Shown: positions 1 through 54,673, counted from the first letter of the stretch. The stretch: DNA of 54,673 nucleotides from Bacteriovoracia bacterium (GCA_046570105.1 JBKHVI010000012.1:1-54673); one strand, 5' to 3'. Program-made: numbers and translations. Notes: generated by a model from the sequence alone, not told the origin.

Positions 1-493
1 GGTCAATATCTTCGATCACTTTAAATTTTGCGAGGTAATCAGAGAAAGAGCCTTTTTGTGATTTATTCCATTTGTATAAGTTGATGTTGTCTGAAATTTT
101 TTGATCAACGACACCAAGTTTAGATACAAAGTTTGATTCAACTTTCTGATTAAGCAACAGGCCGGTAAAAACGTTTAATTCTTTTTTCTTCCAAGAAGAT
201 CGCCACTTATTAATCAGGCTAATCTGAATTTCTTCGTATTGCTTCTCATCAGCAAAACAAGGTGCGTGAACATCGCGGGATTCTTCCTTGGCCGTTCCAC
301 CATTAAAATAAGCGATTGAGCTTAGTGGGGGGCGCTTTTTGTCTGCAGTCTTTTGCAGATTTTTTAGCACACTCTCGGCATTTTCTGGCGAAACGTAATA
401 TTTATCGGTTGGCTGAAGATTTTCATTGTTTTGAATTGCGAAAGCACTGGTTGCGAAAACAGCAGCTACAATGAGGGTCTTTGATCCTTTCAT
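1..493 (-). CDS. Secreted protein, 5' part only (runs off window); probable paralog of the FG-GAP/ASPIC-UnbV protein at 22292-24835
   Basis: Manual translation from ATG 493 gives MKGSKTLIVAAVFATSAFA (signal peptide), open to the window edge. Blocks AESVLKNL / FNGGTAKE / FADEKQY / KLG..W.KSQK / DYLAKF parallel the N-terminus of the 847-aa protein. Confidence 0.7.
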   Translation of the reverse strand, partial: MKGSKTLIVAAVFATSAFAIQNNENLQPTDKYYVSPENAESVLKNLQKTADKKRPPLSSIAYFNGGTAKEESRDVHAPCFADEKQYEEIQISLINKWRSSWKKKELNVFTGLLLNQKVESNFVSKLGVVDQKISDNINLYKWNKSQKGSFSDYLAKFKVIEDID

Positions 494-757
494 AACAGGC
501 CTTTTATAGGAGTAATTAATTGAAATAATCATAACATGATATAATTGGAGCCATAGTAAAAACGAGGTTGTCTAAGGCCACATCAGCCTTAAGTCTTGAT
601 TATCCGTAGGTCGTCGCAAGGCCTAAACACATAAGTGCCAACTTTTGTTTGGCAATGCTTCAAGATACTCACGTAATTCCTTCAGGTATTCCTTAACTCA
701 CTGAATCTGTAGAATAGAGCTATCGCCTGAGGCGAATTTCATGGCGTAATATATGAG

Positions 758-766
758 TGTTATAAT
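758..766 (+). promoter_or_regulatory. Extended -10 promoter element (TGnTATAAT) upstream of the methylthiotransferase-like gene
   Basis: tgtTATAAT at 758-766; GAGG RBS at ~790 before TTG 800. Confidence 0.5.
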
Positions 767-799
767 AATGCGATATAACTTGAAAGCCAGAGGTTCACT

Positions 800-2107
800 T
801 TGAGTAAAAAATATTTCATTCATTCCACTGCGGCAGGCTGCACCAGTAATCTATGGGAAAGTGCCGTTTACGATGATTATTTCAAAACCCAGGGCATGGA
901 GAGAGTTCATAAGGCCAACGATGCCGATATTTTAGTAGTTAATACATGTGCAGTTACTCCTGGCTTTGAAGATCAAAGTGAAAAATATATTAACAAAATG
1001 ATCAAAACGCAGCTCGGCCCAGACGCTGAAGACAAAAAGCTAGTGATTGCTGGATGCTACTCCGCGATACGTACCGAAAAAATTGAGGCTAATTACAAGC
1101 AAGGTGATCAAGTCTCTCATATCAAACCGGTAGAAATGGAAAAGTTGGCCAATAGTCTCGGGATACCATTTGAAAAGTCTTATAAACCAATTGAGACAAA
1201 TCACTTTGATGGAATCAATCATTGTGACTCATCTTTGGCCCATAAAATTGTATGGTACGTTCGAAAGTTAGTTCACACTGCCTATGGCATTTTGAGAATT
1301 GAAAAAAGCTATTTACTAAATTTCCTTGATGCAATGATTTTTAATGAACAGTTCTTTGTTATTGATGTTGGTCACGGATGTGCCGGTGGGTGTAGTTTTT
1401 GCTCTATAAAGCAGTCTCGTGGTTTCATTAAAAGCGAAGGCGAGAGCGTTATTCTAAAAAATGTAAAACGTGGCCTATCAGAAGGTCGTAAAGATTTTTG
1501 GTTACTTGCTACAGATATCGGAGCATGGGGCCTAGATAGAAACCAAAATCCGGGTGATCTTTTAGAGCCCATCTACAGCTTAAAAGATGACTTCCGTGTA
1601 GTGCTAAATTACCTCGAACCACGCTGGCTACTCCATCATGAATCACTCCATAAGTTCTTAAAGGACAACAGAACAATTGGTGTTGCCGTTCCAATACAAT
1701 CAGGCAGCACACGATTGGTTTATCACAGTGGACGTCGTTACGACCCCAAGATTGTCGCAGACTGTGTTATGGCGATTAAAGAAAAGAACCCACATTTGAT
1801 CGTAAAAACAGATATCATTGTTGGCCTACCCACCGAGACCTGGCATGATTTTTTTGACTCCGTAAAAGCGGTGTTCAAGTTCGATGTAGTCGTTCCAGTG
1901 GTATTTGGAGTTCGACCAGGTACAAGAGCAGAAAAAGACGATGAACATATTAGTTTGCCCATTAAATGGCTAAGGATGGGAATTCTCTCATCGGTGGCCA
2001 TTTCGTGGCAGGCCTATTTATGTGGCTCAGCTCTCATTGGAGATTTGCTCAAGGCCCTATCACCTAATGCTGCAAAACAATTAGGCATCCAGCAGAATAT
2101 CAACTGA
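800..2107 (+). CDS. MiaB/RimO/MtaB-like radical SAM methylthiotransferase-family protein, no evident TRAM domain
   Basis: UPF0004 cysteines (GCTSN, VNTCAV, IAGCY), CAGGCSFC, IQSGS, DIIVGLPTET; hydrophobic C-terminus in place of TRAM. Confidence 0.85.
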   Translation: MSKKYFIHSTAAGCTSNLWESAVYDDYFKTQGMERVHKANDADILVVNTCAVTPGFEDQSEKYINKMIKTQLGPDAEDKKLVIAGCYSAIRTEKIEANYKQGDQVSHIKPVEMEKLANSLGIPFEKSYKPIETNHFDGINHCDSSLAHKIVWYVRKLVHTAYGILRIEKSYLLNFLDAMIFNEQFFVIDVGHGCAGGCSFCSIKQSRGFIKSEGESVILKNVKRGLSEGRKDFWLLATDIGAWGLDRNQNPGDLLEPIYSLKDDFRVVLNYLEPRWLLHHESLHKFLKDNRTIGVAVPIQSGSTRLVYHSGRRYDPKIVADCVMAIKEKNPHLIVKTDIIVGLPTETWHDFFDSVKAVFKFDVVVPVVFGVRPGTRAEKDDEHISLPIKWLRMGILSSVAISWQAYLCGSALIGDLLKALSPNAAKQLGIQQNIN

Positions 2108-2935
2108 TGTATGTCCATGTTGCTGTAAATAGTTAGTCTTAACTTTTACGTCGCATGGATTGCATTTCCCATAATAGGCACAGGGACGATACTCATCTTG
2201 AATTTTGAATTCTGGGTCAAGTAAGTTTCCAATTGGATTGATGCGATTATATAAATCATGATGACACCGGAAAATATCGCCGAATGGGTCAATCAAAAGC
2301 TCCGATGTTTTGCATTTACAAGACTGAATCTTTTCTGAAAATACAGCACCAGGGTAAGCATAAGTCCCATGAAGCTTACCCTCATGGAGCCCCAAGAACT
2401 CCTTGGTTCTAAAATCGATTCCCTCGCTTTCACAGATCGCTTTCGCTCGCATGACCTCATCATACTGAGAGGGATGCAATACTCCATACAATCCCACCTT
2501 AAATCCTAGCTCCATCAGTCGTTTAACTTTGGTTTTTGTTTGATCAAAATCCATTGTCTCTGGATGATAGCTCACTCGAATTGCGGAATATGGGGCCAGA
2601 CGATTGAACTTACTTAGTGGAATATGACGGGCAAATTCATCTGGATCAAATTGAATATTTGTCAGCAGATCCATTTCAATTTCATCGGGGATCCGTTTTA
2701 CAATCTCAAAAAAATCCGGATGAATCGTTGGCTCTCCACCCTGCAAACTGAGTGGGATATTTTTCTTTGATGTAATTCTTGCTAGGCCTTTTGCCCAGTC
2801 ATCGGCCCTCAAAAGCTTACGTCCCATTTTGAGGCCAACCAGATGATTAATGCAGTAGGAGCATGAAAGATTACAGCTGAGCGTAAGAAACACTCCAATA
2901 TAACTATAGCTTTCTGGTAATTCTATTTTGTTCAT
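2081..2935 (-). CDS. Radical SAM protein with C-terminal SPASM/twitch-type domain
   Basis: CNLSCSYC, GGEPT, C-terminal C..GDIFRC..IGNL..C..C..C; likely start ATG 2935 in an ATGA overlap with the upstream stop. Confidence 0.85.
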   Translation of the reverse strand: MNKIELPESYSYIGVFLTLSCNLSCSYCINHLVGLKMGRKLLRADDWAKGLARITSKKNIPLSLQGGEPTIHPDFFEIVKRIPDEIEMDLLTNIQFDPDEFARHIPLSKFNRLAPYSAIRVSYHPETMDFDQTKTKVKRLMELGFKVGLYGVLHPSQYDEVMRAKAICESEGIDFRTKEFLGLHEGKLHGTYAYPGAVFSEKIQSCKCKTSELLIDPFGDIFRCHHDLYNRINPIGNLLDPEFKIQDEYRPCAYYGKCNPCDVKVKTNYLQQHGHTSVDILLDA

Positions 2936-3759
2936 TTGCGTACCAAAACTTGTAAGCGATTTCCACGACGAGTGATACGAGCTAGCCTCCAAAGGCCCTG
3001 ACGGATAAAACTTGGACCTCCTTGCTCATAATATCGAATGACCCCCTGTATACCAGTCCAAGAGCCAATCGTCTCCATGCCTACTTTATGGGTCAATCTT
3101 CTCATCGTCGCTGGATTAAACTGCCATAAATGATGGGGAAGACCTAATGTGTCCCCAAAAGGGTATTTCAACCCAACGACATTGGGAACTTGAATATAGA
3201 GCAATCCACCTGGCATAAGAAGGTCGCTGCATTTCTTTAGTACGGCATAGGGATCTTCAACATGCTCGAGCACATCACACATCGTAATGACTGAGAATTT
3301 TTTTTCTGTTTTAAAATTTTGAATGCTTACTAATTCAATTTCAAGCCCTTCACTCTGAGAAGATAAAAATGCTTTTTTCTCAATCTCGATTCCAAAATTT
3401 TTTTGATTTTTTGATACTAAAAACTTTTGCCAAAGACCATATCCACTACCTACGTCTAGCCATGGCCCCTCAATAACAAGATTTCTTTTTATTTTCTGAA
3501 AACGCTCATTGAAAAAGTGATTAAAAACATCAGCATGCTTCTTAAAATATTCGGGATAACCCCAATATTCGACCTTCCCCTCTTTGTCATCAGCAGCATC
3601 AGCAAGAAAGTCCTCAGCGGGAATCGCAACATGACTTAAGCGTATGAGTCGACACTCTTGGCACTTGAGTAATTCAAAACCATCAATCTTTTTAAAGACT
3701 TTCGCAGGGGTGTTGGCACCACAGATACAGCACACAAGAGATTTAGATGAAATTGACAT
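2932..3759 (-). CDS. Class I SAM-dependent methyltransferase with N-terminal Zn-ribbon
   Basis: CxxC...CxxC N-terminus, LDVGSGYG, DVLEHVEDP, LMPGGLLYIQVPN. Confidence 0.85.
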   Translation of the reverse strand: MSISSKSLVCCICGANTPAKVFKKIDGFELLKCQECRLIRLSHVAIPAEDFLADAADDKEGKVEYWGYPEYFKKHADVFNHFFNERFQKIKRNLVIEGPWLDVGSGYGLWQKFLVSKNQKNFGIEIEKKAFLSSQSEGLEIELVSIQNFKTEKKFSVITMCDVLEHVEDPYAVLKKCSDLLMPGGLLYIQVPNVVGLKYPFGDTLGLPHHLWQFNPATMRRLTHKVGMETIGSWTGIQGVIRYYEQGGPSFIRQGLWRLARITRRGNRLQVLVRK

Positions 3760-4804
3760 GTGCGGGCTGATCGTGAATTTTCCAGAGAAATTGATTCGTG
3801 GAATGATGACGACAATAACTAATACAATTTTTTACATTAATCTCGTCTTCGATTTTTTTTGTTACCTGCTGAATACGATCTCCCGTAAATATCTCTTCAA
3901 AACTTTGTGTGTGTAGATCTCCGTAACAGAACTGAGGGTCTTTAAAAAACTGACTGCATGGATATATTTTACCGTCGGCCAAGATTTGAGTGATAAAAGG
4001 TGTTCCGAGACAACGCTTATATCCACGAGTACAATCGTTGTCCGAAAAATTGTTCCAACGAACGATCACTTTAAACTTATCATCACTCAATGTTTCGGCT
4101 CTCTTGAGTTCATCTATGGATTGTAAGTACAAGTCCTCCGGGACATCGTAATGATTATTCGGGTGCTTACTAAAACGTTTTACAACGTAATAATCAACTC
4201 CAAGTTCTTTTGAAAGTTTCGCCGTTTCATACACATCTCGGTAATTTTCATTAATCAGGATCTGCTGTGTTCCCAGAGTAACATTAAGTTTTTTGTCTCT
4301 TTTGACTTTTACCGCTTCCTGCACATTTTTAGTCGCACGCTCATAGTCGGTGCGGTGACCTTTATGAATCTCCTGATAGAGGCTGGGGTTTGAAGCTTGA
4401 AAAGTAAATCTGGCCCAGGTCAGGTGAGGCATTATGGCCTCTGACATTTCTTTCGTCAGCAACACGGCATTACTATTAATCGCCATATCTACGCCGTTAC
4501 GATGAGCTTTTTGAATCATCGAAACAATTCCCTTGTTTGCTGTTGGCTCACCCTCGCCTGCCAAAAGGACACTTTTCACTCCCAATTTGCCAAATTCATC
4601 GGCAAGAGAATCCATAATGCTCTCATCCAAGAAACCAGCTTTGTGACCGAGGTAATCGACATAGCAAAGGTTGCAACGTTGATTGCATCCACTTGTAGGG
4701 CTAATTTCCGCATGAATTGGAAAAAACTTTTCACCTTTCTTCCATTTCTCCACAACGGGCAGATGATGAATGAGTTTTGATCCGTCTAAAAAAAGTTCAG
4801 CCAT
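3743..4804 (-). CDS. Radical SAM/SPASM(twitch) protein, paralog A
   Basis: CNQRCNLC, GEGEPT, C-terminal C...DGKIYPC...YGDL...C..C. Confidence 0.9.
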   Translation of the reverse strand: MAELFLDGSKLIHHLPVVEKWKKGEKFFPIHAEISPTSGCNQRCNLCYVDYLGHKAGFLDESIMDSLADEFGKLGVKSVLLAGEGEPTANKGIVSMIQKAHRNGVDMAINSNAVLLTKEMSEAIMPHLTWARFTFQASNPSLYQEIHKGHRTDYERATKNVQEAVKVKRDKKLNVTLGTQQILINENYRDVYETAKLSKELGVDYYVVKRFSKHPNNHYDVPEDLYLQSIDELKRAETLSDDKFKVIVRWNNFSDNDCTRGYKRCLGTPFITQILADGKIYPCSQFFKDPQFCYGDLHTQSFEEIFTGDRIQQVTKKIEDEINVKNCISYCRHHSTNQFLWKIHDQPAHVNFI

Positions 4805-4812
4805 ATTTTATC

Positions 4813-5874
4813 CTAGATATAGTTCACATGCTGTGGTGGCGTTTTAATTTGCCATAAAAATTCATTTACTGAATTTGGACGACAAAAAGGCATACACTTC
4901 GATACATCCACATTGCAACGCACGTGTTTTCTTACGGCAAGAGCTCTGTCTGAATTCCAGAATTCTCCAAAAGAAGTTTTCATGACATTTCCAAGCTTGT
5001 GACTTTCATCTCCAATGTATGGGCCACAACTATACACATCACCTAGCGCATCAATCTCGATCATAAAATCAGTTGAGAGGCATTGTTTATAACTTCTCTC
5101 AAATTTATCCAAAAAGAGAGTTTTCCTTAAAACAAAATTAAATTCACTTCCAGATATCTGTTTCCCAAAATCAATTAGGTCATCCAGTACCTGGTCGAGA
5201 TTTTCAATCGTGTCATCGAACTTAATTTCTGGATGTTTCAAAAAAGGTTTTATTGATAAGTAATCAACACCGATGGATTTTACAAGTTCTGCCAATTGCT
5301 TGATCTCATTTTGATTATGACTCAGAAGTACGCACTGTACCCCAATCGTAATTGGGGATCCGGTAAGTTTCTTTTCTGCTACTAGTTTTTTAAGATTTTC
5401 CACAACTGCATCGAAATCGCTCGCTTGAGTGCCGTGGATGTGAGCATAGTTCTCCCTCGTTCCAGCATTCATACTTATTCGTATAAAAGATAGATCGCGG
5501 GCAAAGATAGGAATATTTTTAGCGTTTAATAAACGACCATTGCTATTAAGAGCAATATCAATACCAGCGGCCCTTGTAGCTGCAATCATTTCATGACAGC
5601 TCTTGTTCAATAATGGATCACCATCTCCCGCAAAAAAAACTGATCGTACACCTGCCATTTTCCATTCTTTTACCATTTCTTGGTATCTATCCAAGGGAAA
5701 GAATATCGGCTTGAATTCTTTGTAATGATAAACGCAGAAGATGCAGTGATGATTACAGTAACTGGTAGGGCTAAATGCAACATACACAGGTGTCGTGCTA
5801 CCTGTTTTTGTCCATTCATTGACTCGGTCGAGGTGATGGATCAGTTTATTTCCATCAAGCTGAAGATTGGTCAT
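4813..5874 (-). CDS. Radical SAM/SPASM(twitch) protein, paralog B
   Basis: CNHHCIFC, GDGDPL, GDVYSC..LGN; start ATG 5874 (GAGGA RBS) gives 353 aa, the same length as paralog A. Confidence 0.9.
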   Translation of the reverse strand: MTNLQLDGNKLIHHLDRVNEWTKTGSTTPVYVAFSPTSYCNHHCIFCVYHYKEFKPIFFPLDRYQEMVKEWKMAGVRSVFFAGDGDPLLNKSCHEMIAATRAAGIDIALNSNGRLLNAKNIPIFARDLSFIRISMNAGTRENYAHIHGTQASDFDAVVENLKKLVAEKKLTGSPITIGVQCVLLSHNQNEIKQLAELVKSIGVDYLSIKPFLKHPEIKFDDTIENLDQVLDDLIDFGKQISGSEFNFVLRKTLFLDKFERSYKQCLSTDFMIEIDALGDVYSCGPYIGDESHKLGNVMKTSFGEFWNSDRALAVRKHVRCNVDVSKCMPFCRPNSVNEFLWQIKTPPQHVNYI

Positions 5875-6796
5875 TACTTCCTCTAAGCAAACTCCTGAGG
5901 CTACCCACAACCTCATCTACACTCAGGGATTTCATGCAATGAATGATATTATGGCACTCAGCTTTATAGCAAGGCGGGCATGCAAACGCTGATCTTTCAG
6001 ATTCACTCAGTGCAATACCTTGTCCCAGATGAATTTCTCTTGAGGATGTTGGGCCAAATAGGGCCAAAATTTGCTTATCCAGGGCGCACGCAATGTGCAG
6101 CCCTAAGCTGTCATGAGTCACAAGCACTTGAACTGAATTAATCCAATTCAAATATTGGGACAAATCATCAAAACCCTCCTGCCAAGTAACGCTATGCAAA
6201 GAGCCAAGTTGGGTACTGAGCATTTTCCAGTTTTCTTGTGGCCAACTTTTTGTTGGCCACTTCACCCCAACCTGCCAATTGAGACCAATCGCAAAACGAT
6301 TTTCCTGAGATTGGTTCAGTCTGGTTTTTGAGATAAGATAATTTTCGCCCTTCCATTCACGCCCTAACAACAGATAGAGCTTTTCGCTCCAATTCTTTTG
6401 CAATACCGCTGGTTGGGCTAACCACTCTTCCAGCATCACTCCCTCTTGAGAGTTATGAAAACACAGCTCCCCATGCATGCCACGAAATCCCACAATTTTA
6501 TGTGGCGGAATGAGTTGGATAGCTCGAAGAATTGTCTCGTCTCGCTCGAGATTTATAATGAGATCATACTCATCAAAGGCTACCGTCGAGAGGTCTTGAT
6601 GCAGGACTTTAATAGCTGGAATGCCATCCAAAAGTAAGAATGCAGCGGAATGTGTCAGCCATGACACAGAATGTTCCTTTAGGGCATGCAAGATGACAGT
6701 GCTTCGCAATACATCACCAAGACTCACAACGCCTTGATGAGCATTTGCTCGATCAAAAGTTTCCGTCAAACCCGTTTTAATTATGAGGACATTCAT
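5855..6796 (-). CDS. Glycosyltransferase family 9 (heptosyltransferase-like)
   Basis: SLGDVLRST, K.WP, HDSLGLHIACAL, LFGPT, C.PC...C; start uncertain (6796/6808/6835). Confidence 0.85.
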   Translation of the reverse strand: MNVLIIKTGLTETFDRANAHQGVVSLGDVLRSTVILHALKEHSVSWLTHSAAFLLLDGIPAIKVLHQDLSTVAFDEYDLIINLERDETILRAIQLIPPHKIVGFRGMHGELCFHNSQEGVMLEEWLAQPAVLQKNWSEKLYLLLGREWKGENYLISKTRLNQSQENRFAIGLNWQVGVKWPTKSWPQENWKMLSTQLGSLHSVTWQEGFDDLSQYLNWINSVQVLVTHDSLGLHIACALDKQILALFGPTSSREIHLGQGIALSESERSAFACPPCYKAECHNIIHCMKSLSVDEVVGSLRSLLRGSNDQSSA

Positions 6797-6847
6797 TCGA
6801 ATCTTCATTGCTAGAATCCCGCTAGCAGCAATCATATTCCACCCTCA

Positions 6848-7264
6848 ATGGACATGACAAACTCCCTAAACGACAAGGATAATAACTGGATGCAAATGGA
6901 CCTTATTGATTTTTCAAAGCTCAAAAGTCGATTAGACCATCAAGGTGAAATACAACTTAACGTCGCATCAGATTCGATGCACCCCGTACTTAAAGTGGGA
7001 CAGCTCATCACCGTGAAACCATCTCCCAGCTCGAGTCTTTGTAAGTTTGATATCATCGTTTTTTGGGGACAAGGAAAACTCATGAGCCACTTCCTATGGG
7101 CTAAACAGTGGGACGAAAGGGATAAAAACTTTGTCTTTATCACGAAGTCACTCAAGGAACCTACGTCACATGACTTACCCATCAAGGAAAACCTAATACT
7201 TGGAATCGTTGATTCGAAAATTTCAACTTTTTCTAAGATTTGTATATGGTTGAGGAATATTTAG
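6848..7264 (+). CDS. S24/S26-family (signal-peptidase-like) peptidase without N-terminal TM anchor
   Basis: SDSMHPVLKVG, DIIVF, SH, FITK, ILGIV pattern; real start may be 6890. Confidence 0.65.
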   Translation: MDMTNSLNDKDNNWMQMDLIDFSKLKSRLDHQGEIQLNVASDSMHPVLKVGQLITVKPSPSSSLCKFDIIVFWGQGKLMSHFLWAKQWDERDKNFVFITKSLKEPTSHDLPIKENLILGIVDSKISTFSKICIWLRNI

Positions 7265-7265
7265 A

Positions 7266-8033
7266 ATGACTGGTTTCGCATTAAATTGGCAGCAGATTAA
7301 AGTTTTAACTTTTGCCAACATGAAAGCTCGCTATCGCAAAACGTTTATTGGGTTTGTTTGGGTCGTGCTCAATCCGATTTTAATGTTTTCTGTGCAGGCA
7401 CTCGTTTTCAAAAAATTTTTGCAAATTGATCACCCCGATTATTATCTGTTTCTACTAGGTGGCCTGCTACCCTGGATATTCATTAATTCAGCCTGGGAAA
7501 CTTGCACCACGACCATTGCCAACTCTTCTCAGGTCATTAAAAGTTTTCAAATATCGCCATTCGTTATTCTGGCTTCGGCGCTACTAGATTGCTTTGTAAA
7601 TTTTGCTGCGGCATTTTTAATAATGGTAATCCCAACCCTAATGATTTCACAGAAAATTTCAGCGAGCCTTTTTTTACTTCCTATTTCTGTTGGAATTCTA
7701 GTCTTGTTTACCGTGGCCTCAACCACACTCTTTTCGGTTTTACATGTTTTTTACAGAGACATTAAATACGTAACTCATTTTGCTATGAGCTTACTATTTT
7801 TCCTGACACCCATCTTTTATCCTCCGGACTATGTGCCTCACTCTCTCCAATGGATAATAAATTTAAATCCTATCTATTTGATCATTGCACCTTTCCGCAG
7901 CGCTCTCTATGGCGGATCAATGCAAGAAATCTTAGCTTTTCAATTCAAGGGCCTACTACTTAGCTTGATATTCCTAGGGCTCTTTCTAAAACTCTGGCAA
8001 AAGAAGAAAAATGAACTCTTCCTTAAGCTCTAG
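7266..8033 (+). CDS. ABC-2 type polysaccharide export permease (Wzm-like)
   Basis: KARYRKTFIGFVWVVLNP, YRDI, FFLTPIFYP, NP; multiple TM helices. Confidence 0.9.
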   Translation: MTGFALNWQQIKVLTFANMKARYRKTFIGFVWVVLNPILMFSVQALVFKKFLQIDHPDYYLFLLGGLLPWIFINSAWETCTTTIANSSQVIKSFQISPFVILASALLDCFVNFAAAFLIMVIPTLMISQKISASLFLLPISVGILVLFTVASTTLFSVLHVFYRDIKYVTHFAMSLLFFLTPIFYPPDYVPHSLQWIINLNPIYLIIAPFRSALYGGSMQEILAFQFKGLLLSLIFLGLFLKLWQKKKNELFLKL

Positions 8034-8787
8034 TTACATTGCAAGAGTTGAGGGACTTCATCTCTCGTATATGATTGATCGCTATACGAATCAATCAGTA
8101 CGAGACCTCTTTATCAACCTCGCATCATCCCCACTCAAAACATTGAGTGCCAAAGAGAAGTATTATCACGTTCTAAAAGATATCAACTTAGAAATAAAAC
8201 ACGGTGATAGGTTAGGCCTACTGGGAGTCAACGGCGCAGGCAAAACCAGTCTATGCCGGTGCCTCGCAGGCATGATTACACCACAAGCTGGCAGCATTAG
8301 AATTAACGGAAACACGCGTGCAATTTTTGATACTGGCGTCGGCATTATACCCGAGTTAACAGGTCGCGAGAATGCTGAAGTCATCTGCTCCCTCATCTAC
8401 CCCGACATCAGTACGACAGAACGTAATCAGATTGTTGATGACGCCCTCGAGTTCAGTGAATTAGGTGAGTTCTTGGATGTGCCATTTCTTAAATACAGCA
8501 AAGGTATGCAGGCACGCTTAAGTCTTTCACTCATTTCTGCGAGAGGTTGCGACCTACTCATTCTTGACGAAGTTTATGATGGAGCCGATGTCTTCTTTCA
8601 AGAGAAAGTTTCTGCTAGAGTTATGCGGATGATTGAAAATTCAGGAGCTGTACTTTTTGTCTCTCATTCGATTGAGCAAATTAAAAAGACCTGTAATCGT
8701 TTGCTTATTCTCAATGAAGCAAAAATCATTTTTGACGGTGACGTAAGTGATGGCGTGAAGCATTATTTGAGCCTTACAAGAAATTGA
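8011..8787 (+). CDS. ABC polysaccharide export ATPase (Wzt-like, no C-terminal carbohydrate-binding domain)
   Basis: Walker A GVNGAGKT, LTGREN, YSKGMQARL, LILDE, VSH. Confidence 0.9.
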   Translation: MNSSLSSSYIARVEGLHLSYMIDRYTNQSVRDLFINLASSPLKTLSAKEKYYHVLKDINLEIKHGDRLGLLGVNGAGKTSLCRCLAGMITPQAGSIRINGNTRAIFDTGVGIIPELTGRENAEVICSLIYPDISTTERNQIVDDALEFSELGEFLDVPFLKYSKGMQARLSLSLISARGCDLLILDEVYDGADVFFQEKVSARVMRMIENSGAVLFVSHSIEQIKKTCNRLLILNEAKIIFDGDVSDGVKHYLSLTRN

Positions 8788-8818
8788 ATAAAGTTATCAA
8801 ATACGGAATAATAGTTTT

Positions 8819-10108
8819 ATGAAAGATGTCATCCTAATTAGGGCGCAACAAGAATCTGACTGGGTTAGCTGCAAAAGTATTGTAAGCAACCTGGAATCTG
8901 CTTATAACCAGGCGACAGATCTAAAAGTTAGCTCGATTATCTATTACAATAGCGGACTAGATGATTATCAATTACATCTTTTAGCCAAAAAAATAGTTCA
9001 AATTGCCGCCAGCCAAATTGTTTTCATAGATCACAAACCACATCCTGGTCGACTCGTTTCAGAAATTTTTAAAATTTCACCGAACTATCGTCCTCAATTA
9101 ACTTTTCATATTTTTGGCGATTTCGTTTTAGACTCCGCGGCTTGGCAAGATAACAACATTCTATTGCAGAATTATCCAGTACGCTTCGTGTGCGCGTCCG
9201 AAAAACAAAAAAATCTTCTCGATAGTTTTTTAAATTCACCCCAATCAACTTCTATTGTTCCTTTTCCTGTTCAACAGGATTTATTCTACTTTGATGCAAA
9301 AGAGCGTTCAGAAGTCAGACAACAACTTGGGTTATCAGAGACCGATTTTCTTTTTTTATACACAGGCCGAGCGTCTTTACAAAAAAACGTCCTCGAACTT
9401 ACCAAAGCAATGATGAATTGTTCGAAGCTTGTAGGAGAGAGCCTGCACTTTTATTTTGCTGGCCCCTTTGATGACTTATGTATCCCCTACAAGGGATATG
9501 AGAACCCTCCTGGAGTTTACTTCCAACGATGGAGAAAACTATCCACCAGCATTGGACACAATCGGATCCGCTACATTAATAATTTATCTGCAAACGAACT
9601 CCGCCGAATATGCAATGCTGCAGATTGCTTCATTAGCTTAAGCACACATAATGATGAAGATTTCGGAATGTCCCCTGCAGAAGCGCTCATGTGCGGACTG
9701 CAGACAATTCTTAGTGATTGGGGGGGGTATGGGGGGTTCAAAAAAATTATGCCTGAATTCACACAACTTCTTCCTGTCAGTCACCAAACAATGAGAATTT
9801 TGCCGGATTTGGCACAAGTTCAAAAAAAGATTCTTATGACGTATGGCTGCAGTCTCACTTCCGATCAACGTGAGCAGTTAGCAAAAACATCTGCAGCAAC
9901 TCTTTCCGTTGAGACTGTCTCCAAAATGCTTACCAAACAAGTTATAGCTAATCAGCAAGAGAGCTTTAAAGGCTTTAATCCACATTTTACAAAACTTGCC
10001 TTTGTCTTTAAGTCCAACCCTAAAGCACCATTTGTTGCTGGCCGTGGCGACTATTCTGACTATTACTTTAAAATATATCGGCCCTACTTTCAGGAAACAG
10101 TATTATGA
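8819..10108 (+). CDS. Glycosyltransferase family 4 (GT-B)
   Basis: YTGRASLQKN, EDFGMSPAEAL, LSDWGG. Confidence 0.8.
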   Translation: MKDVILIRAQQESDWVSCKSIVSNLESAYNQATDLKVSSIIYYNSGLDDYQLHLLAKKIVQIAASQIVFIDHKPHPGRLVSEIFKISPNYRPQLTFHIFGDFVLDSAAWQDNNILLQNYPVRFVCASEKQKNLLDSFLNSPQSTSIVPFPVQQDLFYFDAKERSEVRQQLGLSETDFLFLYTGRASLQKNVLELTKAMMNCSKLVGESLHFYFAGPFDDLCIPYKGYENPPGVYFQRWRKLSTSIGHNRIRYINNLSANELRRICNAADCFISLSTHNDEDFGMSPAEALMCGLQTILSDWGGYGGFKKIMPEFTQLLPVSHQTMRILPDLAQVQKKILMTYGCSLTSDQREQLAKTSAATLSVETVSKMLTKQVIANQQESFKGFNPHFTKLAFVFKSNPKAPFVAGRGDYSDYYFKIYRPYFQETVL

Positions 10109-11088
10109 GCTCAATGACAGACTTAAGCTGGCTTACGGAGCAATCAAAAGACGAAGTCTATACATTTAATAATGTTATCCATCGAAAAGTTTCATATGAG
10201 AGTGTGGCCACTTTTCAAGGTTATATTGTTCAGCACACTCATTATTTTTTTTCACAACTTAATCAAATATATCTCTTTTTAATTGATGATCTAGCCGCTT
10301 TGGCTTTTTTTGATAAAGTATTTGTTCGTGACGGCTTATTAACTATAAAACTTTTTTTCCTACGTAATCCTCATCCAAACGGATTACAAACCAAACTTAT
10401 TATAAATTCGCGATTTAAAAAATTTATTCCCAAAAATTGGGAAAACAACGTCTACTTTTATAACTACCAGTACAATACCCCTCAAAATTCTAAGAAAAAA
10501 AATCTTATAATTGCGTATCATTTAGACCAATTTCATTGTCCAGACGAATTGCTTTGCAAGGAGCTCAGCTCGCTGCAAAGCGAGAGTTATGATGAAATCA
10601 TGTGCCTTATAACAGGCATGCCTCAAAATGCACCTACTGACTTTGTTGATAAAAATATCTTTAGCAAAGCTGCCATCACTGCTAGAAATCTTAAAACTCC
10701 ATTTCGCACTGTCACACTGAATGAAATTACACCGCAAAAAATGGCAGAGTCCGATTTCCTAGAGATTAACCCTTATCACTTTCTTTTTTCGGATTGCTAC
10801 TTGCGCTGGTATTTATTATACAACGGAGCAAATCCTCTCGATTCAAATTGGATATTCTCCGAACGAAATTTACAACCGATCCACCAAATGATGGTATCCC
10901 CCTATCACTCGGTAGAAATCTGTTCATCGCAAGGTTTATTTGACTCCGAGTATAATACCATTAACGAGCAACAGTTTTTCGCTGCTGATATGATTCCTAG
11001 CCGCAATCATCTCGTTAACCTTTGTTCAGATGGCTATAAACGCTACGTTCAAAGCTTAGTTCAATCAGATGCAAAAAATAGTAACTAA
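10105..11088 (+). CDS. Hypothetical protein
   Basis: 327-aa ORF coupled (ATGA) to the upstream GT; no motif recognised. Confidence 0.7.
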   Translation: MSSMTDLSWLTEQSKDEVYTFNNVIHRKVSYESVATFQGYIVQHTHYFFSQLNQIYLFLIDDLAALAFFDKVFVRDGLLTIKLFFLRNPHPNGLQTKLIINSRFKKFIPKNWENNVYFYNYQYNTPQNSKKKNLIIAYHLDQFHCPDELLCKELSSLQSESYDEIMCLITGMPQNAPTDFVDKNIFSKAAITARNLKTPFRTVTLNEITPQKMAESDFLEINPYHFLFSDCYLRWYLLYNGANPLDSNWIFSERNLQPIHQMMVSPYHSVEICSSQGLFDSEYNTINEQQFFAADMIPSRNHLVNLCSDGYKRYVQSLVQSDAKNSN

Positions 11089-12034
11089 CTTATTGGGCTT
11101 TCTTCCTGAGCAGTTAGCCTTGCTGCCTTACCATGTGGCACATTTCTTAGTCATAACAATCGCTAAGAAGTTAAACATTATTTGCTGGTCTCGTAATAGT
11201 TATCATCACAAACGAATTGTACCTGGTATTAGTGATCTCGACTTTACTGTACTCCATACAAACGCCTTGGGATTATCACAACTCAATCTCTTTTTATCAT
11301 TCTATCATTTTGCAAAAAAAATCATACCCATACTGGGTGAAATAAATATCTATCGACATGAAATGATCGATCTTACTGCGAAATGGCTTAATCCTTTTGA
11401 ACTACGCAGAGATCCAAAATTAAAATCTCATTTAGTTGCAAATCCCGAGGATGCATTCAATCGTTTTACATATCTACTTAGAATGCTCGAGTCTGACGCT
11501 AAAAACTTAAAACTTCGCGCAAGTTCTCGGCAAAAAAAATGGAACTTTCACTTATCTGAAGCTGGCCTTGCCTCACAGGAACAATTGAATCCTCAAGAGC
11601 TAATTCGAATTATCTCTACACTAAACCCTACTTCCCTAGCTGAGGAAGATGTCATTCTATTTTTACATCGCTACATACAAGATGGCACACAACTCACCTA
11701 CTCCCACCTTCGTACAAATCGAGTCATCAAAGTATTTATGGTACTATATCCGCATCGCTGGCTTGTCCATGCGAACGGTCTGAACGATGTTGATATCTGC
11801 TTAGGTGCTAATAGTTTTGATGAAGGTGAAGTCGAACTTATATTAAATCAACTACAATGGGAACTTGTTGGGATACAAACACAATTCAGTACGAAAGTTG
11901 ATCTGGCTAATACCCTAAGCTATTTACGACTTATTCATTATTTCTTGATGAATTTAAAAGCAGCTGACCCACGCACAAAAGTTTCTGATCTTGCAAAAGA
12001 TATTCAATCTCTTATTAATGAAATTAATAACTAG
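11069..12034 (+). CDS. Putative Pol-beta-superfamily nucleotidyltransferase-like protein
   Basis: RNS...IVPGISDLDFTV resembles the GS..x..SDhD NTase signature. Confidence 0.5.
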   Translation: MQKIVTNLLGFLPEQLALLPYHVAHFLVITIAKKLNIICWSRNSYHHKRIVPGISDLDFTVLHTNALGLSQLNLFLSFYHFAKKIIPILGEINIYRHEMIDLTAKWLNPFELRRDPKLKSHLVANPEDAFNRFTYLLRMLESDAKNLKLRASSRQKKWNFHLSEAGLASQEQLNPQELIRIISTLNPTSLAEEDVILFLHRYIQDGTQLTYSHLRTNRVIKVFMVLYPHRWLVHANGLNDVDICLGANSFDEGEVELILNQLQWELVGIQTQFSTKVDLANTLSYLRLIHYFLMNLKAADPRTKVSDLAKDIQSLINEINN

Positions 12035-13457
12035 ACCTAGAAAAAGCATATCCATTTTCAACAAGCCATCTATTTCTTTTTAAATCAGACGATAGGACGA
12101 CTACTCTTTCTCCCCTATGAGGATCGCTCACAACAATTTGATCATTCTTGATTTTAACCCAGGGGGCGATAGCTAATTCACCCATAGAGCTATTTTCGTA
12201 ATATCGACTTCGGCCAGCATAGGCCATGCTGAATTGATGAAATATCACATCTTCAAATGAAGTAAAGACACGACAAGATTGTGGGTTATCCTTAAATTCA
12301 TCCCAGCGATGAGCCAAAATTTCAATATTATCTGAAAACTCAAACTTTTTTTCCGCATTTGATAAATATACGCTTTTTAATTTTTCTCTAATGCTCTCAA
12401 GTTGATAATGATTGGGAACATCCATTAAACCGTTAGATGAAGAGCTATTAGCTAATTTTTCAATTTGTTTTACCAGAGAATCAACCACAACAAATGGTCC
12501 CGTTTTTGAAACTTCAACATCAACTAAAGTAACTGCATCTTTAAAATTTTCAACGTAGTCAGAATGCCCACCCCAATCACTCAAGAGAGCAGAATGGCCC
12601 ATACTCAATGCACGAAGCGCGGCCATACCAAAGTTCTCATCAGCATGAAGACTGGTTGAAATAAGAACTTTCCTTCCTGCATGAATCTTATCTGCTATCA
12701 AATTTCGATTAATAAAACCGTGAAACTTCACGATTTCAGTTAAGGCTAACTCGCGAGAGAGTTGTTCTAAAACTTGTAAATATGAACCAGACTTTTGGCC
12801 CATATTAGGGCTACCAAGATTATCCTCACTGCCAAATATATCCAAGCTTATGCTGCAATTATGTGAATATTTGAGATATATCGATAGGGCCCATAATAAG
12901 GTGTGGAGATTTTTTTGTTCGGAGATGCGGCCAACATAGTATAAAGATAAATGATCGTGTGCACCTTGTTGCGTTTCATCCGGCTTAACTTCATCAAGCA
13001 GAGCAAATGGTATGACAAATGAATTTTCTGTTTTGATGGATAAGCGAAACAGTTCTAGGTCACGCTTTGCTGAAGAAATAAAGATATCTTGCTCTCTCCA
13101 GACATCAAGTAAGCCCCATTTTTTCATTGGCCAACAGGCGACACTGGCAAATCCATGGAGGTAGAATACAAATGGGGTGTCGACAAAATAACGAGAACGT
13201 AAATGAACTAGCGCCAAGGCGATCTGTGCATTAAAAGCTGTTACAACAATTTTTGATGATGAGAATGCAGCCTTGAATAACTCAGCTAGAGTCGTATCTT
13301 CAACGACGAGAGTTGTGACAGTAATGCCTTCTGAAAGTGCCATATCCCGCCACGATTGCTCGATAAACGGAATAATCTCCTCCATACTCTTCCAGACGAA
13401 ATTCTTTCTGGTAGTCAAAATGAGGAGATTGTTTTTTTTCAAAACATCAACTCGCAC
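12024..13457 (-). CDS. Glycosyltransferase family 4 (GT-B)
   Basis: YVGRISEQKN, ENFGMAAL, LSDWGGH. Confidence 0.8.
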   Translation of the reverse strand: MRVDVLKKNNLLILTTRKNFVWKSMEEIIPFIEQSWRDMALSEGITVTTLVVEDTTLAELFKAAFSSSKIVVTAFNAQIALALVHLRSRYFVDTPFVFYLHGFASVACWPMKKWGLLDVWREQDIFISSAKRDLELFRLSIKTENSFVIPFALLDEVKPDETQQGAHDHLSLYYVGRISEQKNLHTLLWALSIYLKYSHNCSISLDIFGSEDNLGSPNMGQKSGSYLQVLEQLSRELALTEIVKFHGFINRNLIADKIHAGRKVLISTSLHADENFGMAALRALSMGHSALLSDWGGHSDYVENFKDAVTLVDVEVSKTGPFVVVDSLVKQIEKLANSSSSNGLMDVPNHYQLESIREKLKSVYLSNAEKKFEFSDNIEILAHRWDEFKDNPQSCRVFTSFEDVIFHQFSMAYAGRSRYYENSSMGELAIAPWVKIKNDQIVVSDPHRGERVVVLSSDLKRNRWLVENGYAFSRSSY

Positions 13458-13487
13458 AAAGAAGTGTTATTAATGAAAGCGTGAGCT

Positions 13488-13985
13488 TTACTTAGACTCT
13501 AATTTCTTCTCCAGAGACTTAATAGAAGCCTCAAGATTCTTAATCGTCTCAGCTTGTTGCTTAGTAATTGAAGCCAACTCCTGAATTCCGGAGAGCAACA
13601 CTGGAGAAAGGCCTGCGTAATTCACAAAGCGAAAACCTTGCTCATCTTTTTTTACAAGCTCAGGCATAATCTTCTCAAGGTCTTGTGCCATTACTCCAAC
13701 CTGTTTCCCAACTGGGAAATCCTGTTCAGAGAACTCACTAGTCTTGTACTGATATTGGTAAACACCAAGACCAGAAATAAGATTTAGTGCTCCATTGAAA
13801 CTTTGAATATCTTCTTTAAAACGCACGTCTGAGCCTGCAAAAACATCCAGATAAACGTTGTCGTTTAAAATCTCAGCTTCAATTTCATCCAATTTGTACT
13901 CTTTGATCCCACCGAAATAATTATTCTCACTCTCTTGAGCAGTGATTTTGTTTTCAGTTTGTTTTTGCTTTGGATCTTGAGACAT
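13488..13985 (-). CDS. Stand-alone peptidase S74 (intramolecular chaperone autoprocessing) domain with ~51-aa N-terminal peptide
   Basis: S52-D-V-R-F-K57-EDI, Y.Y, GVMAQDLEKIMPELV, VNY..L..VL...IQEL plus coiled coil; AAGGA RBS. Confidence 0.9.
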   Translation of the reverse strand: MSQDPKQKQTENKITAQESENNYFGGIKEYKLDEIEAEILNDNVYLDVFAGSDVRFKEDIQSFNGALNLISGLGVYQYQYKTSEFSEQDFPVGKQVGVMAQDLEKIMPELVKKDEQGFRFVNYAGLSPVLLSGIQELASITKQQAETIKNLEASIKSLEKKLESK

Positions 13986-14094
13986 ATGGAATTCCTTGAA
14001 CTGGTTATTTTAAATATACTAACACCGTAATCTATTTCGATCTACTAAAATGATTTTGTTTATTTCCTGTAATTACAGTCACTTACCGTCGCTT

Positions 14095-15333
14095 TTAATG
14101 AGTTTTCACCCCACCCAAATAGACTCCAACAGGCCTAGCTAGGCTCGCCATATCGTTTAGGGGATCATCCTTAAGCACAACAAAATCTGCCCAACTCCCC
14201 TTCTCTAATCGACCAATTTCGCTCGTTCCTATCAGTTTAGATGGATAAGCTGTGGCCGCTCGAATGACCTCGATCGCAGGAAGACCACATTTATGCAAAA
14301 AAAGCAGCGCTGCTAGAGTTGCTTCTCCGAAACTGATACCCCATTTCTCAAGTGAGAAATAATTATCTGAGCCAAATACGATTCGAACGCCCATTTTGTA
14401 GGCCTCGGGAATTTTCTGACACAACAAATTTAACTCTTTAGGAATATGATCAGATCGCATCGATGCAAATTTTTTATCATTTAACATCTGTGTGCCAGTG
14501 CTTGGTACCCAGTAGATCTTCTTGGTGGCCATTAACTTGAACTGTTCTATGGAGGCATAAGTGCCATGCTCAATGCTATCTACCCCCGCTTCAATACTGG
14601 CCTGTATAGCAGAAGAATAAATTGCATGGGCGGCTACCTTCATACCTAATTCCTTCCCCCTGCTGACCCATTTTTTTAAAATTAGTTGATCGGTCTTTGT
14701 CCCATTTGGATCTTCATCTGCGTAGAGCTTAAGAGTTGATCGAGCAGATTTTTTCAAAGCCGATAAACTCACATCATCCAAGCGGGCATATTCATCAAAT
14801 ACGATCTTTTCTTCTGTTCCAATCGGAAATTGTCCCATCTGAGGGGAATGGCCCGCACCACTCGAATAGAATCTCAGATCAGACTTCTTAAGCTTTGCTA
14901 TATAGGCAGAACCGCTATTTCCTAAATCTCTGACCGAAGTAAACCCGCTCTTCATCAATGAATGCGAACGTCGATTGGCGAGCATATGACGTTCTTCAAT
15001 GGTATTATTTTTATAAAAATCTAATAATCCCTTAGCAAAATCTTTTCCATAAGTGGGATCTTCTAATAATAAATGAGTATGTGCATCTATTAGCCCGGGT
15101 ATTAGATAATTTTGACTTAAATCCAGCTCTAATATTTTGGAAGGAACAGATTTGGGATTCACCTCAACGATTCGACCTTCCCGCACAAGTAACGTCTGAT
15201 TCTTTTTCCAAATCCCATTTTCAATATCTAAGACATGGCCGGCGCGCACCAGCAGTAATTGGGCATAAGCCAATTGAGGAAAGAGTGTTAAAATTAACAA
15301 ACACCACTTAAGCATATGGCGCCAAAATTTCAT
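14095..15333 (-). CDS. Secreted metal-dependent amidohydrolase
   Basis: Signal peptide, PGLIDAHTH, GFTSVRDLG, VAAHA, SIEHG, FGSD, G.LEKG..ADFVVL. Confidence 0.85.
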   Translation of the reverse strand: MKFWRHMLKWCLLILTLFPQLAYAQLLLVRAGHVLDIENGIWKKNQTLLVREGRIVEVNPKSVPSKILELDLSQNYLIPGLIDAHTHLLLEDPTYGKDFAKGLLDFYKNNTIEERHMLANRRSHSLMKSGFTSVRDLGNSGSAYIAKLKKSDLRFYSSGAGHSPQMGQFPIGTEEKIVFDEYARLDDVSLSALKKSARSTLKLYADEDPNGTKTDQLILKKWVSRGKELGMKVAAHAIYSSAIQASIEAGVDSIEHGTYASIEQFKLMATKKIYWVPSTGTQMLNDKKFASMRSDHIPKELNLLCQKIPEAYKMGVRIVFGSDNYFSLEKWGISFGEATLAALLFLHKCGLPAIEVIRAATAYPSKLIGTSEIGRLEKGSWADFVVLKDDPLNDMASLARPVGVYLGGVKTH

Positions 15334-16429
15334 TTAATTTTTCACTCATTTTTTCAAGTTTTGATTTTGTCGCTTCAAAGTCTACGGCCACTCGAATAAT
15401 GCTAGAGAGATGCATTCGATCCAATCGAAGGTCTGATAGATCCGAAGTGATTAAATCCTGCCATAACCAAAAACAATGAGATGGTCTGGCGTACAGTGGC
15501 TGAGATAGAATACCAGCAGTGGTGAGTTGCTTAGCAACTTCTCCAGCGGCAATTGGATCAGACAATTTAAAATGAATGTGAGTTCCACATTCTCCATGTG
15601 TATCTGTCGACTTAATGTGCGAACTATTGGACACCAGCGCATTCAAAAGAAGTCTGCGGTTCTCTCTAAGAGTTAAGATGATATTTGGTAACTTCTTAAA
15701 CTGTTCTCGTATGATCACAGCCGAAATCTCAGACATGCGCATAGAATAGCCCACGTCGACTTTTATATCTGAAAGGTAGTCTTTGAACGAAGCACCATAT
15801 CTAACAGGAAAATCATGAAGCTGGAGCGCTTTCTTATAAATTGACTCATCTTTAAATGCGACAAGACCACCCTCACCACAAGTAATAATTTTTTCCATAT
15901 TGAATGAAAAACAACTCGCGTCACCAAAAGAACCCAATTTCCTTTGATTAAATTCTCCCCCAATCGCTTGAGCTACATCCTCAATCACGAAGAGAGAATA
16001 TTTCTTAGCGAAATTCATCACGCTCACAATATTGACCGGAAGTCCGTCCATATGTACCGGGATAATCGCTTTAGTTTTTTTTGTTAGTATTTTCTCAAGT
16101 TGAACAGGATCAACCGTGAGCCCATCTCCAACACTTGCAACGATAGGTACGGCACCTACTTGCAAGACAGCTGCAACCGTTGCAACAAAAGTATAAGAGG
16201 GGACAATGACTTCATCACCAGGTGAAATGCCCAGTGCTCGCAAGGCCAGAACCAAGGCATTTGTCCCACTGGTCACAAATAGGGCATGGTTCACACCAAG
16301 ATATTCCGCAAACTCGTGTTCAAAAGAAGAGCACTGAGTAGCGACATCTTTACCTTGATAACGAAAGAGCTTTTTCGATTCGAAAAGTCGTTTAATCGCC
16401 TCAAGCTCATTTTGATCTAACTGATACAT
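15308..16429 (-). CDS. DegT/DnrJ/EryC1/StrS PLP-dependent sugar aminotransferase
   Basis: SGTNAL, GDEVIVPSYTFVAT, IEDVAQA, FSFNMEKIITCGEGG. Confidence 0.92.
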   Translation of the reverse strand: MYQLDQNELEAIKRLFESKKLFRYQGKDVATQCSSFEHEFAEYLGVNHALFVTSGTNALVLALRALGISPGDEVIVPSYTFVATVAAVLQVGAVPIVASVGDGLTVDPVQLEKILTKKTKAIIPVHMDGLPVNIVSVMNFAKKYSLFVIEDVAQAIGGEFNQRKLGSFGDASCFSFNMEKIITCGEGGLVAFKDESIYKKALQLHDFPVRYGASFKDYLSDIKVDVGYSMRMSEISAVIIREQFKKLPNIILTLRENRRLLLNALVSNSSHIKSTDTHGECGTHIHFKLSDPIAAGEVAKQLTTAGILSQPLYARPSHCFWLWQDLITSDLSDLRLDRMHLSSIIRVAVDFEATKSKLEKMSEKLNEILAPYA

Positions 16430-16435
16430 GCTTAC

Positions 16436-18097
16436 CTATTTCTCAATAAGATAGTTACCCACTACAGCAGTAGTGAGAATTGAACTTTCTAAAAATCTTT
16501 TTAAATCATTGATTGTTTCCACAATCGGTTCATTCATGACATTTAAACTTGTATTAAGAAGAATCGGCAAACCGATCAGCTTTTCCATCTCACCCAATAA
16601 ATCATAAAAAATTTCGTTTTGCTCTCGGTGAAGAGTCTGCATTCGACTTGTTCCGTCGACATGAGACAGATCGGCCAGGATCGTTTTGTACTTTTCCCTT
16701 ACAGGTACCGCAAATGACATAAATGGGTTTTCAAAACCCAAATCAATAGCAAAGTATTCGTGGGCCCTGTCCCATTGAACGGTGCATCCATAAGGTCGGA
16801 ATTCTTCACGAAACTTCACATGCTCATTCAAGTACTTTTTAAGATCTTTTCTCGTTGGACTCGCCAAAATACTACGGTTACCAAGAGAACGCGGACCGAC
16901 CTCACTGCGTCCCTGAAAGAATGCTATTATTTCGCCATCGACTAACATCTGAGAAACTTTTTTTAGCACATTACTCGGTTGACTGATTTTGTATCCCGCA
17001 AATACTTCATGAATCAATTCTGTTGTAGGCACGGAGCTCTTTAAACCCCTTGATGATGTTTGTAAGTTCCAAGGAGTTGGGAACCAAGCATTCTTGTCTT
17101 CTTCCATTAAAAAACTGAAAGCTGCTCCCAACCCAATCCCTTCGTCACCAGGATTTGGCGGGATATACACTTGTTTAAACATTTTTTTCGCAACCAGTTT
17201 TCCATTGAATGTACAATTCATGGCACAACCACCCGTCAGAATCAAATTCTCGATCTCTGGGAATTTAGTTTTGATTTCTTCAATATAAGAAAATAAAAAG
17301 TGCTCAAAGTTCTCTTGAACCGTCGCAGCCAGGTCTTCGAACACCTTCATATGCGGCACTTCTTCCCACTGTTTTTTTCCCTTACCTGAGAATTGTTTCT
17401 GCCAGTCTAAATTTTCTAGGAAATGTATAAATGACTTTTGTAATCCTAGGCTTTTTCCAAATGGCGCCAGCCCCATAACTTTGCCAGCTTCTGTCTTATT
17501 GTTAAAAATATATTCGGAAGCTTTCTCGTAAAAAATCCCAATTCCCTCTGAGAAAGTCTGCCCTGGAACTTTACTCTCAATAAATTCTAAAAATTTCTTA
17601 TCAAGCAATTCCAATTTGCGATCTTTCCACTGAAACAGCGAAAGATACTCATAGCTCTTTACGCTGGCTGCTTGATCCTTGGGAGAGCCGGCGCCATCAA
17701 GAACTATAATCAAACCTGTTTCAAAAGGTGCAAAAGCTAAAGCAGCCCAGGCGTGGGCTAGGTGATGTGATACCCAACCAATTTTACTTTCAAGCGTTGA
17801 GAAGCGTTCAAGCTTCAATAGCTTTACTCGTTCACAAAAAGGCAGACGTTCATTGTAGTAGCTCTCGATGAAGTGGGAGGTTTGTACATCGCGATTCTCA
17901 ACTATCTCTAAAGATTTACCAATGAGTTTAGGCTGCAGTGCGAGCAAAGGAGCCTCGGGCCAGGCGCCTGAGTTTTTCACCCGTGTTAGCCTTTCCGTAA
18001 GCACAATTTCGGTCTCATAAGGTGCCAATCGAGGCACAAAAGCCACAGAAGAATTGAAAATTGTCTTACCTAGTCCTACTAGATATTCCGGACGCAT
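16436..18097 (-). CDS. Carbamoyltransferase (NodU/CmcH/TobZ family)
   Basis: HHLAHA, LDGAG, GKVMGLAPFG, GGCAMN, EVGPRSLGNRSILA, KFRE.FRP, HVDGTSR.QT, LLNTSLN. Confidence 0.95.
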   Translation of the reverse strand: MRPEYLVGLGKTIFNSSVAFVPRLAPYETEIVLTERLTRVKNSGAWPEAPLLALQPKLIGKSLEIVENRDVQTSHFIESYYNERLPFCERVKLLKLERFSTLESKIGWVSHHLAHAWAALAFAPFETGLIIVLDGAGSPKDQAASVKSYEYLSLFQWKDRKLELLDKKFLEFIESKVPGQTFSEGIGIFYEKASEYIFNNKTEAGKVMGLAPFGKSLGLQKSFIHFLENLDWQKQFSGKGKKQWEEVPHMKVFEDLAATVQENFEHFLFSYIEEIKTKFPEIENLILTGGCAMNCTFNGKLVAKKMFKQVYIPPNPGDEGIGLGAAFSFLMEEDKNAWFPTPWNLQTSSRGLKSSVPTTELIHEVFAGYKISQPSNVLKKVSQMLVDGEIIAFFQGRSEVGPRSLGNRSILASPTRKDLKKYLNEHVKFREEFRPYGCTVQWDRAHEYFAIDLGFENPFMSFAVPVREKYKTILADLSHVDGTSRMQTLHREQNEIFYDLLGEMEKLIGLPILLNTSLNVMNEPIVETINDLKRFLESSILTTAVVGNYLIEK

Positions 18098-18198
18098 GGT
18101 GCCTACCTGCAAAGTGAATTTCTAAGCATGCGTTATCATAGCCTCTCACCTAAGAGAGCGCTAATTGAAAATCCAGCAGGAGTCCTTTATCATGACAA

Positions 18199-19005
18199 AT
18201 GTCTGGATTAGCTGGTTTTTTGCTTAACATCAATTCTAACGAAAGTGACAGGTCACTCATGCCATCAAGTGTGTCGCCAGAACTCAAAATGGTGGAAATT
18301 GAGATCAATCATCACTGCAATAGGGCCTGCTCTTATTGTCCAAATTCTGTTGCCGAAAGAATTGAACAAGGCGAGATGGAGCCGGCCCTTTTCGAAAAAA
18401 TTATGCAGCAACTCGTTGAGATCAATTACAAAGGAAGTATCTCGTACATGTTTTATAACGAGCCTCTTTTATCAAAAGATCTCAATCGTTTTGTACAAAT
18501 GACTCGTCAGTATTTGCCTACCAATGACATCCATCTCTATACCAACGGCACACTTCTCACTCTTGATAAGTTTCGTGCGCTCTATAAAGATGGCGTCACT
18601 CGTTTTTTCGTAACCAAGCATGAAGGTGTAAAAAATTACGTTTTCGATAAAGTTTATGAAGAACTCAATGAAAATGAAAAGTTTGCTGTACTCTTTAAAT
18701 CTTTTCGAGATCTGAAACTTACCAACCGTGGAGGCGCTGTTAAGGCTGGGCCACCAGAACCAGTTCAATTGACTGCTTGTTTTATCCCACAATTTCTTGC
18801 TGTCATTACTGTTTTGGGTAACGTGCTACCTTGCTTTGAAGATTTCCATGAAAAAAATATTATGGGAAATGTGGGAGAAACTCATTTGCGTGATATTTGG
18901 ATGAACCAAAAATTCCAGAATTTCAGACAAAGTCTTAAGCTCGGTCTTCGACACACTCAAGACCCATGCGATAAATGTAATCGTACCCAGGTCTGTCACA
19001 GTTGA
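18199..19005 (+). CDS. Radical SAM protein with SPASM/twitch domain
   Basis: EINHHCNRACSYCP, YNEPLL, TNGTLL, NRGG, C...GNVLPC..D...MGNV...CDKC; start may be 18259. Confidence 0.9.
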   Translation: MSGLAGFLLNINSNESDRSLMPSSVSPELKMVEIEINHHCNRACSYCPNSVAERIEQGEMEPALFEKIMQQLVEINYKGSISYMFYNEPLLSKDLNRFVQMTRQYLPTNDIHLYTNGTLLTLDKFRALYKDGVTRFFVTKHEGVKNYVFDKVYEELNENEKFAVLFKSFRDLKLTNRGGAVKAGPPEPVQLTACFIPQFLAVITVLGNVLPCFEDFHEKNIMGNVGETHLRDIWMNQKFQNFRQSLKLGLRHTQDPCDKCNRTQVCHS

Positions 19006-20396
19006 TTAACAAAACTCTTCCTAAAAAGCCTAGACCTGATGTTTGTCAACGCAGCCTTGATTGGTTGGAAGATCATGCCATTAGTTGGTTTTCAAAAAAC
19101 GTACCCAATCATGGCAAAATTTGGTTTTCTGACGAGAACAGTAAACACATACTCCAAGAATTTCCCAAAAGTGGTGAGCTTGTTGAAATTATCCTCACTG
19201 GTAGTTTTTTAAATCGTTTACTCGAAAGTAATCTTTGGTATTTTGAAAATTTCCGACTTTGGACTTTTTCTTCTCGTGTTAAATCATTTCTGGTCTCTTC
19301 ATTTGGATTCTCTGAAGAACAGATCGGTGTTATTGGTCGCACGGCACCTTCTAAATTAATTGCAAAGCCGGATTTTCAGCAGGACATTAACCTTGTCTAT
19401 GCCGGCCGACTTTCCTTAGCAAAAAATATTACTGCAATTATAAGATTGGCTTCTGAACTACAGACGAATCATCACTCTCAAGTAACACTCGATATCTTTG
19501 GGTTGCCAGATGACTTGGCCGATCCTTCCTTAGGCCGCTTCCAACCATATATCATTGAAGATGAAATCCAAAACCTCATCCAACAATTAACTTGGCAGAA
19601 TAGGCCTGTCTTCCATCAAACCGTTCCGCAAAAAGAATGGCTTAAGATAAATCGTCCCTCCCCAGTATTTATAAGCCTATCAACGAGCATGCATGAAGAC
19701 TTTGGAACTGCTGCTGAAATTGCTACACAATATGGATGGCCTTCTCTGCTCTCGGATTGGGGAGGGCATGCTGACGCTTGCTTCACTCATAAAATTCCTC
19801 ATCAGCTGGTTGCCCGAACACACGAACCTGAATTTATACAAGTACAGAAAACTAAAATGCTGGCTAACCAACTCATGACTCAAAAATGGGAATTAAGCTC
19901 ATATCAAAACATTTCCTTCTTAAGCCAACCTCTTGATCGGAATTCTCTCAAAAATTTAATCGATATTTTTGTGAAAAAATGGAGTCCAGAGATATTGCTA
20001 TGCTTGCGAAATGAAATGATTCGTTTTGCCGACACAAACAAAGGTCGTGAGCTTTTCAAGTGTTATCATTCACATTTCGGAAAAAATACATGCCGCAAGG
20101 CTGTCATTGTTAACGACCTTAAGGCTAATCCACTGTATCAGCTTCCTAGTTCAAATGAACCTTATGAGCTTATCTTCGTACGTGATCTCTTTTCGTCTTT
20201 TTATATGAATCAATGGAATAACTTTGATTTAATCTCTCTCATCAATCTGGGTGATGAAGCTGCCTCGATAATTCATTTTTTTAAAACTACACTTGGTCTT
20301 TCTGCAAAAATTAATGTTTTTACGGATGATGAGGAAAAGTTAAAAAACTTTGATTTCTTGAGTGCAAATGATCAAGTCCTCAAACTCTCTGTTTAA
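19002..20396 (+). CDS. Glycosyltransferase family 4-like
   Basis: YAGRLSLAKN, HEDFG, LSDWGGH. Confidence 0.75.
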   Translation: MINKTLPKKPRPDVCQRSLDWLEDHAISWFSKNVPNHGKIWFSDENSKHILQEFPKSGELVEIILTGSFLNRLLESNLWYFENFRLWTFSSRVKSFLVSSFGFSEEQIGVIGRTAPSKLIAKPDFQQDINLVYAGRLSLAKNITAIIRLASELQTNHHSQVTLDIFGLPDDLADPSLGRFQPYIIEDEIQNLIQQLTWQNRPVFHQTVPQKEWLKINRPSPVFISLSTSMHEDFGTAAEIATQYGWPSLLSDWGGHADACFTHKIPHQLVARTHEPEFIQVQKTKMLANQLMTQKWELSSYQNISFLSQPLDRNSLKNLIDIFVKKWSPEILLCLRNEMIRFADTNKGRELFKCYHSHFGKNTCRKAVIVNDLKANPLYQLPSSNEPYELIFVRDLFSSFYMNQWNNFDLISLINLGDEAASIIHFFKTTLGLSAKINVFTDDEEKLKNFDFLSANDQVLKLSV

Positions 20397-21498
20397 ACTT
20401 CGCATCGAGCTGATAGAGTCCCGCTATACGATCTATCTTGGTTAAACTATCTAACAACGGCATCAATACGCGCATAGATCGATAAACCTGATGAGTAGTA
20501 AGAGAATCTAGCAGACTACTAAAAACTGCCATTCTTTCCTCATCAGCTAGCGTGTTGAGTGAAAACTGAGAGGGAATATAGAGATATGTCATCAAGGGCA
20601 CGATTCCCTTTTTCTCACAGTACTCAATCGCATATGACAACTCCGACCAGTTATCTTTTTGCGTCAGAAAATTAAGAATGAAACGAATGTCATTTAAACC
20701 GAGGCGCTTGCGCTCTTCGTTGTATTCTAAAAGTGCATCAATGTTTTTCAGGACAAAATCAATTTTTCCTGGATAGCGAATTTTATAATAAGTTTCTGTA
20801 TTAAAGCTATCAACGCTCAAAATAATATTCTTGATATGAATCTTGTTCAGATCCGCTTTAATTTTATCTGTTAGTTTCCAATGTGCATTTGTAGTAAATA
20901 TCCATTGGCATGCTGGATTCACCTCTGAAATATCGTTAATCAAACGATAAGTATCACTCTGGATGAATGGCTCTCCGGAGAGAAGATCTACCTCTTTGAG
21001 GTGAGGGAAAATGTCTTTCTTTGCTGGCTCCCAAAAATTTATTTGATCGTAAAGACCATTGGGCTTCTGCCAAATATCACACATCTGGCATTGCAGATTA
21101 CATTTTCCATTAAAGTTAGCAGTGAGTTTCAAGATTGGTTGCGTCTGTATTTCCGCTAACTCGATGTAATCGAGCAATTTATTGTTCTCGGGACAATGCT
21201 GACAATGACGATGGCGAACCTCTGTCGCGCAAAACCCTGGCTTCCCTTCAAGAAACTCACGTCGCCATTGACGTGCCTTTTCGCCATTCCAAATTTCAGC
21301 AATGGTATTTTCTTGAATATAACCTATTGGAAAATTACTACCTTTATGGCGGCAAACACCCACCTTACCATCGGGTTCAAGAATGATGGTGGTGAAAGGA
21401 ACCAGGCAAAAGTTCTTGTCATCGAGGCCTTTCGCCTTGATTCGCTGTTTGGTAACAAGAGTTTCTTTTGATGTTTCTTCTAAACGCCACTCGGCCAT
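20380..21498 (-). CDS. Radical SAM protein with N-terminal SPASM/twitch-like domain
   Basis: N-terminal CLVPF...DGKVGVC...IG...IWNG...C..CQHC, then CNLQCQMC, SGEPF, TTN. Confidence 0.88.
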   Translation of the reverse strand: MAEWRLEETSKETLVTKQRIKAKGLDDKNFCLVPFTTIILEPDGKVGVCRHKGSNFPIGYIQENTIAEIWNGEKARQWRREFLEGKPGFCATEVRHRHCQHCPENNKLLDYIELAEIQTQPILKLTANFNGKCNLQCQMCDIWQKPNGLYDQINFWEPAKKDIFPHLKEVDLLSGEPFIQSDTYRLINDISEVNPACQWIFTTNAHWKLTDKIKADLNKIHIKNIILSVDSFNTETYYKIRYPGKIDFVLKNIDALLEYNEERKRLGLNDIRFILNFLTQKDNWSELSYAIEYCEKKGIVPLMTYLYIPSQFSLNTLADEERMAVFSSLLDSLTTHQVYRSMRVLMPLLDSLTKIDRIAGLYQLDAKFKQRV

Positions 21499-21507
21499 GT
21501 GTCTTCT

Positions 21508-22290
21508 CTATTTTATGAAAGGATAGATCAAACGACGGCCCAATGTCTTAGGATAATCTGCACTTGTGCCTAGCCTGTTTGGTTCCTGGGGCGGTACATG
21601 ATGAGAACCTAGCCAACGATCCCAAATACTTAAGAATAGACCAAAGTTTTGGCCTTTTGACTTAATATTCTCCTGAGAATGGTGCCAACGATGATTGAGC
21701 GGTGTGATAAGTACGGAGTTTAGCCAGTTTGGGAAATGAATTTTAAGATTTGCGTGTTGGAAATAGCACGCAAAAGTTATCAAAATCGCCATTATTAATC
21801 GCACCTGGGGATCAACGATCAGCACACAAGCGAGAATTGTATTGCATGTGATGTGGTACAGCTCTTCAAGCCAATGATGGCGAAAGGCCGAAATGGTGGT
21901 GAGGGTTTCAGTAGAATGGTGCAGTTGGTGAAATTTCCACAAATAGTCATTCTTGTGTAAAAAACGATGAGAGATAAAACTAACAAAATCACTAAATATA
22001 AAAAAAATTAATAGCTGAAGTGCGACCGACTGTGACTCCAAATTGATATTATAATCTCCAAGCGCCCGCGAAAAACCGTCACCAAACTTATAAATCAGTA
22101 CACCCCATAGATTCAAACTTATGAGTCTATTGGTGATTAACCAGAACACATCCTCGTAATGTGAACGTGATAGAAGAGAATATTTTTTCAAGGGAATTAT
22201 GATTTCAAAAATCACAAGGAGTACAACGATTATAACGTTCGCTGTACCCCATGGATTATTTTGGACAAACTGTAACGTATCATTAAGCAA
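21508..22290 (-). CDS. Sterol desaturase / fatty-acid hydroxylase family membrane protein
   Basis: His boxes HRFLH, HQLHHS, QHAN, HRWHH; NFG....WDR..G; TM helices. Confidence 0.9.
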   Translation of the reverse strand: MLNDTLQFVQNNPWGTANVIIVVLLVIFEIIIPLKKYSLLSRSHYEDVFWLITNRLISLNLWGVLIYKFGDGFSRALGDYNINLESQSVALQLLIFFIFSDFVSFISHRFLHKNDYLWKFHQLHHSTETLTTISAFRHHWLEELYHITCNTILACVLIVDPQVRLIMAILITFACYFQHANLKIHFPNWLNSVLITPLNHRWHHSQENIKSKGQNFGLFLSIWDRWLGSHHVPPQEPNRLGTSADYPKTLGRRLIYPFIK

Positions 22291-22291
22291 G

Positions 22292-24835
22292 TTACTTTTC
22301 TGCAGTCTTACTATCGCTTGCGATCTCTACAAAACGATGATGACCGGCTTCTACATCTTTAATTTTTTGAACAATTCCTGATGGCCAGGTGATGTTCAGT
22401 TCATCAATTTTTGTTTTGTCACCGAGACCAAAGTGAACAATCGCTTCAGACTGTACAGCTCCGTTATTTGCGGTTAAATGGCGAACCAATGTTTTACCAT
22501 CGATAGTGGCTTTTAAGAGTGCTCCGATTGCATCTTTGTTTGATTTAATACCAACCAAGGCAACGGTGACACTTTTGTTTTTAGACTTCTGTTGGTTGAG
22601 GAAAACTTGAACTGCTGGATAACGATTTTGACTCACGCCTGGATCACCGTTACGAAGTACCAAGTCCATTTTACCATCTTTATTCAAGTCGGCAGTACCG
22701 ATGACATAGCCATCGGCCATCGAATCAACACCGTGCAAGTACCCCACCTCTGTAAAAGTACCGTCGCCGTTGTTATGGAAGAGACAATTACGCTGAAAAC
22801 CTGCCATCGAAGGATACATGCCACTCTTGCTCACCTGTGTTTCTACTTCACCTTGGAATCCAGTGAGAATTCGCATAAAACTTGTATTGGCTTCTTCGAT
22901 CCCAGCACTTGATCCAAGTATTTCTTGGAAATCATAATTATATGTCGCATTGGCGCGTACAAATAGACTTGAGAGGTCTTGATCTGAATGAGTGCCTGAC
23001 CAAAGTCCATTCGCTACGTAGATATCTGGCTTTCCATTATTGTCGTAGTCTATGACCTCAACTCCACCAATACCATCTCCACAGCCATTGACCCCAGTCA
23101 AAGCGGTGATATCAGAATAATTAACGGCATTACTAGATTTAAATACACGAATACCAAATGTTCCTGGATGCTTCGAATGTTCAGAGAAATTAGCCTGCAG
23201 AGAATTATGTAAACGCTCTGCTGGCAAGAAGTTTACGTTGGTATAAATGAACTCAAGCTTGCTATCATTATCGAGGTCAGATGCCGTGAAGCCCATACCA
23301 AAATCATAGTTCGTAAGACCAATCTTATCCGCCACCTGGGCAAATGTTCCATCTCCATTATTCTTATATAGCGGACTGAGGTTCGCCTTATCGTCGACCA
23401 CCACAATATCCATGTCACCATCTAGGTCATAATCAAGACCCATAGAGGTGTGTGGAAAGACTGCCGCTGCTTCTGGATAACCATCCGTATAAGCATTTTT
23501 CTTTTTTGTGTAAGGCATCTTTTGACGAGTCACTTCTTCGAAACTCATGGCACCCAAATTATAAAATAGACCTTGGGGATTTAGTTCATGCTTAGCTTCA
23601 AAGCCATGGACTTTTTTGTCCAATACCGTGAAGTCTTTAGCACCAGGAAAACCGATGTAAAAATCTAGCATACCGTCGCCGTTGTAATCAGCAATCGCTG
23701 ATGGCATAGCGTAGTAAGCTGGATAGCGATTCTTAATGGCATTCACTTTTTGGAAGCTTGCGCCGTTATTCTTATATAGAACGATATCCTTTCCTTTCTC
23801 TTCACTTGGAGCAAATCGCACGAATAAAATGTCTTTTTTTCCATCGTTATCAAAGTCAGCAATGACTGCACTCTTTACAAGTGTTTCATTATCGATGCCC
23901 AACTTCTGATTCGACATCTTAGAAAAAGTACCATCGGACTTACCCTTAAAGATTTCAACAGCTCCCAGATGACCCACAATCATGTCTGCTTGTTCGTCAC
24001 CATCAACATCTCCGATCGCCATGGCATAACCGCCACGACGAATGGCTTCTTTGCGTAAATGATTTGAGAGTTCACCATCTTTAAATGAAGCCACTTCGCG
24101 GAAAGCGGCTTTATCTGATTTAAGTGTTTCGCCATTTAAAACTTCAAAGCTCTCTATCAACCACTGATTGCTCTTTAGGTTACGCTTCACTTGAATACGG
24201 GCCACGCCGCGTTCATGTACGCGCTCACCCTTGGCACTCACTAGACGAAAGTCCATACGGCTTTCAACAGTAAATGCATTGGGAAGAGAAGTAAGTGGAT
24301 CACGGTGAGCAATCGATGTTGCAGTTGAAAACGGACTAAACTTCACATACTCAAGATTTGCAAAACCCTTGAGATGATCTGCCAATTTCTCAGTCGCTAA
24401 AACCGGTGAGATTTTCTGACTATCCTTCAGCCATGAAATCTGAGTTATCTCGCCAACTTTTTTAGCAGCACCCAATTTGTTTAACTGGAACTGCGCATTT
24501 TGTTCAGAAATTTTAGCAAAATCCAATGAGGAGTTTTTAAGCATCGCCTCAAGGGGATAAAACACATCTTTCATGACGTTTTGAAAAACTGCTTCGTCAG
24601 CCAAAGCCATTTTAAGTGCAACAGCAGAATATTCCTTTGACTGATGAACTGTGAGTTTGCGGGCCTCTCCACCAAAATTCTGAGGAAACTTTTTTAAAGC
24701 TGTTTCGTTGAACTTAGTTCCTGTATGCAGATCCTTGAGAATTTTTTTTGCTTCATTTACTTTAGTTTTTGGCTCCATCCCGTGGGCCGGTAGAACTAGA
24801 GCAGACAGAGAGAGTAGTACTAGAAAGTGCTTCAT
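22292..24835 (-). CDS. Secreted FG-GAP repeat / ASPIC-UnbV (CRTAC1-like) protein
   Basis: Signal peptide; repeated DxDxDG..D motifs (DVDGD, DFDNDG, DYNGDG, DYDLDGD, DYDNNG, DLNKDG); C-terminal NKDAIGA...HFGLG...I.WPSG. Confidence 0.88.
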   Translation of the reverse strand: MKHFLVLLSLSALVLPAHGMEPKTKVNEAKKILKDLHTGTKFNETALKKFPQNFGGEARKLTVHQSKEYSAVALKMALADEAVFQNVMKDVFYPLEAMLKNSSLDFAKISEQNAQFQLNKLGAAKKVGEITQISWLKDSQKISPVLATEKLADHLKGFANLEYVKFSPFSTATSIAHRDPLTSLPNAFTVESRMDFRLVSAKGERVHERGVARIQVKRNLKSNQWLIESFEVLNGETLKSDKAAFREVASFKDGELSNHLRKEAIRRGGYAMAIGDVDGDEQADMIVGHLGAVEIFKGKSDGTFSKMSNQKLGIDNETLVKSAVIADFDNDGKKDILFVRFAPSEEKGKDIVLYKNNGASFQKVNAIKNRYPAYYAMPSAIADYNGDGMLDFYIGFPGAKDFTVLDKKVHGFEAKHELNPQGLFYNLGAMSFEEVTRQKMPYTKKKNAYTDGYPEAAAVFPHTSMGLDYDLDGDMDIVVVDDKANLSPLYKNNGDGTFAQVADKIGLTNYDFGMGFTASDLDNDSKLEFIYTNVNFLPAERLHNSLQANFSEHSKHPGTFGIRVFKSSNAVNYSDITALTGVNGCGDGIGGVEVIDYDNNGKPDIYVANGLWSGTHSDQDLSSLFVRANATYNYDFQEILGSSAGIEEANTSFMRILTGFQGEVETQVSKSGMYPSMAGFQRNCLFHNNGDGTFTEVGYLHGVDSMADGYVIGTADLNKDGKMDLVLRNGDPGVSQNRYPAVQVFLNQQKSKNKSVTVALVGIKSNKDAIGALLKATIDGKTLVRHLTANNGAVQSEAIVHFGLGDKTKIDELNITWPSGIVQKIKDVEAGHHRFVEIASDSKTAEK

Positions 24836-25077
24836 AGGGAACCTCTAATGTATTGATTTTCCAGATAAATTAATTCTAAGAGGGTATCAAATTGAATGCA
24901 AGTTTATCTTCCTTCAGCCTACAAGCCCTTAAAACTCCGTCTCCCCTAGCTCCCCGCCTTAAGTGAGAGGTATAGAAGCGCACAGTAAATGAGGCGATTT
25001 GATATGGCCCATGGAGACTGGTTATCCTCAGAATACTCTGGCATTCTAATCCAGTTTTCCATTGGAGAAATTGAGTA

Positions 25078-26022
25078 ATGATCAAAAAAAGAGTGTTAGT
25101 CACTGGCGGAGCAGGTTTTCTTGGCTCACATCTTTGTGAGCGACTTTTAAACGATCAGCACCACGTTGTGTGCTTAGATAATCTCTTTACCGGCCAAAAA
25201 GAGAATATCGCTCACCTGTTAAGCAATCCAAGTTTCGAATTTGTTAATCACGACGTCACCATGCCGATTCAGATAAACGTCGATGAAATTTACAATCTCG
25301 CTTGTCCTGCTTCACCCAAATATTACCAACAAGACCCCGTGCAAACCGTTAAGACGAATGTGCACGGTGCGATTAATATGCTGGAACTCGCCAAACAAAC
25401 TAAAGCTAAAATTCTTCAGGCATCAACCAGCGAAGTGTACGGTGACCCCGAGATCCATCCGCAAAAAGAAGACTACTGGGGACGCGTGAATCCGATTGGG
25501 ATTCGCAGTTGTTATGATGAAGGTAAGCGCTGTGCTGAAACGCTATTCTCTGATTACCATCGGCAGTTCAAAATCAGAATTAAGATCATGCGCATCTTTA
25601 ATACCTATGGCCCGCGCATGCAGCTTGATGATGGTCGTGTTGTCTCAAACTTTATTGTGCAAGCACTCAACAATGAACCCATCACTATTTTTGGTGATGG
25701 CAAACAGACGCGCTCTTTTTGTTACGTGGATGATCTTATTGAAGCGCTCGTTCGTGGCATGAACACCGATGATGCTTTCACCGGCCCCATGAATATCGGC
25801 AACCCCAACGAATTTACTATTCTCGATTTGGCCCAAACCGTTTTGCGCCTCACCCACTCAAAATCTCAAATTACACTCAAGCCTCTCCCTTCTGATGATC
25901 CCAAACAACGCCAACCCGACATCACACTCGCCAAAGAATTAATTAATTGGGAGCCAACTATTCAGTTGGAAGCAGGACTGATGAAGACGATTGGTTATTT
26001 TAGAGAAGTTTTGCAGAAGTAA
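25078..26022 (+). CDS. UDP-glucuronate decarboxylase (UDP-xylose synthase)
   Basis: [58 protein letters not shown]. Confidence 0.95.
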
Positions 26023-26024
26023 AA

Positions 26025-26053
26025 TGGTGGAGTCTGCCCTAAAGTGGTCGAAC
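26025..26053. repeat. Left attachment junction (core TGGTGG plus attP arm TGGTCGAAC)
   Basis: Core identical to the tRNA 3' end; arm is the reverse complement of GTTCGACCA at the right junction. Confidence 0.8.
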
Positions 26054-26265
26054 ACCCTGTGATTGTTAAAAGATCACATTCAGTTCAATGGAAACGGAAA
26101 ATCTTTGACTTAAGTCAGGAGAAGCTCGCAACTCTTCGAGCGTCACATGGGTGGACTATAGCTCAAATGGTGGAACATCTGGGCTATAGCGAAACAACCA
26201 TTAAACGCTGCCTTTATGGGGTTGCTCGTAAAGACTTGAAGGGCAAGAGGAGGCTTCGTGGGTAA
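26044..26265 (+). CDS. Small HTH protein; in-frame C-terminal extension of the recombinase in the excised circle
   Basis: WTIAQMVEHLGYSETTIKRCL HTH; frame open back through the att core. Confidence 0.65.
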   Translation: MVEHPVIVKRSHSVQWKRKIFDLSQEKLATLRASHGWTIAQMVEHLGYSETTIKRCLYGVARKDLKGKRRLRG

Positions 26266-26419
26266 ACTCATTTCAATTGCGGCAACATTGGCATTTCTAG
26301 CAGTCGCTTCTGGTAATTTACCTTGGATTCTGTTTCAAGTTAAAAAGGCCAAGATTCAGCTCATTTCAGATTCGAAAGCAAGTAAGTGGCCGAAGGCCAT
26401 GACCTTGCCAAACCGTTAA
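26258..26419 (+). CDS. Small (53 aa) protein with hydrophobic N-terminus, not in ORF track
   Basis: GAGGAGG RBS before GTG 26258; MGKLISIAATLAFLAVASGNLPWILFQVKK...PNR*. Confidence 0.55.
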   Translation: MGKLISIAATLAFLAVASGNLPWILFQVKKAKIQLISDSKASKWPKAMTLPNR

Positions 26420-26495
26420 GTAAGTCCTATAAAATCGGAAGGTTGGAAGCTGCTTTTCGGTGCTAAGATAGCACAGAAGAACGAAGGAGGAGCAG

Positions 26496-26687
26496 ATGAA
26501 AAAAAGACCAAGTCTTAAAGAGATTAACGCTCATATGGATAAGCTTAATAAGCAAAAACCATCAAAAAAGCAAATTGAAGAATTGGGCGAAGTTATCCGC
26601 AAGATCAATGAAGAGAATGGAACTGATGAGAAAGTGATTCCTGCCAAGAAAATCGCCATCTCTGATGATCGTCCAGTGATGGAGTAA
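26496..26687 (+). CDS. Small charged protein upstream of PIN gene (possible antitoxin)
   Basis: AGGAGG RBS; 1-nt gap to the PIN gene. Confidence 0.6.
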   Translation: MKKRPSLKEINAHMDKLNKQKPSKKQIEELGEVIRKINEENGTDEKVIPAKKIAISDDRPVME

Positions 26688-26688
26688 G

Positions 26689-27507
26689 ATGGCCAGTAAC
26701 AGAATCGGTTTTAAGCAATTCAGAAACAAGCTTGAAAAGGGACAACAAGTTAATGTTGTGATCGATTCTAATATCCTCATTGCTAACTACGATGAGCTTC
26801 ATTCTAATCACGAACTCGTCCGGGCCTTCCTTGAAGAAATTGATGCCATTGCAGACATTACATTTTTTACAACTGTAACGACAAAGGCGGAATTTTTAGA
26901 TTATCAGAGGAAGCGCTTTCTTACGGAAGGACTTTTTGATCTCGTTGATGAGTACAACAAGGATATTCCGCTGAGTGCTGATTCCCGCAATGCGATCAAT
27001 CTCGCCAAGGGGCGCAGGAATAAGCGCCAAGGCGATGAAGAGGCTAAGGCCAACAAAGATCATGATTACGAATTTGATACTCGTGTAAGCTATCTGACTG
27101 ATAACGAGATCAAAGAAATCAAAAAGAAATTCAAGGCCAGAGATATTGATAACGAAACCGGCTGGCTCAAGGTCTGCGATACATTCTTAAAAGAAAAGCT
27201 TCTCGAGCAAGAAAAGTTGATCGATATTTTTTGTGAATATCTTTCTCCCCATAGAGATGAGCAAAAGGCTCTGTTTAATCAAATCTCAGTCGATTGGAAA
27301 AAGGCGACTGAGATTTCAGGCTCGTCTGGGATGGGATTTTCTGATTCGCTAATTCTCAATATGCTTCTACATACCAAGATCGACTATATTCTCACTCTGG
27401 ATTATGACATGATTTATGCAGCGGCTGTTTCGGCGAAGAATAAATGGGTGGTGTTGCCGGATTCAAGAATCGGGTCTTTTAAGAGTACGCTGAAGGGACT
27501 TCAGTAG
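26689..27507 (+). CDS. PIN-domain protein (putative ribonuclease/toxin)
   Basis: VVIDSNILIA ... EF ... FSDSLIL ... ILTLDYD acidic PIN signature. Confidence 0.75.
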   Translation: MASNRIGFKQFRNKLEKGQQVNVVIDSNILIANYDELHSNHELVRAFLEEIDAIADITFFTTVTTKAEFLDYQRKRFLTEGLFDLVDEYNKDIPLSADSRNAINLAKGRRNKRQGDEEAKANKDHDYEFDTRVSYLTDNEIKEIKKKFKARDIDNETGWLKVCDTFLKEKLLEQEKLIDIFCEYLSPHRDEQKALFNQISVDWKKATEISGSSGMGFSDSLILNMLLHTKIDYILTLDYDMIYAAAVSAKNKWVVLPDSRIGSFKSTLKGLQ

Positions 27508-27519
27508 GGTGTGGAACGC

Positions 27520-28158
27520 TTATATTCCCAGTCCCCTTGACTCTTCCTTGGATTTTTTTCCTATAGCTTCTTGTCTTGCCTTCTCAAATGCATCAAATCT
27601 TTTCAGATCTACCATAAAAAGCTCCAGCACCGAATTTCCACTTGCATACCACTCTGTAAAGATGGAAGACATGACATCACCATGGTAATGCCAAATGCCG
27701 TTGCATTGAGTGGTCGCACATTCAAAACGAAATTGATCATTAGAAAGAAATTGGACGACTTGTTCACGGGTCATTGACCTAGAAGGCTTGGTTTCATCAT
27801 GAGTAAACTTACCTAATAATGTGTCTGAAATAGCTTGACTCCCATTGCGAATATTCTTTTCATCTTTAAATATGACCTCAAGAGTAATGAGAGGAAGAGA
27901 TGATTCCAGCATTGAAAATTTAAGCTGCATGGTTTTTATATGAGGAGAGATGTTCTTGCAGGTATATACATAGGCGAGCTTCTCTTCTTTGTACTCCCCA
28001 GAGATATCCAGACATTTTGAAAAATCTGGGTTTGATTTAAATTCAGCATAGGTTGTTTTTGAGGGAACAAAACCTCGGAAGTCAGGTTGGTAAGTAGCTC
28101 TACCCAAACAAGATGCGCAAAAAACAAGTATGATGTATTTGAAAGGTCTGATATTCAT
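27520..28158 (-). CDS. Hypothetical (lipo)protein
   Basis: Likely start MNIRPFKYIILVFCASC (lipobox-like). Confidence 0.6.
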   Translation of the reverse strand: MNIRPFKYIILVFCASCLGRATYQPDFRGFVPSKTTYAEFKSNPDFSKCLDISGEYKEEKLAYVYTCKNISPHIKTMQLKFSMLESSLPLITLEVIFKDEKNIRNGSQAISDTLLGKFTHDETKPSRSMTREQVVQFLSNDQFRFECATTQCNGIWHYHGDVMSSIFTEWYASGNSVLELFMVDLKRFDAFEKARQEAIGKKSKEESRGLGI

Positions 28159-28186
28159 ATTACTCCTAATTCTTTTTACATCGTGA

Positions 28187-28513
28187 TTAGGAAAAATCGA
28201 AGTAATGGTTTCCAGCATTTTTGTACCCTGTGGAGCGTTTCACGATATAACATCGTGGCCAGATGCTAAAATATTGATCTTCTGAGTTTTTCCCTGTTGA
28301 ACCCTTCAATAAAATTTCTATAACTCCATTTTGGTGGGCATTGCTTATGATGCTTGTCAATGTGTTGCGATGGGAGGACGGTTTTTCTATTTCAAAAACA
28401 AAATTTCTGTCAGATGTCTCAAAGTAGAAATTTTTGGTTTCGCCTATTTTACTTCCCTCTGGAGTATCCAGAAGTGCTATGGCATCTTGTATCTGCTTCT
28501 TGCTGATATTCAT
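28187..28513 (-). CDS. Hypothetical protein
   Basis: ORF in a co-oriented run; start probably ATG 28513. Confidence 0.45.
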   Translation of the reverse strand: MNISKKQIQDAIALLDTPEGSKIGETKNFYFETSDRNFVFEIEKPSSHRNTLTSIISNAHQNGVIEILLKGSTGKNSEDQYFSIWPRCYIVKRSTGYKNAGNHYFDFS

Positions 28514-28532
28514 AAAGTTCTTTCTCTCTGCT

Positions 28533-29585
28533 TTAAGGTTCAATATGTTTTGAAATCTGATCAAACTTAAACTCACTGAATAGTGCAGGGATGTTCACGT
28601 TGACGCTAATGTTGATAGTTTTTTTGTCTTCACTTCTATTTATATCTAGCGATGTCACACCAATCAGAAGAAGACTTGTAAGCTCAGTCCTCTTTTCTTT
28701 GTTAAAAAGAAGAGGTTTAAGAACCTCGTTACAGCTTCTCCCAAGGTGACAATCATAATAGGTAGATTTGTCTCTGTTCGCCAGCAGTGAAAAGTGTTGG
28801 TATGTATCCAGGGCTAAATCTCCTTTAGGTGCGCTAAGTATGTATTCGGAATGAGGTGATGAGAATTGTTCTCTGAGCTCTTCTCGTTTAATGGAAAGAG
28901 TGGAGAATTTGAAAGAGGTTTCTCGTTTATCGACAGGAAGGGGCGTGTGATCTTCCAAGTAGTCGAGGAAAATTTTTTCACGGACAAGTTCTGCTGCTCT
29001 ATAGAGGGCATCAACAATGAATTGGTCTAGCTCTAAAGCTCTACTTGCAACAGCTTCGTTTTTCATCAACCCAGAATGGTTTGAATACTGATAACTTTTT
29101 TTGAAGTGGAGCGGTTCCTTTAAAGACTTTAAGCTCTCTAGCTTATTCTTTGGGCTAATACTGTCAATCGCATTAGAAAATTCTTTGGCAAGGGCTTCTG
29201 GGGTGTATGTCGTATACTGATCGTGTTCATAAAGTTCATCCATCTGTTCGCGGGATGGTCTTCCTAGGCGATTCTTGTAGATGATAATCTTGTCTGCGCG
29301 ATCAATTCTGCTTTCCTTGCCTAAGAAGTAAATTTTTTCTCGGTTACAGAGAGAAGAGTAGATTTCTGTGAAATTATCTATATCGATAGGATTACTGTGG
29401 AGGGCCTTTGCCTTCAGGTCCTTCTTTAGTAAGTCATCTTTATAAAGTTCAGGGAAAACGGGCAGCTTTTCAAGAGTGTCTGTTGCCTTGGAGCATAATG
29501 GATATTCAGATATTGCCACACTCTTGAGTTTTGGTTTTGATGCACACCCAAGCAACAAAGCTAGAAGGATAATATATTTATTCAT
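28533..29585 (-). CDS. Hypothetical lipoprotein
   Basis: MNKYIILLALLLGC lipobox. Confidence 0.75.
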   Translation of the reverse strand: MNKYIILLALLLGCASKPKLKSVAISEYPLCSKATDTLEKLPVFPELYKDDLLKKDLKAKALHSNPIDIDNFTEIYSSLCNREKIYFLGKESRIDRADKIIIYKNRLGRPSREQMDELYEHDQYTTYTPEALAKEFSNAIDSISPKNKLESLKSLKEPLHFKKSYQYSNHSGLMKNEAVASRALELDQFIVDALYRAAELVREKIFLDYLEDHTPLPVDKRETSFKFSTLSIKREELREQFSSPHSEYILSAPKGDLALDTYQHFSLLANRDKSTYYDCHLGRSCNEVLKPLLFNKEKRTELTSLLLIGVTSLDINRSEDKKTINISVNVNIPALFSEFKFDQISKHIEP

Positions 29586-30339
29586 ACAAAGACCTCTTTT
29601 TTGATTCTTTGGCAGCTTTCTTCTTCTGAATTACTTTTTCTTTTGCTGAGACTTTCTCTTTCTCTTCAAGAACAGCTTTTCTGACTCCCCCAAAACATTT
29701 TTCCACTACACCATTTTTATAGGCGGCATCTCTTAATTCATGGGCCTTTTCATCGCTCTCGAAGTCCTCATATGATGAGTTTTTTGCGTAATATTCACTG
29801 AGACATATGCAGGCCTTTACGACTTCAGGATGATACCCATTTGAATGAGAAAGTTTATAGCCACTTGATTTGTTATGAATGCAGAATCCGATCTCGTAGT
29901 TTAAAGGAGTAGATTTCTTGCCTGGCAGAACTTTTTGAATTTCATCCTTAAAATTATTTGGAGAGTATTTTGATTTTTCCGAGACCCAGTCGAGGTAGAA
30001 ACCATCTTTATCTTTACCCAATTTAGGTTTATTCATTTGAGCGGTTTGAAACTCTTTTGCATTTTTTCCACATTTGTATCCAGAGGCAGCTTTGATATAA
30101 AAACATTCAATTTTCTGGCCGCTCTCTTTTTCCAGAGATCCCTTTATGGCATAGCAGTTACCGTCATTTTGCATCTTTTTTTGGTAGTAAGGATCATTGA
30201 ATGCATTGTCGTTGGTGACTTGGCCTAAATACTCGTAAGACTTATTCCAGCACTGCTCCAGTTGCCCTAGGGATGCTCCTGATACCGTTGAAAGTCCAAA
30301 AAGTAGAATTACTGGTAAAAACAATAAGGTCATTTTCAT
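29578..30339 (-). CDS. Hypothetical secreted Cys-containing protein
   Basis: Signal peptide, several Cys, basic tail. Confidence 0.7.
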   Translation of the reverse strand: MKMTLLFLPVILLFGLSTVSGASLGQLEQCWNKSYEYLGQVTNDNAFNDPYYQKKMQNDGNCYAIKGSLEKESGQKIECFYIKAASGYKCGKNAKEFQTAQMNKPKLGKDKDGFYLDWVSEKSKYSPNNFKDEIQKVLPGKKSTPLNYEIGFCIHNKSSGYKLSHSNGYHPEVVKACICLSEYYAKNSSYEDFESDEKAHELRDAAYKNGVVEKCFGGVRKAVLEEKEKVSAKEKVIQKKKAAKESKKRSLYE

Positions 30340-30685
30340 AGCCGTAGCTCGCTTGTTATTTAACTCTTTATTTTTATTGTAGTTTAGAACTTCCTATTTC
30401 CAAATAAAGGCAAATATTCCTTCTGCTCTGAGTTGAATATGACTCGGAGTCCCATGACGGCTATTGATAAGAGGTGATTTAAGGAAATTTGGCCCGCAAT
30501 TTTGCGGTTATTACTAAGGAGGCCGTTAAAAATGAAGCTTTAAAGAAGATGATCGGAAAATCTTCTTCAGTATAGAGCTTCCACAAACCACATACAATCC
30601 TTTTTCCTCATATCAGAAACTATGCGCGACTCCATGATGCCTTTTTACGGTTACGGATTTTTATTACCTAAAACTGGAGGTCTTC

Positions 30686-31117
30686 GTGTCAGAGCAAAAT
30701 TTAAAGTGGCTATTTCTGCTGCTCCCATTTCTATTAGCTAAATTGATGGAATGGAGTGGTACGGCCACACCAGCAAACTTGATTTACAAGGGGCTGATCT
30801 ATACCCAGTACGGAGTTGGCCTTTTCTTTGTCCTTGGTATCGGTTTTTACTTTGGGCTTTGGTGGAACGATAAGAAGGACCGAACTTTTTCAAAACTCAA
30901 AGAAGAATGTCTTAAGGAGATCGGTTACAGATTTGCTGACGTTAAGCACGATTATGTCCCGATGAAAGAGGAAATTTGTCGTCTCAAAATTCTCTTGGAT
31001 CAAGTGGAGCGAAGAGAAAGATATTTCCGACAGCAGTTTGAAGAAGCAATAGTCCATTCAAGAAGAACGCCCGAGGATGCTAATAAAGCGGCACTCGCAA
31101 GTGTAGCGGAGGTGTAA
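30686..31117 (+). CDS. Membrane protein with coiled-coil tail
   Basis: GGAGG RBS, two hydrophobic segments; abuts the next gene. Confidence 0.7.
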   Translation: MSEQNLKWLFLLLPFLLAKLMEWSGTATPANLIYKGLIYTQYGVGLFFVLGIGFYFGLWWNDKKDRTFSKLKEECLKEIGYRFADVKHDYVPMKEEICRLKILLDQVERRERYFRQQFEEAIVHSRRTPEDANKAALASVAEV

Positions 31118-31954
31118 ATGAAACTTACTCCCCGTGACCTTCGTCTTCTAAAGTTACTAGCAAACTATGGGGTGCTTTCAACCCATCAGATCGAAAAGTT
31201 TGTGTTTAATTCCATTGCGACGACGACAGTGCTTCGCCGATTGCGTGTGCTTGAACGGGCCAATCTTTTGAAAAGGATTATAGGTCTTGAGTCCTATGAG
31301 CTTCTCTGGATGCTGACGGCCGAAGGCGGAAGAACGGCCAAAGTAGCCGTTTCAAAAAGCAAATGGGGTAAGAATATGCTGGAACATGATCACAAACTTG
31401 TGGGCCTTCGGATTGCTTTAGAAGTCAGTGGTATTTCTCATTCATGGACACCAGAGCATGAGATTAGATCATTCATTGTAAGAAAACATGGAATCAAAAA
31501 CATGAAAGATCGGATTGTACCAGATGCTTTTATGGGAATTTCTGTGAACGGCTTTAAACATTCAGTGGCAATTGAATTGGAACTAACCCTGAAAAATAAA
31601 ACAAAAATCAGAAAAACCTTGAGTCGCTACATTGAGAAAGGAAAGTTTCATGCTCTTTGGTATGTAGCCCCGAAAAAATCAATTCTTGATAGTGTATGGA
31701 GGCAATGGCTGTCTCTAGGCGGTCAGAGCAGTGGAATCATTTTCTATGCCTCATTGCTCCCTGAAGTGATGGAGAACGCCATCAAAGCAAGACTGATGGG
31801 AACGAAACCACATCGAGTAATTGAACAGATTTGGAATCAAAAAAGTGTTCTTGAAGCTGCTCAGGTGGTGAGCAGGCAAAATAAGATAAAAAATGAAAGT
31901 ATCAATGATGTAAATCAAGATTATCACGCGCCTTTATTGCAAGAAACTGGATAA
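31118..31954 (+). CDS. Replication-relaxation (Replic_Relax) family protein
   Basis: MKLTPRDLRLL..L..YGVLST.QI wHTH, H.H, W..E, PDA, AIELELT.K (PD-(D/E)xK-like). Confidence 0.8.
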   Translation: MKLTPRDLRLLKLLANYGVLSTHQIEKFVFNSIATTTVLRRLRVLERANLLKRIIGLESYELLWMLTAEGGRTAKVAVSKSKWGKNMLEHDHKLVGLRIALEVSGISHSWTPEHEIRSFIVRKHGIKNMKDRIVPDAFMGISVNGFKHSVAIELELTLKNKTKIRKTLSRYIEKGKFHALWYVAPKKSILDSVWRQWLSLGGQSSGIIFYASLLPEVMENAIKARLMGTKPHRVIEQIWNQKSVLEAAQVVSRQNKIKNESINDVNQDYHAPLLQETG

Positions 31955-31961
31955 CGAATTC

Positions 31962-32028
31962 GCCGCCTCCACCACTGACCTCCCACCCCCAACGATGTTG
32001 AAGGTAGGAGGTCAGTGCTTACGGCGGC
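31962..32028. repeat. Long imperfect inverted repeat (candidate origin/oriT or structured RNA)
   Basis: gccgcc...cactgacctcccacc (31973-31987) / ggtaggaggtcagtg (32003-32017)...ggcggc, inner caac-gat-gttg. Confidence 0.7.
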
Positions 32029-32148
32029 TATGGGGGAATTAAGAGATATTGGCGCGTAGAGAAGAGAAATTAAAAACAGAGGGAACATAATGAAGGAAAC
32101 AAATGAAAATGCTGTTTGCGAATCCCAAATAAAATGTAGGGGAATGGC

Positions 32149-32340
32149 ATGGGAACGAAATGGAATCCAATTAAAACGGAGAGAAAGGTCGTTGAAATTG
32201 ATGAAAAACTATTTGAGAGACGACTTGATGAATTGGCAGAACTTTTCTATGATGCTTTTTGCGAGCTTCATAAAAACCGTTCTGTTGAACCTAAACTTAA
32301 ATCTTCTTGTGCTGAACAAGAATTAGAAAAGGTAGGCTAA
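32149..32340 (+). CDS. Small protein immediately upstream of the recombinase
   Basis: GGGGA RBS; ends 2 nt before the recombinase ATG. Confidence 0.55.
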   Translation: MGTKWNPIKTERKVVEIDEKLFERRLDELAELFYDAFCELHKNRSVEPKLKSSCAEQELEKVG

Positions 32341-32342
32341 AC

Positions 32343-33983
32343 ATGAATGAATCAATCTCAACACATTTTAAATGCGCTCTCTACGTTCGAGTTTCGACCG
32401 AAGAACAAGCAGAAAATCCCGAAGGTTCAATTAGAAACCAAGAGGAACGATTGCGTCAAACAGTCCGCTATCAGCAGGATATGGGCAAGTCCTCCGAGAT
32501 AGCAGGAGTCTATGTAGATGCAGGTTTATCGGCTAAGGACATGAATCGTCCTGCACTTCAGCGACTTTTAAAAGCTGTTGAAGTCGGTGATGTTAATCTT
32601 GTGATGGTCACAGAATTATCTCGTCTCTCCCGTAGTACAAAAGACTTTGAAGGGATGTGGGAATTTTTTAAGAGCAAGGGATGTGAGTTCCATTCACTTA
32701 GAGAAAATTTTGATACAACCACCGCAGCGGGAGAACTCATGTTGAAATCTTTTGCAAACTTCGCTGAATTTGAAAGGAAGCAGACGGCAGAAAGAATCTC
32801 TGCGAGTTTTAAAGTGAGAGCAGAGAGAGGCCTGTATAATGGGGGAAATGTACCATTTGGGTACTCCTTATCTGCAACTCCCGGAAGGCTAGACGTAAAT
32901 CCTGAAGAGTCTGAAATTGTAAGAATTGCTTATAAGACTTTCTTAAGAGAGGGAACACTATCTTCTGCCTGCCTTTGGTTAAATGGAAATGGTTATACCC
33001 TCCGAAAGAAAATGGAAGGAAGCGGATGGATGCGAGCAGGTCATTTCAATGTGGATACACTTCACAAGATTCTGACTAACAAGGCCTACATTGGGGTCAA
33101 GGTCTTTACTACCAAGTTAGGTAAAAAAGAAGCAAAGGCCGTGTGGAAAGCGATCATTGATGAAGTGATCTTCGCAGAGGTGAAAGAAAGACTTTCTAAA
33201 AATCATTGCGCCAAGAAACCAGAAGCTGCGAATCGTTTTCCATTTGTTCTTACAGAAGTCATTTATTGTGGCGTGTGCGGTGAAAAATTATGTGGAAAGT
33301 CTGCTCATGGAAAAACCAAAAAGCACCCTTATTATGAACATTCAAGACGTACAAAGATTCAGAGTGGACTAGCAGAAAAGATTTACAACTGCGATCCACA
33401 TCGGATTCCTGCAGAGAAAGCCGAAGAAATGGTTTGGCTGGACATTGAACAGCTTCTTAATGGAAATATCGCGCAAAAGCTTCTTTCAAGTGTGATGACA
33501 AAGAGAAATAAAAACCAGTTTTCAAATGAGATTGAGAGGTTAAAAAACAAAACTTATTCCATCAATGCCCAGACCGATGCGCTGACACTTAGGCTTGCCG
33601 AACTTCCAAGGGAAGTTTCGGCGGCACCGATTTATAAACAAATGGAAAAGTTAGGGATTGAGAAAAGGAATGTGGAAGAAAGAATCTTGAAGCTTAAAGA
33701 TGAGGAGTTGGAAAAGGAAGTTCCTGCTGATGCGATTACTTATGAAAAGTTTTTGGATATTTTACGGGATTTGAAGGCCAGTGGAATAACGACGGCCAAA
33801 AAGCAAAAAATAATAACGAGCTTAGTGGAAAGGATTGAGATTTTTCCTGACAGAATTGAAATTCATTATGGTTTGGGGATATCGAGAGTTAAACGGGAGC
33901 TGGCCATCGCCAGCTCTCTCTTAAATAAATCTCTGGTCGAAAGTTCGACCAGCTTGACAAGTGGTGGGGCCAACAGGACTTGA
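32343..33983 (+). CDS. Large serine recombinase (integrase)
   Basis: YVRVST catalytic Ser, RPALQRLL, SRLSRS, FAEFER, PFGY, recombinase domain, CGVCG Zn ribbon, coiled coil; 3' end reads into the tRNA. Confidence 0.95.
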   Translation: MNESISTHFKCALYVRVSTEEQAENPEGSIRNQEERLRQTVRYQQDMGKSSEIAGVYVDAGLSAKDMNRPALQRLLKAVEVGDVNLVMVTELSRLSRSTKDFEGMWEFFKSKGCEFHSLRENFDTTTAAGELMLKSFANFAEFERKQTAERISASFKVRAERGLYNGGNVPFGYSLSATPGRLDVNPEESEIVRIAYKTFLREGTLSSACLWLNGNGYTLRKKMEGSGWMRAGHFNVDTLHKILTNKAYIGVKVFTTKLGKKEAKAVWKAIIDEVIFAEVKERLSKNHCAKKPEAANRFPFVLTEVIYCGVCGEKLCGKSAHGKTKKHPYYEHSRRTKIQSGLAEKIYNCDPHRIPAEKAEEMVWLDIEQLLNGNIAQKLLSSVMTKRNKNQFSNEIERLKNKTYSINAQTDALTLRLAELPREVSAAPIYKQMEKLGIEKRNVEERILKLKDEELEKEVPADAITYEKFLDILRDLKASGITTAKKQKIITSLVERIEIFPDRIEIHYGLGISRVKRELAIASSLLNKSLVESSTSLTSGGANRT

Positions 33984-34038
33984 ACCTGTAACCACCCGGT
34001 TATGAGCCGGGAGCTCTAACCAATTGAGCTATAGCCCC
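33962..34038 (-). tRNA. tRNA with CAT anticodon (likely Ile2/lysidine type; elongator Met not excluded)
   Basis: GGGGCTATAGCTCAATTGGTTAGAGC-TCCCGG-CTCATAA-CCGGG-TGGTTACAGGTTCAAGTCCTGTTGGCCCCACCA, 77 nt, encoded CCA. Confidence 0.95.
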
Positions 34039-34059
34039 ACGAAGGGTACACTTTACATT

Positions 34060-34842
34060 ATGACGACATCATTCACCAAGTACTCGGCCAACGGAAATCA
34101 CTTCATTCTGCTCGACCATATGCAAAATGGAGCTGAACTCACACCTGCACAAGTTCTGACTTGGTGCGACAGTGTTTTTGGTGTGGGCGCAGATGGCCTA
34201 GCGGAGATTACTCCTCACGATGAATTCGCTTTTCGTTTTCGCCTTTGGAACTCAGACGGTGGCGAAGCGGAGATGTGTGGCAACGCTGCACGCGCAGCCG
34301 CTTGGCACTTCCTGCAAAACAATCCCACACTCAAGACGGTGAAGTTCAAAACGATGAACGGTGTTTATCAGGCGAACCTGGAAGAGGGTCGCTTGTGGAT
34401 TCAGATGAGTGAGCAACGCCAGGATCTCAATCTACCCCCTGACCTCTTTAACCAGTTCTCGCGTTGGTACTATGTGAATACCGGTGTTCCTCATCTCGTC
34501 CTGGAAGTGAGTGACGTAGAAAAAATTGATCTGATGAATGAAGCTCCAAGACTTCGTCACCATCGTATGTTCCCTAACGGTACCAATGTCGACTTCATTT
34601 CAGTGAACGATCCCGCTCAGCCGGTTGTACAGTTGCGAGTGTTCGAGCGCGGAGTAGAAGGTGAAACATGGAGCTGTGGCACAGGTGTCGCTGCTGTTGC
34701 GTGGGCCTGTCGCATTTGGCATGGCTGGATGGATGATATTCGCGTGATCACCAAAGGCGGAGAGCATCGCGTGCGCTTTCAGGATGGGAAACTCTGGTAC
34801 AGTGGAGAAATTAAAAAAGTATTCACCGGAGAACTTCTCTGA
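34060..34842 (+). CDS. dapF: Diaminopimelate epimerase
   Basis: NGNHF, NSDGGEAEMCGNAAR, NTGVPH, GTNVDF, ERGVEGETWSCGTG. Confidence 0.93.
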   Translation: MTTSFTKYSANGNHFILLDHMQNGAELTPAQVLTWCDSVFGVGADGLAEITPHDEFAFRFRLWNSDGGEAEMCGNAARAAAWHFLQNNPTLKTVKFKTMNGVYQANLEEGRLWIQMSEQRQDLNLPPDLFNQFSRWYYVNTGVPHLVLEVSDVEKIDLMNEAPRLRHHRMFPNGTNVDFISVNDPAQPVVQLRVFERGVEGETWSCGTGVAAVAWACRIWHGWMDDIRVITKGGEHRVRFQDGKLWYSGEIKKVFTGELL

Positions 34843-35558
34843 GAGATCGTGCGGACAAAATTTTAGTTGAATTGCAACTCATCCCCACGCGCGCGCAGGC
34901 GAAATCACTGATTGAAATGGGCCGCGTTTCAGTGAATGGAACAATTCTCAAAAAAGCCGGTGATCTGATTTCTCCTGATGATGTCATCATCGTGGACTCT
35001 CCAGGATTTGTCGGCCGTGGTGCTTTTAAACTGGAAGCCGCTCTTAAAGAGTTTGCTATTCGTATTGAAGACAAAACTTTTGTCGATGTGGGTGCCAGCA
35101 CCGGTGTATTCACAGAAATCCTCTTGCGTGAAGGTGCTGCCAAAGTATTTGCGGTTGATGTCGGCCGCGATCAACTGGCACAAAAACTGCGCCTCAATCC
35201 AAAAGTTGAGAATATGGAAGGCACACATATTCTTGATGTGAACTTTTTTGTGCCCATCGAAGGCGCGGTGATTGATTTGTCATTCATCTCACTCACTAAA
35301 GTCATGAGTCATATTGTAAATTTATTAGCACCAGGTGCCGATGTCGTAGCTCTTATTAAACCGCAATTTGAAGCAGGCCTTGAGCGCATCCCAAAAGATG
35401 GTGTGATTAAAGATGAAAATCTTCGCAAAATAATCCTAGAAGAAGTACTCGCTCACTTCTCTTCTCTTGGATTAACGATCAAGAAAGTAATCGACTCACC
35501 TATCGAGGGCAAAAGTGGTAATCATGAGTATCTTGCTTGGTTACAAAAAGCCCAATGA
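34839..35558 (+). CDS. tlyA: TlyA family S4-domain rRNA methyltransferase
   Basis: RADKILV..TRAQAK S4 start, VGRGAFKL, DVGASTG.FT, VDVG, DLSFISL, IKPQFE, GKSGN.EY; probable CTG start 34839. Confidence 0.9.
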   Translation: MRDRADKILVELQLIPTRAQAKSLIEMGRVSVNGTILKKAGDLISPDDVIIVDSPGFVGRGAFKLEAALKEFAIRIEDKTFVDVGASTGVFTEILLREGAAKVFAVDVGRDQLAQKLRLNPKVENMEGTHILDVNFFVPIEGAVIDLSFISLTKVMSHIVNLLAPGADVVALIKPQFEAGLERIPKDGVIKDENLRKIILEEVLAHFSSLGLTIKKVIDSPIEGKSGNHEYLAWLQKAQ

Positions 35559-35801
35559 GTTTTCAGTAAGTTACTCATTCGCTAAATGAACTTAACATCC
35601 CAATATTATTTAAGTTTCATAGGAAGGTTCTTGAGCTCTGCACACAAGAGGACTAGCATTTCTTTATCGGCTTATGAGCACAAGGAGTGTGCCATCCAAC
35701 TAAGCCTTCGTTCTTTCAAACCCTAAGTTCATTTAAATTTTCGAAAGCGTTTTTTAGAGTCCATCCAAGTTTTTTGTTTGGGCTTCTACAAGGAGGTAGC
35801 T

Positions 35802-36101
35802 ATGGAAAAGTTAGAAAATAAGATCGTGTTCAATGACATTAAGCCGGATCGACATGATGTACGAGTCTTGCAACGTCAGTTGGACAATTGGATCGAGCAG
35901 CATGCCAAGATCAATGATCAAGCACCGGCCCAAAGCGAAATGATTATTGATTACGATGGGCCTCACCATTATATCTGTCGTGCTTTTGTGAAGGCCGGCG
36001 AGCATGAATGGGTGGGCCAAGATACCGGTCGATCTCCGCAAGATGCTGCCAGTAAAACCTTGAAGCACTTACACGAGAAAAGGTTTATTACTTCACACTA
36101 A
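35802..36101 (+). CDS. Small protein, possibly HPF/RaiA-like fold
   Basis: AGGAGG RBS before ATG 35802; beta-alpha-beta-beta-beta-alpha pattern by eye only. Confidence 0.45.
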   Translation: MEKLENKIVFNDIKPDRHDVRVLQRQLDNWIEQHAKINDQAPAQSEMIIDYDGPHHYICRAFVKAGEHEWVGQDTGRSPQDAASKTLKHLHEKRFITSH

Positions 36102-37393
36102 AAATCGAAGTCGTAACGGACATTAAGAGAATTGGTGGTCACAACGCGTGGAAGATCGTTGAGACGACGAAGTTGAGCATCATCTAGCCACAAGAACTCG
36201 TAGTCGAGATGAAGTTTACTCACAAGACGCCAACTGGCCACCAATCTTTCCTGCATTAAGTTGTCCGACATATCTATGCCCCAACTGCTGAAGTCTTGAA
36301 TAGGTCTCCAGCGCAGATCACTGGTAAGTGTAAAGTCGGGGCCAAACTCAAACTGCAAAAAGAGACGGAAAGCGTGACGAAGGCCACTCTCCTTTCTCTC
36401 AGTCACAGAACCATTGTCTAAATAGGCTTCATGCACACGAGAGTCGTAAGTCGGAGCATAAGAGAGAAATGATTTTTTTAGACGTGTGCCTTCACCAAAG
36501 TGGCGAGTAAATCCGATCGGAGCGATGAGAAAATGACTCTTTGGTGTTGAGATCTCTCCGAAACTCGCTTCACGATAAGTGATATCGCTGTAGGCATCCC
36601 AGTTCGTCGTAATGTCTTTGACTGTGAATGTTCCCTGCAATTCAGCGAACTCATTGACCACTTCTTCAGTCGTTCTCGTTTCACGAGCTTTGGTGCGGCT
36701 GTGATCATAGCCCACTGCCATTTTATATTTTGTCCCCTCATTGGCCACCATGCCACCGTAGCGAACGTTTTGAATCTCGGTATTGCCGCCTCGCTGAACG
36801 CTCCATGGAGATGCGAAAAGTGAGACTTTCACTTTCTGGAAGTCACGACGTAACTTTTCAGGGTCATAATTCTTTTCAATCAGAAGGCGTGTTGCTGATT
36901 TATTCTCATCAAAGCCTGGGTCTTTTTCTAAAGATTCCGGCAAATCAGCTTTTAACTTTTTTTCTGGTGGGGCTTTCTCGGGCGGAAGAAGCTTCTTCTC
37001 ATCAAAGTCTGGTAACACTTTGTCATGATCAAGTCGCTGCCACGTCTCTACTTGGCGAGGAGCTTCTGACGAATCCATGCCAATTAATGAATAAGTAAAA
37101 TCCTTAGAAACGAGTTCGCTATCAACGATACGATACAGGCGCCAATGAGAAGTCAGCATCCCCACTTTCACGCACAGGCCACGGGCCGCAAATCCTTCGC
37201 TCGATCTGAGTTTCGCATGTGACCCTACCGCCACACCGTCTTCGGCCCCACGATTTAAAACCACGGTATTTTGTGAATAAACTGTCAGGATTTTTACGTT
37301 GGTGAGTTCTTCATTGATATCCAGACCCCACGCAGGGAGACTTGAGACAACAAACAGGCACATCACCATCCATGGCGATAATTTTTGTTTCAT
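36098..37393 (-). CDS. Secreted protein, probable outer-membrane beta-barrel C-terminal domain
   Basis: Signal peptide, amphipathic strands, terminal RYDFDF. Confidence 0.65.
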   Translation of the reverse strand: MKQKLSPWMVMCLFVVSSLPAWGLDINEELTNVKILTVYSQNTVVLNRGAEDGVAVGSHAKLRSSEGFAARGLCVKVGMLTSHWRLYRIVDSELVSKDFTYSLIGMDSSEAPRQVETWQRLDHDKVLPDFDEKKLLPPEKAPPEKKLKADLPESLEKDPGFDENKSATRLLIEKNYDPEKLRRDFQKVKVSLFASPWSVQRGGNTEIQNVRYGGMVANEGTKYKMAVGYDHSRTKARETRTTEEVVNEFAELQGTFTVKDITTNWDAYSDITYREASFGEISTPKSHFLIAPIGFTRHFGEGTRLKKSFLSYAPTYDSRVHEAYLDNGSVTERKESGLRHAFRLFLQFEFGPDFTLTSDLRWRPIQDFSSWGIDMSDNLMQERLVASWRLVSKLHLDYEFLWLDDAQLRRLNDLPRVVTTNSLNVRYDFDF

Positions 37394-37429
37394 AGATTTA
37401 GTTTAACGCGAATTAAAAATCAGGGAAGA

Positions 37430-37936
37430 CTAATAAGTCAGAACAGAGTGAATCGGCTGCCCCGATGACTTAAAGTTGTTCAAGAAACTCAAGTTAATAA
37501 ACACTACCATGGCCTTCACCTGGTAGTTATTCGCTTCACACAGGGCCTTGGTAGCATTAAGTGTTCCGCCAGTCGCTAAAACGTCATCCACAACCAGTAC
37601 ACGTGCCTTCTGCTCGTTCACGGCCATCTCAAGAGTGTCTGTGCCGTACTCAAGCGCATAACTCTGCCCCACCACTGGTGGTGGTAGTTTGCCTTTCTTG
37701 CGAACAGGGATGAAACCTTTGTTATATTTCAAAGCAAGAGCGGTACCCAGAATAAAACCACGAGACTCAATACCCAAAACGTAATCGATCTCAGACCAAT
37801 TGATATCTTGGCCCATGGCCTCAATCATTGTGGGCAGATGATCACGCATGAGCGGAGTGATGTCTTTAAAGCCCACACCTGGTTTAGGGAAATCGGGAAC
37901 ATTACGAATGAATTTTTCTAGTGGATGCATAGCCAC
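37430..37936 (-). CDS. apt: Adenine phosphoribosyltransferase
   Basis: IRNVPDFPKPG..FKDITP, GIESRGF, RKKGKLP, YALEYG, VDDVLATGGT. Confidence 0.97.
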   Translation of the reverse strand: MAMHPLEKFIRNVPDFPKPGVGFKDITPLMRDHLPTMIEAMGQDINWSEIDYVLGIESRGFILGTALALKYNKGFIPVRKKGKLPPPVVGQSYALEYGTDTLEMAVNEQKARVLVVDDVLATGGTLNATKALCEANNYQVKAMVVFINLSFLNNFKSSGQPIHSVLTY

Positions 37937-37970
37937 TATGCATATCGCGTGATAAAGCGATCGGCAATCT

Positions 37971-38234
37971 TCAATCGAGAAAGAGTACGAGAGGAGCAGC
38001 TCTAAACTGCTTAATTGGCATGGGCTTTAAGGCCGGATTGATACTCGCCAAACCGCGTTGGGCTTCGCCGCGTTCTTTGACATCGCTTTTTTGAGGATTA
38101 TTGAGGAGCTTACTTTGGAGCTGAGCAACTTCTTCAGTGATCGCTCCTGATTTCACCATCGCTTCAAGTCGTTTAACAGAATCGTTGGGGGCCGCAAAAG
38201 CCGAGAAAGATAGAATGAAGAATAACCATTTCAT
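37971..38234 (-). CDS. Small secreted hypothetical protein
   Basis: Signal peptide MKWLFFILSFSAFA; RGLAS motif. Confidence 0.65.
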   Translation of the reverse strand: MKWLFFILSFSAFAAPNDSVKRLEAMVKSGAITEEVAQLQSKLLNNPQKSDVKERGEAQRGLASINPALKPMPIKQFRAAPLVLFLD

Positions 38235-38282
38235 AGGGGATGTATCGGTCGATATTTTGATTCATCTTAGGATGAATTAAAG

Positions 38283-38301
38283 GTGTCTAAACTTTAGACA
38301 C
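38283..38301. promoter_or_regulatory. Perfect palindrome GTGTCTAAA-C-TTTAGACAC (candidate regulator/enhancer site)
   Basis: 9-bp arms, 1-nt spacer, in a divergent intergenic region. Confidence 0.5.
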
Positions 38302-38340
38302 TTATGAAGCCCCAACCCCCCGACAATTCACCCCCCACCT

Positions 38341-38356
38341 TGGCCCGAACCTTGCT
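38341..38356 (+). promoter_or_regulatory. Sigma-54 (-24/-12) promoter
   Basis: TGGCCC-GAACC-TTGCT fits TGGCAC-N5-TTGCW spacing, upstream of 38383. Confidence 0.6.
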
Positions 38357-38382
38357 CATTAGTTATTAACCAAGGGATCTTC

Positions 38383-38700
38383 ATGATCAAATTAATGGTG
38401 TTTAGTTTTTTCTGTTTTATGAGTGCGATGAGTCTCGCTAGTCCTGTGCGTATTGAGGCGATTGGCGCCTCACCAAAAGGACAATACGTCGCGATTGAAG
38501 AGTATGGTTATAACCAAGGTTTAAAGACTTTCTACTCGCGTATTCGCTTAATGAACTTGTGGAAAAATCAGGACGCAGCACCTGTCATCGAGATTGAAAA
38601 GAAAGCCCGTCATCCTGATGATTTAATCCGAATTCGTGAAGAGGCTCGCTTGCAAGCAGCTGATCAATTAGAAAAATTCAATATCGTTACTTCAGGCTAA
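38383..38700 (+). CDS. Small secreted protein (DUF2259-like)
   Basis: Signal peptide; IGASPKGQYVAIEEYG pattern. Confidence 0.6.
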   Translation: MIKLMVFSFFCFMSAMSLASPVRIEAIGASPKGQYVAIEEYGYNQGLKTFYSRIRLMNLWKNQDAAPVIEIEKKARHPDDLIRIREEARLQAADQLEKFNIVTSG

Positions 38701-39493
38701 AAAACTCAGGCACCAAATCACATGCTTCACCTTGCATGAACACATCCACCACACTTTGCTGCGGCAAGGGCTCTTTATTCATCACAACTGTTTTGGCGCC
38801 ATGTGATTTAGCAATTTCTAAAAAAGCTGCAGCAGGATAAACGACTCCGCTGGTACCCAGACTTACAAACAAATCACATTTTTCTAGCTCGCCCAGAATA
38901 CGACTCATAAAGAATGGCTCTTCACCAAACCAAACGATGTGGGGTCTTAAAACAGCGTCACAACAAGGTGAAAGCGGCAGTCCCCCATCAACCTTCACAT
39001 CATAATTCACCAAGGCTTCTTCACTAGCGAGTGTGGCTTCATCTAAAAGATCACTTCTGCGCGGTAATCCGACTTCCGGTAACCAGGCCATATCGTCCCA
39101 CCACACATGGCCGCAATAAGTGCAGCGTGAACGCTCGAGTGTTCCATGCATACAAATCGGCTCGAGATGACCAAGCTTTTGGGCACGACGATGAAGTCCA
39201 TCTACATTCTGTGTGACGAGAGTAAAATCTCCGGAAAATTCATTTAAAAATTTATCTAATGCGAAATGGGCTGCATTTGGTTTGGCCAGACCTGCGTTGA
39301 GACGTCTCATGGAATAGAACCGCCAAACGAGATATGGGTCTTTTTCGAAGGCTTCAGGTGTGGCCACATCTTCGATGCGATGATTTTCCCACAGACCATT
39401 TGAATCACGAAAAGTCGCAATCCCAGACGCAGCAGAGACTCCTGCTCCTGTCAGAACAACAATCCGTTTATAGTTTTTAATATTGAGAGACAT
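38687..39493 (-). CDS. cobB: Sir2-family NAD-dependent deacylase
   Basis: LTGAGVSAASGIATFR, TQNVDGLH, HG, CxxC, LRPHIVWFGE, GTSGVVYPAA. Confidence 0.93.
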   Translation of the reverse strand: MSLNIKNYKRIVVLTGAGVSAASGIATFRDSNGLWENHRIEDVATPEAFEKDPYLVWRFYSMRRLNAGLAKPNAAHFALDKFLNEFSGDFTLVTQNVDGLHRRAQKLGHLEPICMHGTLERSRCTYCGHVWWDDMAWLPEVGLPRRSDLLDEATLASEEALVNYDVKVDGGLPLSPCCDAVLRPHIVWFGEEPFFMSRILGELEKCDLFVSLGTSGVVYPAAAFLEIAKSHGAKTVVMNKEPLPQQSVVDVFMQGEACDLVPEFFSLK

Positions 39494-39508
39494 GAAATTA
39501 GGCTAACA

Positions 39509-40360
39509 CTAAAGATTATTTTGAGCATCAGCAATATGACGCCAAAACTCTTCTGTCATCGCACGCAAAAGAATAACTTTCTCCTCCTGACGTGTTTCTT
39601 CAATGACTAACGTCTCGCGACAATTATTTTGCGTATTAACGGTAAAATCTTTCTCACCGGCAATCAGCACACCGAGCATCTCGTCACGATCGTTGTACAC
39701 CGGTGATCCTGAGTTCCCTTGAAAAACGTCTAAAGATGCCAAGATGAAATGTGCTTCCGCTTCTTTGCTTAAACCCAGTCCTGAGTATTTGAGTGGCAAT
39801 CCCACAGGTGAGCCGAGGGCGTAAATATGAGTCGTGACAGGAGCACTCGCTGTGAGCTTTTGTACGGCTTCTGTTGCTGCGCTTTTTTCTAATTGCACGA
39901 TACTCAAATCAAGTTTCTCATCACTTAAGAGAATCTTTTCGCAGCGATAAGTATTCTCGAGATTAAACTCTCCTGACTTATCACCCACTACATCTGTGCG
40001 GTAATTAAACGCCCAACGGTAGCGCTCACAATCAAGCGCCGTTTTCATACAATGGCGCGCGGTTAAGATCAGACCGTTCCCTACATGCACTCCCGTGCAA
40101 ACAGCGATGGAAGGTTGTTCCGCAAAACGATCATCTGGGCAAACGCGCAAGCGCTCTTTGAGGCTGGCGCTTTTTACTTTGGGCAATTGCCAAACAAAAC
40201 GGTTGTGAATCGCAACAGCAACAGGTCGAGAGCGATCAAGATGTTCCGTGAAGACAACTTCTTCGCGATCATCGGTACCGTAAATAGTGGCAGGAACCAT
40301 GCTATTCATGGGAGCAGCGACAGAGCTAAAAATTGAGAGCGAAAAGAGGATCCACAGCAT
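39509..40360 (-). CDS. Secreted trypsin-like serine protease
   Basis: IYGTDDR, CTG, TARHC, DLSI, GNSGSPV; probable start MLWILF 40360. Confidence 0.88.
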   Translation of the reverse strand: MLWILFSLSIFSSVAAPMNSMVPATIYGTDDREEVVFTEHLDRSRPVAVAIHNRFVWQLPKVKSASLKERLRVCPDDRFAEQPSIAVCTGVHVGNGLILTARHCMKTALDCERYRWAFNYRTDVVGDKSGEFNLENTYRCEKILLSDEKLDLSIVQLEKSAATEAVQKLTASAPVTTHIYALGSPVGLPLKYSGLGLSKEAEAHFILASLDVFQGNSGSPVYNDRDEMLGVLIAGEKDFTVNTQNNCRETLVIEETRQEEKVILLRAMTEEFWRHIADAQNNL

Positions 40361-40412
40361 GGGGAAAAGTATCCCCTGGACACTCAATTTAAGGTGGGAA
40401 TTTGTAAACTTT

Positions 40413-41360
40413 TCAAACCCATTGAGAGCGGCAATCCACACTTCTGACTAGAAATTCCATAAGATGCAAATGGCGTCTCATGGTGCGGGCATAGCGATGT
40501 TTTTTAACCGGGTTATAAAGCCCATTGGCCATGAAAAGCTGCCATGGATTTTTCTTCACCCACATCCATGAACCCATCTCTAAGGTCAGAGGTAGAAAAG
40601 TTGCACTTGGATGCTTTTCTTGCTGTCTCATATAGAGCCAATCCCACAGATCTCCGTGAGTCATATAGTTCAAATTCTGCGGTTCAATTTTATAAATATG
40701 GTAGGGATAAGTCGCTTCGAACAAACTCGTTAAACGCTCCATCGCGGGGGCATGGGGAAAGGCTTCCGCGCATTTGGCCCACGGATACCAAAGGCGATCT
40801 TTCATACCAAATCCCGAATGCAAATCGAGACTCACAGCAACCTTGGCTTGAAACATATACCGTTCCACAAAATCTGCCACGGCCTTAGTTTCTACTTCCA
40901 ACCCGTTGCCTCGATACCATGGCAATCGTGAGCTTAAACGCTGACCTGAAACACCTGGCAGAAGCTTTCCCACCGCCTCGACAGGGGCATTTCGCATCAG
41001 ATCCACACCATGAACATTCGAGCGACGATTTAAGGCAAACCCTGTTGGGTTAATAATGGGAATGGAAACAACTCGATTACGTTCAAAAAATTCTTCCCAG
41101 CTTCTATCCCATACACCTTTCACAAAAAGGGTCCGCAAGAAGGCCAAGAGCACATGGCTTCCTACCCGCTCCAGCCCATGAACCCCTGCAAAAAGTCCGC
41201 AGGTGGGCGCGGCCGGGTCTTGGCTGCCCATGACTAACCCTAAGAGGGGAAAGCTGGTCTGACCAACCGTGACACTGCCCAAATTCTCCACTCGCACACG
41301 GTTACTGTGCGCCTCGATGAGACGTTCGACTTCTACCAGCTCAGGGACAAATGGCACCAT
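40413..41360 (-). CDS. M14-family zinc carboxypeptidase-like protein
   Basis: GVHGLE, NP.G, RRSN..GVDLMRN, LDLHSG, TLEMG. Confidence 0.85.
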   Translation of the reverse strand: MVPFVPELVEVERLIEAHSNRVRVENLGSVTVGQTSFPLLGLVMGSQDPAAPTCGLFAGVHGLERVGSHVLLAFLRTLFVKGVWDRSWEEFFERNRVVSIPIINPTGFALNRRSNVHGVDLMRNAPVEAVGKLLPGVSGQRLSSRLPWYRGNGLEVETKAVADFVERYMFQAKVAVSLDLHSGFGMKDRLWYPWAKCAEAFPHAPAMERLTSLFEATYPYHIYKIEPQNLNYMTHGDLWDWLYMRQQEKHPSATFLPLTLEMGSWMWVKKNPWQLFMANGLYNPVKKHRYARTMRRHLHLMEFLVRSVDCRSQWV

Positions 41361-41491
41361 TCATCAATGTTACGCCTGAGAGGAGAAGTTAGAAGCTGAC
41401 GGCAATTTTTGCTATTCCCAAGGGTACTGGTGCTTTATGCTAGGATTTCGCTCAGAAGCACTGATGCTTCTGCCCCGTAAGGATGAAGGCC

Positions 41492-43090
41492 ATGTGTGGT
41501 CTATTTGGTTCTCTTGGAAACGCCCTTAAATTCCCCGAATTCAACGAAGTTTTTAATGAACTCCGTCATCGTGGACCAGATGATACCCGTATTATTCAGC
41601 CTAACGGCGAAGTCACGTTGGGCTTTCATCGCTTAGCGATTATGGATACATCCCACGCGGGTGATCAACCATTCAAAGATCCTGAACGCGCTGTTTGGTT
41701 ATTATGTAATGGCGAAGTTTATAATTACCCAGAGCTCTACCAAACTTATCAAGCGACCTATCCCTTCAGCTCTCACTCAGATTGCGAGCCGATTCTTCCG
41801 CTCTATCGTCAGTACGGAATTGCTGAAACCGCTCGCCGCTTAGATGCAGAATTTGCACTCGTCATTTGGGATGGTGATAAAAACAAACTCTTCGCTGCTC
41901 GTGACCCGATCGGCATTCGTCCGCTTTTTTATGGTAACTCGCTCATTGATGGCAAAATCATGTTTGCTTCAGAGGCCAAAGTTCTCGCACCTCTATGCCA
42001 AGATGTAAGTCCGTTCCCACCTGGTCACTACTACGACGGAGAAGGTAACTTCGTTTGCTATCGTCGTATCACAGAAGTTAAAAAATTCACTGAAGACCCA
42101 AAAGACAAAGTTCTCAAAGAAATTCGTGAACGTTTGATTGAAGGTGTTCGTAAACGTCTGGTGGCGGATGTTCCCGTGGGCTACCTACTCTCGGGTGGTC
42201 TTGATTCAAGTCTCGTGTGTGGAATCGCAGCTCATATTTTAAAAAAGCCCTTAGTGACTTTCTCAGTGGGCCTGAACAAAAGTCCGATTGATCTTCCTTA
42301 TGCCAAAAAAGTCGCTGACTTCATTCATTCGGATCACCACGAAGTTTATTTCACTGAAGAAGATACGCTCGCCAATGTTCGTGATGTGATTTGGCATCTT
42401 GAGACGTGGGATATCACCACTATTCGTGCTTCGATTGGCATGTATCTGGTCTGTAAATACATTCATGAGAAAACTAAAATCAAAGTGGTTCTCACTGGTG
42501 AAGTCAGTGATGAAATCTTTGGATACAAGTACACTGACTTTGCACCCAACGGTGCTGAATTCCAGAAAGAAGCCACCAAACGTGTCGATGAACTTTACAT
42601 GTATGACGTCCTTCGCGCTGATCGCTGTATCTCGGCTCACTCACTCGAAGCGCGCGTTCCTTTTGCTGACTTGGATTTTGTGTCTTACTGCATGTCCATA
42701 CCCACTGAACTCAAGATGAATACAACCGGTGTTGGAAAATATATTCTTCGTAAAGCTTTTGATGGCATGAAAATTCTCCCTGACGAAATTCTCATGCGGG
42801 AGAAAGCCGCCTTCTCAGATGCTGTTGGCCACTCGATGGTCGACACTCTTAAGGCCTATGCCGAAAATAAATACACCGACGCTGATCTTGAACGCGCGCG
42901 CGTGCAATATCCACACGGCACACCGTTCACTAAAGAATCTCTTTGGTATCGCGAGATTTTTGAAGAGTTCTATCCTGGTCGTGCGGGAATGATTAAAGAT
43001 TTCTGGATGCCCAACAAATCGTGGGAAGGATGCAACGTGAATGATCCATCCGCACGAGTGCTATCAAATTATGGTAAGTCGGGAGTCTAA
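41492..43090 (+). CDS. asnB: Asparagine synthase B (glutamine-hydrolysing)
   Basis: MCG N-terminal nucleophile (ATG 41492), HRGPD, HRLAIMD, NGEVYN, ARDPIGIRPL, LSGGLDSS, LEARVPF. Confidence 0.95.
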   Translation: MCGLFGSLGNALKFPEFNEVFNELRHRGPDDTRIIQPNGEVTLGFHRLAIMDTSHAGDQPFKDPERAVWLLCNGEVYNYPELYQTYQATYPFSSHSDCEPILPLYRQYGIAETARRLDAEFALVIWDGDKNKLFAARDPIGIRPLFYGNSLIDGKIMFASEAKVLAPLCQDVSPFPPGHYYDGEGNFVCYRRITEVKKFTEDPKDKVLKEIRERLIEGVRKRLVADVPVGYLLSGGLDSSLVCGIAAHILKKPLVTFSVGLNKSPIDLPYAKKVADFIHSDHHEVYFTEEDTLANVRDVIWHLETWDITTIRASIGMYLVCKYIHEKTKIKVVLTGEVSDEIFGYKYTDFAPNGAEFQKEATKRVDELYMYDVLRADRCISAHSLEARVPFADLDFVSYCMSIPTELKMNTTGVGKYILRKAFDGMKILPDEILMREKAAFSDAVGHSMVDTLKAYAENKYTDADLERARVQYPHGTPFTKESLWYREIFEEFYPGRAGMIKDFWMPNKSWEGCNVNDPSARVLSNYGKSGV

Positions 43091-43465
43091 TTAGCGGGCC
43101 GTCACGACGTCGTGGATATACTCCATGACGTTCAAGCGGCATTGAGCAGCTTTCGAAGCATAATCGCTACCTGGCTGACCATAAGCATGGTTGCAGCGAC
43201 GATTCATCGACTTATACAAACGAAAATCCTCACGCGAAAGATTTCCGAGTTCCGTAAAACAAACATTCACCGCTGCTTCAACTGTATCGACATCGGCCGA
43301 TGTACCGAACGAACATTTGCGAGCCACAGCAATCGCCACTTCACAATCAAGTGAGATCTCGACTTGCAAGACAACATCACCGGCATCTTCCATACAAACG
43401 ATGGAGTCATTGGCGAATACGGGTAAACTGAGCAAAAGAAATCCGGCCAAAACCAAAAATTTCAT
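43091..43465 (-). CDS. Secreted Cys-rich hypothetical protein
   Basis: Signal peptide, 6 Cys. Confidence 0.65.
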   Translation of the reverse strand: MKFLVLAGFLLLSLPVFANDSIVCMEDAGDVVLQVEISLDCEVAIAVARKCSFGTSADVDTVEAAVNVCFTELGNLSREDFRLYKSMNRRCNHAYGQPGSDYASKAAQCRLNVMEYIHDVVTAR

Positions 43466-43579
43466 ACGCTAACTCCATGAGGGGTAGACAATTAAACCTG
43501 AGCAAAACGTTTTGTCACGCGACAAACCCAAAAAGAGTTTGAGACGCTTACCCCACTCATGCTTTATCAAGGAGATATT

Positions 43580-43891
43580 ATGAAGAAGCTTATGATTATC
43601 GCTGCTCTTGCCCTTACCTCTTCTGCTTACGCTGCCACTGTGAAAGTCACTTCTTACGTTTACCTACGTTCAGGTGAGCCACAAGCTGAACTTTGCGGTC
43701 TGGTAGAAGACGCAGAGACAACTCCAAGTTTCATCCGCGTTCAAGTTGACCACCGCACCAATCGTCCAGCGACTTACAATACAGTTGCTGGCGCAGACGG
43801 TCGTTTCTGTATTTCAGTAGTTACCTACCGCGGTACTGCTGAAGTTCGTTTGTTTGACGCAGAGAGCGGCACAGAGGCCATTCTCAAGTAA
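43580..43891 (+). CDS. Small secreted hypothetical protein
   Basis: AAGGAG RBS, MKKLMIIAALALTSSAYA signal peptide. Confidence 0.7.
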   Translation: MKKLMIIAALALTSSAYAATVKVTSYVYLRSGEPQAELCGLVEDAETTPSFIRVQVDHRTNRPATYNTVAGADGRFCISVVTYRGTAEVRLFDAESGTEAILK

Positions 43892-43905
43892 TTCTCGTTC
43901 ACGAA

Positions 43906-43940
43906 GCAGCAACCTCGAATCTGGGGTTGCTGCCTTTTTT
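43906..43940 (+). terminator. Rho-independent terminator
   Basis: gcagcaacc...ggttgctgc stem followed by a T tract. Confidence 0.8.
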
Positions 43941-44008
43941 CCATTAACAACTTCGGCTTCTGCGACTATCCTTCGGCTTCTTTTTAAGCCATCTTCTGGA
44001 GGATTTTC

Positions 44009-44707
44009 ATGAGGCTCATGCTCGTATTGGCACTATTGTGTGCATTCCCCGCTCTCGCTGCTCTTACTCACGAATCAGAACTCTCACTTGTGAATGCTGG
44101 TGGTAACTCTGAACTTCAGGCCTACAACAGCGTGACTAAAAACAAATACCAATTCGAAAAGAACGCCCTGACTTTCGGCGGTCACTACACTTACGGCGAA
44201 GCCAACAATTCACTCTCTGCGCGTAACTGGGACGTCAACGGTCAATTCGAACTTGGTCTCTCTGATCGCTTCTCTGCCATCGTCGGAGAAATCATTGAAG
44301 GTAACCGCTTCCAAGATGTGAAAGCACGTTACAACTCTGACTTGGGTGGTAAGTACTCAATCGTGAAAAGCGACAAACAAACTTGGGTTGCTGAATTAGC
44401 TTATCGTTATACGGCTGAAGATCGCTACGTCGCAGAAAACGTTTATCAGCACAAGGCGCGCACTTATACTGAATGGGCCTATAAATATTCTGAAACTCTT
44501 CAGTGGAAAATCTGGCTTGAGTACGTTCCAAACTTTTCTGACGGCCGTGACTGGATGACAACTGGTGAAGCTTCAATGACTTCTATTCTCACTTCAACGT
44601 TCTCTCTCAAGGTCGCCTACAAAGGCCTCTACGATAATCTTCCGGCCAACACAGGTCTTAAGAATTACGACTACATCACAACCACAAGTTTGGTGGCTAA
44701 GTTCTAA
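44009..44707 (+). CDS. DUF481/YdiY-like outer-membrane beta-barrel protein
   Basis: Signal peptide, GGNSE, beta strands, terminal Phe (LVAKF). Confidence 0.75.
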   Translation: MRLMLVLALLCAFPALAALTHESELSLVNAGGNSELQAYNSVTKNKYQFEKNALTFGGHYTYGEANNSLSARNWDVNGQFELGLSDRFSAIVGEIIEGNRFQDVKARYNSDLGGKYSIVKSDKQTWVAELAYRYTAEDRYVAENVYQHKARTYTEWAYKYSETLQWKIWLEYVPNFSDGRDWMTTGEASMTSILTSTFSLKVAYKGLYDNLPANTGLKNYDYITTTSLVAKF

Positions 44708-44709
44708 AG

Positions 44710-44740
44710 AAAAAGGCCCCGAAAGGGGCCTTATTTATTT
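44710..44740. terminator. Bidirectional terminator
   Basis: aaaaaggcccc-gaaa-ggggccttattt between convergent genes. Confidence 0.8.
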
Positions 44741-45367
44741 CCGCTTTCGTTTCACCAACATCATTCCATCTCGCACAGGTAGCAAACTCGTTACAAAATC
44801 ATCCCATGAAGCGACAAGTTTATTCGTCTCTTGAATCGCTTGGGTGTGAGAATCGGGATTTTGTTGCAGCACTTTGCCACTCCACAAAGCATTGTCGATA
44901 ACCATGATGCCGCTATCACTCAAATGCTCGCGTCCCCAAGTGACATAGAAGGGATAATTCACTTTGTCGGCATCGATGAAGATGAGATCGAAGTTGCCTT
45001 GAAGTGTGGGCAGGTAGTCCGTGCCTGGAGTAAGGACTGCCTTGATTTTTTTGCCATGGGGACTTTTGTCCCAATAGGTTTGCGCAATCGCCGTGGTACC
45101 GGTGTTGATATCAATAGTAATCAGCTCACCATCGGCCGGAAGTTGCTCGGCCATACATAAAGATGAGTAGCCGGTGAAAGTTCCCAACTCCAAGATTCTC
45201 TTAGCGCCGATGCTGTGAATGAGGAGGGTTAAAAGTGAAGCCTCCATTTCCCCAATCAGCATCTGGCTGCCAGGAATAGCGGCTCGGGTATAAGTCTCAA
45301 GCTCACGCGCCAGTGAAGACGGGCGTTTAGAGTGTGCAATACAGTAGTTTTGTAGTTCGTTTTCCAT
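44735..45367 (-). CDS. O-methyltransferase (caffeoyl-CoA/COMT-like family)
   Basis: LELGTFTGYS, FDLIFIDADK.NY, DNALWSG, LPVRDG. Confidence 0.9.
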   Translation of the reverse strand: MENELQNYCIAHSKRPSSLARELETYTRAAIPGSQMLIGEMEASLLTLLIHSIGAKRILELGTFTGYSSLCMAEQLPADGELITIDINTGTTAIAQTYWDKSPHGKKIKAVLTPGTDYLPTLQGNFDLIFIDADKVNYPFYVTWGREHLSDSGIMVIDNALWSGKVLQQNPDSHTQAIQETNKLVASWDDFVTSLLPVRDGMMLVKRKRK

Positions 45368-45462
45368 GCCGCATCCTACCCCTTTTTCAGGTAAAAAATA
45401 CAGCTTCACCCCACAAAAATCCGGGATTCTCTACAATTCTCTTAATCATCAAAGGGATTTTT

Positions 45463-47172
45463 ATGCGTATGACTTCAGCTCTACTGGCGACCACTCTTAT
45501 GCTCACAGCATCGATGACGGCCTTTGCCGACATTAACTTGCGAGTCGTAGATAACTACGGACTAGCGGCCAATGAAGAACTGTGGAAAAAAGTTAAGACT
45601 GACGATGTCCCAGAAGCACTGGTGTCAAATGTTACTCTTAGAGACCCCACAAATTCTTATGCCAGTTTATTTCCTAAAGCTTTTTACCAAGAAGAAGACT
45701 TCTTAGTTTGTTTTAAGAACTGTCAGAACTCAGATGCGAAATCAGGCAAAGAAGTGCTTGAGCAACAAACTGTTTATTACTGGCTCTCTCGTTTTTATTC
45801 TATGGCCCGTGAACGCCTTGATCTTAGACCTACCGGTCGCGTGGGCGTACTGACCACCCGTGAAGTACGCGATCCGGGTAGTTCAAAAATTATGCGCAAT
45901 AACGCATTCTTTAATCCAGCTGACGGCACACTTTCATTCTTGCCGGCGAGTTCAAATCCTTTAGCGGCTTTATTGGGTGCTGGAAAAATTAATCGTTCGG
46001 GTTTTGATCCTTCAGTGGTTGTGCACGAAGCTGGTCACTCACTCTTTCACGCCCTCTTTCCTCATTCAGTGAACAATGAAATCAGCGGACTCAACGAAGG
46101 CTTTGCTGATTACTTGGCCAACATCCTATTAGATAAACCGCAAGTCGGTCAGGTTATGTTGCGCGGAAAAACACTGCGCGACTCATCTTCTTATACTGAC
46201 TCATCAAATGCAGTGAAAATCTATAAACCGGGCCTTGAGGTTCATGATTTGGGTGAACGTTTCGCTGCTGCTTTGTGGTTATCTCGTGCACGCGTAAGTG
46301 ATAAAGAGGCTTATGATCGCATGGTGATTGATGCAGTAGAGGGCATCGCCAAAAATCCATTCGCTACAGGTCATAGTTTCAAGAAAGCTTTTCTTGAGCG
46401 AGCTGAATTCGCTTACGACAATGAAATATACCGAACCATTAAAGCGAATTGGGAAGTCTTCATTCCAGGCGAAGACAAAGTTTATAAGGACACTGCGTTT
46501 TTAAAGGCACCCATTCAAAGTGAAGGAGCCTTTGGTCTACGCACTCAAACTGTTTTCCCAGAAAGTATCGCGCGTGAATTAGGTATCAAAGGTGAAAAAT
46601 CGAAGTTCATTTATATCAAATCAGTCAAAACTGCTGACGGTTTCTTGGCCCACTTGGTGGCTTCAGAAAACGAAGATGTGACTTCACCTTACTGGATATT
46701 AGTTGATCCAGAGCGCGGAAATGCCTTGGGTGCTTGGTATCTCGATGGCACACATGTGGAAGGGACTGATATTGAAGAGGTCACACCCTTGGTTCGCCAG
46801 GCGATGTCGATTGGGGCCAGCCTTAACGACTTTATATCTCGTGGACAGCTCTTCTCTGACCTAACCCAAGGAAAAGGCGATCTGCGTATCGCTTACAAAA
46901 TTTCACACCACGAAAAGAATCCTATCCTTATCAATCTGGGAGCGGGTAATACCAACGCCATTGCTCACAAGCTCAAATTGAAACGTCGCCTTTTGGCACG
47001 AGTTCTTTTAGGGGTTCCAAACGTGAAGTCAGTGACCCTGACCACACTACCTGGAATGACCATAGCGGATCGCTGGCCTAAGCTCGAAGGAGCTTCGGTT
47101 GTTGGGATCGCGATGGAGCTTGAAGATGGCACACTAACTGAGACTTTCTTCGAGCAGGTGAGTCTCAAATAA
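45463..47172 (+). CDS. Secreted gluzincin metalloprotease (M4/M36-like)
   Basis: Signal peptide from ATG 45463; NNAFF, VVVHEAGH, LNEGFADY, EVH. Confidence 0.8.
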   Translation: MRMTSALLATTLMLTASMTAFADINLRVVDNYGLAANEELWKKVKTDDVPEALVSNVTLRDPTNSYASLFPKAFYQEEDFLVCFKNCQNSDAKSGKEVLEQQTVYYWLSRFYSMARERLDLRPTGRVGVLTTREVRDPGSSKIMRNNAFFNPADGTLSFLPASSNPLAALLGAGKINRSGFDPSVVVHEAGHSLFHALFPHSVNNEISGLNEGFADYLANILLDKPQVGQVMLRGKTLRDSSSYTDSSNAVKIYKPGLEVHDLGERFAAALWLSRARVSDKEAYDRMVIDAVEGIAKNPFATGHSFKKAFLERAEFAYDNEIYRTIKANWEVFIPGEDKVYKDTAFLKAPIQSEGAFGLRTQTVFPESIARELGIKGEKSKFIYIKSVKTADGFLAHLVASENEDVTSPYWILVDPERGNALGAWYLDGTHVEGTDIEEVTPLVRQAMSIGASLNDFISRGQLFSDLTQGKGDLRIAYKISHHEKNPILINLGAGNTNAIAHKLKLKRRLLARVLLGVPNVKSVTLTTLPGMTIADRWPKLEGASVVGIAMELEDGTLTETFFEQVSLK

Positions 47173-47182
47173 GGAGACTCAC

Positions 47183-47911
47183 ATGTTCCGCCTCGCTTCG
47201 ATTGTTGCACTTTCAGCTTTTATCATGACCGGCAGTGCTCAGGCCTATCCTGAGCTCATGCCTATGACAGACGAAATGGCACTTGAGTTAGGTATGACTC
47301 CTGCTGACCAAGTTCGTCGCGTGAAGATGAAGGCACCGAGTGCTGAACTTCTTCGCCGCCTCCAGGAAGAAAATAAAGTTGTCATCGTCGTTAATAAAGC
47401 TGCTGCTGGAGCTGGTGCGCAGACCATGACGATCTATGAGAACGGCGAACAAGTTATGAAGACAAAAGTTTCTACCGGCAAAGAAGAGCGCGTGACGGCA
47501 GCTTCTGGTCGCACTTATGTTTCAACCACTCCAAACGGTTTCTTCCGTCCAACTAAAATGTATACCGATTACCTTTCTTATACATGGAATGCACCGATGC
47601 CAAATGCTGTGTTCTTCGTAGGTGGTATCGCCATTCACGCGACAGGCGCATCTAACTACAGCAAGCTTGGTACACGCGCTTCAGGTGGCTGTGTTCGCAC
47701 GACTCTAGAAGATTCTAAGAAAGTCAGGGAGTTTGTGATGGACACAGGCCGCGGTAGCGCTCCAGGTATGTATGTTATTAAGAAAGAAGCCGCTGGCAGA
47801 AATATCATCACTGGTAACACCGTGAGCGTTTCAGCAATCAATCGTAACTCAGGTCTTCGCACAGGAAGCTTAGTGCAGAACTGGGACACGATTATTATCG
47901 TTCACGAATAA
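47183..47911 (+). CDS. L,D-transpeptidase (YkuD family)
   Basis: VSTG, TP.G.F, MP.AVFF..GIAIHAT...LG..ASGGCVR. Confidence 0.88.
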   Translation: MFRLASIVALSAFIMTGSAQAYPELMPMTDEMALELGMTPADQVRRVKMKAPSAELLRRLQEENKVVIVVNKAAAGAGAQTMTIYENGEQVMKTKVSTGKEERVTAASGRTYVSTTPNGFFRPTKMYTDYLSYTWNAPMPNAVFFVGGIAIHATGASNYSKLGTRASGGCVRTTLEDSKKVREFVMDTGRGSAPGMYVIKKEAAGRNIITGNTVSVSAINRNSGLRTGSLVQNWDTIIIVHE

Positions 47912-49085
47912 TTTGTTCAAAAAATTGGGGGAAGGATTTATTCACTGCACCTGAGTGAGTGATTGTTCCCCCACTCTTCATCAAAAACAAAACTCCCACC
48001 ATAACTAAGCGATGATCTGCCGGAACACTTAAGCTGGCCGGAGCTTTTGGTTCACCACCTACGATCTCCAGCGTGTCTTTTGACTGATCGTAGCTCGCTT
48101 CTATCTGGACATGTTTCAAAAGGTCGAGCAGCGCTTGCAAGCGATCACTCTCCTTATGACGAAGCACACTTACATCTCGCAGGACTGATTTGCCTTTCAG
48201 ATGTGAACATAGATAGGCCAGCGCAATGGAGAGATCAGGACAAGAGGAAATGGAAAGATCAAGTGGTGGACGAGTTTTGAGACCGTGTCCCTGAATCCCA
48301 TTTTCATTTTGTGTAATCGCCCCACGCTCTTTTAATAGATCAAAAAGAATACTATCAGCTTGAGCATCTTTTTTGAGTCCAGCGAGCTTCACCGGCTTAT
48401 CTGAGACAGCGGCAAAGACTAATGGATAAGCAGCGGAACTCCAATCCAGTGGTACATTCACATCACGCTTGGCGATTTCCTGGCAGCAATCAAGCGTCAT
48501 CTGCCAGTAGGCCTGAGACGTTTTGAGTTCCTCTGGCCTGAGGTTGTAACCATCTTGATGAAAAGCGAGCTTCAATGCCGAAGCAAACTGCGTGCTTCTG
48601 GCGGCTGAAATACTTTGAGGAAGTTTGGCCAGCTCAATAGGTCCTTGCACATGCAATTGATTGTCTAGCCACTCTATCTTGGCGCCAGCCACCTTAAGCG
48701 CATCGATGAGTTCGTCCCAAGGTCGCTCACTCAAGCGCGCCTTCATTTTAAGTACATATTCATTCTTTCCAGAGGCGAGCAAGACCAAAAGAAAACGAGC
48801 CGTCGTTCCGCCTTCGCCGACCTCAATCTCGATGGGTTGAAGTTGCTTTTTTTCGCATTCGGGAAATTTATTTTTAAAACAAGCAGCATCCGCGCCATCG
48901 ATTTGCAGACCGATTTTTTTGAGGGCGAGAAGCAAGTATTGTACATCTTCACTTTGAGGAAGCGAGCGAATAACCACTCCATCACCTATTCGTGCAGCTA
49001 GAATGAGAAAGCGATTCGCGTGTGACTTGGAGCCGGGAAGAAGAGTGTCAGGCTTAAAGTGACTAGGCTCAACCCTTAAAGTCAC
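47895..49085 (-). CDS. aroA: 3-phosphoshikimate 1-carboxyvinyltransferase
   Basis: PGSKSHANR, GEGGTTARF, RP..EL, STQFASAL, DWSSA, LRHKESDR, DHR, KSFP.F. Confidence 0.9.
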   Translation of the reverse strand: MTLRVEPSHFKPDTLLPGSKSHANRFLILAARIGDGVVIRSLPQSEDVQYLLLALKKIGLQIDGADAACFKNKFPECEKKQLQPIEIEVGEGGTTARFLLVLLASGKNEYVLKMKARLSERPWDELIDALKVAGAKIEWLDNQLHVQGPIELAKLPQSISAARSTQFASALKLAFHQDGYNLRPEELKTSQAYWQMTLDCCQEIAKRDVNVPLDWSSAAYPLVFAAVSDKPVKLAGLKKDAQADSILFDLLKERGAITQNENGIQGHGLKTRPPLDLSISSCPDLSIALAYLCSHLKGKSVLRDVSVLRHKESDRLQALLDLLKHVQIEASYDQSKDTLEIVGGEPKAPASLSVPADHRLVMVGVLFLMKSGGTITHSGAVNKSFPQFFEQIIRER

Positions 49086-50070
49086 TTAACGCCTCCAGGC
49101 GACTTCGTAACTGGGGAAGGCTAACAGGCTCAATACGAGGTGATCCGATCTTATCAACCAGAATAATATTGATACCAGTCGTCGAGCGTTTTTTGTCATG
49201 ACCCAAGGCCTGCCAAAAAGCGTCTTTATCAAATCTCGCTTTGTAATGAGTAATATCAATCTTGTCTTCATCAATATCAAGTTTACGGACAAGTTTTGAA
49301 AACTCTTCGAACATGTCTTTTTGATCAAAAGCTTTCAAGATGTATTTCAATCCCATCGCCACGGCCAATCCGTGAGAAATTTTAAGATTATGTTCAAAGG
49401 CATGTCCAAGAGTATGACCAAGATTCAAATAGGCTCGCTCGCCTTGATCTTTAAAGTCGCGCGATACTAAATCAAGCTTGTACCGTGCGCACTGAAGAAT
49501 AAGATCTTCAGTCAAAATTTTCATTTCCATGACTGCATCGTGAATGCCCTGATCAAGTAATCCATACTTAACAATTTCGCCTTTACCAGATGCTAGATCT
49601 TGGCTTGTAAGCGTTTTCAGAAAGTCAGAGCAAATCCAAATTTCGTCTGGTGCATGAAAGGCACCTAAAAGATTTTTGCCATGTTTGGTATTCAGTGCCG
49701 TTTTTCCACCAATGGCAGCATCAACCATGCCCATCAATGTTGTAGGTATCGCCGTCCAACTAACCCCACGATGAATTGTGGCCGCCATAAATCCTGCAAA
49801 ATCAGTCGTAGCACCGCCACCAATACCAAGAATCCGATGGCCGCGCTGGATCCCTTGCTTCAAAAAGAAATCAATTGCTTCAGAGAAGACTTCTAAGTTT
49901 TTTTGATCTTCAGGACGTTGTAGCCAAAATACATCAGGTGAAAACTGCAACCATTGCGGTAGCATGTTTTTGACTCGGGCATCCACTACGGAATAAACAC
50001 GTTGTTCACGCGCACGCTCAAGAGCGTTGGCCAATTCGAGTTGCTTATAGGATAGAATTTTGGAATTCAT
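49069..50070 (-). CDS. aroB: 3-dehydroquinate synthase
   Basis: GGGATTDFAGF.A....RG, PTTL..MVDAAIGGKT, KNLLGAF, LNLGHT.GHA.E, HGLAVA.G, DKK. Confidence 0.93.
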   Translation of the reverse strand: MNSKILSYKQLELANALERAREQRVYSVVDARVKNMLPQWLQFSPDVFWLQRPEDQKNLEVFSEAIDFFLKQGIQRGHRILGIGGGATTDFAGFMAATIHRGVSWTAIPTTLMGMVDAAIGGKTALNTKHGKNLLGAFHAPDEIWICSDFLKTLTSQDLASGKGEIVKYGLLDQGIHDAVMEMKILTEDLILQCARYKLDLVSRDFKDQGERAYLNLGHTLGHAFEHNLKISHGLAVAMGLKYILKAFDQKDMFEEFSKLVRKLDIDEDKIDITHYKARFDKDAFWQALGHDKKRSTTGINIILVDKIGSPRIEPVSLPQLRSRLEALSDFKG

Positions 50071-50106
50071 GAGTGATTTCTTATCGGACAAACTTTAAGG
50101 TATCTA

Positions 50107-50748
50107 ATGGCGAATGTTGATGATTTTTTAATTATTCGAGAATACGACTCTCTTAGTCGAGAGGCTAACTCCTTAAAGTCGCAGATGGACGAGGAGCTTA
50201 CTCGGTTAAAACAACGCGAAACTGACTTAGCTGACCGGCAAGCTCTGCTCAAAACACGCGAAACTGATATGCGCTCACTTAACGATCAGATCGCTGAACT
50301 CGATCGAAAGCTCGCCCAACGTCTCTCGCCAGAAATGGCTGCCAAAGTCGAAGAAGAGGGCCTTGCGATGCTGATTCGACAGCAAGAACTTGAAGTGGAA
50401 ATTGAGGAGCACAAAACTTTTCTCGCCGGTTTCAGTAAAACCGTAAAGGAAATCCGTGAGGAAATTGAACTCAATTTAAGTAATCACAAAATGAAACGGG
50501 ATATGACTTTGGAGCGAGCACAAAATCTGTTCACGACTCTTCCGGAGGATTGGCAGAAAGCTTATCAAAAAATTGCTGCTAAAAATCCTGCTCACGGAGT
50601 CTTCACTCGGCTTGATGGTCTCAAGTGTCAGTTCTGCCGAGGCGCTGTTTCCAAGGTTTTTGAGTCCGAAGTCGATACTCAATTCCAACTTAAGGCCTGC
50701 CCAAGTTGTGGAAGGCTCGTTCTCCCCTACAAGACGGTTGCCGGCTAA
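50107..50748 (+). CDS. Coiled-coil protein with C4 zinc ribbon (CT398-like)
   Basis: Long coiled coil, CQFC...CPSCGRL; this family often lies upstream of rnpB. Confidence 0.8.
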   Translation: MANVDDFLIIREYDSLSREANSLKSQMDEELTRLKQRETDLADRQALLKTRETDMRSLNDQIAELDRKLAQRLSPEMAAKVEEEGLAMLIRQQELEVEIEEHKTFLAGFSKTVKEIREEIELNLSNHKMKRDMTLERAQNLFTTLPEDWQKAYQKIAAKNPAHGVFTRLDGLKCQFCRGAVSKVFESEVDTQFQLKACPSCGRLVLPYKTVAG

Positions 50749-50767
50749 GGCCTTAAGGGTTTATAAC
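50738..50767 (+). promoter_or_regulatory. Sigma-70-type promoter of rnpB
   Basis: TTGCCG-N18-TATAAC just upstream of the RNA 5' end. Confidence 0.55.
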
Positions 50768-50773
50768 GCCAGA

Positions 50774-51069
50774 ACCGAGAAAAGGGGATCATCGTCGGGG
50801 GGCAACCCCGGGAGGAAAGTCCGGACACCACAAAGCATCGTAGCGGGTAACGCCCGCCCATCGTGAGGTGAGGACAAGTGCAACAGAAAGTATGTACAGG
50901 TAATGCTGTAGTGAAACCAGGTAAACTCTACGAGGTGCAAGCTCACATAGGTGAACGCCTGAGGCCCGCTTGGCCGATGTTCACGGGTAGAGTGCTGGAG
51001 CCCAGGGGTAACTCTGGGCCTAGAGGAATGATGGTCTAAAACAGAATCCGGCTTATCCCTTTTCTCGGT
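50774..51069 (+). ncRNA. rnpB: RNase P RNA (compact)
   Basis: GAGGAAAGTCCGG, AGTGCAACAGAAA, GGTAAACTC, ACAGAATCCGGCTTA; P1 ends accgagaaaaggg / cccttttctcggt pair. Confidence 0.95.
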
Positions 51070-51214
51070 CTTTATATCCAGGACGGATGGTATGCCGCCG
51101 AAGCCAGGAGGCGAGAGGCGGCGATATGACCATTATCATACCTATAGCTTTTACCCACATTTCCCCTAAAAACCGGTATTTAGGCTAAAACTCTCCCACT
51201 TCAAAGGGTGAGAT

Positions 51215-52099
51215 ATGTTTAAGAGCTTCGACAAGCCGGAGAATATTCAATTACTCGATCGCGAGCCATTTAAATTCAAGCATCGCTTGATGGGCCATCC
51301 TGCATTGAGTATCGAAAGCCTTACGAAGGCTTTGCCTGAATTAGCTCCTCACCAAGTGATGTACTCGAAAGGTCTCACTGATCTTGGAATCAATTTTGAT
51401 AAAGCGCATATCGAACATAAAAACGGTCTCACACTCACTGAAACGATTGAGAATATTCGTACTTCTAACTCTTACATCGCTGTTAAAAACCCGGAAGTTC
51501 ATCCGTCGTTTCATGGTCTCTTCAACGATCTGGTCGATGATGTCAGCCAATTGATGCAAATCCGTGGTTCAGGCAAACGCGCTATGGAGCCGATGTTTTG
51601 AATGTTCATTGCATCACCTAACGCCTTTACTCCTTTTCACTTCGATCGCTATTCTAATTTTCTCATGCAGTTTCGCGGCAGCAAAGAAGTGGCGGTGTTC
51701 CCACCCATGCATGAAGAAGTCATCAGTGCCGAAGACTGTGAAGCCTATATCGATCGCACGGAACAGCGCCCACCTTGGGATGAGAGCAAAGATAAATTTG
51801 CAACGAAGTTTCATTTCACTCCCGGTGAAATGATTCATATTCCATTCGTCTCTGGTCACTATGTGAAGAATGGCCCGGAAGATGTTTCGATTTCATTGTC
51901 GTTCTTTTTCCATAACGACCACACCATGCAATCAACTCGTGCCCTGCAACTTAATCACCGCCTGCGTCGTCGCATGAAGATGGTAGGAATGAAACCAACA
52001 CCGGTGGGAATTCACCCAAGCCTTGATCGTATTAAGGCCGACGTATTGCCTATGGCCAATGGTGTTGGACGCTTAATGGGGAAACTTAGAAATCGCTAA
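51215..52099 (+). pseudogene. JmjC/cupin-like dioxygenase interrupted by an in-frame TGA at 51599-51601
   Basis: ORFs 51215-51601 and 51602-52099 share a frame (EPMF*MFIASP); TPFHFD...NFLMQ..G.K...PGE...IP....H.V motif lies in the second half. Confidence 0.75.
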
Positions 52100-53136
52100 T
52101 TGATCTTGGCCAGACACTTCTCGCTTGCGGTAGAGAGGTTGCTGTTCGCATCACCCAATTCTCGCCAACTCGTTTCACGAGCAAAGCTCCATTCTTTCCA
52201 CTCTGTATGATTTATCTCTAGCACATGATTGGTAATTGAATATTTTGTGATACCCGTCTTCACGATGGGCAAATCTTTTGTCGCAAGCTTTGTCTTGAGT
52301 GGAAGATATTGCTGCATCTTTTTATCGTCACAGGAAATAACAAATGTCGGTAATTCCCACTGACCTGCTAACCACTCACCCTCTGACTTTTGATACGCTA
52401 AAACTTTGGAGCCTTTTTTCACAACGACTCGAAGAAGACTCAAATTATACTCTACTGCTTTTTTCTTATCCACTATCGGGCCTGCGGGATAACTTAAAGC
52501 ACTCCCGAGTTTGAAGGCCTGACAATTTTTTTTCACCGGACAAATTTCACAAGAGACTCGATTGGCCTGACAGATGGTACGACCCAAATCCATCAGCGCT
52601 TCATTTAATGCACGAAAAGAGTGATGGCGCTCTTTGACAATTTTCTTTTCAATAAAGAGTTGTGCGAGCTGCTTTTGTAAGCGCGGACCTTTGGCAGTTT
52701 TAATTCCATAAATGCGGGCCAACACTCTTTCTAGGTTGGCATCGACAGCAAGAGCAGGTTGATCCATACCAATCGCTACGAGAGCATTGGCGGTATAAGG
52801 ACCGATACCTGGAATCAGTTGAAGTTCATCAAGGCCTTTGGGAAATTCTCCTTTCCAGTCTTGGGCGATTTTCTCAGCAATCTTTTTTAAATTCTTAGCA
52901 CGACGGTAATAGCCCAGGCCTTTCCACGCCACGAGCAGTTCTTCTTCACTCGCGCTCGCTAATGTTTTGAGATCAGGGAAGCGCACAAGGAAGCGCTCAA
53001 AATGTTGCAGCACAGTTGCGACAGTCGTTTGTTGCAACATGATTTCCGACACAAGGGTGCGGTAGAGCGTGCGCTTGTGACGCCAGGGCAGATGACCAAA
53101 TTCTTTGGCCGACCAGTTGAGCAATTGATCCCACAT
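52096..53136 (-). CDS. mutY: A/G-specific adenine glycosylase
   Basis: LPWR, VSEIMLQQT, WKGLGYYRRA.NL, PGIGPYTA, VDAN..RV, ALMDLG..IC......C..CP....C. Confidence 0.95.
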   Translation of the reverse strand: MWDQLLNWSAKEFGHLPWRHKRTLYRTLVSEIMLQQTTVATVLQHFERFLVRFPDLKTLASASEEELLVAWKGLGYYRRAKNLKKIAEKIAQDWKGEFPKGLDELQLIPGIGPYTANALVAIGMDQPALAVDANLERVLARIYGIKTAKGPRLQKQLAQLFIEKKIVKERHHSFRALNEALMDLGRTICQANRVSCEICPVKKNCQAFKLGSALSYPAGPIVDKKKAVEYNLSLLRVVVKKGSKVLAYQKSEGEWLAGQWELPTFVISCDDKKMQQYLPLKTKLATKDLPIVKTGITKYSITNHVLEINHTEWKEWSFARETSWRELGDANSNLSTASEKCLAKIN

Positions 53137-53155
53137 AAGGAGTTGATGCTAAGGT

Positions 53156-53923
53156 TTACTCACACGACTTGGCCAGATCAGAGATGAAGTCCAGCATTTG
53201 TGCAGCAGGGAAAGTTCCGCGATCCCCGCGTATCTTGGCATTTTTACTTTCTAGGTACTGTGAAAGTTCCGCCTGGTATTCGTAGACGTCAGTAATGAGA
53301 AGAAGTTTCTTGGCGGTAGACTCTTCCATCCAGTGAATGAGGCGTTTCGCATCATTCATTCCCTGATTCACACAGGCGCCAGCCGCCGAGCCTAAATCGC
53401 GAATCGAGGTATCAAATCCTTTTATCACGGGAGATTTTTTACATGTGCTTTTCAGTGACTCATAAAGCTTGGCGCGATGACAGCTTCCTTTGCCATCACC
53501 CGCATCCATCGCGCGCATCGATGAGCTGACATCTATCCACACTTCTAATTCAGCTTTTCCAGTAGGCTTTCCATCAGGTTGGGCCTTGCCACAGAAAATA
53601 TCAAAGGCATATTTAGCATCACAATTTACTAAGGATCGATTAATGCTTGTTGCTGTAGGTAGCTGGGGAAGTCCTTCATCAATAGCAATTTCTTTTGCTT
53701 CTTCCTTAATTTCTACTTTTCTGGAATAAAGACCAATCTTGGGATCAAAACAATAATCTCCAACCGGCTCACAGGCCTGTACAATTAAATTTTCATTATG
53801 CAATTGAGGAGAAAGCAGATGTGACCACTGAGCAGTCGCTGGTGGCGAGACAAACCAGACTTCAATTTCTTGAGGGGCACTCCAAACGTTGAGGGCACTC
53901 AATAGTAGAATCCATAAAAACAT
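53156..53923 (-). CDS. Secreted hypothetical protein with vWA-like MIDAS motif
   Basis: Signal peptide; WIDVSSSM (DxSxS), LLITD. Confidence 0.55.
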   Translation of the reverse strand: MFLWILLLSALNVWSAPQEIEVWFVSPPATAQWSHLLSPQLHNENLIVQACEPVGDYCFDPKIGLYSRKVEIKEEAKEIAIDEGLPQLPTATSINRSLVNCDAKYAFDIFCGKAQPDGKPTGKAELEVWIDVSSSMRAMDAGDGKGSCHRAKLYESLKSTCKKSPVIKGFDTSIRDLGSAAGACVNQGMNDAKRLIHWMEESTAKKLLLITDVYEYQAELSQYLESKNAKIRGDRGTFPAAQMLDFISDLAKSCE

Positions 53924-54540
53924 TAGAATTCCACATTTCTCTGACGAACATAACGAAAGACAGCATCCCCTAGATCCACAATCAAATCTCGATCAGCGAC
54001 TTCGAGATCGAGGAAGTCGGTAATATAGGCTTTCTGACGAGGCGAGAGAGTCTGTAGCTTTTCACGGATACTGACTTCTACAGTGCGTGTCGCTTGGGTG
54101 TTGTTGTTTTGATTATTGTTACCGCTTTCCCCAAAGGGCATGGTGGTTTTCTTTCCACCAATATTAATAGTGGCGGCCGTTCTCTGCTTGGGGCGATCAT
54201 CACCGCCACCCTGATTATTTTCTTGCGTGCCGGTGTTGGTATTTTCGTTATTGAGCTTTTGATCTTTATAGAATTGCACCAAACGCTTAAACGTATCCGT
54301 AGAATCTTCCGCTACTCCATCAATCACTTCATGCAGAGGAATAGCGAGAGTTGCGATGATGTTAGCGACCAGTTGTTCATCCACACTCGCCGTTTTGAGA
54401 TTAAGAAATCGACTCATCGTCGAGATACCTACTCCCGTCATCTCAGAGAGATCCTTCTGTGTGAGTCCACCTCTGAGCTGCATGTACTTACGCGTGACAG
54501 CGAGGAAGTTTTCTAAGAAGTCGGCGCTAAAGTTGATCAT
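53923..54540 (-). CDS. XRE-family HTH transcriptional regulator
   Basis: LTQKDLSEMTGVGISTMSRFLN. Confidence 0.85.
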   Translation of the reverse strand: MINFSADFLENFLAVTRKYMQLRGGLTQKDLSEMTGVGISTMSRFLNLKTASVDEQLVANIIATLAIPLHEVIDGVAEDSTDTFKRLVQFYKDQKLNNENTNTGTQENNQGGGDDRPKQRTAATINIGGKKTTMPFGESGNNNQNNNTQATRTVEVSIREKLQTLSPRQKAYITDFLDLEVADRDLIVDLGDAVFRYVRQRNVEF

Positions 54541-54626
54541 AGGCCCTCCCGGGCTTTAGGGTCATAAGCTAACCCTACGCTTTTCTTGTCGGAATGAAAT
54601 AAAATTGCATAAAGGAATTTTTTGCA

Positions 54627-54655
54627 TTGACTCGATGCCCAAAAAGCCATACAAT
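54627..54655 (+). promoter_or_regulatory. Near-consensus sigma-70 promoter facing out of the window
   Basis: TTGACT-N17-TACAAT. Confidence 0.65.
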
Positions 54656-54673
54656 TGCAGTCAGGAACACGCA

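Follow-up and report, generated by a model that had tools for sequence, protein, structure and literature searches.

An integrative element is inserted at the 3′ CCA end of a tRNA-Met gene in the genome of a predatory soil bacterium, a Bacteriovoracaceae MAG. This tRNA is the only one that ARAGORN found in the window, by which we mean the whole 54,673-nucleotide stretch of DNA analysed here. The genes and sites at the edges of the element are as follows.

25078–26022, plus strand: NAD-dependent epimerase/dehydratase-family gene, the chromosomal left flank (Pfam Epimerase 2e-53, GDP_Man_Dehyd 2.4e-53)
26025–26030: left core copy TGGTGG (attL)
26031–33967, plus strand: integrative element, 7,937 bp, the same length whichever core copy is counted
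26031–26053, plus strand: P′ arm of the deduced attP, in which 26045–26053 is the inverted-repeat partner of 33943–33951
26032–26265, plus strand: helix-turn-helix (HTH) tail ORF, 77 codons plus stop (26044–26265 if read from GTG), which extends the integrase at its C-terminus in the circle form
32343–33983, plus strand: large serine recombinase gene in the integrated state, 546 aa, its ORF crossing the core
33933–33961: P arm of the deduced attP, within the integrase coding region (arm 33943–33951)
33962–33967: right core copy TGGTGG (attR)
33962–34038, minus strand: tRNA-Met(CAT), the integration target, intact after insertion

The right core copy comprises the first six bases, at 33962, of the minus-strand tRNA-Met and is thus the complement of its CCACCA end, while the left copy begins 2–3 bases past the TAA stop of the epimerase-family gene. 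The boundaries of the element are established by an empty site in a related genome, an empty-site contig and related copies at other sites. In a genome of the same genus (G221:C147, L083), the epimerase stop is followed directly by TGGTGG and then by tRNA-Met. A contig from run X1, possibly the source sample, passes from 26024 to 33962, skipping 7,937 bases with six ambiguous letters at the joint; its depth is 3.6, compared with about 14.6 for the flank and about 8–10 for the element, and its shorter side is just 24 letters long. In X2 and X3, a contig whose integrase gene is closely related to the window's (71 letters differ across about 1,550–1,720 bases) diverges after 33967 and enters a different tRNA-like 3′ end. 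Two X3 contigs carry another left flank, which ends at 26024, and an X3 loose end lies before that position. The homology of G192:C149 to the window, found by blastn, also starts at 26024.

The interior of the element holds the following features.

26258–31117: cargo, comprising small ORFs, a PIN/VapC-like protein and minus-strand ORFs, most of which matched no Pfam or PHROG family
26689–27507: 272-aa protein with a weakly PIN/VapC-like N-terminus (TIGR00028 6.4e-4, far below cut-off)
27520–30339, minus strand: four ORFs without a family, some with a hydrophobic, signal-like N-terminus by our own reading
30686–31117: 143-aa ORF with a hydrophobic N-terminal stretch
31118–31954, plus strand: replication-relaxation (MobC-like) gene (Pfam Replic_Relax 8.8e-8; NCBIfam MobC_subf 3.8e-8, below cut-off)
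31962–32028: GC-rich hairpin with 32-nt arms (78% complementary, 3-nt loop), separating the MobC-like gene from the integrase region

Pfam and PHROG searches of the element returned no relaxase, conjugation or phage structural family. The MobC-like Replic_Relax gene suggests a mobilisable or plasmid-like element, and we regard this as a small integrative element that is probably mobilisable. The hairpin at 31962–32028 is a candidate oriT or terminator.

The integrase has the domains of a large serine recombinase, with Pfam matches to Resolvase (6.5e-34, residues 12–163), Recombinase (4.8e-13, 187–287) and Zn_ribbon_recom (1.5e-8, 303–368), the zinc ribbon being accompanied by a coiled coil. 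It matches the PHROG 95 integrase at 6.6e-100, and its nearest NCBIfam model is CcrB (3.1e-41, below the model cut-off). The AlphaFold model is structured up to residue 526, with long helices at 392–420 and 428–457, and residues 526–546 have pLDDT below 50 and no secondary structure.

This gene has two reading frames, depending on the state of the DNA. In the integrated state, 542 of the 546 residues are the element's own and the final four, ANRT, are read with the stop codon from the antisense strand of the tRNA. Joining 32343–33967 to 26031–26265 by script, as in a circle, gives 1,860 nt encoding 619 codons plus stop with zero internal stops; among the three frames after 26031, the one entered from the integrase is alone in staying open for 77 codons, and the other two stop after 3 and 9. 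The original prediction, which placed the crossover core inside the 3′ end of the recombinase gene and derived a 546-aa integrated form with a borrowed ANRT terminus and a 619-aa circle form in frame with the HTH ORF, was correct on all of these points. The two state-dependent protein forms that it described are a direct consequence of the sequence, and they recur across the family.

The core is flanked by 9-nt inverted arms, 14 nt away on the P′ side and 10 nt on the P side. When att arms were compared across 13 elements, a T-loop-like motif was seen by eye to be displaced outwards in P and P′ by about 4–5 bp relative to the tRNA arm, and the B arm had no conserved motif. The handle for tRNA targeting is likely to be the conserved T-loop region. 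On the structural models, crossover falls in linker-coding DNA, between the low-confidence end of the integrase and the first 28 residues of the tail, which are non-helical. Just past the tRNA-Met 3′ end, minus-strand positions 33952–33933 form a terminator-like hairpin with a T-rich run behind it; its 8-pair stem includes five GC pairs, and the resemblance is a match to consensus only.

The same arrangement is widespread among relatives, which were found at at least eight tRNA species. Among the 29 best integrase loci (L004–L032), 22 have a tRNA adjoining the integrase 3′ end on the opposite strand, and in 21 of these 22 the integrase ORF crosses the tRNA 3′ end, stopping inside the tRNA in 18 and beyond it in 3; the exception, L014, stops 14 nt ahead of the tRNA. 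For the HTH, we examined 17 elements that carry it on one contig with the integrase, two of them (L100 and L101) judged by eye. All 17 have the HTH at the far end, on the integrase strand; its frame continues that of the integrase over the shared core and stays open from there on. Their cores differ, and the tRNAs used are those for Met, Val, Leu, Arg, Asp and Pro. The smallest element with genes listed, a 4.08-kb element in G201, retains the HTH and integrase as the conserved pair, and apart from the HTH tail it shows no conserved partner of the integrase; an element in G063 measures about 3.1 kb from core coordinates alone.

As evidence of selection, this conservation is weak. Since the geometry of attP is fixed and both ORFs overlap its arms, the frame relation is inherited from a common ancestor rather than acquired independently, and the number of independent lineages among the 17 elements is perhaps 8. 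The a priori chance that the two ORFs share one frame and that the few spacer codons include no stop is about 0.25–0.3.

Two contigs with broken integrases carry an uninterrupted Int-HTH frame. In G192:C149 (L074), a recombinase 35% identical to that of the window has the same arm geometry and continues in frame to an HTH that shares 82% identity with that of the window; homologues of the genes that come next in the window follow. This recombinase contains an in-frame TAA. In G014:C183 (L099), a 408-aa ORF begins with the zinc ribbon and coiled coil, crosses the core motif and ends in an HTH of the same family, with an IS66 transposase fragment in place of the N-terminus and 13 extra residues ahead of the core. 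Either contig could represent a tandem or decayed arrangement and not a live circle. A search for the HTH among longer proteins returned a single fused protein, and 16 close integrase homologues are all 573 aa or shorter. Two scans of metagenome contigs for attP-form patterns gave no match in one and one ambiguous match in the other, and viral contigs contained no relative by two pattern scans or a protein-based scan.

We propose that a CcrB/DsiB-like large serine recombinase inserted the element at the CCA end of tRNA-Met, using an attP that would lie inside its own reading frame, in the stretch coding for an unstructured linker. The P arm would encode the C-terminal residues of the core recombinase, crossover would occur within TGGTGG, and the P′ arm would encode the start of a 77-residue tail with an HTH domain. 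In the excised or incoming circle the gene would be whole and yield a 619-aa Int-HTH protein; since an element entering a new chromosome depends on integrase expressed from the circle, the long form must on this model be the integrating enzyme. Integration would sever the gene at the linker, so that the resident copy gives the 546-aa form ending in four arbitrary antisense-tRNA residues, and would strand an HTH stub, cut off from the integrase translation start, at the element's far end. We consider this explanation, with attP inside the recombinase frame and different circle and integrated forms, to be probably correct, and are similarly inclined to believe that the isoform switch is real in vivo.

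The main alternative is that the HTH ORF is a separate gene whose 5′ end merely overlaps P′, encoding a regulator or a directionality factor like phiRv1 Xis, a DNA-binding directionality factor. The fused tail would then have no role of its own, and frame continuity would be a by-product of a compact, fixed attP, for which common ancestry can account. The tail has a dN/dS of 0.16–0.26 in four pairs, compared with 0.09 for the integrase, and is therefore under purifying selection and coding, as it would be regardless of how it is translated. Pfam HTH_31 matches it at 9.6e-6 (26.3 bits, slightly under the 27-bit cut-off). Its AlphaFold model (pLDDT 73), with helices at residues 29–39, 43–50, 54–62 and 64–71, describes a generic three-to-four-helix HTH, and its best fold matches are to HTHs of the sigma region 4, LuxR and DeoR types, none at E≤0.001.

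Independent translation of this ORF, which the original prediction had allowed for as a free HTH protein in the integrated state, is plausible in some elements. In the window itself, GGAG lies 11 nt ahead of a GTG at 26044, and gene callers predict stand-alone HTH proteins of 61–129 aa in many clusters. However, three of the 17 elements have no ATG, GTG or TTG at all between the core and a conserved Trp, and most of the others lack a Shine-Dalgarno-like motif; a start with such a motif occurs in only 5 of 17, the window's included, and there the core itself forms it. The short stand-alone database calls have variable starts, often in flanking DNA (by eye, uncounted). In those five elements the HTH could be an independent gene, but as a general feature of the family a free protein is doubtful. 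Two further observations argue against a separate gene: the ORF begins inside P′, at the extreme edge of the element and on the integrase strand, in 17 of 17 elements, and the circle-form frame runs from integrase to HTH without a stop, so that any translation of the integrase from the circle would produce the fusion. We therefore consider a separate gene unlikely.

It is more improbable still that the element is a fixed remnant that has lost excision, with no circle and no long form in the strain studied. The circle junction that the original prediction anticipated did not appear among Logan contigs, in which rare variants are dropped, and promoter-like sites are not commoner than in shuffled sequence (11 found, 15.3 expected). 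Against this, the integrase ORF is intact, with a dN/dS of 0.09 against a 96%-identical relative, and the empty-site contig occurs beside occupied sites in X1, the probable source sample. The close integrase relative at another tRNA in X2 and X3, and the range of tRNA species occupied by the family, also count against a remnant. Finally, many chance occurrences of a 6-nt repeat are expected in 8 kb, but the idea that the true ends lie elsewhere and the repeat is coincidental has almost nothing left to it, given an empty site ending precisely at the hexamer, the X1 joint, breakpoints or homology breaks at 33967 and 26024, and inverted-repeat arms around the core.

Returning to a recombinase gene that is whole in the circle and cut short on integration, we infer that the circle forms in the strain studied, that the long form is made and that loss of the tail changes activity. 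Our preferred reading, by analogy with what is reported for conversion of Mx8 IntP to IntX, is that tail loss would lower or redirect recombination and so stabilise the inserted state. That the tail acts in directionality is a tentative suggestion. We are more sceptical of a complete built-in switch with no separate recombination directionality factor (RDF), in which an Int-HTH protein made only from attP would only integrate and the short form, alone or with the orphan tail, would excise. If such a switch is real, the state of the DNA itself sets which reaction the enzyme performs. Likewise, zinc-ribbon recognition of the T-loop-like motif, if true, would let one recombinase family hop among many tRNA genes. 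For annotation, an ‘orphan HTH gene’ and odd C-terminal residues on an integrase would be two halves of one gene, and every orphan HTH would flag an island edge.

The design has already been hinted at in the literature for related enzymes, and the element is a variant of a known layout. The analogies first drawn for it, to SSV1 and to integration-dependent immunity, are fair, and closer precedents are found in DsiB and Mx8 IntP/IntX. DsiB, from the ssrA islands of Dehalococcoides, is a CcrB-like serine recombinase whose gene always overlaps att at its 3′ end, and its authors suggested that it is possibly fully functional only on the circular element (PMC3146451). As described there, this large serine recombinase is encoded at one edge of a mobilisable island that integrates into the 3′ part of a tRNA-like gene; the window's enzyme likewise scores best against the CcrB model, and its gene, like those at 21 of 22 loci, overlaps att at the 3′ end with its stop outside the island. 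However, the DsiB target is tmRNA (ssrA), with insertion in the T-loop and a 20-bp repeat, whereas the present family uses ordinary tRNAs and crosses over at their CCA end, the repeat at the window's tRNA-Met being 6 bp long. An in-frame distal domain completing the gene is not among the features given in the parts of that report cited here (PMC3146451). The Dehalococcoides islands also have, in the same account, a six-gene module that includes DsiA, a second, small recombinase, as well as genes of RecF-like, ParB-like and Mom-like type; no such companions were found among the element's ORFs with Pfam, PHROG or NCBIfam.

The integrase of the Myxococcus phage Mx8 is a tyrosine recombinase with a tRNA gene as its attachment site, and we know of no separate HTH domain in the part that it loses. 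Its attP lies inside the integrase coding sequence, and integration turns IntP into IntX, a recombinant gene product with a new 3′ end to its gene, as here (PMC6070905; PMC4383910). The altered integrase is described as changed in its properties, not inactivated, and the arrangement as a molecular switch (PMC6070905). In the SSV1-type ‘suicidal’ integrases of archaeal viruses and plasmids, the site also lies within the integrase ORF and the gene is split on integration (PMC7253208). These are tyrosine recombinases described as splitting into two inactive pieces, whereas the window's enzyme keeps its catalytic and site-binding domains in one ORF and loses an accessory tail alone. The integration-dependent immunity of some mycobacteriophages also involves a tyrosine integrase and places attP inside a gene, so that integrated and free forms have different C-termini, but the split gene is the repressor there and the integrase here. 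Pfam identified only serine-recombinase domains in the window's integrase and none of the tyrosine type, which has unrelated chemistry and site architecture. Thus, the resemblance to Mx8 and SSV1-type integrases is one of gene layout, not ancestry.

With phiC31, Bxb1 and SPbeta the element shares the domain order Resolvase, Recombinase and zinc ribbon with coiled coil, as well as, on the deduced attP, what appear to be short att sites with inverted arms. By eye, its arm motif appears to lie about 4–5 bp further out in attP than in attB, an offset typical of serine integrases. In contrast, those systems, as generally described, have attP outside the gene, a separate RDF that sets direction, and targets other than tRNA genes. 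The Islander paper, in the passage cited, states that tRNA targeting is not known for serine integrases (PMC4383910), and the family described here has tRNA targets for Met, Val, Leu, Arg, Asp and Pro. Serine integrases are prized as one-way genome-engineering tools, fusions of integrase and RDF have been made for canonical members (PMC5737554), and how direction is set in nature is an active question. The answers so far have been separate directionality factors; a DNA state that chooses the form of the protein, if true, would be a different solution.

The feature is real, and the original prediction, in which the crossover core lies inside the 3' end of a recombinase gene and excision joins that gene to a distal helix-turn-helix (HTH) frame, described it accurately. 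Its parts and their neighbours lie on contig C12 of a 3.0-Mb genome assembly with 131 contigs, as follows.

25078-26022: epimerase-family gene, with its TAA stop just upstream of the left TGGTGG
26025-26030: left copy of the TGGTGG core
31118-31954: MobC/Replic_Relax-like protein
31962-32028: GC-rich hairpin with 32-nt arms, 78% paired, and a 3-nt loop, after the MobC-like gene and before the integrase region
32343-33983: large serine recombinase ORF, 546 aa, with Resolvase, Recombinase and Zn_ribbon_recom domains (PHROG 95 integrase, 6.6e-100)
33962-33967: right copy of the TGGTGG core
33962-34038, minus strand: tRNA-Met(CAT), whose 3' end is the second TGGTGG copy

The antisense strand of the tRNA-Met gene, which is the sole tRNA within the window, supplies the final four residues and the stop of the integrase. 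Joining 32343-33967 to 26031-26265 by script yields 1,860 nt comprising 619 codons plus a stop, with zero internal stops; the predicted coordinates, lengths and frames were right. After 26031 one frame out of three is open, and it is the frame entered by the recombinase. The recombinase model is structured up to residue 526, with pLDDT <50 for residues 526-546, and the tail model starts with 28 non-helical residues followed by four short helices. On these predicted structures, the crossover would fall in DNA coding for a linker. The tail itself is, by sequence and fold comparison, a generic HTH. Pfam HTH_31 matches it at 9.6e-6, slightly below the cut-off, its best matches by fold, not one of which reaches E<=0.001, belong to the sigma region 4, LuxR and DeoR types, and fold and sequence searches against solved structures returned only generic HTH matches, those in sequence being weak. 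On the minus strand, 33933-33952 form a hairpin that resembles a terminator and has a T-rich tail, immediately downstream of the tRNA-Met 3' end, encoded antisense in the last integrase codons; after insertion, the element may provide a terminator for tRNA-Met.

Four lines of evidence support the two core copies as the ends of the element, which makes it 7,937 bp long. The first is an empty attB in G221:C147 (locus L083), from a same-genus genome, where the hexamer and tRNA-Met come straight after the same epimerase gene. The second comes from sequencing run X1, which may be the source sample of the window: one contig links 26024 to 33962, omitting 7,937 bases, with 6 letters ambiguous. The depth of this empty-site contig is 3.6, where the flank has about 14.6 and the element about 8-10, and the joint is supportive rather than decisive because its shorter side is just 24 letters. 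Third, in groundwater metagenomes X2 and X3 a contig bears a gene closely related to that of the integrase, with 71 letters differing across about 1,550-1,720 bases; aligned to 32246-33967 of the window, this contig runs past the 33967 hexamer into another tRNA-like 3' end. X3 contigs also have a different left flank that ends at 26024. Thus, near-identical integrases occur at different tRNA genes. Fourth, G192:C149, a contig from a related genome, matches the window at 90.6% identity starting from 26024 and is unrelated upstream of it. The joint expected of the excised circle is not listed in the contigs of X1-X4; as contigs drop rare variants, they are uninformative on its absence.

By its content this looks like a small integrative element, possibly a mobilisable one. 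Besides the MobC-like gene, the cargo comprises one protein with a weak PIN-like N-terminus and several ORFs without family, some of which have, by eye, a hydrophobic, signal-like N-terminus. The element ORFs match no family of phage structural or conjugation genes, and viral contigs yielded no relative in a protein-based scan and 0 matches for both attP-form patterns. The hairpin at 31962-32028 is a candidate oriT or terminator. Promoter-like sites were fewer in a promoter scan than in shuffled sequence.

Inverted arms of 9 nt, at 33943-33951 and 26045-26053, make up the deduced attP together with the hexamer; the first is 10 nt and the second 14 nt away from it, so the symmetry centre falls inside the hexamer. 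By eye, both the P and P' arms contain a T-loop-like motif, and its distance from the core exceeds that of the real T-arm in attB's tRNA half by about 4-5 bp. Serine integrases typically show this kind of shift between their attP and attB half-sites. The attB half downstream of the tRNA is not conserved. Recognition of a T-loop-like motif, combined with an unconserved other half, would explain why close relatives sit at different tRNAs. Within the HTH ORF, 19 nt (26153-26171) are 89% complementary to 34019-34037 in the 5' part of the tRNA-Met gene. This complementarity is probably due to chance, and the residues encoded at 26153-26171 are not the same in elements at other tRNAs.

Integrase homologues (E<=1e-30) occur in 64 of the 238 genomes of the order. 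At 22 of the 29 best loci a tRNA adjoins the 3' end of the gene on the opposite strand (Met, Val, three Leu, two Arg, Pro), and at 21 of these 22 the integrase ORF crosses the tRNA 3' end, the sole exception (L014, G009:C109) having its stop 14 nt ahead of the tRNA. The window's own genome has a second serine recombinase fragment, 38% identical, at a contig start (L002, G000:C20:1-1900), and its frame continues through tRNA-Arg(CCG) antisense for about 90 codons more. Beside the elements at L064, L071 and L077, searches with ARAGORN and Rfam give no complete tRNA or tmRNA. These three end at sequences that start like a tRNA 3' end, and may adjoin tRNA fragments left from older insertions.

HTH profile matches at E<=1e-4 are found in 71 of the 238 genomes. 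We compared 17 elements with integrase and HTH on one contig (the window, L062-L073 and L100-L103); the pairs at G034:C19, G142:C213, G013:C110, G235:C27 and G007:C8 fall outside this set, and at G007:C8 the HTH is on the opposite strand. In each of these 17 elements, the HTH occupies the far end on the integrase strand, both ends share a 6-13 bp core starting with the complement of the tRNA CCA, and the HTH is in the integrase frame, open from the core on (L100 and L101 judged by eye). Retention of the distal HTH in frame across att in homologous elements, on which the original prediction depended, therefore holds in 17/17. Tail and recombinase are the conserved pair, as the gene list of the 4.08-kb G201 element shows; for the G063 element, core coordinates alone give a size of about 3.1 kb. 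In the G201 element (L062) the cargo consists of histidine-kinase genes (G201:C1 5455-6624).

Frame conservation is weaker proof than it looks. The two ORFs extend over the attP arms, whose geometry cannot change, and the frame relation is thus inherited. The 17 elements perhaps represent about eight lineages, and the prior chance of one shared frame without a stop over four or five spacer codons is roughly a quarter. Stronger arguments come from logic and position, among them the pairing of tail and recombinase and the placing of the crossover in linker-coding DNA. As the circle form has no stop between recombinase and HTH, recombinase translated from attP DNA would always be made as the fusion, and integration into a new host requires exactly such translation. 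Additionally, a start-codon survey of the 17 elements suggests that the HTH tail often cannot be produced alone: three have no ATG, GTG or TTG from the core to the conserved Trp, and in only five does a start codon come with a Shine-Dalgarno-like motif, one that the core itself creates. Gene-caller starts for the stand-alone HTH ORF vary and, by eye, often lie in flanking DNA. The tail has a dN/dS of 0.16-0.26, which indicates that it is coding.

Two contigs carry the integrase-HTH frame uninterrupted. In G192:C149 (L074, 7,299 bp), the frame at 4431-6362 crosses the hexamer and enters an HTH with 82% identity to that of the window, followed by homologues of the window's next genes; arm spacing is the same, and the recombinase, only 35% identical to the window's, carries one in-frame TAA. 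In G014:C183 (L099, 200-1854), a 408-aa ORF links the zinc ribbon and the coiled coil, by way of the core motif, to an HTH of the tail family, with 13 additional residues ahead of the core and an IS66 transposase fragment in place of the recombinase N-terminus. A histidine-kinase gene lies beside this fragment (L099 2553-3830). Both contigs look like frozen attP sites, and the dead recombinase in each fits the idea that attP survives assembly only once it is unable to recombine. Tandem or decayed arrangements fit both contigs equally well.

Protein databases and metagenome contigs were searched for the fused form. An HTH query among longer proteins recovered 1 protein, from G192, and an integrase C-terminal query recovered 16 proteins of 308-573 aa. 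Against 1.84 billion representatives, the HTH profile matched 2,332 proteins (E<=0.001 each); within the top 150 the only long protein with a single matching stretch is P0001 (G192), and the rest are mostly short stand-alone calls or many-repeat HTH proteins. The latter include P0002, P0003, P0004 and others, long proteins with 7-23 repeated HTH-profile matches (834 aa with 12; 4,162 aa with 23) that appear to be arrays of HTH-like repeats. In metagenome contigs, the first attP-form pattern had 0 matches and the second had 1, L106, whose ORF extends 160 aa beyond the core motif into an HTH-like stretch and a Recombinase-domain fragment. We rejected L106 as a third contiguous form, its match to the tail family being weak (hhalign probability 6%, E 0.006). 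Further uninterrupted junctions may occur among the genomes of the order.

Sequence and comparison together point to a gene-splitting isoform switch, in which the circle would make the long Int-HTH form and the inserted copy the short Int form. The tail most likely aids integration or restrains excision.

Related arrangements are known. SSV-type integrases are split upon integration (PMC7253208), and in Mx8 attP lies inside int, so that integration gives the gene a new 3' end and alters its properties (PMC6070905). According to the Islander paper, tRNA genes were not known as serine integrase targets (PMC4383910). In full-text literature searches, with subscription journals outside their scope, no paper emerged in which a serine integrase gene is completed by a distal HTH in the same frame. 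The closest known case is DsiB of the Dehalococcoides ssrA islands, a CcrB-like serine recombinase with an att site that its gene always overlaps at the 3' end (PMC3146451). Unlike the window's element, DsiB targets tmRNA and belongs to a different module, and in the excerpted text of that paper no completing distal domain is described for it, unlike the window's HTH. The window's enzyme also matches the CcrB model best. The DsiB stop codon is located only outside the island, and its authors suggest that the enzyme is possibly fully functional only on the circle (PMC3146451).
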